This document shows positions 1 through 64,000 of a stretch of DNA of 64,000 nucleotides, piece after piece. The translations under genes and the position numbers were made by a program. The stretch is from the IMG/VR virus record IMGVR_UViG_3300030329_004647, positions 62,001-126,000 of that record. One strand, 5' to 3'. The number at the start of each line of letters is the position of its first letter. Position 1 is the first letter of the stretch. Below the pieces are notes generated by a model, which did not search any database, was not told where the DNA came from, and saw only the letters and a program-made list of their open reading frames with translations.

Positions 1-216
1 CAGATAACATTCGGGGATAAGAGAGTAAAAACAAAATATAGAAAAGAAGAAACTTACTTAGTAAAGAAACTTAAACAAGAGATGTGTGACTTAAGAATGT
101 ACAAGGACGGTATTACATTACTAAAGAAATATAAAAACGTAGGAGAAATGTTAGGGGTCGTAGTAAAGGTAAAGATATTCTCAAATGACGGGGTATTAAA
201 AGTAATAACTAAATAA
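1..216 (+). CDS. 5'-truncated hypothetical protein (QITFGDKRVK...VLKVITK*)
   Basis: Frame 1 is open from base 1 to TAA at 214-216 (hand translation); not in the ORF track. Confidence 0.5.
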   Translation, partial: QITFGDKRVKTKYRKEETYLVKKLKQEMCDLRMYKDGITLLKKYKNVGEMLGVVVKVKIFSNDGVLKVITK

Positions 217-345
217 TAGTCACTCTATAGAAGAATATAATAAAAGGGAATAAGAACAACTCAATAATGAGTATATATAATATTCCCTTTTTTAATGCCT
301 ATAAGAATAAGGTATTAGTAATTCTTCAACTAACAGACTATATGA

Positions 346-555
346 TTAATTACTTTCTTCTTTATTGTCATTCTCCATATCTTCTAATGTACGACCATCC
401 CTTTCAGGAATCCATATACTTTCATCCTTCCATACAGAACCATAGTGTTCTTTTATCCATTTGTTATAGTAGTATTCATCATCCATATAATCATCATTGG
501 AATCATACGTATATCCAGTATCGTTTGATAGAAGAAATTGTTTAGTTTTACTCAT
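346..555 (-). CDS. hypothetical protein, acidic
   Basis: ORF track. Preceded by both a TATTTATA motif (577-584, minus) and a Bacteroidota-type promoter (593-624, minus). Confidence 0.65.
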   Translation of the reverse strand: MSKTKQFLLSNDTGYTYDSNDDYMDDEYYYNKWIKEHYGSVWKDESIWIPERDGRTLEDMENDNKEESN

Positions 556-592
556 AGTGTATATGTATATTTCGTTTATAAATAGTTGTATA

Positions 593-624
593 CAAAGATA
601 CGAAAATAGTCCTAAACAACCAAA
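593..624 (-). promoter_or_regulatory. Bacteroidota sigma-A-type promoter
   Basis: Minus strand TTTG (624-621), N20, TATCTTTG (600-593). Confidence 0.75.
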
Positions 625-971
625 GAAAATAAGTTTAAAAACATTAGTCTTTTGGTTGAAGGTAAGTACCCCGCTCCTTGCAATATAAAGAGGTTTTTAG
701 AGAGTTTCTAGATATTTATATATAGTTACTTAACTAACCCATAACCTATTCCATAACCCCCTTATTTTATCGTATTCCACATATTACCACTTTCTACCAC
801 CATTTACCACTATAATTCCCTATAGTGATATTGTTAGAGGGAATTTCACACAATATGACACTATGTATATAGGAGGTAAAAACCGTCAAAGGGTCTGTGT
901 CGTCCGCGAAGTGTGACTGACATTCTGACAAAGTCAAGTATTTCGACCACTATTTACTAACAAAATTCCCC

Positions 972-986
972 CTGACAATGTGTCAG
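972..986. repeat. perfect inverted repeat CTGACA-atg-TGTCAG, candidate operator
   Basis: Read directly. Related TGACA half-sites at 856-868 and 918-936. Confidence 0.5.
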
Positions 987-1150
987 AAGGGTTTTATAAA
1001 GGGAAAATATATGGTACCATAACGGGTAGTTACTAACAACGACAAATAGTCATGTGTTTTATTTGGCCATGTCAAAAAAAAGTTGTACCTTTAGGTTGTG
1101 GGAGGGTGGGTAGTATACTATTAAAAAGGAGTTTAGGGACAAAAAAAATA

Positions 1151-1540
1151 TCACCATCTGTGATATCTTTTCTTCGGTGGGTATACATCTGTACAACTAG
1201 AGTCCTTACCGAACTTAATCGTCTTAAGTTTTACACTAGTAGGGAATCCCCATAGACGGGTCCAAGAACTTACTAAGTTACCCACACCATTATATTCTCT
1301 ACGTAGGAAAGTTCTAATATCTTTAATCCCATAAGTGTGACATCCTCTCCATCCCCCATTAACACATTGTACTTCAGCATGTACAGTGATATCCACTTCT
1401 GTGTAAGGTCTACCCCATCTTGGGTTTACTTGTCTCGCTCTAGTTACTCTTACGTTAAGGTTTCTAATATACCCTCCGTCGTTCCCCCTCAGCAGGGAGG
1501 TCTGTAGTTTCTTATTTAATTGTCTCTTGGTCATATTCAT
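1151..1540 (-). CDS. hypothetical protein
   Basis: 129-aa ORF; ATG lies 4 nt after a TATCTTTA -7 box. Confidence 0.75.
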   Translation of the reverse strand: MNMTKRQLNKKLQTSLLRGNDGGYIRNLNVRVTRARQVNPRWGRPYTEVDITVHAEVQCVNGGWRGCHTYGIKDIRTFLRREYNGVGNLVSSWTRLWGFPTSVKLKTIKFGKDSSCTDVYPPKKRYHRW

Positions 1541-1544
1541 ACTG

Positions 1545-1576
1545 TAAAGATACGAATTTAATTCCGTACTACCAAA
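1545..1576 (-). promoter_or_regulatory. Bacteroidota sigma-A-type promoter (likely leaderless)
   Basis: TTTG (1576-1573), N20, TATCTTTA (1552-1545), CAGT, ATG. Confidence 0.65.
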
Positions 1577-1641
1577 ATAATATGGGGTTTTTTTAAAATA
1601 AAAAGCAGGGTGTCCCCTTATGGTCCGTCCACATCTTAATA

Positions 1642-1673
1642 CAAAGATACAAAAAATATTTTAACTATACAAA
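1642..1673 (-). promoter_or_regulatory. Bacteroidota sigma-A-type promoter with no large ORF directly downstream
   Basis: TTTG (1673-1670), N20, TATCTTTG (1649-1642). Confidence 0.7.
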
Positions 1674-1737
1674 TTTTTAGGGTAGTATTTAAATTGGGAC
1701 TGACGGGTAATAACATTAACACTAAGAATAATAATAT

Positions 1738-1877
1738 ACCCCCTGCTTCCCCTATATATAATCTCCAAATGGCTCCCCCCTTATATATCCCCTATGCTGC
1801 CCCCTTATTTAGGGGGCCCCTCCCCCCGCTCCGTATCCCCTCTTACATATAGGTTTTGGGCGGGTGTTTAGGGGGGT
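1738..1877. repeat. C-run/G-run-rich non-coding tract with CCCC(C)T(T)AT repeats
   Basis: Repeat units at 1749, 1775, 1789, 1800 (also 757 and 1614); much more GC-rich than its surroundings. Confidence 0.7.
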
Positions 1878-2025
1878 CAATGCTCTCTGTGAAATATGAC
1901 CCTATATTTTAATTTAATGCTTATACCCTTAAAAAAATTTTTATAGAATTTTTTAGAAAAAATGGACTTCTTATTATAGATTAGTTATTATTACTTTATA
2001 ATAAAAATCTTAATACAATATAGAA

Positions 2026-2244
2026 ATGGAAATAGTATTTAATGGTGGTCGTGAAGTTTACTGGAAAAGAATTAATCATTACGACGTTACAATTGACGGC
2101 AAGAACTACAGACTAGAAGAAGAGGAAGATTCTAATGGTGGTGACTTTAACTTATATGAAGATAATAAGTTAGTAGACATGCCTGATGAATGGATTGACG
2201 TTATCGCGGAAGAAATGCAAGAACAAGGAGCAGACTTCCTATAG
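2026..2244 (+). CDS. hypothetical protein
   Basis: ORF track, A-rich upstream context. Confidence 0.7.
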   Translation: MEIVFNGGREVYWKRINHYDVTIDGKNYRLEEEEDSNGGDFNLYEDNKLVDMPDEWIDVIAEEMQEQGADFL

Positions 2245-2266
2245 GGAGTTATATGTGTAGTTGGGT

Positions 2267-2310
2267 GAAATCCTCATTATGTTTTATACGTAGTGAGGAT
2301 TTTTTTATTT
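2267..2310 (+). terminator. probable intrinsic terminator
   Basis: AAATCCTCA...TGAGGATTT stem followed by a T-run, after 2026..2244. Confidence 0.55.
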
Positions 2311-2332
2311 TAAACAAATCTATTTATACTAT

Positions 2333-2740
2333 ATGAGACCCGATGTAGAAAAAGCAATACAAAAATACCTTAACTCTCCCGATGGAGACATTAAGAGAAT
2401 TTACCCTGTAATTGATAGAATTGATTTTAATCATAGGAAACATCAACCAGACATTGATGTTTATGATGGTAAGATAGCTTATCATGACGGTAATTATGTT
2501 ACTATGGATTTATATCTTAATACCCCTCCAATGGAAGAACCTCCTAGTATTGATGATTTATGGTCTCTTTATAATCTTGATGAACATTACCTAATGGATT
2601 ACCACATGCCTAGAATATATAGATTGTTTGGTCTTGATAACTTTTCTTATATGACAAACGTATATATACCCAATACTGAAGGAGGTTATCACAATATGAG
2701 AGAGATTAATAATAGAGGCAACATTGTAACAGAGAAGTAG
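2333..2740 (+). CDS. hypothetical protein
   Basis: ORF track; TATTTATA at 2321-2328. Confidence 0.75.
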   Translation: MRPDVEKAIQKYLNSPDGDIKRIYPVIDRIDFNHRKHQPDIDVYDGKIAYHDGNYVTMDLYLNTPPMEEPPSIDDLWSLYNLDEHYLMDYHMPRIYRLFGLDNFSYMTNVYIPNTEGGYHNMREINNRGNIVTEK

Positions 2741-2765
2741 ATATTTATAACTAAAAATTAATATT

Positions 2766-3056
2766 ATGAAAAAAATTAAACTAACAGAAGCAGATTTAGT
2801 TACTCTTGTAGAAAGAGTGATTAAAGAAGATGGACATACAGATATTCCATCTGCTATTAGAAAATGTAAACTAATAATGGATGATGCTGGAGATATCATG
2901 GAAAAGTTAATAGAACTAAGTGAAACTGGAGGAAGTCTTCCTTCTTGGTGGATGGATAAAGTAACTTTGGCAGCGGACTACCTCAACAAAGCTGATGACT
3001 ATATCAACACTACTAGTCATGTACACGAACAAACCAAAAAGAAAAATGTTAAGTAA
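2766..3056 (+). CDS. hypothetical virion-associated protein with class B leader (MKKIKLTEADLVTLVERVIKE)
   Basis: Leader motif; C-terminal LPSWWMDKVTLAADYL motif resembles a conserved T4-like phage small domain; TATTTATA at 2742-2749. Confidence 0.75.
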   Translation: MKKIKLTEADLVTLVERVIKEDGHTDIPSAIRKCKLIMDDAGDIMEKLIELSETGGSLPSWWMDKVTLAADYLNKADDYINTTSHVHEQTKKKNVK

Positions 3057-3138
3057 CATGACGGAAAAGTCTTGGGGCATACTTGTTATGAGTATTTTAT
3101 CTATAGCACTTATGGTCTATACTTGTATAACGTTGTAA
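3046..3138 (+). CDS. small membrane peptide (30 aa)
   Basis: Hand translation MLSNMTEKSWGILVMSILSIALMVYTCITL; fills the gap between neighbouring ORFs. Confidence 0.4.
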   Translation: MLSNMTEKSWGILVMSILSIALMVYTCITL

Positions 3139-3147
3139 ATAGAGTAT

Positions 3148-3444
3148 ATGAATCAACCTACATACCAAATTTTATTTTATTTATTAGTGTTTTTCCACCA
3201 CGTTTTTATAATACTAACAATATTAACACCGTTCTATGTTACTTTTAACGAACCTTTCTGGATATGGGTTCCTATTAACATATGGATTACACATCTAATG
3301 TTTTCCCCAGTTTTGGTTTGTCCTGCTACTATATGGGAAAACAGATTACGTAGAAGGTTAAACAAACCAGAAATTAAAACCTTTTTTCTTCACTATTATA
3401 TTAAACCCATAAAAAAACTATTAATTGAATGGGTGGTAAAATAG
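3148..3444 (+). CDS. DUF2784-like membrane protein
   Basis: HHVFIIL hydrophobic N-terminus and CPATIWENRLR motif. Confidence 0.65.
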   Translation: MNQPTYQILFYLLVFFHHVFIILTILTPFYVTFNEPFWIWVPINIWITHLMFSPVLVCPATIWENRLRRRLNKPEIKTFFLHYYIKPIKKLLIEWVVK

Positions 3445-3698
3445 CCATGATTATTATATTATTTGGTTCTTTTATTCTAATGTTTAAATTTATCTTCTGG
3501 ATTGTGGATATGTTTGATGGTGACTGAGAAACGCGACCCTATTCTGACAATTAGTCTAAAACCCTAAAAAAGAATTTTCAGAAAAATTTAGGAAAATACG
3601 CTATTTTTTATGAGTCCGGAACCGGAATCGACTTCGTCGTGACCCCCGACCCCCCTTTTTTTGGTTGATTATCTATAGTTGATTGATATTTATTTTAT

Positions 3699-5297
3699 AT
3701 GATTAATGAAGAGTTAAATAGAGTACGCTTTCTAATGGGTTATAATAAATCTAGACCCTTATTAGAACAAGAACGTTCTAACGTACAGGGTACCACTAAA
3801 CAAAACGCTGGTGCTTATGTGGGTGTTGCTTTTGAAGACTTAGCACAAATCATGAAAGACCGTGATGATAAGTTAATGTCTGGGGATGTATATACTGATT
3901 TACCACCAGAAGTGGATAACACAATTCCACCTGTTGTTCATGACGATAGTGACATAAGACCAACAAAAGACCTAGAGGATATAGATACCCATACACCTAT
4001 TGATGATATAATAACATATCCATTTGCTTCAGATTGTAATGACCTAAGTGCAATGCAGTTAGCAAAATGTTGTCATGGATTAGAATATGGTTTTTATAAT
4101 GATGACGGAATGGAGGAGTTTTGTTCTGATTATAGTCAATGTTGTGATAGAGTTCCCACAGATACTGATGATGACATAACATTAACTACAGATACACCTC
4201 CAGAACCTACACCTGAAGAACCAGATGATTTAGATGACGCTTTTCCACCACCACCAGTAACAGCAGAACAAATAGAATGCACAGATATGATGGGTGATTT
4301 AGATGGTGACGGACAAATAACACCATGGGATGTCTTTACCTATGTTAGTGTTGCATTAGGAAATATTAGTTTAGAAGATTCAGTTATACCATGTCCTACT
4401 AATATACCATGTGATTTTAGTGGTGAAGGGGATGTTATAGATAACATGATGGTACTATATGCTTACCAAAAAGGATTTCTTGACGAATTACCCCCATGTG
4501 GTGGTACAGATATAATTACCTGGGGATGTGGTACTCCTGGTGACCTAAATGGTGATGGTGAAGTTAATGCACAGGAAGCGTATATATTAAATGATATAGC
4601 TTCAGGTATTATATCACCATCAGAAATTCCATGTCCTACAAATCTTTGTGATTTTAGTGGAGTTGGGGATATGGAAGCAAATGCACAGATAGTACTAGAT
4701 TACGTTGCTGGTAATATTACAGAATTACCTCCTTGTGGTGGTTCAGTAATAGATGATGATACTGAAAATATTATACATTGGTGGACAACCCCTATTCTGG
4801 AAGATGTAGTTTTTGGTTGTATGGAAGGAGCTAATAACTCCAACCCTAATGAATTTTGGTCAGTTGTAGGTGAACCAACACCAGGACAATGGGTTACTAT
4901 TTTAGCTGACGACTTAGTTGGTACACCAGGATTTGACGATGAATCTGTATGTGTACAATACCAAGGAAGTGGAGATGTATCCGAGATGGAGAATAATGAA
5001 GAAATTATTAATGTTATCTGTTCTTCATCCGAATTTTCATTTGAAGGTCCGTTTAATTCATCACCATGTGAAGAAGAGGTACTATCTGGTCTTGAAAACC
5101 TGGTTAAGAAAGGTTCATACGAAAAACCATTAAAAAAGGACCCGTGTTGTAAAAAATGTAAAAATGGTAAATTTAGTGATAGTTGTTGTGATGATGAAGT
5201 TGGTGAACAAAGATGTGTTTATGACACTATAAGTGATTGTCAACTAAGAAAAAGACAAAATAAAGGTAAATGCAAAGGTTCGTCTAGAAAAAGATAG
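3699..5297 (+). CDS. Cys-rich acidic protein with two dockerin-like repeats and class A leader
   Basis: GDLDGDGQITPWD and GDLNGDGEVNAQE Ca-binding loops in a duplicated unit of about 72-76 aa; leader INEELNRVRFLMG...LLEQ. Confidence 0.8.
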   Translation: MINEELNRVRFLMGYNKSRPLLEQERSNVQGTTKQNAGAYVGVAFEDLAQIMKDRDDKLMSGDVYTDLPPEVDNTIPPVVHDDSDIRPTKDLEDIDTHTPIDDIITYPFASDCNDLSAMQLAKCCHGLEYGFYNDDGMEEFCSDYSQCCDRVPTDTDDDITLTTDTPPEPTPEEPDDLDDAFPPPPVTAEQIECTDMMGDLDGDGQITPWDVFTYVSVALGNISLEDSVIPCPTNIPCDFSGEGDVIDNMMVLYAYQKGFLDELPPCGGTDIITWGCGTPGDLNGDGEVNAQEAYILNDIASGIISPSEIPCPTNLCDFSGVGDMEANAQIVLDYVAGNITELPPCGGSVIDDDTENIIHWWTTPILEDVVFGCMEGANNSNPNEFWSVVGEPTPGQWVTILADDLVGTPGFDDESVCVQYQGSGDVSEMENNEEIINVICSSSEFSFEGPFNSSPCEEEVLSGLENLVKKGSYEKPLKKDPCCKKCKNGKFSDSCCDDEVGEQRCVYDTISDCQLRKRQNKGKCKGSSRKR

Positions 5298-5318
5298 TAA
5301 AAAATATATTTATATAAT

Positions 5319-5654
5319 ATGAGAAAACGATTACAAATATCTGAATCTGAAAAAACTAGAATACGAAAGCTTCACGAAGGAAAATTTGCTTTAGGGAGTA
5401 TGATATTCCAAGACGACCCCAAACCAGATAAAAAAGATTTTAAGGTTTATCCTGACCCAAACCTAGTACACGATTTATCAGATAAAGAAAGAAAAGAATT
5501 AGAAAAAAAATATAAAGAGTTTGACAAGTTTGTTTCACAAGCTAGAAAAAACTTTAGACCAGGTCATGACAAAGATTTTGAAACAGAATACCCTGTGGAT
5601 ACTAATGTGCCTGACCCATTTGTTGCAGACCGTGAATATAAAGATATAACTTAA
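5319..5654 (+). CDS. hypothetical protein with class A leader (ISESEKTRIRKLHE)
   Basis: Leader motif; TATTTATA at 5307-5314. Confidence 0.75.
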   Translation: MRKRLQISESEKTRIRKLHEGKFALGSMIFQDDPKPDKKDFKVYPDPNLVHDLSDKERKELEKKYKEFDKFVSQARKNFRPGHDKDFETEYPVDTNVPDPFVADREYKDIT

Positions 5655-5664
5655 TAAAAATATT

Positions 5665-5835
5665 ATGACTAGATTACAAAAACTTAAAAGAGAACACATA
5701 AAAAACGTAAATAAACTTCTAGACGAAGGACATAAAAAAGAAAATATCACTAAAAAAGAAGTAAAATTAAATCCAAGTGATAATGTTTCTGCCGCTTCAA
5801 AAGAATTTATTGATAAAATGAAAGGGTTATTTTAG
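5665..5835 (+). CDS. small hypothetical protein (56 aa)
   Basis: Hand translation MTRLQKLKREHIKNVNKLLDEG...KGLF; fills an intergenic gap. Confidence 0.55.
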   Translation: MTRLQKLKREHIKNVNKLLDEGHKKENITKKEVKLNPSDNVSAASKEFIDKMKGLF

Positions 5836-5870
5836 TACTTAACTTATATTTATAATAAAACATTAAAATT

Positions 5871-6320
5871 ATGATACTATCAGAACAAGAAAAAAATCGA
5901 ATTAGAGGCTTACATAGAGCTGGTTCAGTAATTAAAGAATCTCCGATGATGTACAAAGGACCTGGTTATACTGGAAAACAAAAAGAAGAAGGTTATAAAG
6001 AAGACGTAATAGGTGTGTATTCAGATTTTGACGACCAAAAAATGAAAACTAATATTCATGATGATATGGATGAGGGAATGCATGAAATGGAAGAAGGAAT
6101 GCATGAAATGGAAGAAGGAATGCATGAAGACATGCACGAAGACAGTGAAGGTGAAGAAACTTACAACTATGGAGAGGATGAAGGTGAAGATAGAAAAAGA
6201 GAAATGTCTATGGAAGACCGTATAGACGCTATCAAAGACCACTTAGACCATCTTAAAAAAGACATGGGTTATGATGAAGACCATGAAGATAGAGATGAGA
6301 AAGGTACTGATTTCGAATAA
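5871..6320 (+). CDS. acidic low-complexity protein with class A leader (ILSEQEKNRIRGLH...IKES)
   Basis: Leader; EGMHEME repeats; TATTTATA at 5847-5854. Confidence 0.8.
   Translation: MILSEQEKNRIRGLHRAGSVIKESPMMYKGPGYTGKQKEEGYKEDVIGVYSDFDDQKMKTNIHDDMDEGMHEMEEGMHEMEEGMHEDMHEDSEGEETYNYGEDEGEDRKREMSMEDRIDAIKDHLDHLKKDMGYDEDHEDRDEKGTDFE
6070..6130 (+). repeat. 21-bp tandem repeat encoding EEGMHEM (about 3 copies)
   Basis: ggaatgcatgaaatggaagaa repeated in frame. Confidence 0.85.
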
Positions 6321-6350
6321 ATCTTAATATCACATATACACAAATAAAAT

Positions 6351-6376
6351 AAAGGCCCATTTGGTGGCCTTTTTTT
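6351..6376 (+). terminator. intrinsic terminator
   Basis: AAAGGCC-loop-GGCCTTT followed by a T-run. Confidence 0.75.
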
Positions 6377-6414
6377 ATGCTAATTTTTATATTTATTTAT
6401 AAAGAAATACTATC

Positions 6415-7359
6415 ATGAATAATAAGTTTATCTTAAGTGAGTCAGAAAAAGAAAGGATTAGAAGTTTACATAACTTTAATTATAGACACGACCTGCAGGA
6501 AAATTTAGAAAGTGAACCAGGTGTTGAGGTTAAAAAAACCAATGACGGTGAAATAAACCAAATAACAATGGTAGTCGATAAAGACGCACAAATACCAAAA
6601 GAAGATGGTGTTGATGTAGACATTGAAAATATTGATGGTGAAAACGTAGAGGTTACAATAAGTACGGACCCAGAGTACTGGACAGATAAAGGAACATTAA
6701 CAGGTAAGGTTACACAGAATAAAAAACCATTACCATACGTAAACCTACAACTTATGACACCAAGTGGTGTAGCTACCAAATATGGTGCTGTAACAAACAC
6801 TGAAGGAAAATACACCATAGCCCCAATAGAAAAATTAGGAACATATGATATAATAGCTAGTTTTATTGGAAAAACAACACAAGTTATTAATGATATACCA
6901 ATAAAAGGTGGTAGAGTAACATTTATAGACTTCGACTTCGATGACGCTGAGAATTTAATAGACGCTGTAGAAATTGTAGCTAAAAAAGAAGAACCTATAA
7001 ACATGCTTAACATACAACTCGACAACGACTATATTGACAGCATCTTAAATAAAATAAAAACAGACGAGATATCCCCAATAATGGGTTACGACCTTATAGA
7101 TTTAGAAATCAGACAATGGAACTCTTTTGATAGAAACGAAAAAAGAAAAAATAAAGAGATGTATGATGGAATCATAAAAAAACTACAGGAAAAACTGAAG
7201 AAAGAAGGTAAAGGGTCCCTTAAAAAATATGAAAGAAAAATGTTATATGATGCTTTAATGGACAGTTTAGAATATGAAGAGGGAGCTGAAAATTATACAA
7301 ATGATGATGGTAGTATTGATATTGAAAAATATGAAGACTGGATGAGTTACTTAGATTAA
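6415..7359 (+). CDS. protein with class A leader and a carboxypeptidase-regulatory-like (SusC N-terminal extension-like) domain
   Basis: GTLTGKVT...PLPYVNL...TNTEGKYTI...ASFIG...LIDAVEIVAK pattern typical of Bacteroidota TonB-dependent receptor N-termini. Confidence 0.75.
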   Translation: MNNKFILSESEKERIRSLHNFNYRHDLQENLESEPGVEVKKTNDGEINQITMVVDKDAQIPKEDGVDVDIENIDGENVEVTISTDPEYWTDKGTLTGKVTQNKKPLPYVNLQLMTPSGVATKYGAVTNTEGKYTIAPIEKLGTYDIIASFIGKTTQVINDIPIKGGRVTFIDFDFDDAENLIDAVEIVAKKEEPINMLNIQLDNDYIDSILNKIKTDEISPIMGYDLIDLEIRQWNSFDRNEKRKNKEMYDGIIKKLQEKLKKEGKGSLKKYERKMLYDALMDSLEYEEGAENYTNDDGSIDIEKYEDWMSYLD

Positions 7360-7360
7360 T

Positions 7361-8008
7361 ATGAAAATTATACTAACAGAAACGGAGCTAATTAATGTTA
7401 TAACAAAAGTTATGATTGAACAGGCAAATGAATCCCCAACTCACGGGATTCAAGAAGATAGTATGAATAAGTTAAAAAAACATATTAGTATCTATTTTTT
7501 ATATCTCAATAGCATGTCTGACCTGGAAGCATACTGGCAGTCAATACAAGACGAAGGAGCTTTAACAGTTTATCTATATGGTAGAGAAAATCCAATTAAA
7601 ACAGATTTACATAGTGGTTTAAAGATTGCAGGTTTGGACAACCCCTTAAATGATAGAGGTAACAGAATGGATGCAAACACAGTTATATACACCCTGTTAA
7701 CAAATTATTTCCATAATGGAGGTAAAAATTGGAAAAGAGGTGATAATATAGAGTTGGTTCCAGCTTATTCCCACTCAGTAGACGTTACATTTGAAGAAGA
7801 TGTTGTTGAGTACGGTACAGTATTTTTGGATATATACACACCAACAGTAGAAAAAGCTCAAGAACTGGCATTAGGTCCTGACAATTATAACTTTGAAGTA
7901 GACCGACAAACTGATGACCATGATTATACTGGAGACCGTAGAAATCAGGAAATAACAGACCTACAAACTAATAAACACGAGTTAACTCCACAAATGTTTG
8001 GTTTTTAA
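7361..8008 (+). CDS. hypothetical protein with class B leader (MKIILTETELINVITKVMIEQ)
   Basis: Leader; closely follows the upstream ORF. Confidence 0.75.
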   Translation: MKIILTETELINVITKVMIEQANESPTHGIQEDSMNKLKKHISIYFLYLNSMSDLEAYWQSIQDEGALTVYLYGRENPIKTDLHSGLKIAGLDNPLNDRGNRMDANTVIYTLLTNYFHNGGKNWKRGDNIELVPAYSHSVDVTFEEDVVEYGTVFLDIYTPTVEKAQELALGPDNYNFEVDRQTDDHDYTGDRRNQEITDLQTNKHELTPQMFGF

Positions 8009-8601
8009 TGAAAATTTTAGAATCTGAAAAATATAGAATTAAAAAACTTTACAATATTTTAGAACAGACTGAAAAGGGTAGGTACTACCAAATGTTAACA
8101 CCCGAAATACAAAAAGCTTTAAAAGATTTATATGACAGATATGGTATAGATATAAAAGACAGTCATCTACAAAAAGAATTTGAACAAGAAGGACAATACA
8201 GAGAAGATGCTGGAGGAGTAAATCCTTATGCTAAAGAAGCTGTAGACCAACTAGTTAAAGACGCTCAAGAAAAATTTCCCAACATCCCTGAAGTACAAAA
8301 GGGTATTTTGTCGGGTTATAGAAGTTATGATAGACAAGTAGATAATTTTGGTAAAAAAGCTAAAAAAAGAGGTATAGAAGATACCCAGAAATATAACACC
8401 ATACCTGGATTTTCTGAACATCACACAGGTAAAGCGTTTGATATTTTTAGTCTAACTGATAGTTTTTGGAACAACAATCCAGATGTTAAAGATTGGGTTG
8501 CTGAAAACGCTGGTATGTATGGGTTTAATGTAACTTATAGTGCAGAAGGAACTCTACGAATGGAAGAACCATGGCATTTATATTATTATGGAATGGATTA
8601 A
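8008..8601 (+). CDS. M15 family (VanY-like) D,D-carboxypeptidase / cell-wall peptidase with class A leader
   Basis: SGYRSYDRQ, PGFSEHHTGKAFD (SxHxxGxAxD) and EEPWH motifs. Confidence 0.85.
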   Translation: MKILESEKYRIKKLYNILEQTEKGRYYQMLTPEIQKALKDLYDRYGIDIKDSHLQKEFEQEGQYREDAGGVNPYAKEAVDQLVKDAQEKFPNIPEVQKGILSGYRSYDRQVDNFGKKAKKRGIEDTQKYNTIPGFSEHHTGKAFDIFSLTDSFWNNNPDVKDWVAENAGMYGFNVTYSAEGTLRMEEPWHLYYYGMD

Positions 8602-9149
8602 CCTATTTCTATATCAAAAGCTTTTCCAGTAGTATCACCAAAACCATCACCATTTAATGGTTCACCATCATAAGTTAATTCACTTATGATTTCGTAAATA
8701 TTTTCAGGAGTCTCTATCTGTAAGGCCTTTAGTTTTAATTTTTTAATATCAAAATCCTCATCATCATTGATTTCGAAATCACAACTATCCATAGTACCCT
8801 TTTCCCAAGTAACAAAACTAACCATAGTTCCACCACTAAACTTAGGCCAACTGTGTTCATTACTCAACTCAACGGTGGCATCACCAGTCTCAAACTCAAA
8901 TTCATCATCATTTATAGTAACATAAATCTTACATCCGAGATTACCACCCATAAAATGACCCAGGTCATCACAATCATACCACATTCCACGGTCCTCCAAC
9001 ACATCCTCTAAGTTATTAGTTAAAACAGACTCAATGTCTTCATCATTTTCTTTACAATATGATTTAACTTTATTTAGTTCGTCATCCGTAAATTTACTTC
9101 TTGTTATTTCATGGCCTGAACCCCCTAATATTATTTCTACTTTTTTCAC
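8598..9149 (-). CDS. hypothetical protein, acidic
   Basis: 183-aa ORF; stop codon overlaps the M15 gene stop (TTAA). Confidence 0.75.
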   Translation of the reverse strand: MKKVEIILGGSGHEITRSKFTDDELNKVKSYCKENDEDIESVLTNNLEDVLEDRGMWYDCDDLGHFMGGNLGCKIYVTINDDEFEFETGDATVELSNEHSWPKFSGGTMVSFVTWEKGTMDSCDFEINDDEDFDIKKLKLKALQIETPENIYEIISELTYDGEPLNGDGFGDTTGKAFDIEIG

Positions 9150-9250
9150 TTTTTTGTTTTTTTATCTAACTTTTCTATATTACGTAAAAGGTCTTTATTT
9201 GGTGAACTAAATAACTCTATTATAAATCTTATAAACCACATAATAATTAT

Positions 9251-9445
9251 TTAAGAAAACTTACGTTTTTTTTCCCACTCATCTTGAGAATGTTTTATAC
9301 CGTATAAGTAATACTCTTTTACTTTTTGTTCTTTATTTATTATCGCTGGACCCTTTATGTTATGAGTTTTTAGTTTCCCACCACAATCTTCAGCGTGTAC
9401 TTCAGTTATTGACCCGTCTTCTTCTTCTTTTATATATTTCGCCAT
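9251..9445 (-). CDS. hypothetical protein
   Basis: HNIKGPAII...EYYLYG motif resembles small repeat-derived phage proteins. Confidence 0.65.
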   Translation of the reverse strand: MAKYIKEEEDGSITEVHAEDCGGKLKTHNIKGPAIINKEQKVKEYYLYGIKHSQDEWEKKRKFS

Positions 9446-9496
9446 ATTATTTTTTTTATTTATTAAACTTGGTACAAAGTTAATAAATTTTTACGA

Positions 9497-9976
9497 TTAT
9501 ATCCATTTATTTTTCTTAAAATACCTCCACATACCTATTATTGTTAATAGAGTTAAAGCTACGAATATCCAAAATCCGTGGTCTCCAGTTAATAAAGGTA
9601 CATCATCAAAGTTCATTCCCCACATCCCAGTATAAAATGATAATGGTAAAAATATCGTGGACCATATTGTTAATAAGTTAAGTCGTTTATTCATTAACTC
9701 ATTATGTCGTCTATCTAACATATTCTCTAACATCTCATGAAGTTCTAATAAGTCACTAACATCCCCACCATCCTTAAAAATACCACCACTAAGTCTAATA
9801 TCGAGTAATGACTTTTTTAACATATAAAATTCTGTCGTATCTATATCCTTACCCTCAAAGATATCCTCCTCAAATTGCCTTAATTGTTGTTTTAATTTTT
9901 CCATATATCTATTGTCCATAATATTGATTCCACAAAATATAATAACCCTACCATCATCATTCCATAATGTGTCCAA
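9497..9976 (-). CDS. short CorA-like divalent cation transporter (C-terminal 2-TM part)
   Basis: MNKRLNLLTIWSTIFLPLSFYTGMWGMNF with the GMN signature and a second TM helix; the true start may be downstream (MEKLKQQL). Confidence 0.85.
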   Translation of the reverse strand: MDTLWNDDGRVIIFCGINIMDNRYMEKLKQQLRQFEEDIFEGKDIDTTEFYMLKKSLLDIRLSGGIFKDGGDVSDLLELHEMLENMLDRRHNELMNKRLNLLTIWSTIFLPLSFYTGMWGMNFDDVPLLTGDHGFWIFVALTLLTIIGMWRYFKKNKWI

Positions 9977-10146
9977 TTACCACTATGACCATAAGTTAAG
10001 TCTTGGTATATTGAGGGTATTGCTGATAACATCACTGAAAGACTAAAGATTATTTTCACCCACCTTCTTTCTGTTAAAGGTTTTCTTTTTGGTTTAATAC
10101 CATTTAACCTATCGATAACCTTAGTTATATCTCTGTGTTTTTTCAT
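9892..10146 (-). CDS. hypothetical membrane protein
   Basis: Two hydrophobic segments. Confidence 0.55.
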   Translation of the reverse strand: MKKHRDITKVIDRLNGIKPKRKPLTERRWVKIIFSLSVMLSAIPSIYQDLTYGHSGNWTHYGMMMVGLLYFVESILWTIDIWKN

Positions 10147-10258
10147 TTTTCTTTTTATTTATTTTTTCCCACTTAGTGAATTGTTTATCAATATACATCC
10201 AACAAGCTGTTATGGAAATCATAACAACTATACTTACAATGTCTACTATATTCATTTA

Positions 10259-10657
10259 TCAGTGATTTCTTTTACCATCGAATACACATACAAATACCAA
10301 ATCTTCGATATCACTTTTATTCCACACTTTATGAAAAGCCCCATCGGGAATCATTAATATATCCCCACCTCTAACTTTATAATCCATAGCACCAATCATC
10401 ATTTCACCATGACCACTTACAAAATGATATACTTCTTCTTGACCTTCATGGGAATGACCTGTAGTCTCTTTATTAGGGTGTAAAACGGTTTTCGATATTA
10501 CAAGATTTTCTAAACTATTATTATCCACTAGTGTATAAGTTTCATTTTCTTTAACTATTTTACTATCTGTTCTGTCTAATTTTATTTTCATTCCATTAAT
10601 TTTTTTATAAAAGCTATAATTAATACAACCAAACCAACAGGCCATATTAACAAACAT
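10259..10657 (-). CDS. cupin domain protein
   Basis: GHSHEGQEEVYHFVSGHG...GDILMIPDGAFHKV cupin motifs; the start is probably the internal MKIKLD. Confidence 0.85.
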   Translation of the reverse strand: MFVNMACWFGCINYSFYKKINGMKIKLDRTDSKIVKENETYTLVDNNSLENLVISKTVLHPNKETTGHSHEGQEEVYHFVSGHGEMMIGAMDYKVRGGDILMIPDGAFHKVWNKSDIEDLVFVCVFDGKRNH

Positions 10658-10836
10658 ACGACCTTATCAAAATTTGTTAGATTATCCCAACTAGCTCTCA
10701 CCTCCCAATGTGTTTTACCTAATGTAAAAACAAGGAGTTCTATAAAGAACATGAAGATTAATCCATAAAATAAGTAATTAATTAAAAAGGTCATAATACA
10801 ATATAAATAAAAATGCTTAAATAATAAAACGTTCAT
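10588..10836 (-). CDS. hypothetical membrane protein
   Basis: Hydrophobic; likely start at 10794, with TATTTATA (minus) at 10802-10809. Confidence 0.55.
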   Translation of the reverse strand: MNVLLFKHFYLYCIMTFLINYLFYGLIFMFFIELLVFTLGKTHWEVRASWDNLTNFDKVVCLLIWPVGLVVLIIAFIKKLME

Positions 10837-10876
10837 TCTTTAATTAATTGATATTTATAATAAAAACATATTAAAA

Positions 10877-11203
10877 ATGGCAAAAAAAATTACATTAACA
10901 GAAAATGAATTAATAGCACTTATAGAAAAAGTGGTTAAAGAACAAGTACAAGGTGAAGACCCAATTCTAAAATGTATTAATGAAACTATGAGAAACGCTA
11001 ATCTAGGTGAAATATCAGAGTTTCCAAAACCATGTATCACAGCTTTAGTAGCAATACAAAAGGGTGACCAATCACCATTAGAACTAATGCAACTTGGAGC
11101 TCAGTGTATGTCTGAAATGGATGGTGATGACTGGAAAAAAGTACAAGATAAAGGTGCAGAGGTTATGGAATGTATTAAGATTCACGGTACAATAGCGTAT
11201 TAA
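10877..11203 (+). CDS. Cys-containing hypothetical protein with class B leader (MAKKITLTENELIALIEKVVKEQ)
   Basis: Leader; TATTTATA at 10852-10859. Confidence 0.8.
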   Translation: MAKKITLTENELIALIEKVVKEQVQGEDPILKCINETMRNANLGEISEFPKPCITALVAIQKGDQSPLELMQLGAQCMSEMDGDDWKKVQDKGAEVMECIKIHGTIAY

Positions 11204-11284
11204 AAAAAAATATTTATTAATTTAAAAGATTTTTTTGAAGTACCTGCATATATATAGCTAGCTAGCATTTTAAATAATATAAAG

Positions 11285-11309
11285 AAAAAAGCTTTAAAGC
11301 TTTTTTTTT
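11285..11309 (+). terminator. palindromic AT-rich hairpin, possible terminator
   Basis: AAAAAAGCTTTAAAGCTTTTTTTT. Confidence 0.45.
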
Positions 11310-11370
11310 GCTTAAAGCAAAAGCATTTTATTCTATATTTTCCTAATATTTATTAAATAAAGAAACTACT

Positions 11371-11643
11371 ATGGCTTGTAATTGTAAAAAAACTATAACA
11401 AACTTTTTGGGTGGGGATGTTCCTAATAAAACTACATTTCTTAATTGTGCAGAAGCTGACGGAACACATAAGAACCCCATTACTAGAGGTAAGGTTCAAT
11501 GTGTAGCTGAAAATAATGTTTTATCCATTTACGACGTACTCCAAATAGAGGGTACATTAAATAATAGTGGAACAATCTATATGACTAGACCATATACAAC
11601 CACCACAACACAAGGTCTACCAATAACATTACTAGAAGTTTAA
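11371..11643 (+). CDS. hypothetical protein
   Basis: ORF track; TATTTATT at 11347-11354. Confidence 0.65.
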   Translation: MACNCKKTITNFLGGDVPNKTTFLNCAEADGTHKNPITRGKVQCVAENNVLSIYDVLQIEGTLNNSGTIYMTRPYTTTTTQGLPITLLEV

Positions 11644-11756
11644 AATGAAACCTACATTTAAAGAAGTAAAAGAATTAATGAAGACAATTATTAAGTCTAA
11701 TGTAGAAGAGGTTGTAATAGAAAAACCTAAATTTAAATTTCGAATAAAAAAATAAA

Positions 11757-12464
11757 CTAGTCCAAAGAAATTATATCACTAATTTTTTTACCACTACCTA
11801 CAATAGTGTACGGTTTTAAAGAACTATTACCACTACTACCTTTTATTCCCTTATATTGTAAAACAATACCGTTATTGTACATTTTATTATGTGTTGTAAA
11901 AGGTTCATCCATAAAATGATAACACCCGTCGGATGTGACCTTAACGGTTACATCATTTCCTTTATACTTTCTACTTAAAAACAACTCATCTACCTCTAAC
12001 TTTGAACATAATTCAACAATTCTAGGGTCACCATCCGTACTTTCTAACTTATTTACCAAATTTCTACGATTTTCTAAGTTTTCATTAGTACCACTTTGTG
12101 TTAATGAAGAAATTTTTGTGATTTTTACTCCAGGAATTCTATTTAAAGAGTTTAACCCCCTTGTTACACACGTATAAAAAGATGATTTACCTATTTTGTC
12201 GGTATTAAACCACTCATTTCTATCATAACGAAATAAATGAAAGAAAGAATGACATATAGATTCGATGATTTGAGCTGGATTTTCCACACCTTCTATAGAA
12301 ATTTCCCATACACTTGTCATTTCATACTTAATAGGACCATTTGTATTGGTTAATTCTTTTTCTCGTTGGGTGTAATCCTTTGTTAAACCTATTTTTACAT
12401 CATTTGAGATAAAATTTTCATCTGTTTGGTGAAAATACTCACCAGTGTATATATATTTTTTCAT
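11757..12464 (-). CDS. GIY-YIG / T5orf172-like domain protein
   Basis: KIGLTKDYTQREKELTNTNGP...YEMTSVWEI...IESICHSFF...NEWF pattern. Confidence 0.7.
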   Translation of the reverse strand: MKKYIYTGEYFHQTDENFISNDVKIGLTKDYTQREKELTNTNGPIKYEMTSVWEISIEGVENPAQIIESICHSFFHLFRYDRNEWFNTDKIGKSSFYTCVTRGLNSLNRIPGVKITKISSLTQSGTNENLENRRNLVNKLESTDGDPRIVELCSKLEVDELFLSRKYKGNDVTVKVTSDGCYHFMDEPFTTHNKMYNNGIVLQYKGIKGSSGNSSLKPYTIVGSGKKISDIISLD

Positions 12465-12468
12465 ATTA

Positions 12469-12476
12469 CAAATATA
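12469..12476 (-). promoter_or_regulatory. Bacteroidota -7 box (likely leaderless transcript)
   Basis: TATATTTG-TAAT-ATG; no clear -33 TTTG. Confidence 0.55.
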
Positions 12477-12506
12477 TTAAAAAAAAATTAAATAATGGTA
12501 AAATAA

Positions 12507-12538
12507 TTTGGTATTATTGAAACAAATTATTATCTTTG
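12507..12538 (+). promoter_or_regulatory. Bacteroidota sigma-A-type promoter
   Basis: TTTG (12507-12510), N20, TATCTTTG (12531-12538). Confidence 0.75.
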
Positions 12539-12586
12539 TAGTATAATATAATAGAAATGAATGTATAATTATAAAATAAAAAGAAT

Positions 12587-12823
12587 ATGTTAGAAATTAT
12601 CACGGGCTACTTAGTTTTATCAGTAATATTAATGATTATCTTTATTGAAATCAATAAAGAACAACTTTATGAACAGTATTTAGAGATTGAAGAAGAATAC
12701 TCTAGAAAACCTTCTAACAAGTGGTTTAATTTCTATATTTTTACTCACTTTTTAAAAGCTCCTATGTTGTGTCCTATGATATTTTTACTAATTTTAGGAA
12801 ATGGAGGTAAATTATTAAAATAA
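12587..12823 (+). CDS. hypothetical membrane protein
   Basis: Two hydrophobic segments. Confidence 0.65.
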   Translation: MLEIITGYLVLSVILMIIFIEINKEQLYEQYLEIEEEYSRKPSNKWFNFYIFTHFLKAPMLCPMIFLLILGNGGKLLK

Positions 12824-12850
12824 AAAAAGGGTCGTAAGACCCTTTTTTTT
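12822..12850. terminator. bidirectional intrinsic terminator
   Basis: AAAAAAAGGGTC-GTAA-GACCCTTTTTTTT between convergent genes. Confidence 0.9.
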
Positions 12851-12873
12851 ATATACTATCATTAAAAATATTA

Positions 12874-13413
12874 TTAAGACATTTCATCATCTATATCTTC
12901 TAATTCTTCTGGTTCTTCTACTTCTGGAAATGGTAATGGGTTTGAAACATCATCATAAGTTCTAGCAGCTCTTTGGTCTCTTCCAGACCCGACAAGTTCC
13001 GCGGTATAAGTCATAAAATTATTAATTTTAGTTAAAGTGTTAGCGATTTGTTTTCTGGTTCTAGAATCTTTAACGTAAGTGTAAGCTCTTTTTATGTTGT
13101 CTATGATATTTTCTATACCTTCCGCTGCAGCATGACCAGGATTTCTATCATATTGACCCTGTTCTAATAACACCTCTTGATAATCAGATAAATTTAACTT
13201 AGCTGTACCCTCTCTTAAAATAGATTGAGAGACCAATCTATAAGTTTTATTTATATCTTCATATAATTCTTCTAGTCGTTGAACGTCTGACTTAATAGCT
13301 GTTGGAGCTGGGTTGTACTTTTTACCGGTACCATCCATTCTTGACATCCACTTTTTAATACCCTTTACTTCTGATTCAGTAATGGTTGATGTTGTTTTTA
13401 ATTTACGATTCAT
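12874..13413 (-). CDS. hypothetical protein with divergent class A leader (ITESEVKGIKKWM)
   Basis: Internal ILRE and LLEQ sites; TATTTATA on the minus strand at 13449-13456. Confidence 0.75.
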   Translation of the reverse strand: MNRKLKTTSTITESEVKGIKKWMSRMDGTGKKYNPAPTAIKSDVQRLEELYEDINKTYRLVSQSILREGTAKLNLSDYQEVLLEQGQYDRNPGHAAAEGIENIIDNIKRAYTYVKDSRTRKQIANTLTKINNFMTYTAELVGSGRDQRAARTYDDVSNPLPFPEVEEPEELEDIDDEMS

Positions 13414-13477
13414 TTTTTAAGATTTATTATTTCTCTTATTACTATTCTTATAAATATAAGATAAAACGAAAGAATAA

Positions 13478-13509
13478 TTTGTTTATATCCTAATTTTTAT
13501 TTATCTTTG
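13478..13509 (+). promoter_or_regulatory. Bacteroidota sigma-A-type promoter
   Basis: TTTG (13478-13481), N20, TATCTTTG (13502-13509). Confidence 0.75.
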
Positions 13510-13528
13510 TATTACAAATATAAATAAG

Positions 13529-13807
13529 ATGACTGTAAAAAAATTAAAAGAAAAATGTAGGGAGTTGGGTCTAAAGGTTTCTGGGACAAAAGCAGAATTA
13601 AAGTCTAGAATAAAAAACCCCACAAAAAGTGATTTTGTAGATAAAACAAAAGAGTCCTGGATTAAAGTTAGTATTGGGTGGTCTGATAAAAAAACTCCAC
13701 TAATATCTAATCTAAAAGAAAAAGGTTTCGCTAAAGTATTGTGTTACGCTACTGACAGATTTTATTATATGGTTCGCCAAGACAAATGGTTGGAATCCCT
13801 AAAATAA
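13529..13807 (+). CDS. SAP domain DNA-binding protein
   Basis: MTVKKLKEKCRELGLKVSGTKAELKSRI matches the SAP consensus. Confidence 0.8.
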   Translation: MTVKKLKEKCRELGLKVSGTKAELKSRIKNPTKSDFVDKTKESWIKVSIGWSDKKTPLISNLKEKGFAKVLCYATDRFYYMVRQDKWLESLK

Positions 13808-13810
13808 ACC

Positions 13811-16282
13811 CTACATTAAAAAAGGTTTGTCATAAGGAGTTCTAGGCATTTTATCTAACACCTCACCTAACTCTACTTTTTTTATAATTCTTAAAGTTTT
13901 TAAAAGAGAATCAGGAGTAACTGATATGGTATCTATTCCCTCCCTCACCAAAAACTCTGCAAAATCTGGAAAATCTGAAGGACCTTGACCACATATACCA
14001 ACCTTAGTGTTGGTTTTTTTAGCTGACTTAATTAAAAATTTAATAGAATCTTTAACAGCTTCATTTCTTTCATCATATAAGTTAGCTACTAACGCGGAAT
14101 CTCTATCTAAACCTAAAGTAAGTTGGGTTAAGTCATTAGAACCTATTGAAAAACCATCTATATGTTTAGCAAATTTTTCAGCTAATAAAATATTTGACGG
14201 TAGTTCCGCCATAAGATATATTTCTAATTCATTTTCGCCTCTTTTTAAACCATATTCCTCCATTACCTCGTAAACTTTATTTAATTCGTCTACTGTACGA
14301 CAAAAAGGAATCATAACTACCACATTTTTAAGACCCATTTTTTCTCTCACTCTTTTTATAGCTTTACACTCCATACCAAAAGCCTCTTTGTATTCTTCTG
14401 AGTAATATCTAGAAGCACCCCTCCAACCAATCATTGGATTTTCCTCTACAGGTTCGAAGTGTTCTCCACCAAGTAAATTTCTATATTCGTTAGTTTTAAA
14501 ATCAGATAACCTAACTATAACTTTTTCTGGATAAAAAGAAGACGCGATTTTTGCAATACCATAAGATAGTCTTTTAATGAAAAAAGTTTCTTCATCCACA
14601 TAACCTCGAGTTAATTCATCTATTTGTGAGGATAATTTATCATCACCTAACTCTTTATGTCTTAACAAAGCTAATGGATGAGCTTGAATATAATTGTTTA
14701 TGATAAATTCTTCTCTAGCAAGCCCAACCCCCTTATGTGGCAAATTGGAAAACTTAAAAGCTAAATCAGGTGAGGCTACATTTAACATTATAGGTGTGTT
14801 TACCTTAGGAAGGTCTTGTAAGCTAGTCTCTACTTTTTTATAAGGTATCTCACCTTCATATACTTTACCCATATCCCCACTTGCACAACTTACAGTAACT
14901 AAGTCACCATCATTCAGTATTTCTGTAGCATTACCAGTTCCTACTATCGCGGGTACACCCATTTCTCTAGCGACAATAGCCGCGTGACAGGTTCTACCTC
15001 CTTTATTTGTTACAATAGCACCAGCTTTTTTCATTATAGGTTCCCAGTCAGGGTCAGTCATTTCAGTGACTAAAATATCACCATCTTTAAAATCTAATCC
15101 ATCAGCACTACCATCTCTACCATCTATAGAAAACATAATACTCACATTACCTACACCTATACCATCACCCACAGCAATTCCTTGTATTAGTTTTGTATTT
15201 TTAAAATCTTCTTCTAATTTATATTCTACAATCTTATCTTTTTCTTTTTGAGAATGTATTGTTTCTGGTCTAGCTTGAAGAATGTACAACTCATTAGTTA
15301 ATCCGTCTATTCCCCACTCCACATCCATAGGACACCAGTCGTTTTTTCTTTCAGAGTAGTAACGCTCTATTAATGTTACCCACTCAGCTATTTTTAAAAC
15401 TTCTTTGTCTGTAATACAAAATTCATTTTGTTGATAATCTTGTATGTTAACTATTTTTGTCATCTTTCCAGGGTCATCACCATATACCATTTTTTTATCT
15501 TTAACACCCATTCTTTTTTCGATAATAGAACTATATCCTTGTTCTAAAGTAGGTTTGAATACCATAAACTCATCAGGTGAAATAAAACCCTGGACAACCA
15601 TTTCCCCAAGTCCATATGAACCATTTATTAACACAGCGTCCTTAAAACCACTTTCAGTATCTATAGAAAAAGCTACACCTGAAGAACCCAAATCAGTTCT
15701 AACCATTTTTTGTACACATACTGATAAAGCAACATCAAAATGACTAAAACCAAAAGTATCCCTATATGAAATAGCTCTGTCCGTAAACAACGAAGCAAAA
15801 CAATTCCTAACAGACTCTAATAAAGATTCTGGACCCCTAACATTTAGATACGTTTCCTGTTGTCCTGCAAATGAAGCGTCTGGTAAGTCTTCCGCTGTAG
15901 CTGAAGACCTTACAGCTACATCAGTCATTTCTTGACCATACACTTTTGACATTTTATTGTATTTTTCTCTAACCTCATCTTTTAAGTCTTGAGGCCATTT
16001 ACCATTTCTAATAATTTGCCTAACCTCGGTACCTACCTTTCTGAGAGATACGACATTGTCTTTTTCGATTGAATTTATAAGTGTTTCAATTAATGTTTTT
16101 AATCCGTTATAACGCAAAAACTCCCAGTAAGCTTCTGAAGTTATAGCGAAACCGTCAGGAATTCTTATTCCGACAGATTTTAAGTTTTGAATCATTTCAC
16201 CTAAAGAGGCGTTTTTACCACCAACTAAAGGTAAATCATCCATAGAAACTTTATTTAAATCTACAGTATATTGTTTTTTCAT
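13811..16282 (-). CDS. ppsA: phosphoenolpyruvate synthase (pyruvate, water dikinase)
   Basis: VGGKNASLGEM, AVRSSATAEDLPDASFAGQQETYLN, ILQARPET, GGRTCHAAIVARE (phospho-His), ENPMIGWRG, FSIGSNDLTQLTLG. Confidence 0.97.
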   Translation of the reverse strand: MKKQYTVDLNKVSMDDLPLVGGKNASLGEMIQNLKSVGIRIPDGFAITSEAYWEFLRYNGLKTLIETLINSIEKDNVVSLRKVGTEVRQIIRNGKWPQDLKDEVREKYNKMSKVYGQEMTDVAVRSSATAEDLPDASFAGQQETYLNVRGPESLLESVRNCFASLFTDRAISYRDTFGFSHFDVALSVCVQKMVRTDLGSSGVAFSIDTESGFKDAVLINGSYGLGEMVVQGFISPDEFMVFKPTLEQGYSSIIEKRMGVKDKKMVYGDDPGKMTKIVNIQDYQQNEFCITDKEVLKIAEWVTLIERYYSERKNDWCPMDVEWGIDGLTNELYILQARPETIHSQKEKDKIVEYKLEEDFKNTKLIQGIAVGDGIGVGNVSIMFSIDGRDGSADGLDFKDGDILVTEMTDPDWEPIMKKAGAIVTNKGGRTCHAAIVAREMGVPAIVGTGNATEILNDGDLVTVSCASGDMGKVYEGEIPYKKVETSLQDLPKVNTPIMLNVASPDLAFKFSNLPHKGVGLAREEFIINNYIQAHPLALLRHKELGDDKLSSQIDELTRGYVDEETFFIKRLSYGIAKIASSFYPEKVIVRLSDFKTNEYRNLLGGEHFEPVEENPMIGWRGASRYYSEEYKEAFGMECKAIKRVREKMGLKNVVVMIPFCRTVDELNKVYEVMEEYGLKRGENELEIYLMAELPSNILLAEKFAKHIDGFSIGSNDLTQLTLGLDRDSALVANLYDERNEAVKDSIKFLIKSAKKTNTKVGICGQGPSDFPDFAEFLVREGIDTISVTPDSLLKTLRIIKKVELGEVLDKMPRTPYDKPFLM

Positions 16283-16373
16283 TTTTAAGATAGATAATTG
16301 TATAGTTATTATGACATAATTTAGATAGATACTAGATATTTATCAATAGAACACATTAAAATATTCAAAAAAG

Positions 16374-16673
16374 ATGAATCAAACAATAGAAAAAAATACT
16401 ATAAAAAAAGAAGGGGTAATGTTAGTGGATTTTTGGGCTGAATGGTGTGGACCGTGTAAAATGTTAGGTCCCATTATTGATGACGTAGCTAACCTATTCC
16501 CTAACAACGTTACTAAAATAAATGTAGACCATAATCAGGAAATAGCAGCTGAATATGGAATCAGGTCAATACCAACGATAATTATATTTAAAAATGGTGA
16601 GGTAATGGAAAAAATATTAGGTATAAGAAATAAAAACGAATATATTGATAAATTAAAGTATTATTTAAATTAA
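16374..16673 (+). CDS. trxA: thioredoxin
   Basis: DFWAEWCGPC active site, GIRSIPT. Confidence 0.95.
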   Translation: MNQTIEKNTIKKEGVMLVDFWAEWCGPCKMLGPIIDDVANLFPNNVTKINVDHNQEIAAEYGIRSIPTIIIFKNGEVMEKILGIRNKNEYIDKLKYYLN

Positions 16674-16991
16674 ATGGCAAAGATAGTATTAACAGAAAAA
16701 CAACTCCAAAATATCGTTAATGAAGTCATCGGTTTCACTACCAGTTACAAACAAGAAGCTGAGGATGAGTTAAAATCATTTATAAATGTCGTTGGCGGAC
16801 CAATTTTAAATATGAGTAAAAGTAAAGCTATACACGCGGACGACGTTATAGCTCAAAGAATTTATCAACTAACTACTGAAGGTGGAGAATTACACACATT
16901 AACACAAGAGTTAATAGACCTGTTAGAATCCTTACCAGATAAAAAACCTTATAAAGGAGGGATAGGGTTTAGAATGCCTGACAAAAAATAA
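16674..16991 (+). CDS. hypothetical protein with class B leader (MAKIVLTEKQLQNIVNE)
   Basis: Leader motif. Confidence 0.75.
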   Translation: MAKIVLTEKQLQNIVNEVIGFTTSYKQEAEDELKSFINVVGGPILNMSKSKAIHADDVIAQRIYQLTTEGGELHTLTQELIDLLESLPDKKPYKGGIGFRMPDKK

Positions 16992-16997
16992 AATATT

Positions 16998-17294
16998 ATG
17001 ATACTAACACAAAAAGAAAAAAATAGAATTAGAAAATTACATAAAGAACAGTCTATTGTTAAAGAAGCAACTGCGTCTGATAATAGTGGAAGTTATGAAG
17101 CTCCATTAACACATGAAAGAGAACACGATTTAGTGGGGATAGAGGTAATAGACACAGCACCTACTATTGATGTGGTTAGTATAGTCGATGATAGTGACGA
17201 AGGATTGGAAATTGATTTAGATAGTTTATTTGACGAACTAGCTATGTTTAATGTTGAGGACGACTCTAGTGATTTTTTTCCAGAAGACCTTTAG
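16998..17294 (+). CDS. acidic hypothetical protein with class A leader (MILTQKEKNRIRKLH...VKEA)
   Basis: Leader motif. Confidence 0.75.
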   Translation: MILTQKEKNRIRKLHKEQSIVKEATASDNSGSYEAPLTHEREHDLVGIEVIDTAPTIDVVSIVDDSDEGLEIDLDSLFDELAMFNVEDDSSDFFPEDL

Positions 17295-17727
17295 TTTTTT
17301 TAAACAACCCACAACCACATAAATCTAAATAATAATTAACCAAGTAACGAACTCTACTTGAACAACCTAGGAGTATAGCAGACACTTCTTTTTGATTAAT
17401 CCACTCACATCTTTCTATTCCTTCATTTTCATCAGGAACCAACTTACCACTATACTTTGTTTTCATCACAAACCAACTAGTTTCTTTTTGTAAAAAATTT
17501 TCTTTTAAAAAAACATGTCTAGTGTCTGTTAAATAAGAATGTAGTTTTAATTTTTTAAAAGGAATGCCTGTTTCTTCAGAAACTTCTCTAACAGCAGTTT
17601 CTTCAATAGATTCACCTAAATCTACTTTACCCTTTGGTAAATCCCAGTGACCCCTTCGGTGAATAAAAAGAATTTCTTCATTTTTATTAATAACTAACCC
17701 CCCCGCTGCTTTTATTATTTTTTTCAT
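17266..17727 (-). CDS. NUDIX hydrolase
   Basis: Nudix box PKGKVDLGESIEETAVREVSEETG; AAGGLVIN...WDLPKG as in Bacteroidota Nudix proteins. Confidence 0.93.
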   Translation of the reverse strand: MKKIIKAAGGLVINKNEEILFIHRRGHWDLPKGKVDLGESIEETAVREVSEETGIPFKKLKLHSYLTDTRHVFLKENFLQKETSWFVMKTKYSGKLVPDENEGIERCEWINQKEVSAILLGCSSRVRYLVNYYLDLCGCGLFKKTKGLLEKNH

Positions 17728-17843
17728 ACTAATTTAAGTTTAGACAGTTTTTATTTTTACTTCTTGAATAATTGTAAAATATTATTATCATTAACCATAA
17801 ACAAATAATTTTTACGTAATAAATTAAATATAATAAAAAAGTA

Positions 17844-18233
17844 ATGATAGTATATACACAAGAAAACTGTAAATTCTGTAAAGAACTTATAGATGAATTA
17901 ACAGAAAAAGAATACGAGTTCACACCAATAGACATTAATAAAGATGAGTATAGAGACGAATGGTTAAGAACCACAAGACTTACACTTATGCCTATGACAC
18001 CAACAGTTAAAATTAACGATGATATTTTATGTGCTGGTAGAGATTTTAGAGACGCTGCTCACTTTATAAAAATCTTAGAAAATATAGATGTTCATACAAA
18101 CCTAACACTAGAAGAAAGAATTTTTAGTATAGAGAGTAGTTTAAAAAATTTACAAATGACGGTAGGTAGGATAAATACCATTCTTAGTAGAGCTTCTCAA
18201 CCACAAGCACCACAAAAAAATATTAAGGAATAA
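17844..18233 (+). CDS. glutaredoxin-like protein with C-terminal coiled coil
   Basis: VYTQENCKFC (CxxC) and TPTVKIN. Confidence 0.8.
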   Translation: MIVYTQENCKFCKELIDELTEKEYEFTPIDINKDEYRDEWLRTTRLTLMPMTPTVKINDDILCAGRDFRDAAHFIKILENIDVHTNLTLEERIFSIESSLKNLQMTVGRINTILSRASQPQAPQKNIKE

Positions 18234-18675
18234 AAGAATCAACGTCGTCACCGAAAGTTAAGGTAACACATCTTTTACTATTCTTTTTAATTAAAATGTA
18301 CTGGCGCTCATTACAAATTAGAAGATTTTTATTTACATCCATAACAACTAAGTATTCTGGAGAACCAAGAACGTTTATTTTTTTTCTAACTATAGTTAAC
18401 AAATCTTCCATAGAATTTGTTTTTAATTTTTTTACCACACTTCCATCATAAAATTTTATAGTGTAATATTTTTTAGTTTTATAATTATCTATAAAATAAT
18501 CTTCATCGTGATAATCCACGGTAGAAAAAGAAGTGAGATAATTATCTAAAACATTGGTTAGATTATTTGGTACATTTACAGTGGTATCTATAACCTCTGG
18601 GTTGGATTGTGAATACGATATTGTTGACATCAACAACATAGTTAAAATTAGGGTGTTTTTTAGCATTTTTTTCAT
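18223..18675 (-). CDS. hypothetical secreted protein
   Basis: Signal-peptide-like N-terminus ending SYSQ; sigma-A promoter at 18703-18734. Confidence 0.7.
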   Translation of the reverse strand: MKKMLKNTLILTMLLMSTISYSQSNPEVIDTTVNVPNNLTNVLDNYLTSFSTVDYHDEDYFIDNYKTKKYYTIKFYDGSVVKKLKTNSMEDLLTIVRKKINVLGSPEYLVVMDVNKNLLICNERQYILIKKNSKRCVTLTFGDDVDSFIP

Positions 18676-18702
18676 AATTAATATTTTTTATAAGTGATAC
18701 TA

Positions 18703-18734
18703 CAAAGATAATAAAAAAATCTTAAATAAACAAA
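18703..18734 (-). promoter_or_regulatory. Bacteroidota sigma-A-type promoter
   Basis: TTTG (18734-18731), N20, TATCTTTG (18710-18703). Confidence 0.75.
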
Positions 18735-18749
18735 AGATATTTATATAAA

Positions 18750-20297
18750 GTGAAAAGTATTATACAAAAATTATTAAGAGAATCTAGTGGGTATTACGGA
18801 CACGTATTAACACAAAATTTACCTAAAGAATTGGACAATAGGTTATATACCTTATTACATATGTTAGGTGGTATGAACTTTATGGATGTTATTAAATTTG
18901 GAGAAAAGGCCAGTGAAGATGAAATTAATATTTTAACCACTAAGGTTATGCAATTTCCCTCAGAACAACATGAAATACTTAGAAATGCTGGAGGATACGA
19001 AATATTAAAAGACTCTAGTGCATACCAAGAAATTGTGGATATGATAAAATCTATAGCTTATAGAGACACTATAGATGAGTCATTAGACGACTTAAAATAC
19101 GCAGAAGAACCTAAAGAAAAACATGTTAGGAGAATGAATAGAGATTTAGGTCAGTTACACGGATTTCCCATACAAGTTTTTAAAAATATCCCACCACCTA
19201 AAAACGAATCAGAAACTACAGAAGAAGAAATCGTACATTTAGACTCTATCCCTGTGGATGAGAAATTTGTAAAAAATGCTGATGAAACTGAAGAATATTT
19301 TGAAAAGTTTCTTAAAACAAAAGGATTAGAATACCCAAAAGAAGATATAAAAATCTACCTACCAGGTGTAAGGTCTATCATCCTACAATTAAAATACTAC
19401 TACAATCGTCCTAGACCAGGACAAGTAGCAGACGCTAAAGGAATGGATTTTGACCCAGAAAGTTTAAAATCCGCCTCCACACCCTCCTACCCTTCTGGTC
19501 ACGCAACCCAAGGAAGGTTTATAGCTAGATACCTCTCAGACTTGTATCCCGAATATGAAAAAGATTTAATGAAAATAGGTGATGACATAGCTTACAGTAG
19601 AAATATGGCAAAGGTACACTACCCCAGTGATTCTGTGTTTGGAAAAGAATTGGGTGACTCATTATATCAGTATATAATAAAAAACCAACCACTCAATGAA
19701 GACGTACAATATGACAAAGAAGGATATCCCACTAATGACACAAATCCATACGTTCTTAGGTATATAACACCTAAAACTAAAAAGGCTTTATTTAAACATT
19801 GGGACTCTTTAGGTAATATGGAGTGGTCTAGTTTAAAACTTTTTGGTATAGAGGGTGAGGATGAAGCATTTGATAATATTGCTGATGTACTGTATCCACT
19901 ATTAGCAATAGAATGGTTAGGTGGTGTTGAAAATACTCCTTTAGCTAAAGAAGATTGGATGGATATTAGGAGGGGAAGACAAACGAGAATACGATATAAA
20001 ATCATACCACTTAGATTTGATTACTTATTTGATGAAAGTGAAAGGTTTGGTGAACATGGTTACTCCTGTTATGATATAAAAGTTGTAATAGATTGGGGAA
20101 CACCAGGACCAGAAGAACTTCAAATGTTAGAAGAATTGGTCCCAAAAGACAAACGAAACAAATTAATGTCTTATGGGAACTATGATGAGAACACCCTTGA
20201 ACTCATAGAACAATTATGGGAAACTACTGAGCACATAAGGGGTGATGTTGGTGTTATGCAGTTTTGTCGACTAGAAATTGAGGTTGTTAACCCTTAA
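18750..20297 (+). CDS. multi-module protein with a central PAP2 (acid phosphatase / haloperoxidase) domain
   Basis: KYYYNRPRP, PSYPSGHA and SRNMAKVHYPSD are the three PAP2 motifs. Confidence 0.85.
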   Translation: MKSIIQKLLRESSGYYGHVLTQNLPKELDNRLYTLLHMLGGMNFMDVIKFGEKASEDEINILTTKVMQFPSEQHEILRNAGGYEILKDSSAYQEIVDMIKSIAYRDTIDESLDDLKYAEEPKEKHVRRMNRDLGQLHGFPIQVFKNIPPPKNESETTEEEIVHLDSIPVDEKFVKNADETEEYFEKFLKTKGLEYPKEDIKIYLPGVRSIILQLKYYYNRPRPGQVADAKGMDFDPESLKSASTPSYPSGHATQGRFIARYLSDLYPEYEKDLMKIGDDIAYSRNMAKVHYPSDSVFGKELGDSLYQYIIKNQPLNEDVQYDKEGYPTNDTNPYVLRYITPKTKKALFKHWDSLGNMEWSSLKLFGIEGEDEAFDNIADVLYPLLAIEWLGGVENTPLAKEDWMDIRRGRQTRIRYKIIPLRFDYLFDESERFGEHGYSCYDIKVVIDWGTPGPEELQMLEELVPKDKRNKLMSYGNYDENTLELIEQLWETTEHIRGDVGVMQFCRLEIEVVNP

Positions 20298-20691
20298 ATA
20301 ACTTTTTCTTACCCCCATCATAAACATAAGCATGACCCTCAGTAATTAATTGTTGATTAATACAGATTTCTTTACCTTCCTTATCTTGAATAAAAATATC
20401 AGCTAATACTCTACCGTACTTACCAACCCCATGAGACCTTAACCTAAAATAACCAGACTTACTTGAAACCTCTTCTAGTAATTCTTTTGTTCGTTCTTTG
20501 GCTAACAAACCCTTTTTCTTTTCCTCGAGATTTCTAGTTCTTGATTCCCAAGTATCGATACCTTTAAATCTAATTCTTTTTTTAAACCAGATGTCAAATC
20601 CAACATCAATAAGAGCGTCTATGGTATCACCATCAACAACCCTGTCTAATTTTCCTCTGTAAATATATTTTTCCATAACTTGTTTACCCAA
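20287..20691 (-). CDS. thermonuclease (SNase-like) family protein
   Basis: RVVDGDTID, RIRFKGIDTWE, GKYGRVLAD; likely start ATG 20676. Confidence 0.9.
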   Translation of the reverse strand: MGKQVMEKYIYRGKLDRVVDGDTIDALIDVGFDIWFKKRIRFKGIDTWESRTRNLEEKKKGLLAKERTKELLEEVSSKSGYFRLRSHGVGKYGRVLADIFIQDKEGKEICINQQLITEGHAYVYDGGKKKLFKG

Positions 20692-20702
20692 TAAATAGTA
20701 AA

Positions 20703-21254
20703 TTACAAGTCAGAGAACTTAATACCTTTTAAATCTTTTGGAGATAGAATAGGATTAGAAATACCAAGTTTATTTAATTCCCAGTCTATATTAATAGTTT
20801 CATCATCCCACATTAAAGTTTTTTCATGGGAAGGAGAATAATATTCGTCACACTTATATAAAAAAGTTGTGTGGTTTTCTAAGGATATAAACCCATGAGC
20901 AAAACCAGGGGGAATCATAAGCATTAGTTTATTTAAAGAAGACAACTCTATTTTGAAGTGTTGCCCGAACGTTTTCGACTTTTTACGTATATCTACCACT
21001 ATGTCTATAACCGCACCATTAACAACTCTAACTAATTTTGATTGTTCTTTAGGTTTAGTTTGGAAATGAAGGCCTCTGATTACTCCTTTGTGTGAAATTG
21101 AGTGGTTGTCCTGTTTAAATTTATAGTTTACACCGATACTCTTAAAATCTTTTTTATTCCAAGACTCTAAAAATCCTCCACGCTCATCACTAAAAAAATT
21201 AGGTTTTATAACAACCAAGTCTTCAAGAGGTGTATTTATTATTTGGTACTTCAT
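20703..21254 (-). CDS. rfbC: dTDP-4-dehydrorhamnose 3,5-epimerase
   Basis: DERGGFLESWN, QDNHSISHKGVIRGLHFQ, PPGFAHGF. Confidence 0.95.
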   Translation of the reverse strand: MKYQIINTPLEDLVVIKPNFFSDERGGFLESWNKKDFKSIGVNYKFKQDNHSISHKGVIRGLHFQTKPKEQSKLVRVVNGAVIDIVVDIRKKSKTFGQHFKIELSSLNKLMLMIPPGFAHGFISLENHTTFLYKCDEYYSPSHEKTLMWDDETINIDWELNKLGISNPILSPKDLKGIKFSDL

Positions 21255-21337
21255 TATAAATTATACTTACTAATAAATTATACTTAATATGCTTGTTAAG
21301 GTAAAGTACTATAATGTCGATATATTTATATAGTGAT

Positions 21338-22123
21338 ATGGTAAACATTACAGAAATAGAAAAATATAGAATTTTAAGAAATCACAACTTACTAGTAACA
21401 GAACAAGATAAAAGTAAGTTTGAAAAAAAAGTAGACAAAGCTGGTGAAAAAGTTGAAAAAGAGAAGTATGGCGAGTTAATAGAATTCGCGTCAGATAAAG
21501 TAGTGGACGCTATGAATTTAATCAAAGGATTTGAAAAAAAAGTTAAAGGAAGGGAACCCCTACCGACCCTAAACCCAACCAGAGTATATACAGATTTAAA
21601 AAAACTAGGTGTTACAGAGTTCTTTATTTATCTTTTTAGAGACATAACTCAATACGCTTCAGTTGTAATGTTTTTAAAATCTTTTTTAACTGAAGACTGC
21701 GATACCGTAAAAAGCTCAGTACCTGAAATTGGGGAAGTAAGTATGGAGGAACTAATTAATATCATCTCTTCGGAGAATAAAGAGGTTTTTAAAATTATTA
21801 AAAAAGCTAAAAGACGATTAACACGTTTAGAAAAAAAACAATTTAGTATGGAACCTATAAAAAACCTTTATAAAAAAGTAGACAACTTTGTAAAGGTTTA
21901 TAATGAAGCCAAATCATTGGTGGAAAATAACCCTAAGTACATGGAAAAATTTGCAGAAGACACTACCTTAAGTAGTATAAGTGAATTATGGGATTCTCAG
22001 TATAGTGGTAAAGACACACACATGAAAAAGTTTTTCATAAGCTCATACTCACAATCTGCATGTGCTGGTACTGGTGATATTGCTAGTAGACGTAGACGTA
22101 GTAAAAACCCGAGGACCTTATAA
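21338..22123 (+). CDS. hypothetical protein with class A-like leader (MVNITEIEKYRILRNH...VTEQ)
   Basis: The track start at 21314 overlaps the TATTTATA motif (21323-21330); the in-frame ATG at 21338 is preferred. Confidence 0.75.
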   Translation: MVNITEIEKYRILRNHNLLVTEQDKSKFEKKVDKAGEKVEKEKYGELIEFASDKVVDAMNLIKGFEKKVKGREPLPTLNPTRVYTDLKKLGVTEFFIYLFRDITQYASVVMFLKSFLTEDCDTVKSSVPEIGEVSMEELINIISSENKEVFKIIKKAKRRLTRLEKKQFSMEPIKNLYKKVDNFVKVYNEAKSLVENNPKYMEKFAEDTTLSSISELWDSQYSGKDTHMKKFFISSYSQSACAGTGDIASRRRRSKNPRTL

Positions 22124-22135
22124 CCTCATATTAGA

Positions 22136-22741
22136 GTGTACACATATAAAACCGCATTTATTGTTATACTAACACTTATAGTAATATTTTTTATTTTTAA
22201 AAACACACAACAGTCGGATACACTACAAGAATATAAAAAAGATAAAAAACTTCTAAAAGACCAAAATCAAAATTTAAATTATCAGCTAGACTCGATTATT
22301 AAAAATTATAATGATTTATATCTTATTATCGATTCTTTGCCTTTAGGCAAACCACTAGACACCATCATATATTGTAGTGGTAAGTCTAATTATGGGTGGA
22401 GACTACATCCAGTGTTTAAACGATGGAGACATCATGACGGTGTAGATTTAGAGGGAACATTTTGGGATACAGTATACTCAACATCCCATGGGATTGTAAG
22501 AAACGCCAATTGGATGGGAGGGTATGGTAGATGTATTATTGTTGACCACGCTTTTGATTACTCAACTAGGTACGGACACCTCTATAAAATGTTCGTCAAA
22601 AAAGGAGATACAATCCATAAAGGTCAAGCGATTGGAAAAGTTGGGAACAGTGGTGTTGTAACAGGACAACATTTACATTACGAAATTAGATATGAAGACC
22701 AACATATAAACCCAGAAAAATTTTTAAGTTTTTCCAGATAG
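22136..22741 (+). CDS. M23 family metallopeptidase (peptidoglycan hydrolase) with N-terminal TM and coiled coil
   Basis: HDGVD (HxxxD), YGHL, GQHLHYEIR (HxH). Confidence 0.92.
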   Translation: MYTYKTAFIVILTLIVIFFIFKNTQQSDTLQEYKKDKKLLKDQNQNLNYQLDSIIKNYNDLYLIIDSLPLGKPLDTIIYCSGKSNYGWRLHPVFKRWRHHDGVDLEGTFWDTVYSTSHGIVRNANWMGGYGRCIIVDHAFDYSTRYGHLYKMFVKKGDTIHKGQAIGKVGNSGVVTGQHLHYEIRYEDQHINPEKFLSFSR

Positions 22742-22903
22742 TACAATATTTGGAAAATCAAAACTTAGTTGGTTTTTATTTTTATTTTTAGAACTTCTAA
22801 ATCTAATTTTTTTATTAGACAATTTAACTCTTCTAAAATGTGGAGATACCCACACACCATTTTTTCTAAAGTATCCACTAATTTCTATTTTTTGATATTT
22901 CAT
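22724..22903 (-). CDS. small basic protein (59 aa) with GYxRKNGxxVxxHxR motif
   Basis: Hand translation MKYQKIEISGYFRKNGVWVSPHFRRVKL...; below the track cutoff; TATCTTTA box at 22923-22930. Confidence 0.65.
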   Translation of the reverse strand: MKYQKIEISGYFRKNGVWVSPHFRRVKLSNKKIRFRSSKNKNKNQLSFDFPNIVLSGKT

Positions 22904-22957
22904 ATTGTATTACTGTCCATTATAAAGATATTGGTATATTTATAATAAAAAACACTC

Positions 22958-23374
22958 ATGGGAAGAAAAATTAAACTAACTGAAGAAAATTTAATAAATT
23001 TAATAGAACAAGTGATGGATGGAATGCAACCACCTATCAACTTAGAAGAACCAATTGACGAACTTCCTTTAGATGATGAGTATGTTGATGATGAAGCTTT
23101 TATAGAGGATGAAGAAGAGGAAAAAGAGGAGGAACCAATAGAGGATATAACACCTACCGTTGAACAACTTGAAGAATACATTATGCAACTAGACTCAAGA
23201 ATTAATTATATTGAAGAATTAGAAGCTGATGTTTTAGAATTTTTAAGTACACTAGTTAAAGACTTAGACAGTACTGAAGATGTAAACATTATGAGAACAA
23301 AAAGTGCTCTAAACTTTTTAGAAAATAGAGCAGACCGAAGAATATTCTATCTTAAGTCAAGAAGACTACAATAA
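22958..23374 (+). CDS. acidic protein with class B leader (MGRKIKLTEENLINLIEQ)
   Basis: Leader; TATTTATA at 22937-22944. Confidence 0.8.
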   Translation: MGRKIKLTEENLINLIEQVMDGMQPPINLEEPIDELPLDDEYVDDEAFIEDEEEEKEEEPIEDITPTVEQLEEYIMQLDSRINYIEELEADVLEFLSTLVKDLDSTEDVNIMRTKSALNFLENRADRRIFYLKSRRLQ

Positions 23375-23424
23375 TCCTATACTTTACATAATTACGTTAT
23401 ATATATAATCATAAAAATTATATT

Positions 23425-23703
23425 ATGGTTATAGAAGAAATCAAAAACTTTTTATTTGATGAGGAGAAAGGTGTTTTGGAAGTTGTTTTCGTTTTAGAAG
23501 GTGATGACCAAAATAAAAATAGATTTGGTGAAATATATGAAGAAGATATAGAACCAATTACAGACTTATATGAATCTTTGGGTTGGGAAGAAGAGGACGA
23601 ATCGTTTACAAGAGAAAGAATAGACTTAGATGTTGATAAAGTTAATTACATTTTAAGTGAGTATTACGAAACTAACCCTGAAGAATTACCTATATTAGAA
23701 TAG
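23425..23703 (+). CDS. acidic hypothetical protein
   Basis: ORF track. Confidence 0.7.
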   Translation: MVIEEIKNFLFDEEKGVLEVVFVLEGDDQNKNRFGEIYEEDIEPITDLYESLGWEEEDESFTRERIDLDVDKVNYILSEYYETNPEELPILE

Positions 23704-23761
23704 AAATCCACATATTGTCTAAGTAGTCGATATTTATTAGGTAGAATCAAACTTAATAAAA

Positions 23762-24109
23762 ATGGACCAAAATTATTTAATTAGTTTATTACAAGATATA
23801 GTGACTAATAACGCTATGGAAGAAAGATGTCCAGAAGGAATGTATTGGTGTGACGCTGATGAAATCTGTAAACCAGATTCACAAGAAATGTCAAAACTAC
23901 CCACAACAGACGAGGAGATTCCATTAGAAATGGGAGAGCAAGATGACGGTGGTGAAGCTGGAACGTCTAGTGCGGGAGAAGGTGCCGGTACAGCCTCTAT
24001 GGGAAAATGGGAGTCAGGACTAAGTAGAGGAGCAGCAAATCAACTAGGTGTTACCAAATGGGAAGATTCTTATGGTCTAACTCGAGGAAAAGCAAATCCT
24101 CTAGTGTAA
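23762..24109 (+). CDS. hypothetical protein with C-terminal KWE(S/D)xxxxxxRGxANxL repeat
   Basis: KWESGLSRGAANQL and KWEDSYGLTRGKANPL; TATTTATT at 23731-23738. Confidence 0.75.
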   Translation: MDQNYLISLLQDIVTNNAMEERCPEGMYWCDADEICKPDSQEMSKLPTTDEEIPLEMGEQDDGGEAGTSSAGEGAGTASMGKWESGLSRGAANQLGVTKWEDSYGLTRGKANPLV

Positions 24110-24139
24110 TTAGAAAGTATTTATAAAAAAAGTGTAACT

Positions 24140-26836
24140 ATGCTTAACGAACAATATAATAGAATAAAATATCTCATGGGTTATGATACCTCAAAACCCT
24201 TAACAGAACAAGCAAAAATCTTAAACACTCTACTACTAACAGAAAGTGTAAATTTTGGTACCTTCCTTAAAGGTCCGATACAGGTAATGATAAGGGAATG
24301 GGTAGGAGGATTAATGGGTGCCTTTGAAAAAGAAGTAATAGAAAAAATGGCGAAAGAACTAGGTTCTTCAGAAGCTGTAATAAGAAATTCTTTACGTAAA
24401 GCTGCGGGAGACGCAACACTAAACCCAATGGATATAAAAGTCGTATTTACTTTCGCTAGAACAGCGGGACCTAGGACAGCGGGGTTAAAAGGATTTGAAC
24501 GAGGTGCACGAGAAGCTTTTAATGATATAAACCAAGTTTTTAAAACTGGAAATATGAATGTGGCAATGAAAGAAGCTTTGGAAGTATTAGAAAACACACT
24601 AGGAAAGGAAAATATGAACTGGATGGCAGGTGGAAGTGGAAAATGGAACGGCCACCCTATGAAAAAAATGTTAGATGAGTTTAGACAGAAAAAAATCAAT
24701 ACAGACCAAAAAGTCGACGTTGATGATGGTGGTGGTAACGTTAAACCAGATGTAGACGGTAAAGTTAAAACAGATGTAGACGGTAAAACAGTATACAAAC
24801 CATCACAACGAAAACCAAAAGATGTGTTTGAAGAAGAAACAGGTCTTAAGTGGAATGAAACCTTATCCTCAAGTGCAGAGGGAGTAAAGAATAAAGGAGG
24901 GTATAACAACTTAAATACTAGTTTAAATAAAGAATCAGCAAAAGTATCACAGGTAGCTGGTTCAGGTAAATTATGGGATATATTTAAACACTCACCAGGT
25001 AACCAAGGACTAACGAAGGGTGAGGTAAAAACTATTACTAATGGAACTAAAGGTTCCAACAACTATCTAAAACAAGTGATGGAAGAAGGGTTCCCACCAA
25101 CAAAGGCACCTTATGAGGGTTATACTGGTCCTTTAAGACAATGGAATGAGTCCACGAATAGTTGGGCTAAACCAGAATATTCATCATCAGATATAGTAAA
25201 TATGTTATCTAGAAGATGGCAACAAAAACAAATATCTAGTAATAGCTTTATACAAAGCATGAAGAACAAATGGACTAAAACCATTTCAAATTTTAAAAAC
25301 GCTTCTATTGGTGGTAAATTTAGACAAATAGTTGATACAGCTCTATTAGTATTTAACACAGCCATGTTAAAAACCAATCCTATTACCAAAGTAATAATGT
25401 ATGGATTAACATGGGGAGCTTTTAGAGGTCTTAATTCTAAAATACTCAAGGGAACAATTAAAATTAGAGCTAGATATGTGATAGCTGCATATAATGTTAT
25501 GAGTCTAGCTGGGGCGTTAGATGGGTTTGATAATCTACTCACAAATATTAAGGCTCTTTTAGATGATATACCAGGTAAACGTAAAGTTGCTTTTACTGAA
25601 AATTTATACTTAAATGTACTTACCCCTGATTTTTATAGTAAATTGGTAGGTCAGAAAAGTGAAATGGAGTCTATTGTTGGTACACCAGAAGAACACGCTG
25701 CTGTAGCAAAACAAATAGCGGAAATAATATATAACGGTTCACTTAATGGTGTAACATTTTTAACTGAAAACGGATTTACACTTAAAGATATAGGGGAGAG
25801 GATAGGAAACCAATGGCCTACAAACTGTACAGTAGCTTTTGCAAGTGGTGTAGCACACCAGTTTAAAAGAGAATGGCAAAGACTAGATGGTGAAGAAAGA
25901 GAAATGTACGACGTGTTTGAACAAGTTCAAAAATTAGAATGGTGGAAAGGTCAGTCGTCTGAATATGATAAGCAATTGTTGACTAAGCTTGGTGCTATAG
26001 ATTTTCCTAGTTGGGATGACCTTGCACCAACCATTAAAAACTGGGACCTTATTGGAACGGATGTAGATGAAATTTTAGTTACAGCACAAAACGCGTATCA
26101 AACAGGAGACATTACACAACAATTAGAAAATGAGTTAAAAAAGATTGCTGAAAATGAAAAAGTACAAATGACAGCTGATTATATACAAATATACGAAACT
26201 CTAATTAGGGATTACTATGGAATGTCGTTAGAACAAAGTGACGTGACTGAAGATGAATTTATACAGAGAAAAACCAACCAACAACAGGCCATTTTCAAAT
26301 TAAGAGAATTTTTATTTGGGCCTTATATAAATTTTGGTTTTCCACTAAAATCTGAAGAAACACCATATATGTTATTTTTACCAGCAACTTGGCAAACAAT
26401 ATCACAAGGAAAAGGAGGTAAAGAATTACAAACCGATGCTTTAGATAAAAACATACAAGTTACCAGAGTTACCGACAAACCTGATAAAATTACTTTAGGG
26501 TTAAGATTGAGTGCGAGTGCTAAGGTAAATAAAATGGACCATTTACAAAGAATAAATGATGCAAAAAATAAATTTATTGGTGGTGAAAGTTACTACGACA
26601 ACTTACCATCAAAAATACAAGGATATATTTTACCAGAATTAAAAAAAGAAACAGGATTAGACAATCCTTTATTATATTTAATGGCCGCTTTAGAATCTAC
26701 CTCAAGGGAAAAAAGAAACCCACGAAATAAAATACAATTTGAAAAAAGACGTGGATATATAATAACACCCAATCCAGTTATACCAACTCAAGTTGAAGAA
26801 TCTAAAATAATTGGTTTAGCAAAATTATTACAATAA
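24140..26836 (+). CDS. large hypothetical protein with class A leader, probable internal virion protein
   Basis: MLNEQYNRIKYLMGYDTSKPLTEQ...LLTES; TATTTATA at 24118-24125. Confidence 0.8.
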   Translation: MLNEQYNRIKYLMGYDTSKPLTEQAKILNTLLLTESVNFGTFLKGPIQVMIREWVGGLMGAFEKEVIEKMAKELGSSEAVIRNSLRKAAGDATLNPMDIKVVFTFARTAGPRTAGLKGFERGAREAFNDINQVFKTGNMNVAMKEALEVLENTLGKENMNWMAGGSGKWNGHPMKKMLDEFRQKKINTDQKVDVDDGGGNVKPDVDGKVKTDVDGKTVYKPSQRKPKDVFEEETGLKWNETLSSSAEGVKNKGGYNNLNTSLNKESAKVSQVAGSGKLWDIFKHSPGNQGLTKGEVKTITNGTKGSNNYLKQVMEEGFPPTKAPYEGYTGPLRQWNESTNSWAKPEYSSSDIVNMLSRRWQQKQISSNSFIQSMKNKWTKTISNFKNASIGGKFRQIVDTALLVFNTAMLKTNPITKVIMYGLTWGAFRGLNSKILKGTIKIRARYVIAAYNVMSLAGALDGFDNLLTNIKALLDDIPGKRKVAFTENLYLNVLTPDFYSKLVGQKSEMESIVGTPEEHAAVAKQIAEIIYNGSLNGVTFLTENGFTLKDIGERIGNQWPTNCTVAFASGVAHQFKREWQRLDGEEREMYDVFEQVQKLEWWKGQSSEYDKQLLTKLGAIDFPSWDDLAPTIKNWDLIGTDVDEILVTAQNAYQTGDITQQLENELKKIAENEKVQMTADYIQIYETLIRDYYGMSLEQSDVTEDEFIQRKTNQQQAIFKLREFLFGPYINFGFPLKSEETPYMLFLPATWQTISQGKGGKELQTDALDKNIQVTRVTDKPDKITLGLRLSASAKVNKMDHLQRINDAKNKFIGGESYYDNLPSKIQGYILPELKKETGLDNPLLYLMAALESTSREKRNPRNKIQFEKRRGYIITPNPVIPTQVEESKIIGLAKLLQ

Positions 26837-28089
26837 TGCAATTAGGATTAGTTAGAGTTTTATTAGAACAGACCACCGCAGAAACTTTATGTGAAAAATA
26901 TTGGGGTAACGCAGGTAGTAAAGTGGGTTCACAACCTACAGACTGTGGAAGTTATGATGATATTGCAGGAAGAACTTCTGATGAATTCTGGAACACAAAC
27001 GGTGTGGAAAACGATGACTCAAGAAAATTGTTTCAGGAGGAATACGATAAAATTATTCAAGCTAACGCTGAGGACAAAGAAAGTTGTATTAAAGTCTTAA
27101 CCTGGTTATGGAAAGAAGAGGGATTCCAAGGATGTCCATGGGATGGGTACCAAGGGACACAAGTAGATACTGACAATGATGAAGACCAAGGAGGTTGTCC
27201 AGGTAGAACCCTAGAGGATTATTTAAACGATGGGTATGTTGAACACCAAGATAGAGGAGATTTAGAGTGTTACGGCAAAAAAGGATGTTACAAACACATT
27301 TATAAAAAATTTGATGATAACGGTTGTGAAAGCAGTCTTATCGGAGCAAAAAAAATAAAACTTTATTATAACAACCCTAAATGTGCTTGTTCTGGAGAAA
27401 GTTCTGACGGAGACGGTTCTGACAAAAAAGACAAAAAGAAAAAAGTTGCATTACAAATAGATGGTAAAATAATATTATGTGGTAAAAATAATAAAAAATG
27501 TATTAACCCATTAGCGATGTATAGTGGAAAAATTGAAGAACCATTTTCACAACAACTAAACACCATTAAAGCAAAAGTAACGGACAAAATTACTCTTGGT
27601 AGTGATAGAGGATTTCCAAACAATCCGGGACAACTTTTAGGTGGAGCACCAGAAGGTGGAATACCTAAAGGAACTTTAAGTGCTGCCATGGCTTTAAGTC
27701 ACGTTCACCCAGAAACCAAAGGACAAGAAGATATAATTGTTAGAGTACAAAACACAGACCCTAAAGTAGAACCTATCACATTTAGAGTTTATAAGGTAAA
27801 CAATCTTCCAGCAGACATATACCCAATATGGCAAAGTTATGACAATTACTGTAAAGCTCAACAAAGAAATTTATTAGCTACTGGATGGGAAGCAACAACT
27901 GAAGAGGAAGATACTTTAGGACAATCAGAGGTATTAGTAAGAATGAAATGTCCTCAAAACGGTGTACCAGTATATTGGACACAAAACCCAACTAAGAAAA
28001 ACCTAGAACAAAAAGTACAAACAATACAAAATGACACAATCCAAAAAAGTGTCACCCCCAAAGCACTTAAAATACTACAAGGTAATTAA
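26836..28089 (+). CDS. Cys-rich hypothetical protein with short leader (GLVRVLLEQ)
   Basis: TAATG coupling to the upstream ORF. Confidence 0.75.
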   Translation: MQLGLVRVLLEQTTAETLCEKYWGNAGSKVGSQPTDCGSYDDIAGRTSDEFWNTNGVENDDSRKLFQEEYDKIIQANAEDKESCIKVLTWLWKEEGFQGCPWDGYQGTQVDTDNDEDQGGCPGRTLEDYLNDGYVEHQDRGDLECYGKKGCYKHIYKKFDDNGCESSLIGAKKIKLYYNNPKCACSGESSDGDGSDKKDKKKKVALQIDGKIILCGKNNKKCINPLAMYSGKIEEPFSQQLNTIKAKVTDKITLGSDRGFPNNPGQLLGGAPEGGIPKGTLSAAMALSHVHPETKGQEDIIVRVQNTDPKVEPITFRVYKVNNLPADIYPIWQSYDNYCKAQQRNLLATGWEATTEEEDTLGQSEVLVRMKCPQNGVPVYWTQNPTKKNLEQKVQTIQNDTIQKSVTPKALKILQGN

Positions 28090-28091
28090 AT

Positions 28092-28123
28092 AAAAAAACC
28101 CAGATTTCTCTGGGTTTCTTTTT
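28092..28123. terminator. bidirectional intrinsic terminator
   Basis: AAAAAAACCCAGA-TTTC-TCTGGGTTTCTTTT directly after the tmRNA CCA end. Confidence 0.85.
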
Positions 28124-28528
28124 TGGTGGAGGTGGGGGGTTTCGAACCCCCGTCTTGCTCATCTTCAAAAAATATCTATCCTACACGTTTAGTTTATTCT
28201 ACCTATTCGATTATTTCTACAGAATAAACAACCCTAAAAATAACCTAGACTATCTAATGTTTAACCACTCAAATAGCGAGAGTAGGATTGATTTGTGTAA
28301 ATGACATTTCATAATTAAAGGAACAAATCTTAAGACCCTTTAAAGAAATGGAACCATAGGATAACCTAGTTATGCTACAGTCACAGCTGACTCCTCACGG
28401 ACAAGTCCTAAAGTCGCCAACTTAGCAAGTGTTTTGCCAGTTAAAAAAATGAATCAGTTTTACAAGCTTAATTCAGGCTTGACGTGCTGATATCAATCGA
28501 CTGATGCCAATCAATTCCAGTCACCCCC
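28124..28528 (-). ncRNA. ssrA: tmRNA (405 nt)
   Basis: 5' GGGGGUGACUGGAAUUGA pairs with 3' CACCUCCACCA, with a G3-U alanine determinant and encoded CCA; T-arm GGGGGUUCGAAACCCCC; internal tag ORF at 28438-28370. Confidence 0.93.
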
Positions 28529-28543
28529 ATATTTTAAATATCT

Positions 28544-28744
28544 TTATAATGTTTGAGGGTCAACATTATTTTTTTCTTCATCTTTTTTAGCTTTAGCTTC
28601 CTCCATTGTTTTTTTATATGTTTCCATTAGAGTTTCCCTCATCTGCTCCATTTTCTTCATTGAAGCGTTTGCCTCCTGTAATTTTCTACTCTTCCAGGAA
28701 GCTAATTTTTTCTTGTGATTTTTTCTATGTCTTGATTTTGGCAT
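28544..28744 (-). CDS. small basic helical protein upstream of tmRNA
   Basis: MPKSRHRKNHKKKLASWKSRK...; sigma-A promoter at 28765-28796. Confidence 0.75.
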   Translation of the reverse strand: MPKSRHRKNHKKKLASWKSRKLQEANASMKKMEQMRETLMETYKKTMEEAKAKKDEEKNNVDPQTL

Positions 28745-28764
28745 GATTTTAAATTTTTATATTA

Positions 28765-28796
28765 CAAATATATACAAATTAATAAAAAGGACCAAA
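28765..28796 (-). promoter_or_regulatory. Bacteroidota sigma-A-type promoter
   Basis: TTTG (28796-28793), N20, TATATTTG (28772-28765). Confidence 0.7.
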
Positions 28797-28812
28797 TATT
28801 TATTAAAAGAAT

Positions 28813-31800
28813 ATGATATCAAATTTACACAAAATAGAAAGAAAGATTAATGTTTTAAACTCTATATATGAGGATAAGAGCCCTTCCTATAGATTAAAAG
28901 TACTTCACAAGAATTTAAATTTAAGTTTAAAAGAATGTGGAGTAATACTAAAAGAATCATCATCCACTAACCCAGACTATACTTATTTTTACGAAAACTT
29001 AGAAAAAAAGTTTAAAAAAAATTCATATAAGAACATAAGAGATATAATTTTTAATTATTTAAATGGGTGGATAATAGAAGAAGATATATTTTGGGTTTTT
29101 TACGTTGATTCAGGTGACGACATATTTCTAGACCCAACAGACGGGCCTGATAAATTAACCATAGTTTATCTTTTAACACAAAAAATACAATCTATTTTCC
29201 CTATAAGTGAAGACGAAGCATTTGAGATATCAAATGATTTTATAGACTTTAAATTAAACGAAGAAAAAACTAAAAGACTAGTAGAACAAAATCAGAAAAA
29301 AATTAATCCACCAGTACAACCAGGAGACTATATTAGGGTTATAGAGATAGACCATGATATGTTTCCACCAAGTGAATACGAACAAAATTATATGCCACCT
29401 GAACATTTAGAATTAGGTGAAGTACAAGAAGTATACCAAGAGGAGAATCCAATAGATGGGTCAGAAGTCACAATGTTAAGAGTTTATTTTCCAAACCTGG
29501 AATTTGATAGTGAAGATGTTATGGGTGGTGGAGGTCTAGAAGGTGGATATGATGATGGAGTTAGAGTTTTAGTGTTACCTTATGACACCTATATTAAAAC
29601 AGATGAGGTATTAACCGAACACGGTATCATAGGTGATAATAAACCGAACAGACCTAGAATACCTGATATTTTAAGAAAAAATTTAATTAGAGCAAGATTT
29701 GAAAGACCTGGAGGTTGGGGAAGAAATAGCGAACTTTTTATTTTATACCTAACTCCAGTAGGTAAAATTATGGACATCCAATTCGGAAGTACAACAAACG
29801 CTTCAGTATCCCCATTCCAAATAAACCAACAAGTAAGTTTTGGTGATTTATATAAATTTGAACAAGACTCTCCCTTTGATTTAAGAATGTTCGGAAGACT
29901 AAGAGAACAAGACGAACAAATGAGTTTATTTCCTACCGGAGACTGGGAATTTACAGTTGGTTTTGAAGATTACGCACTAGAAAACGGAGAAATGATTGCG
30001 GGTTCGGACCAAGATACCGCTGATTGGATAAGAAAAACAGCACCAGAAAGACTAGTAGCAAAAATCTTTAAAATGTGGGATGCTGGTGGAATAGACTTCT
30101 CCAACCTTAAGTTATTAGGATTACCAACTAACAGTGCTTTAATTACTTTTCTATTAAAACGATATATTAGAAATACTAAAAAACCTATTCCAGTTTCTTA
30201 TACATTTGATTGTGATGATTTAAGTGACCTATTTGATAAAGATAGTAGAGATTATAATTTAGATTATATTAAACAATATCTTTGTGGTGATGATAGTTTT
30301 TGGGATACTGACCTGTGGTATGGTAATGAGTGGAGTGATTATATGTCAGATGATATAGATGAAACAAATTGGAAAATTATAAGTGAAATTTTTGGAGGGG
30401 CATCACCATCAGATGCTGAAGATATATTAAACAGAAGTTCTTCTAGTGAAGAGGTAGACGAGTTAATAGAAAAATACGATGAGGAAATAGATGATATTAG
30501 AAATTTTGTAACCCAATCACATGATACAGCTATGGAAGATGCTACTAAAAGTGCGATGGCAGCAGATATTAAAGAAAAAATATTAGACCATTTTGGTGGT
30601 GGTAGCCAACATGATGGAAAAATCCAAGGAAAGTTATTTAGAAATGATAATGGAAAATTTAATTATGTGATTGAAGGGGATTTAAGGGATTTAGTTAACG
30701 AGGTGTGGGATAATACAGAAGACGTTTTTCAATTCCACCCAGATTATTCTAACACCACACTAGAAGACGCTTTAATGGAAATGGATGGAAGAACAATGGT
30801 TTCATATGATTTAGACCAACATTTATTTAGATTATTAATGGAAGAAGAATTTAAATTTTGGGACTACTGTGAAGGAAGATTGGGGGATTGTTTAGAGGTT
30901 GATACTAAATTTTTTGATGGTTACTGGCACCCAAGTTACGACATTAATGAATATCTCATTGACCGACTATATGAATTAATACCAGGACCAATACAAGAAC
31001 AGACAGAGAGGTATTTACAAAAAAAAGGAGACCAATTAACCCGTAAAGTTGTAAAAGACATTTTACATATATTAAAAACAGAAAAAGTTTTAGACGACCT
31101 TTATATCTTACCAGACCACGTTTCTGGCGTAGATGGAGACGAGTATACTAGGGGAGACTTAGAGTTTAATGTTACCCTTCATATTCTACAAAACCCAAAT
31201 CAAGATAGAGCTTTTATGGTCGATGCAAACATGGGCGGAGATTTTGATGATGAAATCGAGGTAATCATTAGTTTAGGCCCAAAGTTTGGACAAGGAGATT
31301 ATGAACAAGTACAAGGATTTTTAAATGATTATGTTCGTCACGAAATAGAACATGTTATAGACGCGTTAGAAGGTAATGAAGTAGAAACACCACAAGGTTT
31401 AAGTCCATTTGAATACTACACACAACCACATGAAGTTAGAGCACAAAAAGCTGGATTTAAAAGAAGAGCAAAAATAGAAAAAAGACCAGTTGAGGATATT
31501 GTTAAGGATTATATAGAATATAGGCAAAGTATAGATAAATTGACTGATGATGAAAAAAATGCATTAGTAACCCAACTAACCGAACAAGAAAAAAAAAGTA
31601 GATTCAAAACCATATACGAAAATGATAATTGGAAATATGTATGGCCAATAGGGGACGAGTCCTTTTGTGAAATAGCAAAGGGTACTAAATGGTGTGGGGA
31701 ATGGACTAAAGACCAGAACTGGTACCAGTCTATAGGTAGTAGTGGAACTCATTATATTTTAATAGATAAAAAAACTGGTGAAAAGTATAGTCTTGTAGAC

Positions 31801-33093
31801 CAAGAAAAGGTACCTGGAATGCCTAGTTATAAAGTAAGAATTTATGATAAGGATAGAGAATTCCTTAGTACACATAGATTTTTAGCGGACAAACCAACAC
31901 TACATGAATTGTTCAATCAATCCTATACCATGTTAGATAAATTAAGATATAATGTAGAAATTCCAAAAGAGGACTTAGATAATTTTTATAAAGAAACGAT
32001 AGAGCAGGATGTCTACGGAAGAGGAGAGGGTCACGAGAGCGCTAAACTTTTAGAGCTGGTATATAAAATTATAAAAGACCCAACCTTTGAGGGTCTTAAA
32101 CAACAATTAGAAGAAAACTATAATGGTGGGTTGACCGTATTAACTGAGGGTGATGTCCCAGTAATTAATAGTATGATTGCTGGTAAACAGTTTTTAAGTA
32201 TCTATCTTCCCGATGAGGATTTTAAGTCAGAGTGGATGAATATAGGTGATGATGATGATTATTATTTTGATTTAGCTGTAGACCGCTATTATAGTGAGGA
32301 CCATTGTGAAGAGATGGAGGAAGATGAAATTGCGTATATAGGGAGTTACATGAACAAAGAAAATATAAAAAAATTAAATAACCTTTCTGAAATTATTGGT
32401 GAACCAATAGGAGACTGGAGACAGGAATCTGAAATAGATGAGTATCTAACCAAATACTTTACCAAAGATTGGAACGACTATATATGGAGAATTGTGGAAC
32501 AGATTGGGTGTGCGGTAGGAAGAAACCGAGTTAAGGATATAAGAAAATTAGTGAAAGAGGGGTTACTTTTAGACGTGGATTATGTTGGTGCTAGAAACTA
32601 CGCAATGTGGAGAATAGATATAACATATCCTGAATTATTATACCTTGTAGGGATATATGGTGTGGATAATATAAAACAATTAGAAGACCATTCCATAAAT
32701 GACCTAGATGTAAATTTATATGACGCGTGGTGGGATAGTTGGTCTCTCGAAGGTGGTGAAGAAGATATTAATTGGGAAATGGGCAGATTCTTAGATAATG
32801 TAATGGAAGAATACGGTGATGACCTTAAAACTCTAGGTGAGAATGAAGAAAAATTTATGGAAACGATAAATAACTTAGGATTTACAAAACCCTATAGAGA
32901 ATGGCAACTAAAACAAGATGTTGAGGGAAGCAGTTACCAAAGGTCAATAATAATAAAAGATTGGGATTTAAAGAGTGGTAAAATACACATCCAGATACAA
33001 GAAAATGATGAACAAGGAAGATGGCAAACAAAACAACACCAAACCACTATTGATGAATTACCAACCTATGTTAATCAACACCAACTATTTTAA
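28813..33093 (+). CDS. 1426-aa multi-module protein (putative polyprotein) including an HExxH zincin-like module
   Basis: VRHEIEHVID...PHEVRA; a YENDNWKYVWP...GTKWC module; modules punctuated by LVEQ/LTEH/LREQ/IQEQ/LTEQ. Confidence 0.75.
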   Translation: MISNLHKIERKINVLNSIYEDKSPSYRLKVLHKNLNLSLKECGVILKESSSTNPDYTYFYENLEKKFKKNSYKNIRDIIFNYLNGWIIEEDIFWVFYVDSGDDIFLDPTDGPDKLTIVYLLTQKIQSIFPISEDEAFEISNDFIDFKLNEEKTKRLVEQNQKKINPPVQPGDYIRVIEIDHDMFPPSEYEQNYMPPEHLELGEVQEVYQEENPIDGSEVTMLRVYFPNLEFDSEDVMGGGGLEGGYDDGVRVLVLPYDTYIKTDEVLTEHGIIGDNKPNRPRIPDILRKNLIRARFERPGGWGRNSELFILYLTPVGKIMDIQFGSTTNASVSPFQINQQVSFGDLYKFEQDSPFDLRMFGRLREQDEQMSLFPTGDWEFTVGFEDYALENGEMIAGSDQDTADWIRKTAPERLVAKIFKMWDAGGIDFSNLKLLGLPTNSALITFLLKRYIRNTKKPIPVSYTFDCDDLSDLFDKDSRDYNLDYIKQYLCGDDSFWDTDLWYGNEWSDYMSDDIDETNWKIISEIFGGASPSDAEDILNRSSSSEEVDELIEKYDEEIDDIRNFVTQSHDTAMEDATKSAMAADIKEKILDHFGGGSQHDGKIQGKLFRNDNGKFNYVIEGDLRDLVNEVWDNTEDVFQFHPDYSNTTLEDALMEMDGRTMVSYDLDQHLFRLLMEEEFKFWDYCEGRLGDCLEVDTKFFDGYWHPSYDINEYLIDRLYELIPGPIQEQTERYLQKKGDQLTRKVVKDILHILKTEKVLDDLYILPDHVSGVDGDEYTRGDLEFNVTLHILQNPNQDRAFMVDANMGGDFDDEIEVIISLGPKFGQGDYEQVQGFLNDYVRHEIEHVIDALEGNEVETPQGLSPFEYYTQPHEVRAQKAGFKRRAKIEKRPVEDIVKDYIEYRQSIDKLTDDEKNALVTQLTEQEKKSRFKTIYENDNWKYVWPIGDESFCEIAKGTKWCGEWTKDQNWYQSIGSSGTHYILIDKKTGEKYSLVDQEKVPGMPSYKVRIYDKDREFLSTHRFLADKPTLHELFNQSYTMLDKLRYNVEIPKEDLDNFYKETIEQDVYGRGEGHESAKLLELVYKIIKDPTFEGLKQQLEENYNGGLTVLTEGDVPVINSMIAGKQFLSIYLPDEDFKSEWMNIGDDDDYYFDLAVDRYYSEDHCEEMEEDEIAYIGSYMNKENIKKLNNLSEIIGEPIGDWRQESEIDEYLTKYFTKDWNDYIWRIVEQIGCAVGRNRVKDIRKLVKEGLLLDVDYVGARNYAMWRIDITYPELLYLVGIYGVDNIKQLEDHSINDLDVNLYDAWWDSWSLEGGEEDINWEMGRFLDNVMEEYGDDLKTLGENEEKFMETINNLGFTKPYREWQLKQDVEGSSYQRSIIIKDWDLKSGKIHIQIQENDEQGRWQTKQHQTTIDELPTYVNQHQLF

Positions 33094-33909
33094 TCAATTA
33101 AGTAAACTCCAAGTAGTAGGTTTATGTTTATAACTGTACTTATTTTCTCCTAATATATTTAAAAGTCTTTCACCTAACTTTATAGCGTTCTCCACATCCT
33201 CGACAACTACATATTCATAATTAGAGTGCCAGCCATAATAACCCGCTGCAAAATTTAAACAACTAAAATCAAACATTTCTTTTAATACCATAGTATCCGT
33301 ATACGGGTGATTTAACCAGTCAGTAATTCCATGTTCTAATATAATATCTTTACACTTTTCGATAAAGTCACCATCTTCCTTATACAACTTTACACCCATT
33401 AAGGTTTTACTCATAGTATTATTTTCAGTAGAATCAAACTGTATAGCGTATCCTACATCTTTAAAAAATTCTTTATCCGCTTGTCTGGTTCCTTGACAAC
33501 CTGTTTCTTCAGCGACTGGAAAAAACACTTTAACATTATCTAATTTGTCTAATAACTCTAAACAAATAAAAACCCCAGCTTTGTCATCACCCCCTATACC
33601 ACATCTATTACCATCATTATCGGAATACGCAACTAAAGATAGTTTTTTTTCGTCTTGAGCATTTAAATGATACTCCTCTTTTACAGTATAGTCTTGGATT
33701 TCATGCACACTATCCAAATGAGCCACCAAACACGGAAAATGTTTAGCATTACCCTTAGTCACATAAATCGAACCAAGCTTATCTATCTTATAGGAATAAC
33801 CCTTTTTATCTAAAATACCTGTAACATATTCTATTAATAAGTCTTCTTCCCAAGTATAGGTAGGTACTGATAAAATATTTTTAAGTTTTTTTATTGTTTT
33901 TTTATTCAT
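33094..33909 (-). CDS. M20/M28/M42-clan zinc peptidase
   Basis: AHLDSVH, GGDDKAG, AEETGC, IQFD and YHS-like C-terminal His motif. Confidence 0.85.
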   Translation of the reverse strand: MNKKTIKKLKNILSVPTYTWEEDLLIEYVTGILDKKGYSYKIDKLGSIYVTKGNAKHFPCLVAHLDSVHEIQDYTVKEEYHLNAQDEKKLSLVAYSDNDGNRCGIGGDDKAGVFICLELLDKLDNVKVFFPVAEETGCQGTRQADKEFFKDVGYAIQFDSTENNTMSKTLMGVKLYKEDGDFIEKCKDIILEHGITDWLNHPYTDTMVLKEMFDFSCLNFAAGYYGWHSNYEYVVVEDVENAIKLGERLLNILGENKYSYKHKPTTWSLLN

Positions 33910-33913
33910 ACTA

Positions 33914-33945
33914 CAAAGATAAATAAAAATTTTAATATAAACAAA
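33914..33945 (-). promoter_or_regulatory. Bacteroidota sigma-A-type promoter (likely leaderless)
   Basis: TTTG, N20, TATCTTTG, TAGT, ATG. Confidence 0.8.
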
Positions 33946-33970
33946 TTATATTTATAATAAAACCTTTAAA

Positions 33971-34777
33971 ATGAAATTTATGATTAAAGAAGAGATAAAT
34001 AGAATTAAAAATTTAATGTTAGTTAATGAAGAAAATGAGATGGGTCAATATATGGATTCCACATATCTTAAAACATCCGAACAAGCAGGGATAGGAGATG
34101 AAGAAACAGAAGTAATTGTATTTAACACAATTAAAGATGCTATAGAACATAATATGAAATTAGTGATGTTAAGACCAGAATATGTTGAAGTAGCTCGTAA
34201 CCTTATAGATAGTGAAGGAGCAAATGTTTTAGTGGGTACGGTTATAGATTTTCCATATGGGAACGGTAGTGTAACTGATAAAGTACAAGAAGCTAAACAA
34301 GCTGTAAATAATGGAGCAGATGAATTAGATTTTGTAATAGATTATAGAGCTTATTTAAGAGGAAATGTAGAAAAAGTTAGTAGAGAGATTAAAGAAGGTT
34401 CTGAAATTGGATTAAAAAATGGAAAAACAGTAAAATGGATTTTAGAGACTGCAGCCTTAACTGAAGACCAAATAGGGGAATTAACTTCTATAATTAGAGA
34501 TGTGATTATTGACAATTTTGGTGAAGGTGAAGCCGCAAATGTTTTTGTAAAAACATCTACAGGATTTTTTACACCAGAAGGGGGTGGTCCTGGAGGAGCT
34601 ACTGAAGAAGCGGTATCTATTATGACAAATAACGCAGGTCCCTTAAAGGTTAAAGCATCTGGTGGTATTTATAGTCAGGACGATTTGAAAAAAATGGTGG
34701 GAGCTGGAGCAAGTCGTATAGGTACTTCAGCAGCTAAAGAAATAATGTTAGGTCAAAAAACAGAAAAGGATTATTAA
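33971..34777 (+). CDS. deoC: deoxyribose-phosphate aldolase with class A leader
   Basis: MDSTYLK, VGTVIDFPYG, GADELDFVI, KWILET, FVKTSTG (Schiff-base Lys), KASGGI, RIGTS. Confidence 0.93.
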   Translation: MKFMIKEEINRIKNLMLVNEENEMGQYMDSTYLKTSEQAGIGDEETEVIVFNTIKDAIEHNMKLVMLRPEYVEVARNLIDSEGANVLVGTVIDFPYGNGSVTDKVQEAKQAVNNGADELDFVIDYRAYLRGNVEKVSREIKEGSEIGLKNGKTVKWILETAALTEDQIGELTSIIRDVIIDNFGEGEAANVFVKTSTGFFTPEGGGPGGATEEAVSIMTNNAGPLKVKASGGIYSQDDLKKMVGAGASRIGTSAAKEIMLGQKTEKDY

Positions 34778-35664
34778 TGAAAAAGATAATTAAAAAAATA
34801 TTAAAAGAAGAGGTGGTAGATGTCACCCTATTCCAAGACGAAATATTCGACTTACCCCTAGAACAAAGAAAAGCTGTAATGAGTGGTTTGGAGGAGTTAT
34901 TGAAAAATAAAAATAATGATTCCGACTTACAAGAACAAATTTCTTACAAAGGTATTCCTGAAATAAAAGCTACAACCACATTTGGTAAAATTTTAAAATG
35001 GTTAAAAAGGTATATAACAGATAAAGCGACTAACTTTTTAATCAACGCCTCTATGAGTGAGGTTAAGGACACTATACAAATGTTAAAAGTTTTAGACCCT
35101 ACCGATATGCAAGGACTATTCAAACCAAAAGCAATGTATTTAGGAGGGGGGATTGATTTTGCTGAGGACGGAGCATCTTGGAGAACTAGAGTAGAGGAGT
35201 TCTATGGTCCAGACCATGTAGTTAAGGATGAACGACTACGTACATTAGTAACAACAGGAAAATTAAATTTTGGTGGTATAAAATATCCAGCTTTATTGAA
35301 TCCATTAAGAGCTGAAACGGTAAGAGCCGAAGACCCAACATTCCAGGAAATGTTTAAAAAATGGAAGGCAAATGAATTAAATGATGAAGACATGATTATA
35401 TTCCAGGAAAAAGTTAGAGAACAAATCGTACACCAAGATTTATATATGTTACAAGTTTGTGATACTAATCTAATTAGTTTTGATGGGACAGCGGGAGCTG
35501 GAACATTCGGTGAAGCTCAAATATCCGCCTTAAAAAATCAACAAGTTTTTATATGGTTAAATAAAGGTATGAAAATGTCTAATATTTCTCCTTGGTTATT
35601 TCCATCTATTACTAAAATATTAAAGGACGATGAACTATGGCCTTTCTTAAAACGACTAGGTTAA
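34777..35664 (+). CDS. nucleoside 2-deoxyribosyltransferase / dNMP N-glycosidase-like protein with N-terminal leader
   Basis: MYLGGGIDF...SWR, LNP, DLYMLQVCD, GAGTFGE pattern. Confidence 0.7.
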   Translation: MKKIIKKILKEEVVDVTLFQDEIFDLPLEQRKAVMSGLEELLKNKNNDSDLQEQISYKGIPEIKATTTFGKILKWLKRYITDKATNFLINASMSEVKDTIQMLKVLDPTDMQGLFKPKAMYLGGGIDFAEDGASWRTRVEEFYGPDHVVKDERLRTLVTTGKLNFGGIKYPALLNPLRAETVRAEDPTFQEMFKKWKANELNDEDMIIFQEKVREQIVHQDLYMLQVCDTNLISFDGTAGAGTFGEAQISALKNQQVFIWLNKGMKMSNISPWLFPSITKILKDDELWPFLKRLG

Positions 35665-36161
35665 TAATACTTAACCACCTTACGGTTTAAACTCCAAGTA
35701 AATTTATATTCTGCAGTAAACTTGTTATTGTTATGTTCTTTACAACATTTACCACAAGCTAACTCTCTTTTACTTTTTCTAGCGTAATACACATCCCTTT
35801 CACATTTAGGACAAGTAGCAATCCATTTCATTACCCTGGATTTATCAACACCACTATTACTAGTACATCTTTCACCACTACACCCAATAGACATAGCAAT
35901 TTTTCTCCAATTATTGTCATGATTAGAATAACCACGTTTTTTGTAATCCAAAGCGTGTGCGATTTCGTGTAAAATAGTATTTTTTACTCTAGACTCACTT
36001 GTTTCGTGTTGAGTCAAAGGTCTAGACAGTGAAAGAGTTTTAAGTCTACCATTATGACAACCAAATCTACGCACCGCTCTATCCCACTTAAAGGTGTAAT
36101 CAGATACTCCGTGTCTTCTCATTAGTTTAAGGGCCATATTTCTTGCTTTTTCTAAATTCAT
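35661..36161 (-). CDS. SprT-like zinc metalloprotease
   Basis: RRFGC, TILHEIAHAL, HDNNWRKIAMSIG, C-terminal CxxC...CxxC. Confidence 0.9.
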   Translation of the reverse strand: MNLEKARNMALKLMRRHGVSDYTFKWDRAVRRFGCHNGRLKTLSLSRPLTQHETSESRVKNTILHEIAHALDYKKRGYSNHDNNWRKIAMSIGCSGERCTSNSGVDKSRVMKWIATCPKCERDVYYARKSKRELACGKCCKEHNNNKFTAEYKFTWSLNRKVVKYY

Positions 36162-36622
36162 TTCTCAAAAGTTATTGTGTTAATTTTAATTCCGTCGTAA
36201 TGTCTACCACCTGTAATACCCATTAATTTTAGATAATCTTTAATTTCACCTTTTACTTTACTTCTTATTTCTTCTCTAATTCTTTTGTGACTTTGATATC
36301 CCCACGCAGGACTATAAGTAGATTCATATCCATCCCAGTAAGTTTTTTTACAACGAGTTAGTTTTTTAATATCTTGTTGAGTGTCATTATCACGGTCATA
36401 TCCTCTACCTGTACAGGCAGTACCCCTTACCTTCAAGTTTACTAATATTGTAGAGTACTCAGGATTGTAGATACTTCTATTACCCCACTCGTCGTCTAGT
36501 TTAATCCAAGTAATACGATATTCTATATTCATTCTCCCACCCCAGTGTTGATTTTCTCTGTTGTCAAAGGAGAATCTTTCTTCTTTAATAAGTCGTTGTA
36601 ATTTTTTAGGTAATGTTTTCAT
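36158..36622 (-). CDS. hypothetical protein
   Basis: 154-aa ORF; ATG 4 nt after the -7 box. Confidence 0.75.
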   Translation of the reverse strand: MKTLPKKLQRLIKEERFSFDNRENQHWGGRMNIEYRITWIKLDDEWGNRSIYNPEYSTILVNLKVRGTACTGRGYDRDNDTQQDIKKLTRCKKTYWDGYESTYSPAWGYQSHKRIREEIRSKVKGEIKDYLKLMGITGGRHYDGIKINTITFEK

Positions 36623-36626
36623 ACTA

Positions 36627-36657
36627 CAAAGATAATAAAAAAGTTTGTAGTATCAAA
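36627..36657 (-). promoter_or_regulatory. Bacteroidota sigma-A-type promoter (likely leaderless)
   Basis: TTTG, N19, TATCTTTG, TAGT, ATG. Confidence 0.8.
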
Positions 36658-36674
36658 ATATATAGGTATAAATT

Positions 36675-38699
36675 TTACTTTTGTTTAATTTTAACTTTGT
36701 TTGTTTTTTTGTTGTAGTTAACAAAATAAGAATTTCCTTCAGTAACAGTACCTTTTAATATTTCTTCTGAGATTAAATCTTCTAAAATTGTTTGGATAGC
36801 TCTCTGTAAAGGTCTCGCTCCATACTTTTCATCATAACCCTCTTCAGAAATGTGTTTAATCACTGTAGGTCCAAAACTAAAATCGTAATCTTTTTCTTTT
36901 AATCTAATTTTTAATTCAGCTAATTGAATTTTTACAATTTTTTGTAAGTCCACAACTTTAAGTGACTCAAATATAACAACCTCATCTATTCTATTAAGAA
37001 ATTCAGGATTGAACGTGTTCCTCAGAGACTTAGAAATTAAAGACCTCATATGTTCTTCTTTGTGTTGTTCTTTAGCTTTAGTAGAAAAACCAATTCCTTC
37101 TCCCCAGTCTTGTACTTTTTTAACCCCTATATTAGATGTCATAATAATTAGAGTATTTTTAAAATTTATTTTTCTTCCACTTGAATCTGTAATATAACCA
37201 TCATCTAAAATTTGTAACATTAGATTAAAAATATCAGGATGAGCCTTTTCAACCTCATCAAATAAAATTAAAGAATAAGGATTATTACGAACTTTTTCTG
37301 TTAGTTGTCCTCCTTCATTATAACCCACATATCCAGGAGGAGAACCGATTAGTCTAGATAAAGCGTGTTTTTCTTGGAATTCAGACATATCTACTCTAAT
37401 TAATGATTCTTCAGAACCAAATACATGGGAAGACAGTTGTTTAGCTAAATAAGTTTTACCAACACCAGTAGGCCCTAAAAATATAAAAGAACCTATAGGT
37501 CTATTAGTATCCTTTATACCCACACTATTACGTTTAATAGCTTTAGATATTTTACTAACAGCAGTTTCTTGTCCAATAACCACACCTCTTAATTTATCCT
37601 CAAGATTAAGAAGTTCTTTTTTCTCCCCAATATCTAACCTACTTAATGGTATTTTAGTTATATCCGAAACAACCTCCATAATACTATCAACTGTTATTTC
37701 TGTTCTTTTTAAGTCTTGGTCTTTTTCCCACTTTAATTTTAATTTTTCTAAATCTGTAACTAATTTTCGCTCACTATCTCTTATGTCAGCAGCTTTTTCA
37801 TAATTTTGAGTCTTTACTACTTTCATTTTTTCTTCTTTAAGTTTTGCTATTTTTGTTTTTAGATTTTCTATTGATTTAGGGTACTTTACCTCTATTTGAA
37901 ATTTAGCACCAACTTCGTCTAGGATATCTATAGCTTTATCAGGAAACTGACGTTCATTAATATATCTTTCCGCAAATTTTACACAACTCTCTAAAGCTTC
38001 TTCTGAATAATTTACCTTATGATGAGATTCGTACTTATGTTTTATCTGCTTCAATATTGTAAGAGTTTCTTCGGTACTTGTTGGAGCTATACTCACTTTT
38101 TGAAATCTTCTTTCTAAAGCTCCATCTTTCTCAACCTTTTCTCTATACTCGTTTAAGGTTGTAGCCCCTATACATTGTACTTCACCTCTCGCTAAAGCGG
38201 GTTTAAAAATATTAGCAGCGTCTAAAGAACCAGACGAATTTCCAGTACCCACAACAGTGTGCAACTCATCAATAAAAATAATAACATCTTTATTATTTTT
38301 TAGTTCATCTATTACAGCTTTCATTCTTTCCTCAAACTGACCCCTGTACTTAGTTCCAGCCACTAGTGATGTTAACTCTAATGAAACTATTCTTTTATCT
38401 AACAATGGTCTAGGACCCTCACCCCTACTTAACATAATAGACAAACCCTCTACTATTGCTGTTTTTCCACAACCAGGTTCACCTATTAAAACAGGATTGT
38501 TCTTTTTTCTACGACACAACGTTTGTGCTATTCTTTTAATTTCTTTTTTTCTACCAATAACTGGGTCTAATTCACCTGCTCTTGCTAATGCTGTTAAATC
38601 TGTAGAAAAATTATCCAGAATGGGAGTTCCTTCTGGTTGTATTTCATCTCTATTTTCGTCTCTTCTAGGTTTATCTGACGCTTCTTTAAAATCTGACAT
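36675..38699 (-). CDS. clpC: ClpC/ClpB-family AAA+ ATPase lacking the N-terminal Clp-N domain
   Basis: LDPVIGR, GEPGCGKT, FIDELH, GPTGVGKT, IDMSE-like VDMSEF, LFDEVEKAH, GARPL; short ClpC-type middle domain. Confidence 0.9.
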   Translation of the reverse strand: MSDFKEASDKPRRDENRDEIQPEGTPILDNFSTDLTALARAGELDPVIGRKKEIKRIAQTLCRRKKNNPVLIGEPGCGKTAIVEGLSIMLSRGEGPRPLLDKRIVSLELTSLVAGTKYRGQFEERMKAVIDELKNNKDVIIFIDELHTVVGTGNSSGSLDAANIFKPALARGEVQCIGATTLNEYREKVEKDGALERRFQKVSIAPTSTEETLTILKQIKHKYESHHKVNYSEEALESCVKFAERYINERQFPDKAIDILDEVGAKFQIEVKYPKSIENLKTKIAKLKEEKMKVVKTQNYEKAADIRDSERKLVTDLEKLKLKWEKDQDLKRTEITVDSIMEVVSDITKIPLSRLDIGEKKELLNLEDKLRGVVIGQETAVSKISKAIKRNSVGIKDTNRPIGSFIFLGPTGVGKTYLAKQLSSHVFGSEESLIRVDMSEFQEKHALSRLIGSPPGYVGYNEGGQLTEKVRNNPYSLILFDEVEKAHPDIFNLMLQILDDGYITDSSGRKINFKNTLIIMTSNIGVKKVQDWGEGIGFSTKAKEQHKEEHMRSLISKSLRNTFNPEFLNRIDEVVIFESLKVVDLQKIVKIQLAELKIRLKEKDYDFSFGPTVIKHISEEGYDEKYGARPLQRAIQTILEDLISEEILKGTVTEGNSYFVNYNKKTNKVKIKQK

Positions 38700-38823
38700 A
38701 TATTTTTACTTTTTAATTGTTATAAATTTAATTAAATCTGCCTAATAAATCAATACTGACTATATGACATGGTGAAACTTGAATGTTATGACAAAATGTC
38801 TTATCATTGTTATAATACTATGT

Positions 38824-38839
38824 TGGTACACTTATTGTA
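38824..38839 (+). promoter_or_regulatory. candidate sigma-54 (-24/-12) promoter for dnaK
   Basis: TGGTAC-A-CTTA-TTGTA versus consensus TGGCAC-R-N4-TTGCW; TGACA-AAA-TGTCT box at 38789-38801. Confidence 0.4.
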
Positions 38840-38878
38840 ATATAAAAGTACGAATAACAATTAAAAAAACAAAAGAAA

Positions 38879-39031
38879 ATGGATAAAATCAAAAAAAGAT
38901 TTAGCCAAGAAAAAATGTTTAAAATAATAGACGATTTTTTTAACTATAAATTTGACTACACATCAAATGAAAAAAGTTTGACTAAATCAAATGTTATTAC
39001 TAAAATTAATAAGAAATTAAAAAAAAATTAA
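38879..39031 (+). CDS. possible small hypothetical protein (50 aa)
   Basis: Hand translation MDKIKKRFSQEKMFK...; AT-rich, may be spurious. Confidence 0.35.
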   Translation: MDKIKKRFSQEKMFKIIDDFFNYKFDYTSNEKSLTKSNVITKINKKLKKN

Positions 39032-39040
39032 ATTAAAAAA

Positions 39041-40897
39041 ATGGGAAAAGTAATTGGAATCGATTTAGGGACCACAAATTCTTGTGTATCAGTAGTAGAA
39101 GCTGGAAGTCCTGTAATCATAGTAAATTCAGAGGGTAAAAGAACCACGCCTTCTGTAGTAGCATTTAAAGATGGTGATAGAGTAGTTGGTGAACCAGCAA
39201 AAAGACAAGCGGTATCAAATCCGGATAAAACAATATATTCAGTAAAAAGATTTATAGGTAGTAAGTTTAGTGAAATTAGTGACGAATCTAAAAAAATGGC
39301 TTATAAGGTAAATAAAGGGAAAGGTAATGTTGTTAATATTAAAGTTGATGACAAGTCTTACATCCCCCAAGAAATATCTGCTGTTGTTTTACAAAATCTA
39401 AAAAAAACAGCTGAAGAATACCTAGGGTCTAAAGTAAAACAAGCTGTTATAACTGTACCCGCGTATTTTAATGACGCACAAAGACAAGCTACAAAAGAAG
39501 CGGGAGAAATAGCAGGTTTAGAGGTTCTTAGAATAATTAACGAACCGACCGCTGCGGCATTAGCTTACGGTATAGATGAAAAAAATGAAAAAACTATTGC
39601 CGTCTACGATTTAGGTGGTGGTACTTTTGATATTTCTATATTAGAAATATCTGATGGACTTTTCGAAGTTAAGTCTACAAATGGAGACACACAATTAGGT
39701 GGTGATAATTTTGATGAAGTAATTATTGATTGGTTATTATCGGAATTTAAAACAGAGTCTGGTGTTGATTTAACAAAAGACGCTTCCGCTTTACAAAGAT
39801 TAAGAGAAGCTTCTGAAAAAGCAAAAGTAGAATTGTCTACCGCGAGCACAACAGAAATTAATTTACCTTATTTAACAGCTGATAATACAGGTCCAAAACA
39901 CTTAGTTAGAAATTTAACTAAAGCAAAGTTCCAATCAATGATTGACGACCTAATTAAAAAAAGTATTAGCCCTTGTAGGAAAGCTTTAAAAGACGCTGGA
40001 CTTAAAGTTACAGATATAGATGAAGTTTTATTGGTTGGTGGTTCTACAAGAATCCCAGCAATTCAAGAAGCAGTTGAAAAGTTTTTTAAACAAAAACCGT
40101 CTAAAGGTGTAAATCCAGATGAGGTGGTAGCTATGGGAGCAGCAATCCAAGGAGGCGTGTTAGCTGGAGAGGTTAAAGATGTTTTACTATTAGATGTTAC
40201 ACCTCTTTCACTAGGTATTGAAACTATGGGTGGTGTTATGACAAAACTAATAGATTCCAACACTACTATTCCTACTAGTAAATCAGAAGTGTTTTCTACA
40301 GCTTCAAATAATCAACCAGCAGTAGACATACACGTAGTTCAAGGTGAAAGACCTATGGCTGATGACAATAGAACACTTGGAAGATTTCAACTAACTGACC
40401 TACCACCAGCACCTAGAGGGGTTCCTCAAATTGAGGTTACTTTTGATATTGACGCAAATGGTATTATCAATGTTTCAGCAAAAGATAAAGGAACAGGTAA
40501 AATACAAAATATTAAAATTGAGTCTGGCAGTTCATTGTCTGAAGAAGAAATTAATAAAATGAAAACAGAAGCTGAACAAAACGCTAAAGAAGACGCTATT
40601 AAAAAAGATAAAGTAGAAAAACTTAATACGGCAGACGCGACAATATTCCAAACAGAAAAACAAATAAAAGAGTTTGGAGATAAACTTGACGACACAGATA
40701 AATCAAGATTAGAAAATACAATTAAAGAGTTAGACGAGGTAAGAAAAAATGAGGACCTTGAAGGTATTGATGATTTAACTGAAAAAATAAATGAAATGTG
40801 GCAAGAAATTAGTACAAAACTATACCAACAAACCGACCAACCAGAACCAGAGACCAATGATGGTCCTTCAGATGTAAAATTTGAAGAAGTTAAGTAG
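39041..40897 (+). CDS. dnaK: molecular chaperone DnaK (Hsp70)
   Basis: [35 protein letters not shown]-terminal DVKFEEVK. Confidence 0.98.
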
Positions 40898-40923
40898 AAA
40901 AAGGACCTTCGGGTCCTTTTTTT
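40898..40923 (+). terminator. intrinsic terminator
   Basis: AAAAAGGACC-TTCG-GGTCCTTTTTTT. Confidence 0.92.
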
Positions 40924-40969
40924 ATATACGTTACTTTAGAAGTATTTATATTTATAGTAAAACGTTTAC

Positions 40970-43648
40970 ATGTCAAAACTCATTTTAAATAAAGAACAAT
41001 TAACCAATCTTATAGAAACGGTCGTTAAAGATGTTTTAAAGAAAGGGCCTGTATATAAAAAATGGACTAGTATTTCTCCAGAAAAAAGAGAAAAAATAGT
41101 TAACACATCTAAAATTTTATTAGAACAAGAACAAGAGGATGATAGGGACCCAGTAGTAAGGTCCTACTCAACTGATGACCCAACCCTACAGAGTAAAGCA
41201 AACAGTTATTACTCAATACCCCAAGGAGGTTCTTGGACAATAGGAAGGGGAGGTCAACCTAGAGGAAATGATATAGTAACTGTAGACCAATTAACAGGAA
41301 ACTATAAAGTATGGTTTCCAGCGGAAAACATTTCTTATATTTGCAACAACGCTACAAACTACTCAAATCCAGAAACAAAAAACTTTTGGGAAAATGTTTT
41401 TGGAAAACCAAGCACATACAAAACAGGAGCAGCAGCACCAATACATTTAAACCTCGAACAACAAAAATACGCTGAAGCCTTTATTAGGAAAAGTGAAGAA
41501 AAGATGTATAACACGGTAGTAGAGGTGTTAAAAGATTTAGACCCTTCAGACCTATACAATTTATTTCCACGAGGTGTTGTTTGGAAGGAAGGAGCTCCAC
41601 CAAAAGGAAAAATAAAACATAATGACGGTAAGTATTACCATTTTTACACTTTAAAAAACCCAGACAACCCTAAACAACATGCAGCAGTTAAATTAGGTAC
41701 CTCTGCAATTGCAAAAAAGAAAGCTGGGACTGGAGTAGTACAACCAGATAAAAAAATATTTCTAAAGGGGGATAATCTAAGTCTTGGTTTACCCGAAGCA
41801 AATAAAGGTTGGTGGAATGCATTAAGAATGGGGGTTCCAAGAGATGCGGCATTAAAGTTAATTGACGCTGAAGAACAAGTAATAGCATCCAGTATTATTA
41901 ATAGTATGGTAAAGGGTCAGTACGTTGCTGCCCATGGAGAGACAACAAATCACTTTGGATGTAAACCAGGTTTTGTTATGGAGATGGGATGGGTTTTTGA
42001 TGATATAAAAGAGTTTTTATCTGATTTAGACCACCACACTGTTTTTATGGTGATTTCAATTATATTGGCTGTAATAGGCTCTATACTTACAGCTACAGGT
42101 GTAGGTTCCCCAGTTGGTGGTGTTTTATTAGGAGCTTCCTTTATTGTAGATATTATTGACGCTGCGTTTTATTTTGCTGAGGGAGACCCATATATGGGGG
42201 GATTAATGTTAGCTATAGTTATTATACCTGGAGGTCAACTGATGAAACCATTAATGAAAAGGTTAGCTAGGTTTATAGCTAATGCCGTAAAAGGCACTAA
42301 ATTATCATTTCCAGCGTGGAAAACTTTAGCACGTGAACTTAACAACAAAATTGGTTTAAAAAAGATGATGAATTTACTTGATAGTGCATTAGAAACTGTC
42401 AGTAAATTTTATAAGTCTATAAAAAGTTCTGGAAGTAGAGTATTAGATAGTATAGAAAGTGCTTTAAAATCTAAAGGAATTAATATGTCCATGAACACTA
42501 TAAGAGGACTTCTAAGCAAGATTGAAACATCTATCGGTTATGTTATAAAATTTATAAAAAAATTAGGAGGTTTGTTAGGGGGTATGTTGTTAGGATTAGG
42601 GATATATGATTTAGACGCTGTAAAAATGGCCTATAACTGGGTAATGCCTGGTGATTACTGGGATTTAGAAGTAGAATGGAAATACAATCGTATTGGTTTA
42701 TGGAAATGGGTTAAAAGTAGTTCTAGATGGTTTTATGAAAATGTAGACACCGATAACATATGTGGTATAATTAACACAACACCAAACTTCCCAGACAACG
42801 CAGATGATATGGAACCACATAAAATGTTAGGAACACCATACGCTGGATATTATTATTGCAACCTAGTTTATACTAGTTATGTACAACAACTTCTAGAGTG
42901 TGGTACTCGAAATTACCCTGGTTTATCCGAAGACGATTGTGATTCAGTACAAACATACATCAAAAAAGCAGAAGACAATATATTAGAAAATGGACCAACT
43001 TCACAAAAAAAAGCTTGGAGAAAAAATAAAACAATATGGTTTCCAGAAATTGACGCAAATATGAAAAAGGATAAAAATGACTGGAGAGACCATGAAATGG
43101 ATATTACAACAGAATTATCAGATAGGGGGTATAGTAATCCTATGGCTTGTTGGGTTAATAATTTTGAAAAACCTGATAAGTTTCTACCAGACATGAAAAG
43201 AGCGGCTTTAATATGTGCGGACCAAAATGAAAAAGGTGAAGTATTGTATGGCCCACAAAAAGGAAAAACCAGAAAACCTTTTCTAGGAGGATTTGCTAGT
43301 GCGTGGTTAGATGACAAATGGCGTCCAGATTTAGCAACAGAAAAACAACAAGAACAACAAGGATGGGTGACCTTTGTTACATTGTTATTGGAAATGGACA
43401 CAGTTTATGAATACGAATGGATTGATGAAAATGGTAACGAACAAAAACAAAGTTTAACACCAAGACAAAGAGTGGGTATAGATTTAAATATGAAACCAAG
43501 TGAAGCAACAACACAAAAAGTAATACAAGCTTTAAGTGAGTACTATGAAAATAACCCAAATGTCGAGTTATTGGAACAAATAAACAATATAACAAATCCA
43601 GAATCTAAACCAGATTATCAAAACATACAAAAATACTTTGAAAACTAA
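40970..43648 (+). CDS. large protein with class B leader and a central hydrophobic / pre-toxin-TG-like segment
   Basis: MSKLILNKEQLTNLIE...LLEQ; TVFMVISIILAVIG...DIIDAAFYFAEGD...IPG. Confidence 0.75.
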   Translation: MSKLILNKEQLTNLIETVVKDVLKKGPVYKKWTSISPEKREKIVNTSKILLEQEQEDDRDPVVRSYSTDDPTLQSKANSYYSIPQGGSWTIGRGGQPRGNDIVTVDQLTGNYKVWFPAENISYICNNATNYSNPETKNFWENVFGKPSTYKTGAAAPIHLNLEQQKYAEAFIRKSEEKMYNTVVEVLKDLDPSDLYNLFPRGVVWKEGAPPKGKIKHNDGKYYHFYTLKNPDNPKQHAAVKLGTSAIAKKKAGTGVVQPDKKIFLKGDNLSLGLPEANKGWWNALRMGVPRDAALKLIDAEEQVIASSIINSMVKGQYVAAHGETTNHFGCKPGFVMEMGWVFDDIKEFLSDLDHHTVFMVISIILAVIGSILTATGVGSPVGGVLLGASFIVDIIDAAFYFAEGDPYMGGLMLAIVIIPGGQLMKPLMKRLARFIANAVKGTKLSFPAWKTLARELNNKIGLKKMMNLLDSALETVSKFYKSIKSSGSRVLDSIESALKSKGINMSMNTIRGLLSKIETSIGYVIKFIKKLGGLLGGMLLGLGIYDLDAVKMAYNWVMPGDYWDLEVEWKYNRIGLWKWVKSSSRWFYENVDTDNICGIINTTPNFPDNADDMEPHKMLGTPYAGYYYCNLVYTSYVQQLLECGTRNYPGLSEDDCDSVQTYIKKAEDNILENGPTSQKKAWRKNKTIWFPEIDANMKKDKNDWRDHEMDITTELSDRGYSNPMACWVNNFEKPDKFLPDMKRAALICADQNEKGEVLYGPQKGKTRKPFLGGFASAWLDDKWRPDLATEKQQEQQGWVTFVTLLLEMDTVYEYEWIDENGNEQKQSLTPRQRVGIDLNMKPSEATTQKVIQALSEYYENNPNVELLEQINNITNPESKPDYQNIQKYFEN

Positions 43649-43890
43649 TGACACTTAAAAAAGAAACAATATTAGAAAATAATATAATTACTGAATATAA
43701 TTCATCGAATTTAAAACAGTCAGAATACAATAAAGAAAACCAAGAATTAATAATGGAATTTAAGAAAGGAGGAAAATATCTTTACTATAAAGTACCATTA
43801 TTAATTTTCACTAAATTAAGGACAGCTGAAAGCAGCGGAGCATACTTTTCAAAAAATATTGCAAAAAAATATAAATTTAAAAAACTATAA
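43648..43890 (+). CDS. KTSC domain protein
   Basis: SSNLKQSEY...ELIMEFKKGGKYLYYKVP...AESSGAYFSKNI. Confidence 0.9.
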   Translation: MTLKKETILENNIITEYNSSNLKQSEYNKENQELIMEFKKGGKYLYYKVPLLIFTKLRTAESSGAYFSKNIAKKYKFKKL

Positions 43891-44648
43891 TGGACGATAA
43901 AAAAATAGTAAAAAGTTTTCATATCCAGGACGAACTTAATCCTGATATTTGGATGGAGTCAGAAGGTATGTATGTAATGAAACCCGAGATTCGTGAAAAG
44001 TTATTGGAAATAGGTGGTGACTTTATGGACTTTTTAGATGTTGGATTAGGTGACTGCGAAGTTGATACTAAAGATTGTGATGTAGAGGACATTACAGTTA
44101 CTGGTTCTTTAGCTAACTATAATTGGTCTGATTATTCTGATATTGATTTGCACGTTATAGTGGATTTCGGTGAGTTCCAATACGATAAAGAATTACTAAA
44201 AAATTATTTTAATAGTAAAAAAACTATTTGGAATTCCCAACACGATGTAACCATATATGGGTATGAGGTTGAAGTTTATGCTCAGGATGACACAGAAGAA
44301 CACTTTTCTTCAGGAGTATATTCAGTACTTTACGATGAATGGATAGTAGAACCCCAACAAGAAGAGTTTGATTTAGATGAAAAAGTTTTATTAAAAAAAG
44401 CATCTCCTTGGATGGAAATGATTGATGATTTATATGAAAAATCAAAAAATATAGAATTTACTGATACCATAGACTTGGTTCGTAAGGTAAAAGATAAGTT
44501 AAAAAAATATAGAACATGTGGGTTAGAAAAAGGTGGAGAATACTCATATGAAAATCTTGTTTTTAAATTATTAAGGAGAAATGGATACATTAAAAAGCTA
44601 CTTGACCTTAGAAATGATATGCAAGATGAATTAATGTCTATAAAATAA
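43890..44648 (+). CDS. Pol-beta-superfamily nucleotidyltransferase
   Basis: TGSLANYNWSDYSDIDLH (GS...DxD) and YEVEVY third acidic residue. Confidence 0.85.
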   Translation: MDDKKIVKSFHIQDELNPDIWMESEGMYVMKPEIREKLLEIGGDFMDFLDVGLGDCEVDTKDCDVEDITVTGSLANYNWSDYSDIDLHVIVDFGEFQYDKELLKNYFNSKKTIWNSQHDVTIYGYEVEVYAQDDTEEHFSSGVYSVLYDEWIVEPQQEEFDLDEKVLLKKASPWMEMIDDLYEKSKNIEFTDTIDLVRKVKDKLKKYRTCGLEKGGEYSYENLVFKLLRRNGYIKKLLDLRNDMQDELMSIK

Positions 44649-44696
44649 GATTACTTTTTATACTAAAAAAAGTATTTATAAAAAAAGGAAAATAAT

Positions 44697-45098
44697 ATGG
44701 CAACAGGTAATTATGGTGGTGCTTCAATACCAACACAAAATATTCTCACTACAGTTCTAGCAGCTGGGTCGGCAACTACTTATAGCGCATGGACATGTAC
44801 AGGGTTATATTCTATAGCTGATGATAAGACTGTACAAGTAAGGGGTGTAAATATAACGTTAAACGAAGGGCAAAGTATTGATATCTCATTTAACCCTGAT
44901 GAGTTGTCGGTTCAAGATGCTTCTGTAGCAGCTCTTTGTTATGATTGTACATGCAATACTTATATGACAACTAATAGAGGATTTACTACAAATTTAGGTC
45001 CCGCAGCTGGAGCTATACCGTCTAATTGGCCGTTTAGCTCGAACACATCACAATTCTTTATGCCATCAATAATAGGAGGAGGACACTCTAACAATTAA
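44697..45098 (+). CDS. hypothetical, likely virion structural protein
   Basis: Small-residue-rich; TATTTATA at 44673-44680. Confidence 0.7.
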   Translation: MATGNYGGASIPTQNILTTVLAAGSATTYSAWTCTGLYSIADDKTVQVRGVNITLNEGQSIDISFNPDELSVQDASVAALCYDCTCNTYMTTNRGFTTNLGPAAGAIPSNWPFSSNTSQFFMPSIIGGGHSNN

Positions 45099-45113
45099 TA
45101 AAAAAAAACTAAT

Positions 45114-46208
45114 ATGTCAGACTTAAAACCAATTGGCTCAGAAAAATTAAAAGGGCAAGACAAAATTAAAAGAATAATGGAGATAGCTAGATACGGTGAA
45201 TCTCCTAGAAATAATGAGCTTCATACGGAAACCAACTTTTACACTAAAAAAGCACCTAATGGTGTACACTATTCTATAGTACAAGAAAAAGATGGGTATT
45301 ATTTAAAATCTGGATTAAACGAATCTGCACAAGATTATTTACATGGTGTAGGAGGTAAAAAAAGAGACAGATTTAGAAGTTATGGTGCAGCTCTTAAAAA
45401 ATTAAACCTAATATTCAAACCAATCATCATGGAATATACGGATGGTAAAGGTACCTCTATGTTTGAAGATACTGATATGGATGTGGATATGGATGTTTTA
45501 ACAGACCTAACAGATGATGAAATGGAAATGGGTGAACAAAAATCTGTTATAGCGGTAGACATACCAGATACTGAACCAGCGATGGAAGACATGGGAATGG
45601 AAGACGATATGGGAATGGAAGGTGACATGGGTGATGACATGGGTGATGAAGATATGGGTATGGAAGACGACATGGTTGACGACATGGGTGATGAAGAGGA
45701 AGAAATTGATGTTGATGTAGATGTTGAAGGAGAAATGTCTATAAAACCAATTCAAAAATTAACAGGAAAATTAGGACAAAAACTTAGAGATTTCGCTGAT
45801 GAATTAGAATCAGATGATATTAAATATGTTTTAAACTCTATAATTTCAGCTGTAGATTTAGACAAATTGTCTATGGAGGATAAAGATGATATTACTTCTA
45901 GATTTGAGGATGATGATGAAGAGTATGGAATGGAAGACAAAATGGATATCGATGTAAGCGATGAAGAGTTTGAAATGGGAGATGATGAAATGGGAATGGA
46001 AGATGAAGGTATGGATGTTGATGTTGAAGATGAAGGTGATATGTTAGATATGCCTGAAGGGTACAAAAGTATTAGAGAATCAGTTGAAAAAGTGATTGAT
46101 AAATATGTAAACCCTGGTAACAAAAAAAACCATAGCAAACAATTCATACAAAATATTGTAGAAAAAGTTAAAAAAAGAAAAATTAATAAGACTACAAAAA
46201 CAGTTTAA
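45114..46208 (+). CDS. highly acidic D/E/M-rich protein, probably head-associated
   Basis: KIKRIMEIA N-terminal helix; LNES and IRES sites; DMG repeats. Confidence 0.75.
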   Translation: MSDLKPIGSEKLKGQDKIKRIMEIARYGESPRNNELHTETNFYTKKAPNGVHYSIVQEKDGYYLKSGLNESAQDYLHGVGGKKRDRFRSYGAALKKLNLIFKPIIMEYTDGKGTSMFEDTDMDVDMDVLTDLTDDEMEMGEQKSVIAVDIPDTEPAMEDMGMEDDMGMEGDMGDDMGDEDMGMEDDMVDDMGDEEEEIDVDVDVEGEMSIKPIQKLTGKLGQKLRDFADELESDDIKYVLNSIISAVDLDKLSMEDKDDITSRFEDDDEEYGMEDKMDIDVSDEEFEMGDDEMGMEDEGMDVDVEDEGDMLDMPEGYKSIRESVEKVIDKYVNPGNKKNHSKQFIQNIVEKVKKRKINKTTKTV

Positions 46209-46212
46209 TTCC

Positions 46213-46617
46213 ATGGAGTTAATCTTTGTAAACGAATTAGGACCTAACTACAAGGGAGAAAATATATATGAATTTATTTTCGGCGACTCTACACAAGAAA
46301 TGTGGGGTGAAGATTGGGACTCTACACCGTCACATGGAAAACCCGCTCCACCAGACATGGTCTACATAAAAAAAGTTGGAGTGTTAACCAAAAGTGATAT
46401 TATCCTAGAAGTTGTTCAGAATTCTGACTATTTTGGTATGGAACACGCAATTGATAGAGTGATAGCTTTAGGTTATGAAATTTGGACTAACGATGAATCA
46501 CAACCAGACGAAAGGCTGGTTTTTCATTTTGGTGACACCATAAAGGAGGTAGAGGATAAACTTTATTCTCGAGACTTAGTATTAAACTACGATAAGAAAA
46601 TAGAATATGTACAATAG
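46213..46617 (+). CDS. hypothetical protein
   Basis: ORF track; contiguous operon. Confidence 0.75.
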   Translation: MELIFVNELGPNYKGENIYEFIFGDSTQEMWGEDWDSTPSHGKPAPPDMVYIKKVGVLTKSDIILEVVQNSDYFGMEHAIDRVIALGYEIWTNDESQPDERLVFHFGDTIKEVEDKLYSRDLVLNYDKKIEYVQ

Positions 46618-47632
46618 AAAAAAAATTATATATAGATTATTAAAGGAAGGATTTACTCCTACCACACTATCTTTGTTTTCAGACAAACAACTAAAACAGT
46701 TAAGTAAAAAATTATTCAACGAAGTTGAGACAAAAACAGTAAAAAAGACAACATATACCAAATCAGAAGTAGATAAAATTAAACAGAATGATGGGGGATT
46801 AAGTGTTGATGGGACTGTAACACCTAATGATGATGGTTCTGTTACAGTAACTACAAATGAAGTTAATGAGGACGATGTAAAATCTGACGCTGAAGATACT
46901 ACTCCTACAGGACAACCAGTAATGAAACAAATAAAAAAAGACCCAGAATCTGGTGAAGAGGAAGAGGTTGAGATATTGTTAGATGATGAAATGTCAGAAA
47001 CGGAAGAGGTTTCACAAGAAATGGTTGAAAGTTGGATTATGGGTATTGTTGAAAAAAATGAGCCAGCTAAAACAACGAAAGGTAATCTTTTAAAGATGTT
47101 AAAAGAACACAGGATAACCCCAACAACAATGGAAATGGGTGTTTCGTTTGAAAGATTAGCACGTATGGCTGATAATAGTGGATGGAGTCTTTTACCAGAC
47201 AAAGTACAAAACCAAGACATGGACCCAGAGGAAACATTAATGTTAGGTTTTATAAGAAATGATTATAGTATAATCCCTTTTAGAATTAATAGTAATGGAG
47301 ATATAGAATTAGACAACGAACCTATTAATGACTTACAAGATTTTGAGGAGGCTACTAGAGAAGATAGAATGGAAGATAGTAGTGATAGAGAAACTTTAGA
47401 AATTGACGAAACTAATAGAGATAAGGAAGGTACATACATGGGAGCTCCTATGGATACTGAAGCACCAGTTAAAACACCAGTTAAAACACCGACTATTGCT
47501 CCAACAAAACCAGGAAGACCAACACCATTTAAAAGACCTAAAACAACACCAAAACCAAAAGCTAAAGGAAAAACACAACCTAACTGGTTTGATTTCTCAA
47601 ACATAAAAACTTCAGTTGAAACAGGTAAGTAA
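46607..47632 (+). CDS. hypothetical protein with short leader (KKIIYRLLKEG) and P/K/T-rich tail
   Basis: LKE, VNE and LKEH sites; PVKT repeat. Confidence 0.75.
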   Translation: MYNRKKIIYRLLKEGFTPTTLSLFSDKQLKQLSKKLFNEVETKTVKKTTYTKSEVDKIKQNDGGLSVDGTVTPNDDGSVTVTTNEVNEDDVKSDAEDTTPTGQPVMKQIKKDPESGEEEEVEILLDDEMSETEEVSQEMVESWIMGIVEKNEPAKTTKGNLLKMLKEHRITPTTMEMGVSFERLARMADNSGWSLLPDKVQNQDMDPEETLMLGFIRNDYSIIPFRINSNGDIELDNEPINDLQDFEEATREDRMEDSSDRETLEIDETNRDKEGTYMGAPMDTEAPVKTPVKTPTIAPTKPGRPTPFKRPKTTPKPKAKGKTQPNWFDFSNIKTSVETGK

Positions 47633-47634
47633 AA

Positions 47635-48996
47635 ATGGCAAAGAAAAAACTTTATGAGGCACCCCCAATAGAATACAGCGGAGAGGAAAGAATGTCTCCC
47701 GATATAGCTAGAAAATTAAAATCCCGTGAACATCCCCTAGGTGGTAATCCAGCATTTCCAGATATTGATAAAGATGGAGTTCCAGATAATTTTGAAGAAT
47801 TAATAGCTTCTAAAAGATTTAAAGATGTTGTTGAAAAAGTAAAACAAGCTACAGGTTTAGATACAGCTGACCCTTCTTCAGTAATGTCAATGCAACCAAT
47901 GTTCCAAAGAGCTTTGATGAGAATTATGCAAATCGAAAGTCAAAATAAAAAAGCTTTAGAGGATTTAGCTGTAGACTTAGTTAAAAAAGAAATGGGCATA
48001 CCAGAAGAAGATTTACAGTTTGATGCACAATTAAAAAAACCTAGTTTAGAAGGAATGCAATCTAAACCACAAGAACCTAAGAAAAAAGAACCCGAGTTTA
48101 AAAATCCAGAAGAAGAACAAGAAGCAGCGTCAAGACTAGAAAAATTTAATTTAGAAAGACAAAAAAGAAGATTTATAAACTCAATTATACAAGGTTCTTC
48201 AAAAAAAGCACTATACCTATATCATTTAGTTAATGAAAAATTAGATGAAATAAATCCTGAGTTAGTAAACTTATATTCTTTAGTTATGTCAGTTAATGAT
48301 TTAATGTATTGGATAATGCCAGATATGGACATGAGAATGGCTGCAGGTGGTGGAGAAGAGTTAGGTGGTGGAAGAGAAGAACTGGATTTAGAAACAGACC
48401 CACCTACAATTAAAGCAGAAGGAGCTTTATTTCCCATATTAGTACATGAATTATATAAAGGAGTTATGGAATATGTTTCCGCTCATGGATTACCTTCTGA
48501 CCCTAATACAGCGGAAGATGTTATAGGTATGGAGGATACTTTACCAGCAGAAGTATGGGATTTAAGATTGGGTCCTGTTATCTGGGAAAAGTTTAGAGAA
48601 GCTTATCCACAAGAATTATTTACCTCACAAGATAGAAAAAGATTACAAAATTATTTTTATTTTAAATTTGTTAGTTTACCAGCTGAAGAATTTTTTGTTT
48701 TAGCTAAAGAAATATTATCAGGTTCAGACAAAGGTAAAAAAATGGTTCAAAAAATGGTTGACGAAATTACAAGAGAATTAAAACAAGAAGATTATGATGA
48801 GGCAGTTGGAGAACCAATTGATGAACCACAAACACCTGTTACAACAGCGGACGAACCAGAAATAGATTTTACCGAATTATTAAAACCACAAGAAGAAACG
48901 GTAGAATTAGATGTAGATACTATTCTAGACAAAATATCTAGAACGGGTATGGGTTCACTTACCGACGAAGAAAAAGACTTCCTACAAAATCTATAG
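47635..48996 (+). CDS. hypothetical protein directly upstream of terminase
   Basis: 453-aa ORF; HELYKG motif; no family recognised. Confidence 0.8.
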   Translation: MAKKKLYEAPPIEYSGEERMSPDIARKLKSREHPLGGNPAFPDIDKDGVPDNFEELIASKRFKDVVEKVKQATGLDTADPSSVMSMQPMFQRALMRIMQIESQNKKALEDLAVDLVKKEMGIPEEDLQFDAQLKKPSLEGMQSKPQEPKKKEPEFKNPEEEQEAASRLEKFNLERQKRRFINSIIQGSSKKALYLYHLVNEKLDEINPELVNLYSLVMSVNDLMYWIMPDMDMRMAAGGGEELGGGREELDLETDPPTIKAEGALFPILVHELYKGVMEYVSAHGLPSDPNTAEDVIGMEDTLPAEVWDLRLGPVIWEKFREAYPQELFTSQDRKRLQNYFYFKFVSLPAEEFFVLAKEILSGSDKGKKMVQKMVDEITRELKQEDYDEAVGEPIDEPQTPVTTADEPEIDFTELLKPQEETVELDVDTILDKISRTGMGSLTDEEKDFLQNL

Positions 48997-49022
48997 AACA
49001 ATTATCTAAGTATTTATAGGTA

Positions 49023-50765
49023 ATGAACAAAGAACAATTAATACATGAGTACGCTAAGTGTTTTAAAAACACATCATATGCTATAGAGAGTTATCTAGAG
49101 ACATACGACAATACTCAAAGTAAATACGTTCCCTTTAAACTTTTTCCTGAACAGAAAAAGATGTTAAACAACTTTGAGAAGTATAATGAAAATATAACCA
49201 AAAAATATCGACAAGCTGGTGTGTCCACAGCAACCGCAGCCTGGATATCCAAACAACTACAATTCGCTTCTAAAACAAAACCAGAAAAAGTTCTGATTCT
49301 AGCTAATAAACTAGATACAGCTCAAGAATTAGCTAATAAAATTAGAGGATTTTTAAATCAATGGCCAGAATGGGTTAATGTTGGTTTTTCTAAAGAAAAA
49401 GATTCCCAAAGACATTATAAATTAAATAATGGATGTGAAGTTAAAGCTGTTGCCACCTCTGTAGATGCACTAAGAGGATATACACCAACCATATTGATAT
49501 TTGATGAAGCAGCCTATATTGAAGCTGGAGACGACCTATGGGCAGCATGTATGGCTTCATTATCTACAGGAGGTCAAGTTATCGTAATTTCAACACCAAA
49601 CGGTTATGATAAAATTTATTATGAAATATATGACCAATCTATTCAAGGAATGAATAATTTTCAAATATCAGAATTACATTGGGAAAACGACCCTAGATTT
49701 ACTAAAGATTTAGAATGGGTAAAAACTAAAGATATTGTACATTATATGTTAAATCGTGAAGATTATAACGATGATTTAAATATAAAAGAAGATGATTTAG
49801 ATAAGTATCCTTCTTTAATAAAAAAAGGATATAAACCATACTCTTCATGGTTTGAATCAATGTGTAAAAAGTTAAAGTTCGATAGAAGAAAAATATCCCA
49901 GGAATTAGAAAGTGCTTTTTTAGGTTCTGGTGATAATGTTATACCCATTGATACTATAGATAATATAAAAGAAAGAATGGTAGAGGAACCTAAAGAAAAA
50001 TATGCAAGTGGACAATTATGGGTTTGGGAAGAAGCTATTGTAGGACATAAATATATTATGGGTATAGACGTATCAAGAGGAGACTCTGAGGACTTCACCT
50101 CAATTGTGGTTATAGATTTTGAAGAAAGAAAACAGGTAATGGAGTATTTGGGAAAAATACCACCTGATTTAGCAGCGGACTTAGCTTTTAAATGGGGTAA
50201 TCTATATAAAGCTTACATCGTTATAGACATTACAGGAGGTATGGGCGTAGCTACATCAAGAAAATTACAGGAATTAGGTTATAGAGATTTATATGTAGAA
50301 GGAGCTAATACAGCTGATAAGTGGAAATACAATCCTAAACTATTAGAAAAAATACCAGGACTTAGTTTTAATAATAAAAGAACACAAATTGTTTCTGCTT
50401 TTGAAGAAGCTCTACGTCATGGTTTTAATGTTAAATCTCACAGATTATTAAATGAACTTTATACTTTCGTATATGTTAACGGTAAACCCAACCACATGAA
50501 AGGAAAACATGATGATTTAATCATGGCAATGGCTATGGCTATTTATGTTGGTGAAAGTTCTTTTTCACAACTTACAAAAGCTGATGAAATGACAAAAGCA
50601 ATGTTGGATAGTTGGGTTACACATAAAAAAGAAAATGATGAACAGTCAGTTGACCTAAGACCAGGTAGAGATTCTAACGTTCTAAACCCTCATATAACGC
50701 CACAAGCAACACAACAAGGGCTATATAGAGAGTATAGTTGGTTATTTGGAGCAAAACCTAAGTAA
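49023..50765 (+). CDS. terminase large subunit (T4 gp17-like)
   Basis: KYRQAGVST Walker A, LIFDEAA Walker B, ISTPNG motif III, GIDVSRGDSED and HDDLIMA nuclease motifs. Confidence 0.95.
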   Translation: MNKEQLIHEYAKCFKNTSYAIESYLETYDNTQSKYVPFKLFPEQKKMLNNFEKYNENITKKYRQAGVSTATAAWISKQLQFASKTKPEKVLILANKLDTAQELANKIRGFLNQWPEWVNVGFSKEKDSQRHYKLNNGCEVKAVATSVDALRGYTPTILIFDEAAYIEAGDDLWAACMASLSTGGQVIVISTPNGYDKIYYEIYDQSIQGMNNFQISELHWENDPRFTKDLEWVKTKDIVHYMLNREDYNDDLNIKEDDLDKYPSLIKKGYKPYSSWFESMCKKLKFDRRKISQELESAFLGSGDNVIPIDTIDNIKERMVEEPKEKYASGQLWVWEEAIVGHKYIMGIDVSRGDSEDFTSIVVIDFEERKQVMEYLGKIPPDLAADLAFKWGNLYKAYIVIDITGGMGVATSRKLQELGYRDLYVEGANTADKWKYNPKLLEKIPGLSFNNKRTQIVSAFEEALRHGFNVKSHRLLNELYTFVYVNGKPNHMKGKHDDLIMAMAMAIYVGESSFSQLTKADEMTKAMLDSWVTHKKENDEQSVDLRPGRDSNVLNPHITPQATQQGLYREYSWLFGAKPK

Positions 50766-50804
50766 TATGTTCACTATTTATTATTAATATATTATATTAT
50801 AGAC

Positions 50805-52640
50805 ATGGCAGATAAACTAACAATATTTCAGAGACTATCCAAATTATTTGGACCAGAAGGACCAAGGGTAGATAGACCTTCCTTCCAACAGTACAAATTT
50901 GATAAAAAAGATTTATTAAAAACTACTTCTAAAGCAGAGTTTGACCAAGAAAAACTACAAATACAACAAACTCTTTATTTAGCAAATCAGTGGACAAAAA
51001 TTGATAATGAATTATATACACAATCTATATATTATGAACCTACAAGATTAGCTTCATATTATGACTACGAGTCAATGGAATTTACACCAGAAATATCAGC
51101 AGCTTTAGATATTTTTGCTGAAGAATCTACCACACCATCAGAAGAAGGTTATATATTAACTTTATATTCGGAATCCGCAAGAATAAAATCTATATTAGCG
51201 GACCTTTTTAATAATATTTTAGATGTTGATACAAATTTACAAATGTGGTGTAGAAACATGTGTAAATATGGTGACGATTTTGTGTATTTAAAAATAGACC
51301 CAGAAAAAGGCGTTATAGGATGTTTTCAACTACCTAATATTGAAATAGAGAGAGTAGAAACTGGTAACTATCCTAATGTTCCAGCTACAACATCTCCAGA
51401 TGGTGAAAAAGAAAGAAAGTTAAGATTTCATTGGAAGGAAAAAAATATGGAATTTAATTCTTGGGAAATGGCTCACTTTAGATTATTAGGTGATGACAGA
51501 AGATTACCTTACGGTACATCTATGTTGGAAAAAGCTAGAAGAACCTGGAAACAATTATTATTAGCGGAAGACGCTATGTTGGTTTATAGAACATCAAGAG
51601 CTCCTGAACGAAGAGTATTTAAGGTATTCGTAGGTAATATGGATGACAAAGATGTAGAAGCGTATATCAATAGAGTAGCAAACAAATTTAAAAGAGACCC
51701 CGTTGTGGACCCTCAAAATGGTAATGTGGACATGAGATACAATCAAATGGCAGTAGACCAAGATTTTTTCATCCCAGTAAGAGACGCAGCTGCTCCTAAT
51801 CCGATAGAGACTTTACCTGGAGCTACAAATCTAAGTGAAATAGCTGATATAGAATACATCCAAAAAAAGTTACTAGCGGCTTTAAGAATTCCTAAAGCAT
51901 TTTTAGGTTTTGAAGAGGTTGTTGGTGAAGGTAAAAATCTATCTTTATTAGATATAAGATTTGCTCGTACTATAAACAGAATCCAGAAATCTTTAATACA
52001 AGAACTGAACAAAATAGCTATTATCCATTTATATATTTTAGGATTTGAAGATGAACTTGATAATTTTGCTTTAGGACTAACCAATCCATCTACTCAAGCA
52101 GAATTACTAAAAGTAGAACAATGGCAAACAAAAATTACTTTATATAAAGACGCTGTTAGTGACCCTGGTAACGGTATACAACCAACCTCAAGTACTTGGG
52201 CAAAGAAACATGTTTTAGGTATGAGTGATGAAGAAATAAAATTAGATTTACAACAACAAAGATTTGAAAAAGCAATCGCTAAAGAGTTGGAGACAACAGG
52301 AGACATCATTAAGAAAACAGGAGTATTCAATAATATAGATAAATTATATGGGGACATAGAACAGACTGAAAAAGAAGGGGGTGAAACTGCTGGTGAAGGT
52401 GGTGATGAATTTGCTACTGGTGCAGAAGGTTTACCTGGTGGTGAAGAAACTAGTCCACCACCTGCAGCGGAAGAAAGTCCTGAACCAGCCGCTGAAGGGT
52501 ACAAGGTTGAGAAAGATTTACCACTAATTCTAGAAAATAAAGGGGTAGAGTTGCCTAATCTAGACGAACTTACACAAGAAAATAATAAAAAGATTAAGGA
52601 CATACAAGAAGATATAGACGCTTTACTTGATGATGACTAA
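50805..52640 (+). CDS. portal protein (T4 gp20-like)
   Basis: PEISAALDI, LPYGTSMLE, EDAMLVYRTSRAPERRVF, DFFIPVR, IETLPG. Confidence 0.95.
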   Translation: MADKLTIFQRLSKLFGPEGPRVDRPSFQQYKFDKKDLLKTTSKAEFDQEKLQIQQTLYLANQWTKIDNELYTQSIYYEPTRLASYYDYESMEFTPEISAALDIFAEESTTPSEEGYILTLYSESARIKSILADLFNNILDVDTNLQMWCRNMCKYGDDFVYLKIDPEKGVIGCFQLPNIEIERVETGNYPNVPATTSPDGEKERKLRFHWKEKNMEFNSWEMAHFRLLGDDRRLPYGTSMLEKARRTWKQLLLAEDAMLVYRTSRAPERRVFKVFVGNMDDKDVEAYINRVANKFKRDPVVDPQNGNVDMRYNQMAVDQDFFIPVRDAAAPNPIETLPGATNLSEIADIEYIQKKLLAALRIPKAFLGFEEVVGEGKNLSLLDIRFARTINRIQKSLIQELNKIAIIHLYILGFEDELDNFALGLTNPSTQAELLKVEQWQTKITLYKDAVSDPGNGIQPTSSTWAKKHVLGMSDEEIKLDLQQQRFEKAIAKELETTGDIIKKTGVFNNIDKLYGDIEQTEKEGGETAGEGGDEFATGAEGLPGGEETSPPPAAEESPEPAAEGYKVEKDLPLILENKGVELPNLDELTQENNKKIKDIQEDIDALLDDD

Positions 52641-52661
52641 TATTTATTAGAAAACAACATT

Positions 52662-53402
52662 ATGGAAGGATTCGGAAAATACAAACACAATATAGACAGT
52701 ATACTAATTAATTCTTATAAAGATAAAAAAACATTTAAGTCTAATTTTCATGTTATAATGGGCGGAATGAAATTATCTGAAGATTTTAGAGAATTTTTTA
52801 CATTATATAACGATATAGAAAATAAAAAATTTAAAAGTATTAATGAGGCTAATGAGTATTTAACTGAATCTGTAAATATTCTTCGTACAAAATTAAAAAG
52901 TCTTAAAACTCCTTATAAGATTTTTAAACAAGTATTTTCTAAAAGAAAAAATCTATGTGAAAACTACACAAACGAGATTTATAAAAAATTAGATTACTTA
53001 ATTTTTTCTACTAAATTAAAAAGTGTAGAAAATAAAATACAAATTAAAGAGGAGTTAACCAATCACATGACCCAACCACTAAATGAAAGTATTTCTAAAA
53101 GTGTGGATAGTAAAATTTTATCCCACGTACTTTCAAAAAACTATAATGAAAAATATAGTACTTTGACCACTGAGGAAAAATCTTTAGTTAAAAAAGTTTT
53201 ATCGTGTGACGATAAAGAAATTAAAAATCAAATACGTACATTAAAAGAAGAAAATTTAAAAAAAATAAATTCTATTCTGAATGAAAGTAATGATGATAAC
53301 CTATCTGCAAAATTAGTAAAAACAAAAGATAAGGTTAAACAAATGGGTAATAGTAGGAACACTTTATTAAAATTACAAAAGTTAAATAGAGATTTGGTTT
53401 AA
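52662..53402 (+). CDS. hypothetical helical protein in head operon
   Basis: LTES and LNES sites; TATTTATT at 52641-52648. Confidence 0.8.
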   Translation: MEGFGKYKHNIDSILINSYKDKKTFKSNFHVIMGGMKLSEDFREFFTLYNDIENKKFKSINEANEYLTESVNILRTKLKSLKTPYKIFKQVFSKRKNLCENYTNEIYKKLDYLIFSTKLKSVENKIQIKEELTNHMTQPLNESISKSVDSKILSHVLSKNYNEKYSTLTTEEKSLVKKVLSCDDKEIKNQIRTLKEENLKKINSILNESNDDNLSAKLVKTKDKVKQMGNSRNTLLKLQKLNRDLV

Positions 53403-53441
53403 GGTAGGTTTTTTCTTATATTTTTATAAACCTATAAAAAT

Positions 53442-53870
53442 ATGAAACATGGAAAACACGTACAATTAAAACTAAATAATACCTTCAGAACTTCCTATGG
53501 AACTGTAGATTCAAAAAATTTAAAATCATTATTTATTAGTATATCATCTTGGGCTGAACCCCACGAAGACAGAACTAACTGGGATAGGATTATTGGTTCA
53601 CTAAAAAAGAGTATCAAGATAGCAATTCTAAATAAACTAAACTCAAACCTATTTAAATCAAAAATGGTGGTGGACTTAGATATTAGGTCTAGTGGATTAA
53701 TGATGAATAAAAAAAGCTTTATGAAGTGTGAAGTAACATTATTTACTACCAAAAATTTAAATATAAAATCACAAGAACTAATTACTAATATTAATGAATT
53801 AATTGAAAATACCATTGAAAACGCACTACATTCAAATTCCTACTTCAGTTTTCACCCTAAAAAAAGGTAA
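53442..53870 (+). CDS. hypothetical protein
   Basis: ORF track. Confidence 0.75.
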   Translation: MKHGKHVQLKLNNTFRTSYGTVDSKNLKSLFISISSWAEPHEDRTNWDRIIGSLKKSIKIAILNKLNSNLFKSKMVVDLDIRSSGLMMNKKSFMKCEVTLFTTKNLNIKSQELITNINELIENTIENALHSNSYFSFHPKKR

Positions 53871-53938
53871 CCACCAACTTTTTTAATAGTTTCAATGTAT
53901 TTATAATATGAATAACAAAAGATAAAAAAATATAACAT

Positions 53939-54514
53939 ATGGCACCATTTTTAGACTTACAATCAAACACATCTTGGCCAGGAACAGGTAATAACCAGGT
54001 TAAAGGTTTACAAGACGCTTTAAAAACTGTTGACCCAATAACTCAGGTAACCCTTCAGATTGGATTAGGTAGATATGCTGCTGGTGGTTCAAATGCTATG
54101 AAAAGAGCTACATCAGGAATGACGTTAAATTTATTTTTCGTTGACAACTACTTTAATGGTCAAAAACAATTTGAAAGTAAAAAATCAATGAACGACAATA
54201 AACCAGCATATGTGTTGAGATATGGTGACAATGACGCGTGGGAAATAATGTCTTGGAACATACGTTCACATGTTATGACTGGAACTACAGGACCTGACGC
54301 TTTAACAATACTTCCTAGAAACCAATGGCTTGGTATCGGTGGATTGAATAACGGAAGTAAGGAAGGTCACATGTTTAGTGTTGGAGACTTTAACGTATAT
54401 TCTGGTGGAACTGGTGGTTCTGACAATACACCATGGACAAGACTACATAGTCATCCTTGGGGACCAGGATTCTCAGCTGGAACTGCAATTATAACAGGAG
54501 TAACATTTAGTTAA
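53939..54514 (+). CDS. hypothetical, likely virion structural protein (G/N/T-rich)
   Basis: TATTTATA at 53898-53905; terminator downstream. Confidence 0.7.
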   Translation: MAPFLDLQSNTSWPGTGNNQVKGLQDALKTVDPITQVTLQIGLGRYAAGGSNAMKRATSGMTLNLFFVDNYFNGQKQFESKKSMNDNKPAYVLRYGDNDAWEIMSWNIRSHVMTGTTGPDALTILPRNQWLGIGGLNNGSKEGHMFSVGDFNVYSGGTGGSDNTPWTRLHSHPWGPGFSAGTAIITGVTFS

Positions 54515-54544
54515 CACTAAACCCACCCAATTTAATAATATCAA

Positions 54545-54570
54545 ATAAAAGCCCTTTAAGGGCTTTTATT
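54545..54570 (+). terminator. intrinsic terminator
   Basis: ATAAAAGCCC-TTTA-AGGGCTTTTATT. Confidence 0.8.
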
Positions 54571-54601
54571 TTGCCCAAAGTATTTATTGAAAAAGAATTA
54601 T

Positions 54602-55303
54602 ATGAAGATTTTAGGACCCAAAGATATTGGCCACGGATTATTAATAGAATATGATGCTGGACATCTCTCACCACAAGACAATGTTAAAGTAATTAAAGAG
54701 ATGAAAAACTCTGAGTTTTCTGATGAAGTGTATATGTATTGTATCTTACAAAAATATGGAACACCAAATAGAAACGGGAGAGTATACCCAAAAAGAATAT
54801 TAGAAAGAGAAAATGATAGATACCAAGACGTTATTAAAAGAGGAAGTGCTATTTCCGAACTAAACCACCCAGAATCTTCACTAATTGATTTAGAAAGAAC
54901 TTCTCATGTTATCACAGAAACTTTTTGGGATGGTAACAAACTAATGGGAAGACTAAAATTGTTAACAACTCCAGGATACCACCAAAAAGGAATAGTATCA
55001 TCTATGGGGGATATCGCAGCTAATTTATTAAGACAAGGAATCACTTTAGGTATTTCATCTAGAGGAGTTGGTTCACTAAAGAAAAGCGGAGAACACAATG
55101 AGGTACAAGATGATTTTGAATTGATATGTTTTGACCTTGTTTCATCACCATCTACACCAGGCTCTTATCTATTTAAAGACATGAGTGAAGTTGATAATTA
55201 TGATGAAGTATTAGAGACCGTAAAAGAAAAAGATTCATTCGACTCAAAAATAGATAGGTCGCTTTCTCTAATGGATAGATTAGATAACTTTCTTAATCAT
55301 TAA
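54602..55303 (+). CDS. prohead core protease (T4 gp21-like)
   Basis: NRNGRVYP, ELNHP (catalytic His), GISSRGVG (catalytic Ser), DLVSSPS; ATG 54602 preferred over the track's TTG 54587. Confidence 0.93.
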   Translation: MKILGPKDIGHGLLIEYDAGHLSPQDNVKVIKEMKNSEFSDEVYMYCILQKYGTPNRNGRVYPKRILERENDRYQDVIKRGSAISELNHPESSLIDLERTSHVITETFWDGNKLMGRLKLLTTPGYHQKGIVSSMGDIAANLLRQGITLGISSRGVGSLKKSGEHNEVQDDFELICFDLVSSPSTPGSYLFKDMSEVDNYDEVLETVKEKDSFDSKIDRSLSLMDRLDNFLNH

Positions 55304-55401
55304 AAAATTACTTCTATTAATTCATTAACACTAACTTTTTTAGAAAATAAATGTATTTATAGAAGCATAAACTGTATAAACTAACATAAAAACGAAAGTA
55401 T

Positions 55402-56823
55402 ATGTCAAAAGAATCTTTAATAGAACAAGCACTGCTCGAGGCTGAACAGTTGGAAAATACTATGAGGTCTAACGCAAAAGAAATACTTGCTTCAACAATG
55501 AAGGAAGAAATTGGAGAGTTAGTACAAGAATCGTTAGCTGAGAAAGACGATTACCTTAAGGAGCAAACAGAAGAGGACATTGAAGACGAGACTTTAGATT
55601 TTGAAGGGTCAGATGATGACGCTGAAGAAATGGAAATGTCTGTCGAAATTCCTGATTTAGAAGATGAGATGGAGGACGATGAACTCGCACCTCTTGATTT
55701 AACCTCAGCAACTGACGACGAAGTCATAAAAGTATTTAAAGCCATGGGTGATGAAGATGGTATCATTGTTAAAAAAGACGAAGATGAAATTTCATTACAA
55801 GATGGTGAAGATGAGTACTTAATAAAATTAGAAGAAAACAAAAATATGAAAACAAAAAAATCTAATTTAAAAGAAATGGAAAAAGAAATGGAAGTTGACG
55901 AATTAATGATGGATGAGGAATCACCAGAAACTGATGAAACAACTGAAATGGAAGAAGAAGTTATGTATGAAATCGAATTATCTGATGAAGATGAGGATAA
56001 ATCAGAAGAAACTAAAGAAGACGCACACGAAGAAGAGATGGAAGAAGGTCACATGCACCACAAATTTAAGCAAGGTTACGACGCTAGACAAGATGACTCA
56101 CTGGGAGATTTAGATGGACCAGAAAGTAGTTATTCACAATCTTTTGCAGACCGTAGACGTGAAAGAGAAGGTATGAGAAAATCTGCCAGAAGAACTCCAG
56201 ACATGTTAAACGCGGGTAAAAAAGAAGTGGGTGAAATGGTTCGCCAAAATAACCTAGGTCAAAAAGTCCATGCTGGTAACAGAAGTAATTCTTACAACAA
56301 AGCTGCTAGAAAAAAATCTGGAATTCATTTACCAGAATCTAGAAGAAAGAAAGCTAGAATTTCTGAAAGAGCTAGAAAGGTTGCACAAAAATCTTCAGTA
56401 TCTAAAAACTACGGTCAACTTAAAGAAGAAATTACTGGATTAAAATCTAAGAATTTTGAATATAAGAAGGCTTTATCGTCATTTAGGGACAAATTAAACG
56501 AGGTAGGAGTATTCAATTCCAACTTAGCTTACGCAACTAGATTGTTCACTGAACATTCTACAACTAAACAGGAGAAGATTAATATTCTTAAAAGATTTGA
56601 CAACGTCCAATCTTTAAAAGAATCTAAATCACTCTATAAGGTAATCAAAGAGGAGTTATCGACTGTTAAATCTCCGAAAACTAAAAAAACAATTTCGGAA
56701 GCAGTTGAAAAACGAATCAACAAATCCCCAAGAAGCGGAAGTAAGAGTAAACTAACTGAAAGTAAAGTTTACGAAAACCCACAATTCTCAAGGATTAAAG
56801 ACTTAATTAATAAAATAAACTAA
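55402..56823 (+). CDS. prohead core / scaffold protein (T4 gp22-like)
   Basis: Position between protease and MCP; acidic coiled coil with many [LI]-x-E sites; LNEVGVFNSNLAYATRLF. Confidence 0.8.
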   Translation: MSKESLIEQALLEAEQLENTMRSNAKEILASTMKEEIGELVQESLAEKDDYLKEQTEEDIEDETLDFEGSDDDAEEMEMSVEIPDLEDEMEDDELAPLDLTSATDDEVIKVFKAMGDEDGIIVKKDEDEISLQDGEDEYLIKLEENKNMKTKKSNLKEMEKEMEVDELMMDEESPETDETTEMEEEVMYEIELSDEDEDKSEETKEDAHEEEMEEGHMHHKFKQGYDARQDDSLGDLDGPESSYSQSFADRRREREGMRKSARRTPDMLNAGKKEVGEMVRQNNLGQKVHAGNRSNSYNKAARKKSGIHLPESRRKKARISERARKVAQKSSVSKNYGQLKEEITGLKSKNFEYKKALSSFRDKLNEVGVFNSNLAYATRLFTEHSTTKQEKINILKRFDNVQSLKESKSLYKVIKEELSTVKSPKTKKTISEAVEKRINKSPRSGSKSKLTESKVYENPQFSRIKDLINKIN

Positions 56824-56837
56824 AAAAATAAAAAAAC

Positions 56838-58670
56838 ATGGGAGCATTATTAGAATCCGGAATGGTTGGTAACATTGGGTTAAAACACCTAAAAGTTATC
56901 AAAGAGGATACAATTAATAAATGGGACAAATTAGGTTTCCTTGATGGCCTTAAAGGTCATGGAAGAGAAAACATTGCTCAGCTTTTTGAAAATCAGGCAA
57001 CTCATTTAATCAATGAGGCGACTGCAGCTGACAACTCAGGTTCTTTCGAAACTGTAGTTTTCCCTATTATTAGAAGAGTATTCTCAAAATTATTAGCTAA
57101 CGAAATCGTATCTGTACAGGCAATGAACTTACCAATTGGTAAATTATTCTACTTCGTACCAAAAGTATCAAGTAGAGTTGGTGAGGGTGGTATGTATGAA
57201 GGTTTCGCTCCATTTGGAGCACCAGGTGCACCGGCAACACAAACGCCAAGTTCACCTACATCAGCTACAACAATAAACTTATATGACAACTTCTACGCAA
57301 CTAACGCACCAATGGGTGCTGAAGATGGTCTTTATGACATCTCAAAAGGTTCGTACTCAGGTTATATCACAACTAATCTACAAGTTATGGACTGGAACGC
57401 TTCAGCTCGTACTTTAGGTTATGCTGCGACTAACTCTACAACTGTAACGTCATTAACATCAACAACTGATTGTTTAAAATCTGTGATTATTGGAGTTACT
57501 GGATTCCAGTCAACAGGTGAAGGTAAATTAATCGGACCGATGGGTAACGAAATAGATACTGAAGATTTCTTATCTTCTTTAACTTTAATTACTGAAAACG
57601 CTACAACTTGTAAGTCAGGTTCAACTAACTATAACGCTGGTGACAACATGTTATTCAGAGTTGTTACTCAAAAATACGGTAGGTCAATTGCGAACCCAAC
57701 AAGTTCGAAAACATCTACAGCTTTCCCTGGTGGAGACTTTGACAGTATTTGTGATGTAACAGGTACAATTTACTTAGAGGCTGACCTTTCGTGTCCAGCT
57801 TGTATTAATTGTGACTCTGTAGACGGATATGTTTGTTCATACTACGCAAATCGTGAGTTCCAAAATGAAACATCACCATTTAGTGCAGCGTGGAGAGTTT
57901 ACAAAGACCTAGAATTTGAAGAAAAAATGGGTGAAGTTTCTTTCGACCTTGAATCTGTTACAGTTTCGGTTACTGAAAGAAAATTAAGAGCTCAATGGTC
58001 ACCAGAGCTTGCACAAGACGTGTCAGCATTCCATAATATCGACGCTGAAGCTGAGTTAACTGCTTTACTTTCTGAAGAAGTTGCTGCTGAAATCGATAGA
58101 GAAATCTTAAGAGACCTTAGAAAAGGAGCAGCTTGGGATTTAAGATGGGATTACAATGGATGGAAGAGATTCCAATCAGGTCAAGCACCATATACTCAAA
58201 AAGACTGGAATCAAACGTTAATCACTGCGGTTAACCAAATTTCAGCTCAGATTCACAAATCTACATTGAGAGGTGGAGCTAACTGGATTGTTTGTTCTTC
58301 TGAGGTATCTGCAATATTTGATGACTTGGAGTACTTCCACGTGTCAAATGCAGCACCAGACCAAGACCAATACAACATGGGTATTGAAAAAGTTGGAACT
58401 CTAGGAGGTAGATATACTGTATATAGAGACCCTTATTTCCCACCTAACCAATTATTACTTGGTCACAAGGGAACGTCATTACTTGACACAGGGTATGTTT
58501 ACGCACCGTATGTACCGTTACAATTAACACCAACAATGTATAATCCATTTAACTTTACACCAATCAAGGGTATCATGACTAGATACGCTAAGAAAATGGT
58601 TAACAACCGTTTCTATGGTAGAGTTACTATCGATGGAGTTAAAACATTCGATGTTAAAGAGTTAAGATAA
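56838..58670 (+). CDS. major capsid protein (T4 gp23-like)
   Basis: IVSVQAMNLP, RKLRAQWSPELAQD, EIDREILRDL, YAPYVPL, GIMTRY. Confidence 0.96.
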   Translation: MGALLESGMVGNIGLKHLKVIKEDTINKWDKLGFLDGLKGHGRENIAQLFENQATHLINEATAADNSGSFETVVFPIIRRVFSKLLANEIVSVQAMNLPIGKLFYFVPKVSSRVGEGGMYEGFAPFGAPGAPATQTPSSPTSATTINLYDNFYATNAPMGAEDGLYDISKGSYSGYITTNLQVMDWNASARTLGYAATNSTTVTSLTSTTDCLKSVIIGVTGFQSTGEGKLIGPMGNEIDTEDFLSSLTLITENATTCKSGSTNYNAGDNMLFRVVTQKYGRSIANPTSSKTSTAFPGGDFDSICDVTGTIYLEADLSCPACINCDSVDGYVCSYYANREFQNETSPFSAAWRVYKDLEFEEKMGEVSFDLESVTVSVTERKLRAQWSPELAQDVSAFHNIDAEAELTALLSEEVAAEIDREILRDLRKGAAWDLRWDYNGWKRFQSGQAPYTQKDWNQTLITAVNQISAQIHKSTLRGGANWIVCSSEVSAIFDDLEYFHVSNAAPDQDQYNMGIEKVGTLGGRYTVYRDPYFPPNQLLLGHKGTSLLDTGYVYAPYVPLQLTPTMYNPFNFTPIKGIMTRYAKKMVNNRFYGRVTIDGVKTFDVKELR

Positions 58671-58691
58671 TTATCGCTACTCTATATTATG

Positions 58692-58720
58692 AAAAACCCC
58701 TCTTCGGAGGGGTTTTTTTT
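58692..58720 (+). terminator. intrinsic terminator after MCP
   Basis: AAAAACCCCTC-TTCG-GAGGGGTTTTTTTT. Confidence 0.93.
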
Positions 58721-58759
58721 ATGCATCTTAAAGTATTTATATTAAAAGAACTTAAAATT

Positions 58760-61327
58760 ATGCCACAATTTAATATATCATCCGAAGAAAGGAATAGAAT
58801 TAGAGGTTTACACATTACAGAATCTAAAGATAAAAGAATCACTTCAGTCTTAAATGAAGCTAAGGCTTTAGAAGGTTGGTTCGGAAAAATGTTTGGTGGG
58901 AAAAAAAGAAAAGAAGACATATACAACATTCTTAAAGCCGGTGTACAAATTGGTAGTCCCCCACTCTATTTAGAAGATAGAAAAGAAAACCCTCCATATT
59001 ATACTGAAGAAGAAATTAAAAGATTCGCTAATTTCATGAATAAGTTAGATAGAGTTTTTGTTAATGAAAAAAAGGTAATAGAACTATTAAGAACAGGTGT
59101 GGGATTAGGACTAGAGGAATTGGATATATTAACAAGGATTTTATACGCGTCATCTACTGACCCAGAAAAACCACAAAATTTTACTGACGTGTTGGTGGCA
59201 TCAGGAGCATTTAATGAAAGAGAAAGTTACAATCTAGATAGAATATTAGATACTAATCTATCAGATTTAATGAAAAAAACAAAAAAACAAGATATTAAGA
59301 AACGAGACTGTATCGATACAAATCCATTTGATAAAGAGAATGAACCAAGAGAGTGGGCATGGTGTGACAACAAACTTAACCCAGAGGGTGATGTGCAAGA
59401 AACAGAAGATAGTTACGATTATCAGTTAAGTGAAGTTAATAGAATACGCGAGATAATGGGCCTTAAAATATTGACGGAACAAAAAGTAGGTAGTGTTATT
59501 ATGGTAGATGGGAGAGAAATGGAAGTTGTAGATTATATAAAACAAGAATTACCACCAATAAACGTAGGACAACAATTTGGGTCTGGACTGTATAATGTGA
59601 GTGGTGAGGTTAAAAAATCTTTAGATGGTCTAGTTAATAAAATGAAAAATTTCTTTAATAGAAAAGAAGTACAGGGAATAGTTTTTGATATAGACCTAGA
59701 AGGTGGAGCTTCACTAGTTCCAATCTCAGATGCGTTAGCAAGAAAATACGGTATAAGTACTAGTCTGTCTGATGCAGATAGAAATAAGTGGTTAGCTGGA
59801 AAAAGAGCTTCAGAAGTTAAAAAATATTTGGAAGCACAATTAGGTCAACTAGGAAACGTACAAATACCAGAACCAACAGTTACATTAGGTACAACAAAAT
59901 GGGATAAAAATAAAGGAGTTAATCACAAAGACTATACAGAAGAACAGTTTATGAATATTACTGTTAAAGCTGCGGGTAAAAGACAAGTATTAGAGGCTTT
60001 ACCAGCATTCTGTGAAAAAGGATTTGAACCAGAACAGGGAGGATTAGGTGACCCAAAAAGAGCATATAAGGTTTATAAAGGAAGAGGAAAAAAATTAAAT
60101 TTAGGTGCGGGAGAAGGTAAAATATGTTTATCATTTGACGCATTAACCGTTCCAGATATGTTTGAATTAACCTATAACGGAAAAACATATAGAAGTATGA
60201 ACTCAAAGACAGGTAAAGCTGGATTCATATCAGGTAAGTATGATGAGATATCTGAAGAAGAGTTAGATAAATTTACAGCTATGTTACCCGAAATACAAGA
60301 TGAAATAGCTAAATTAACTGGTGATATACAATTAGCACAAGACGCTTTAGAGTCTGTAGGGCCTGAACAAGAAGCAAAATTAGAAGAAATACTCCTAAAA
60401 CAACAAGAAGAATTAGAAAAAAGTATAGAAGATACCAACAGAAAAATGAAAAAGTATGGGTATAACTTATCAATACCAGTAAAAAATCATAGAAGTAGAA
60501 AAAAATGGGATGATTATATTATGCATTATGGCGACCCTAATACAGGATACCCAAATGCTGTAACACCTAATTGGTATTGGGAAGAAGGTCAATATACGAT
60601 AGATGACACTCCTTTCGCTGGACCTGGTAGTGATAAAAGACCCGAAGAATTTTTTAATATGGCCGACGAAGGAGAAGTAAATGGTGAGTGGTTTAATCGT
60701 TTCTTTAACAAATATAGATATGATAACTCTAAAAAAATTAAAAGAAGTACAGGGTTTAAAACATTGTGGGCAAATAGACCAACTAATAAAGATTGGAAAA
60801 AAGATGATGTTGCAGCCTTTTTCCTTGGTATGAGAAGATTAGAAAAACAACTATTTAGAAATCAAGACGCAAAAAGAGACGAACTAGCTAAGTCTATTAA
60901 AAAAATGAAAAGAGATTACGAAAATAGAATTGAAAACTTATCTAGTAATATTGAAAAAGAAACTCGAAGATTACAAAATGAGTTAAATAAAAATATTAAA
61001 ACACTTAATGATTCTAAAGGAGAAGCTGAACTGTCTAAGAAAATGACAGAGTATAAACTAAGAACAGGTACTAAAGGAATGTACAAGTTTGATGAGTTAT
61101 TAAAAGAAATATTAGCTGATTCGTACGGTGGTAGAAAAAATGTTCCAGATATTATAGGACCTAAAGGTACTATTACTTTTGATAAAGTATTAGGGAAAAA
61201 TGAAGCTTATCTACAAGTTATAGCTCCTATAGGTGGTACATTATGGGCGGTACAAGTAGGTTGTGGTGACAAATGTAAGGGATTAGTTGATAATCCAGTT
61301 ACATATGATAGGGGAACACAAGCTTAA
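58760..61327 (+). CDS. large protein with two class A leaders and an OmpA-like domain
   Basis: MPQFNISSEERNRIRGLHITES; internal LSEVNRIREIMGLKILTEQ; FGSG...IDLEGGAS...NKWLAGKRASEVKKYL. ATG 58760 preferred over 58721. Confidence 0.75.
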   Translation: MPQFNISSEERNRIRGLHITESKDKRITSVLNEAKALEGWFGKMFGGKKRKEDIYNILKAGVQIGSPPLYLEDRKENPPYYTEEEIKRFANFMNKLDRVFVNEKKVIELLRTGVGLGLEELDILTRILYASSTDPEKPQNFTDVLVASGAFNERESYNLDRILDTNLSDLMKKTKKQDIKKRDCIDTNPFDKENEPREWAWCDNKLNPEGDVQETEDSYDYQLSEVNRIREIMGLKILTEQKVGSVIMVDGREMEVVDYIKQELPPINVGQQFGSGLYNVSGEVKKSLDGLVNKMKNFFNRKEVQGIVFDIDLEGGASLVPISDALARKYGISTSLSDADRNKWLAGKRASEVKKYLEAQLGQLGNVQIPEPTVTLGTTKWDKNKGVNHKDYTEEQFMNITVKAAGKRQVLEALPAFCEKGFEPEQGGLGDPKRAYKVYKGRGKKLNLGAGEGKICLSFDALTVPDMFELTYNGKTYRSMNSKTGKAGFISGKYDEISEEELDKFTAMLPEIQDEIAKLTGDIQLAQDALESVGPEQEAKLEEILLKQQEELEKSIEDTNRKMKKYGYNLSIPVKNHRSRKKWDDYIMHYGDPNTGYPNAVTPNWYWEEGQYTIDDTPFAGPGSDKRPEEFFNMADEGEVNGEWFNRFFNKYRYDNSKKIKRSTGFKTLWANRPTNKDWKKDDVAAFFLGMRRLEKQLFRNQDAKRDELAKSIKKMKRDYENRIENLSSNIEKETRRLQNELNKNIKTLNDSKGEAELSKKMTEYKLRTGTKGMYKFDELLKEILADSYGGRKNVPDIIGPKGTITFDKVLGKNEAYLQVIAPIGGTLWAVQVGCGDKCKGLVDNPVTYDRGTQA

Positions 61328-61851
61328 GGGTGAACCAAAATTAATACAGGGTAAGATGTTTGAGCGTAACGTGCTTGAATTACACTAACCGCTCCAATCG
61401 TTAAATTTCCACGACCCTCCAAATCAAATAACATAGCTTTTCTATGTCCTGGAGAATTAATCCAGTCATTAACTACTTGACGACATTCCTTTTCTAAATC
61501 AAGAGGCTCGTCAGTCCATGAATACAAAGGCAATCCAGCCATACATTCGGTACCCCAAGAATATGTACCACAATATTTTTTAATTCTCATTTGAGGGTCA
61601 TTTATTTCTTCATGTCCTTTTACATCAACAGTTTCACTATGTGAAAAATTTACTTCTTTATATGTCATGTAACTTGCGTGGTGATAAGCAGCTTTATAAG
61701 CGTCATTAGACCACTCTACGGCCTCCAAACCCTGTGATACCCTATATTCGTTTACCATTCTAAAAATAATTTGTTCTGCCTCACCTATACGTTGTTGTCC
61801 GTAAGAAGTAAAAGTTAAAATAGTAAGTAAGATTGTTATTAGTTTTTTCAT
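61324..61851 (-). CDS. secreted CAP (SCP-like) domain protein
   Basis: Signal peptide; IFRMVNEYRVSQGL, HHASYM, FSH, WINSPGHRKAML. Confidence 0.88.
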   Translation of the reverse strand: MKKLITILLTILTFTSYGQQRIGEAEQIIFRMVNEYRVSQGLEAVEWSNDAYKAAYHHASYMTYKEVNFSHSETVDVKGHEEINDPQMRIKKYCGTYSWGTECMAGLPLYSWTDEPLDLEKECRQVVNDWINSPGHRKAMLFDLEGRGNLTIGAVSVIQARYAQTSYPVLILVHP

Positions 61852-61855
61852 ACTA

Positions 61856-61886
61856 CAAATATAATAAATTTATTTTAAACTACAAA
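61856..61886 (-). promoter_or_regulatory. Bacteroidota sigma-A-type promoter (likely leaderless)
   Basis: TTTG, N19, TATATTTG, TAGT, ATG. Confidence 0.8.
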
Positions 61887-61944
61887 GATAATTGTAAGTA
61901 ATTATACGAGTTATTTTAAAGATAGTTTCAGATATTTATAATGT

Positions 61945-63204
61945 ATGAAGAGTAATTTATTATCTGAAATTAATCGTTTAAGGGGCATTATGGGTTTAAA
62001 GTTAATCCAAGAACAAGTCCAGTCACCACCTTATGACCTATATACCCAATGGGAAGGTTCTGGTGGAAAAGTTATAACATCTAAGGAATGGAGTGATAAA
62101 AAAATATTTAAAGCAGGTTTTATAAATTACATAGGTCCTTTTGGAGATAGAGGTTATGTTGTTTTAATGCCTGGTACAAAATATGTAGATGGAATTGGTG
62201 AGATATCTTCACCTGTTGTAAATTCTAAATACCCTCCTATCGGAGGAAATGTGGACAACCAATTATTTAAAATAGAAGATAGAAAATTTAGACCTGGTCA
62301 AAATAAAGTGTATGGGGGTGATTTGAAGTGGGCTGAAGGAAACCCACAAATTGACTTTATGAAATATCAAAATAACGATTTATGGGAGTTAGGCAGTCAA
62401 GCTAAAGCTTTACAATCTGATATGAATAGAGGTGGTGGTCAGACTAAAACTAGATTTCATTTTTTAGCTTACTCTCAAAGAACTAATGGTAACTTAAGAA
62501 TTCTAAACATAAATATTAGATTAAAAAACATAAAAGAATTAGAAGCAGAGGGTAAAACAGACAATACAAAAAAAGGTACTTTAAGCATTAACAATTATGT
62601 AAAACAACGTGGTGGTAATGCATGGCACTTAGAATATGGTTCAGCACCGTTAGCGACTTATGGACCTGGAAACATTAGTATAGAGGAAGATTTACCAGAA
62701 TTTGTTACCGACGAATACCAGTTTGATGCTGGTGAAAATTTTGATTTCGATTCTGCAGTTCTAACTCAATTAGCTAAAGACGCCATCAAAGAAAAAATTA
62801 TTGACGCTATAAATGAATTAGGAGAATATAAAAGTGCTTATTTAAAAGAATTAGGTAAAAAACCCGTAATAATCACAGCTTACTCTTCTATCGACGCAGA
62901 TTCTGAAACACCAGGTGGTGGTGGTGATTTTGGACCATGTCAAAGTATTAAAAAATCAGGAAAACGAAAAGATTATAATAAATGCCTTAGTCAATATAGA
63001 GCTAATACAGTTGTAAAACATCTCCAAGATAATTATTCGGATATATTTGGTAATGTTAAATTAAAAGGTATTGGAGGTGGTGAAAACCCATCTAAAAATA
63101 GTTGGAAACCAGGAAAAAAGAATCATGACTCTAAAACAACCCAAAAAGACCGTAAGTTTACAATTAAATTACCAGGATTTACTATACGAAGAAAAGTAGG
63201 TTAA
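61945..63204 (+). CDS. OmpA-like C-terminal domain protein with class A leader
   Basis: LLSEINRLRGIMGLKLIQEQ; FDFDSAVL...ITAYSSID...YNKCLSQYRANTVVKHL...GGGE...DRKFTI. Confidence 0.85.
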   Translation: MKSNLLSEINRLRGIMGLKLIQEQVQSPPYDLYTQWEGSGGKVITSKEWSDKKIFKAGFINYIGPFGDRGYVVLMPGTKYVDGIGEISSPVVNSKYPPIGGNVDNQLFKIEDRKFRPGQNKVYGGDLKWAEGNPQIDFMKYQNNDLWELGSQAKALQSDMNRGGGQTKTRFHFLAYSQRTNGNLRILNINIRLKNIKELEAEGKTDNTKKGTLSINNYVKQRGGNAWHLEYGSAPLATYGPGNISIEEDLPEFVTDEYQFDAGENFDFDSAVLTQLAKDAIKEKIIDAINELGEYKSAYLKELGKKPVIITAYSSIDADSETPGGGGDFGPCQSIKKSGKRKDYNKCLSQYRANTVVKHLQDNYSDIFGNVKLKGIGGGENPSKNSWKPGKKNHDSKTTQKDRKFTIKLPGFTIRRKVG

Positions 63205-63785
63205 TAAATGTAATTTCTTGATATTTGAAAGGAAGAGTATATAGCAAGATGTGTTTTACCCTTCCATGTGAATAAACCTAACTGAGTAGACCCAGAACCA
63301 ATACCCACAATACCATCCCCAACAGAAGCCCAGTTTTTTATGATAATTTGGTGCCCAGGAGAGTTGTCCCAAGAGTTAACTAAATAAGTAGCTAAGTCTT
63401 GGTAAGTGACAAATCTTTCAGAGGACACACATGTTAACATACTTACTTCTGAATATGCATCAACTTCATACTTTAATGTTTTATTTTGGTATTGTGATTG
63501 TATCTCATCATATACATCTACACTTATTTTATTTAATATATGTTTACCTTCAGGATGCCCAGCAGTTTGTTGTTCCACTAAAACACCTGTAATGTATGTA
63601 GATAAATTGTCGTGTAAAACATCAGAATAAACTAACTTTGGATTTCCGTACGATTCACGATAATCATTAATTTCTACAAATACTAAACTATCTATAAGTT
63701 CAGCATTAAAATTATTATAATCAATTACCTGTGAATAGGTTGTTAGTGTTATAAGAGTTAGTAATAATGTAATTAATTTTTTCAT
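63201..63785 (-). CDS. secreted CAP (SCP-like) domain protein, paralog of 61324..61851
   Basis: Near-identical signal peptide MKKLITLLLT...YSQ; INDYRESYG; WDNSPGH. Confidence 0.8.
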   Translation of the reverse strand: MKKLITLLLTLITLTTYSQVIDYNNFNAELIDSLVFVEINDYRESYGNPKLVYSDVLHDNLSTYITGVLVEQQTAGHPEGKHILNKISVDVYDEIQSQYQNKTLKYEVDAYSEVSMLTCVSSERFVTYQDLATYLVNSWDNSPGHQIIIKNWASVGDGIVGIGSGSTQLGLFTWKGKTHLAIYSSFQISRNYIY

Positions 63786-63789
63786 ACTA

Positions 63790-63820
63790 CAAAGATAATA
63801 AATTTTAATTAAACAACAAA
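63790..63820 (-). promoter_or_regulatory. Bacteroidota sigma-A-type promoter (likely leaderless)
   Basis: TTTG, N19, TATCTTTG, TAGT, ATG. Confidence 0.8.
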
Positions 63821-63847
63821 GATATTTATAATAAAAAAAAGAATATT

Positions 63848-64000
63848 ATGAATTTTTTCAAAAACATGTTAAGTAGTGAAGGTAAAGTATCTAGTAAGAG
63901 ATTTGTTACCTTCGTATGTCTTTTATTTATGTTAATCGGGTACACCGCTAATTTATTCTGGGATTTCACAATAGATGATAATCTATTCCAGTCACTTCAA
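63848..64000 (+). CDS. 3'-truncated membrane protein, possibly holin-like
   Basis: MNFFKNMLSSEGKVSSKRFVTFVCLLFMLIG...; SSKR followed by a TM helix; TATTTATA at 63823-63830. Confidence 0.55.
   Translation, partial: MNFFKNMLSSEGKVSSKRFVTFVCLLFMLIGYTANLFWDFTIDDNLFQSLQ

What the first reader, a model, noticed from the sequence alone, without database searches (positions are those of the whole stretch)
59426..59482. Second, internal copy of the class A leader inside the 58760 ORF
Seen in sequence: LSEVNRIREIMGLKILTEQ sits about 220 aa into the protein and closely matches the N-terminal LLSEINRLRGIMGLKLIQEQ of the 61945 paralog. An OmpA-like domain follows in both. Inference: an upstream leader-bearing gene fused to a formerly independent leader-OmpA gene. 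This is direct evidence that the leader moves as a module and that polyproteins form by fusion.
Basis: partly seen in the sequence, partly recalled or inferred. Interest (0 to 1): 0.6.

Follow-up and report, generated by a model that had tools for sequence, protein, structure and literature searches.

The report
Internal capsid-targeting leader in fused phage protein
A marine T4-like phage has joined two separately tagged proteins into one gene and kept the second tag, a short helix plus a likely head-protease cut site, at the junction, so the fusion is probably cut back into two proteins inside the phage head.

Summary
Residues 223-241 of the 855-aa ORF 58760-61327 (window 59426-59482) are a second copy of a leader that otherwise sits at the N-terminus of at least 13 ORFs in this 232-kb phage genome.

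- **Conservation:** it is the most conserved 19-aa stretch of the protein in six fused orthologues (0.80 against 0.45 overall). It follows a linker whose length varies by 0 to about 190 aa.
- **Structure:** it lies in a low-confidence, flexible segment of the AlphaFold models, outside the OmpA-like fold that starts about 15 residues later (Z 11.8).
- **Split relatives exist:** the C-half occurs alone with the leader at residue 6. The N-half occurs alone and ends where the internal leader would start.
- **Direction:** rooted trees make the fused state derived and require two to three fusion or fission events.
- **Leader swaps:** orthologous cargo carries different leader classes.
- **Cut site:** every leader copy is followed within 1-10 residues by hydrophobic-x-Glu, the kind of site T4-type head proteases cut. 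The phage encodes such a protease 4 kb upstream.

Best reading: a capsid-targeting and processing propeptide like T4's CTS, retained at a fusion junction. Cleavage and packaging are inferred, not shown. The 61945 ORF shares only the leader and a distantly related OmpA-like domain.

The parts
58760..61327 (+). Fused ORF, 855 aa: N-terminal leader, helical N-half, variable linker, internal leader, OmpA-like domain, coiled-coil and beta-rich C-terminal part
   Evidence: The start at 58760 is supported over 58721 by three things: orthologue N-termini, the TATTTATA promoter-like motif at 58734, and a terminator hairpin at about 58693-58720 that overlaps the earlier ATG.
58775..58822 (+). N-terminal leader, class B type (aa 6-21), ending in Ile-Thr-Glu
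   Evidence: Low-confidence helix 8-21 in the full-length model.
58892..59374 (+). N-half: folded all-helical domain (aa 45-205), function unknown
   Evidence: pLDDT 69-94. It occurs as a stand-alone gene in relatives (P0015, P0021). No Pfam, PHROG or Atlas match.
59375..59425 (+). Acidic linker (aa 206-222). Orthologues carry 0 to about 190 extra residues here.
   Evidence: Alignments. pLDDT below 50 from residue 210.
59426..59482 (+). Internal leader (aa 223-241): short amphipathic helix, then an extended stretch ending Leu238-Thr239-Glu240 | Gln241. The predicted protease cut lies between 59479 and 59480.
   Evidence: Ten of 19 positions are invariant in 5 orthologues. It is the most conserved 19-aa window (rank 1 of 837). 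No start codon or promoter motif lies upstream.
59522..59977 (+). OmpA-C-like (MotB/Pal-type) peptidoglycan-binding fold, aa 255-406
   Evidence: The motif Asn342..Leu345..Arg349 is conserved; Leu345 and Arg349 are invariant in 51 sequences.
59978..61324 (+). Rest of the C-half (aa 407-855): beta domain, two long helical hairpins, C-terminal beta domain. Function unknown.
   Evidence: Parts of it recur in many large metagenomic proteins.
61945..63204 (+). Second leader-bearing ORF (419 aa). The class A leader is aa 5-24 (61957-62016). A weak OmpA-like domain is at aa 266-386 (62740-63102).
54602..55303 (+). T4-type prohead serine protease (Peptidase_S77), the proposed processing enzyme
   Evidence: Pfam E 4.4e-25 and PHROG head maturation protease E 6e-44. 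The ATG at 54602 follows the promoter-like motif.
55402..56823 (+). Acidic scaffold-like protein between protease and capsid gene. It has hydrophobic-x-Glu-Gln sites at residues 8 and 54.
   Evidence: Assignment rests on position and composition only; there is no family hit.
56838..58670 (+). gp23-like major capsid protein. Predicted maturation cut after Ile-Asn-Glu60.
   Evidence: Pfam Gp23 E 5e-71 and T4 capsid structures E 1e-25. The cut site is inferred from the motif and from small leader proteins that continue with the same post-cut sequence.
61324..61851 (-). Convergent gene for a signal-peptide-bearing CAP/SCP-domain protein. It is a conserved neighbour of the leader-OmpA genes.
   Evidence: Pfam CAP E 1e-10. 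The same arrangement appears in L001, L002, L004, L005 and next to the distant P0089.

Best explanation
The leader is a portable head-targeting and processing propeptide. It works like the capsid targeting sequence of T4 internal proteins but belongs to a different, longer sequence family.

It has two elements. The first is a short amphipathic helix (consensus Glu-x-Asn-Arg-Ile-Arg-x-Ile/Leu-Met/His-Gly-Leu), which is inferred to dock the protein to the scaffold core or the protease. The second is a hydrophobic-x-Glu site 1-10 residues downstream, usually followed by Gln, which is inferred to be cut by the phage's S77 prohead protease.

The 855-aa ORF arose when a leader-bearing gene for a helical protein fused to a leader-bearing gene for an OmpA-like peptidoglycan-binding protein. 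The second leader was kept intact at the junction.

Inside the prohead the fusion would be cut after Glu21 and after Glu240. That would release the same two mature proteins that split relatives make from two genes. Fused and split arrangements would then be functionally equivalent, which explains why they interconvert.

The cargo has cell-wall-binding and cell-wall-cutting domains but no secretion signal. It would reach the next host's periplasm by ejection from the virion.

Shown: the sequence, its conservation, its position outside folded domains, the fusion history, the presence of the protease, and the motif statistics. Inferred: packaging, cleavage and ejection.
For: 1. The phage has a T4-type head module: S77 protease, scaffold-like protein and gp23-like capsid protein at 54.6-58.7 kb.

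2. All 13 core-motif leader copies in the genome are followed by [Leu/Ile/Val]-x-Glu. Twelve lie 3-10 residues after the core, where the background chance is 0.148. The thirteenth has Leu-His-Glu at the core's end; I read that one from the printed sequence, because the script missed it. The spacer length varies, so it is the site that is conserved and not merely inherited sequence. In the orthologues P3 is always Leu, Ile or Val, P2 is free, and Glu240 and Gln241 are invariant. In T4's CTS, targeting maps to residues 4 and 7 and processing to residues 8 and 10. T4 cleavage follows a Glu, and Leu-Ile-Glu fits the cleavage logo (PMC9026906, PMC5694885).

3. The internal leader is the most conserved 19-aa window of the protein (0.80 against 0.45; rank 1 of 837). 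It lies next to a linker with large indels.

4. Both leaders fall in low-confidence segments that flank well-folded domains: pLDDT below 50 in the full model and 51-70 in the sub-model. The helix spans 216/223-232 and the cut site is in coil. The OmpA-like fold starts at about residue 255.

5. The leader sits on unrelated cargo: a VanY peptidase, a DeoC-like protein, a CarboxypepD_reg domain and OmpA-like domains. None has a signal peptide.

6. Split and fused forms both exist, with congruent N-half and C-half trees.

7. Leader genes share the upstream motif TATTTAT[AT] with the protease, scaffold and other structural-module genes. No such motif and no start codon precede the internal copy.

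8. A relative that carries the fused gene also encodes an S77 protease.

9. A small leader protein continues after its Glu with the same sequence as the capsid protein's predicted mature N-terminus (E 3e-5).
Against: - There is no proteomic or biochemical evidence for packaging or cleavage.
- No cultured relative carries these proteins.
- The leader shows no sequence similarity to T4's 10-residue CTS and is two to three times longer.
- Gln at P1' is not known to me as a T4 gp21 preference.
- Hydrophobic-x-Glu is a short motif, at 1.7 sites per 100 aa in this proteome.
- Leader copies are related to each other, so the 13/13 count is not 13 independent trials.
- The promoter-like motif is AT-rich in an AT-rich genome (82 seen against about 63 expected on the + strand).
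- The conserved pairing with secreted CAP-domain genes hints at a periplasmic role that need not involve the head.
Confidence: 0.6

Rival explanations
1. The leader is a docking helix that recruits many different proteins to a common virion or assembly partner, but the internal copy is not cut. On this reading the fusion stays intact as a two-headed protein, and Glu-Gln belongs to the binding motif.
For: The helix is more conserved than a cut site alone would need. The N-terminal leader should already be enough for targeting. No cleavage data exist.
Against: In all copies the invariant part extends through hydrophobic-x-Glu-Gln, while the spacer between helix and site varies from 1 to 10 residues. 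That pattern fits two separable elements. Free interconversion of fused and split forms is easier to explain if both give the same products.
Confidence: 0.2
2. The leader tags proteins for a role in the infected cell's envelope, for example delivering cell-wall-binding and cell-wall-cutting proteins during lysis or superinfection exclusion, together with the neighbouring secreted CAP-domain proteins. On this reading the head is not involved.
For: The cargo is cell-wall directed: OmpA-like domains and VanY. Convergent CAP genes with signal peptides are conserved neighbours even for distant family members.
Against: The leader is charged and amphipathic and has no hydrophobic core or lipobox, so it is not a Sec, Tat or lipoprotein signal (read from the sequences). 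Some cargo is not envelope related, such as the DeoC-like protein. The genes share the head genes' upstream motif. The trailing site resembles a T4-type protease site.
Confidence: 0.12
3. The internal copy is a functionless relic of the fusion, or an artefact such as an assembly error or a missed second gene start.
For: Fusions do leave relics. One database entry uses a different start (P0003, 868 aa).
Against: The copy is the best-conserved stretch of the protein across orthologues about 45% identical overall. Six further independent assemblies carry the same fused architecture. The frame is open throughout. The codon before the leader is not a start codon, and no promoter-like motif lies upstream.
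Confidence: 0.03

Closest known systems
Capsid targeting sequence (CTS) of phage T4 internal proteins IPI-III and Alt, removed by prohead protease gp21
   Same: It is a short N-terminal tag on unrelated cargo. It has a bipartite logic, with targeting residues followed by a hydrophobic-x-Glu processing site (PMC9026906). The phage has the same type of protease (S77) and a T4-like head module. The cargo differs between related phages.
   Different: There is no sequence similarity. The leader is about 20-30 residues with a conserved helix, against 10 residues in T4. It comes in several interchangeable classes. Gln dominates at P1'. Here a copy is internal, at a natural fusion junction. Nothing has been tested experimentally.
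Long, multiply cleaved N-terminal propeptides of head and ejection proteins in giant phages (phiKZ, 201phi2-1, SPN3US)
   Same: Head proteins are cut after Glu at a short motif by a gp21-related protease. Propeptides of 111-254 residues are cut at several sites (PMC10052503, PMC5694885). On that model, residues 1-240 of this ORF could act as one long propeptide.
   Different: Here the N-half is a well-folded domain that also exists as an independent leader-bearing gene. It therefore looks like cargo and not a disposable propeptide. The junction carries a full second leader, not just a cut motif. The protease is S77, not S80.
OmpA C-terminal-like / MotB / Pal peptidoglycan-binding domains (PF00691)
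   Same: The fold matches (Z 11.8, rmsd 2.5 A), as does the Asn-x-x-Leu-x-x-x-Arg-Ala motif.
   Different: The domain is phage-encoded, has no signal peptide or membrane anchor, scores below Pfam's cut-off, and is fused to a leader and to coiled-coil and beta domains.

Membership tests
T4-type capsid targeting sequence / protease-removed head propeptide | Sits at the N-terminus of the precursor | tested here: met
   In this genome 12 of the 13 copies with the core motif start within 25 residues of the start codon. Among the 139 collected proteins there are 39 N-terminal matches, and internal matches occur only in this fused family.
T4-type capsid targeting sequence / protease-removed head propeptide | Ends in the prohead protease site (hydrophobic-x-Glu) | tested here: met
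   Thirteen of 13 copies have the site: twelve at 3-10 residues (background 0.148) and one read by eye at the core's end. Glu240 and Gln241 are invariant in orthologues.
T4-type capsid targeting sequence / protease-removed head propeptide | Phage encodes a gp21-type protease and a scaffold core | tested here: met
   Peptidase_S77 E 4e-25, with an adjacent acidic scaffold-like ORF and a gp23-like capsid gene. The relative G001 also has S77.
T4-type capsid targeting sequence / protease-removed head propeptide | Carried by unrelated cargo proteins | tested here: met
   VanY, DeoC-like, CarboxypepD_reg, OmpA-like and unknown folds. Pairwise similarity is confined to the leader.
T4-type capsid targeting sequence / protease-removed head propeptide | About 10 residues, related in sequence to the IPIII CTS | tested here: not met
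   The leader plus site spans about 19-30 residues, against 10 in T4 (PMC9026906). No T4 sequence was compared with a tool. The consensus differs from the T4 CTS as I recall it.
T4-type capsid targeting sequence / protease-removed head propeptide | Directs packaging into the head and is removed there | not testable with these tools
   This needs virion proteomics or reporter fusions. The protease-leader complex prediction gave no verdict.
OmpA C-terminal-like domain (PF00691) | OmpA/MotB/Pal fold | tested here: met
   58760 ORF: the Foldseek top 50 are all of this family, and VIA gives Z 11.8. The fold of the 61945 ORF was not modelled.
OmpA C-terminal-like domain (PF00691) | Score above Pfam's curated cut-off | tested here: not met
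   58760 ORF: no hit. 61945 ORF: 16.7 bits against a cut-off of 27.2. Nine of 10 family members hit weakly.
OmpA C-terminal-like domain (PF00691) | Conserved Asn..Leu..Arg-Ala peptidoglycan-binding motif | tested here: met
   Asn342, Leu345 and Arg349 are invariant in orthologues. Leu and Arg are invariant in 51 sequences. Binding itself was not tested.
Viral polyprotein (one translation product cut into several mature proteins) | Cleavage at internal sites by a virus protease, yielding separate functional products | not testable with these tools
   This is inferred from the conserved internal site and from both halves existing as separate genes.

The most novel reading that the evidence does not exclude
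Marine T4-like phages of Bacteroidota-type hosts use a previously undescribed, multi-class family of plug-and-play capsid-targeting leaders. These load cell-wall-binding and cell-wall-cutting proteins, and other enzymes, into the head for ejection. Because the head protease removes the leader, genes carrying it can fuse and split freely. This ORF would then be a natural tandem-leader polyprotein caught in that process.
Probability: 0.45. Interest if true: 0.7.

Novelty: new variant of a known kind. Interest (0 to 1): 0.6.

Why it matters
If the leader is a capsid-targeting and processing tag, then a single sequence motif identifies the ejected-protein repertoire of a large, uncultured group of marine phages. 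That repertoire is at least 13 genes in this genome, and more if the related class C tags count.

The fused/split series gives a natural experiment on how phage polyproteins arise: a cleavable tag at the junction makes fusion neutral.

It also offers a second, longer and sequence-distinct targeting tag for packaging foreign proteins into T4-like heads. And it predicts that cell-wall-binding OmpA-like domains are delivered from outside by the virion.

Tried and rejected
- **Cultured phages:** tblastn of the 855-aa and 419-aa proteins, and of two distant family members, against 50,697 cultured phage records found nothing. No published virion proteome can be used.
- **Family scans of the 855-aa protein:** Pfam and PHROGs gave nothing usable. 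The ESM Atlas feature search of the N-half gave nothing.
- **Complex prediction:** the S77 protease with residues 214-250 returned 'no answer' (score 0.00, after four busy refusals). This is neither support nor evidence against.
- **Profile-profile comparison:** the two OmpA-bearing families aligned only over the leader. Their OmpA-like domains are not demonstrably homologous by that test.
- **Internal translation start:** rejected. The codon before the leader is TTA, no ATG, GTG or TTG precedes it in frame nearby, and no promoter-like motif lies upstream.
- **Start at 58721:** rejected in favour of 58760.
- **Leader in the capsid propeptide:** the leader profile did not pick up the capsid protein's own propeptide. 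The resemblance seen lies mostly after the cut site and is only a hint.
- **Literature:** searches found no description of this leader family in the held library.
Full report
**Setting**

The window is bases 62001-126000 of a single 232,028-bp virus record with 32% G+C. Just upstream of the finding lies a T4-type head module:
- a Peptidase_S77 prohead protease (54587/54602-55303; Pfam E 4e-25, PHROG E 6e-44);
- an acidic scaffold-like ORF (55402-56823);
- a gp23-like major capsid protein (56838-58670; Pfam E 5e-71; T4 capsid structures E about 1e-25).

The nearest cultured capsid proteins are only 40-45% identical (Flavobacterium phage immuto, Microcystis phage Mel-JY01, an uncultured 484-kb phage). 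A terminator hairpin follows the capsid gene, and the target ORF starts at 58760.

**The observation**

Window 59426-59482 encodes residues 223-241 of the 855-aa ORF. This stretch matches residues 6-24 of the 61945 ORF at 13 of 19 positions.

It belongs to a leader family found at the N-termini of many ORFs in the genome:
- window starts 3699, 5319, 5871, 6415, 8008, 16998, 21338, 24140, 33971, 58760 and 61945;
- one ORF at genome position 51752.

The core is Glu-x-(x)-Arg-Ile/Val-Arg/Lys-x-Leu/Ile-His/Met. A profile of these copies finds them at E 6e-7 to 1e-4 in a six-frame scan. The next hit scores E = 2 and is itself an N-terminal variant, at 24140. The internal copy is the only non-N-terminal one.

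A third, looser class (for example at 10877, 22958 and 2766) also ends in hydrophobic-x-Glu-Gln.

**The leader is a conserved module, not part of a fold**

- In six fused orthologues that are about 45% identical overall, the internal leader is the best-conserved 19-residue window of the whole protein. Mean pairwise identity is 0.80, rank 1 of 837.
- The segment just before it carries insertions of 0 to about 190 residues.
- Ten of its 19 positions are invariant in five orthologues, including Glu240 and Gln241.
- AlphaFold2 with a 51-sequence alignment (residues 200-500, mean pLDDT 81) gives a moderate-confidence helix at 216-232. The stretch 233-245, which holds the putative cut site, is coil. 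The domain beyond it has pLDDT above 95.
- The full-length model (mean pLDDT 78.7) puts residues 1-37 and 210-241 below pLDDT 50. These segments lie between a well-folded helical N-half (45-205) and the next domain.
- That next domain is OmpA/MotB/Pal-like and spans residues about 255-406 (Foldseek top 50; VIA Z 11.8 with 4rha_B; PDB sequence profile hit 6u83_A E 5.6e-4). The leader lies outside it.

**Fusion history**

A word-index search and an exhaustive profile search found three architectures.

| Architecture | Proteins | Notes |
|---|---|---|
| Fused, two leaders | Window protein, P0004 (1031 aa), P0006 (939), P0007 (945, on a 210-kb viral contig), P0008 (930), P0009 (815), truncated P0010 | Independent assemblies; P0010's internal copy is diverged |
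| C-half alone | P0005 (644), P0011, P0016, P0019, P0031, P0017 and others | Leader starts at residue 6 where the motif was found |
| N-half alone | P0015 (298 aa, on seven contigs), P0021 (371 aa) | P0015 ends where the internal leader would begin |

In the loci of the split forms the two halves are not neighbours.

A maximum-likelihood tree of the C-module, with the leader columns excluded and rooted on the distant stand-alone proteins, has this shape:
- P0011 and P0012 (stand-alone) are sister to a clade of eight, with support 84/86.
- Seven of those eight are fused.
- P0005 (stand-alone) is nested inside as sister of fused P0004, with support 100/100.

The N-half tree is congruent. P0021 and P0015 (stand-alone) group with P0004 at 95/96.

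By inspection of these trees, the fused state is derived, and two (C tree) to three (N tree) changes of state are needed. Fusion happened, and fission or repeated fusion also happened.

**Leader swapping**

Orthologous proteins carry different leader classes:
- The window protein and P0009 start with class B.
- P0004, P0006 and P0008 start with class A. Of these, P0004 and P0008 keep the Lys-Asp-…-Leu-Asn-Glu segment that follows the leader in the window protein.
- P0011 has class A, but its sister P0012 has class C.

One 10-kb metagenomic locus has six leader-bearing genes in a row.

**Proposed mechanism**

All 13 core-motif copies are followed by Leu/Ile/Val-x-Glu. Twelve lie 3-10 residues after the core, where the chance for a random position in this proteome is 0.148. 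The thirteenth has Leu-His-Glu at the end of the core, read by eye. The next residue is usually Gln, less often Ser, Ala, Asn, Gly or Glu.

Across orthologues of the internal copy, P3 is always Leu, Ile or Val, P2 varies freely, and P1-P1' is Glu-Gln. Genome-wide, hydrophobic-x-Glu-Gln is enriched in the first 40 residues of ORFs (23 seen against 9 expected).

In T4, all internal head proteins join the scaffold core through a short N-terminal capsid targeting sequence. Targeting maps to its N-terminal part and processing to residues 8 and 10. The protease cuts after Glu. The CTS has been proposed as the way T4-like phages load varied proteins into heads (PMC9026906, PMC5694885, PMC3012670).

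The present leader has the same logic in a longer, unrelated sequence. Supporting details:
- The cargo includes a VanY-type cell-wall peptidase and OmpA-like cell-wall-binding domains without secretion signals. That makes sense if they are delivered from the virion.
- Leader genes share an upstream TATTTAT[AT] motif with the protease, scaffold and other structural-module genes.
- The small leader protein at 16998 continues after its Glu with nearly the same sequence as the capsid protein after Ile-Asn-Glu60.
- A relative with the fused gene also has the S77 protease.

If the internal site is cut, fused and split genes give the same mature products. That would explain both the strong conservation of the internal leader and the easy interconversion of architectures.

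**What is not shown**

Packaging, cleavage and ejection are all inferred. The complex prediction gave no verdict. No cultured relative or proteome is available. The held literature describes no such leader family, which does not prove that none is published.

**The 61945 ORF**

Its family (10 sequences) conserves the leader and the Glu-Gln strongly, followed by an indel-rich stretch. It has a weak but consistent OmpA-like C-terminus. It shares nothing else with the 58760 ORF.

**Verdict**

The most likely function is a T4-CTS-like targeting and processing tag retained at a fusion junction. This is a new variant of a known kind, of moderate to good interest.

Noticed in passing
window 61324-61851 (-) and 63201-63785 (-); also L001:7110-7640, L002:12831-13961, L004:3277-3807, L005:8867-10008 and 11692-12168: Each leader-OmpA-like gene is followed by one or two convergent genes for small CAP/SCP-domain proteins with Bacteroidota-style signal peptides. 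The pairing holds even for the distant family member P0089. It may be a functional pair in the cell envelope. The role is unknown.
   Followed up: partly
window 16998-17294 (+); L001:1928-2623: These are small leader-bearing proteins. After the predicted cut, their sequence (Ala-Thr-x-Ser/Ala-x-Asn-x-Gly-Ser-Tyr-Glu) copies the capsid protein's sequence after Ile-Asn-Glu60 (E 3e-5). They may mimic the capsid protein's mature N-arm or its cut site.
   Followed up: partly
window 2742, 3687, 5307, 5847, 6390, 10852, 21323, 22937, 24118, 28797, 33949, 40943, 49011, 53898, 54581, 55354, 58734, 61933 (+): The motif TATTTAT[AT] lies 12-48 nt upstream of the start codons of head-module genes and of nearly all leader-bearing genes. 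Genome-wide, 51 of 82 plus-strand copies precede an ORF of at least 60 aa. It is probably this phage's late promoter. It also points to ATG starts at 54602 and 21338.
   Followed up: partly
window 2766, 10877, 22958, 40970; genome 53336, 57418, 185366: These ORFs show a third, looser N-terminal tag (Lys-Ile/Leu-x-Leu-Thr-Glu-x-x-Leu-x-x-Leu-Ile/Val-Glu-x-Val-Val/Ile-Lys-Glu-Gln and shorter forms). The same class heads many metagenomic OmpA-like proteins of about 270-450 aa.
   Followed up: partly
window 33971-34777 (+) and 8008-8601 (+): A DeoC/LacD-like aldolase-fold protein (Pfam E 1e-9) and a VanY D-Ala-D-Ala carboxypeptidase (E 2e-23) both carry the leader. This implies that enzymes are among the proposed head cargo.
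   Followed up: no
L002:1861-7209, L005:2-3223: Relatives encode very large Cys-rich proteins with a Hint/intein-like domain, about 2.8 kb upstream of the fused gene.
   Followed up: no
L011:6263-7096 (P0121) compared with P0006/P0007/P0008/P0015: A roughly 45-residue module (Gly-Lys-Tyr-Tyr-x-Asn … Asp-Gly-Lys-Tyr) precedes the internal leader in some fused orthologues. In P0121 it sits directly behind an N-terminal leader, which is another sign of domain shuffling in this gene pool.
   Followed up: no
window 58693-58760: A G+C-rich hairpin with a T-run follows the capsid gene. The public protein entry (P0003, 868 aa) starts at the ATG inside that T-run (58721), which is probably 13 codons too early.
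   Followed up: yes
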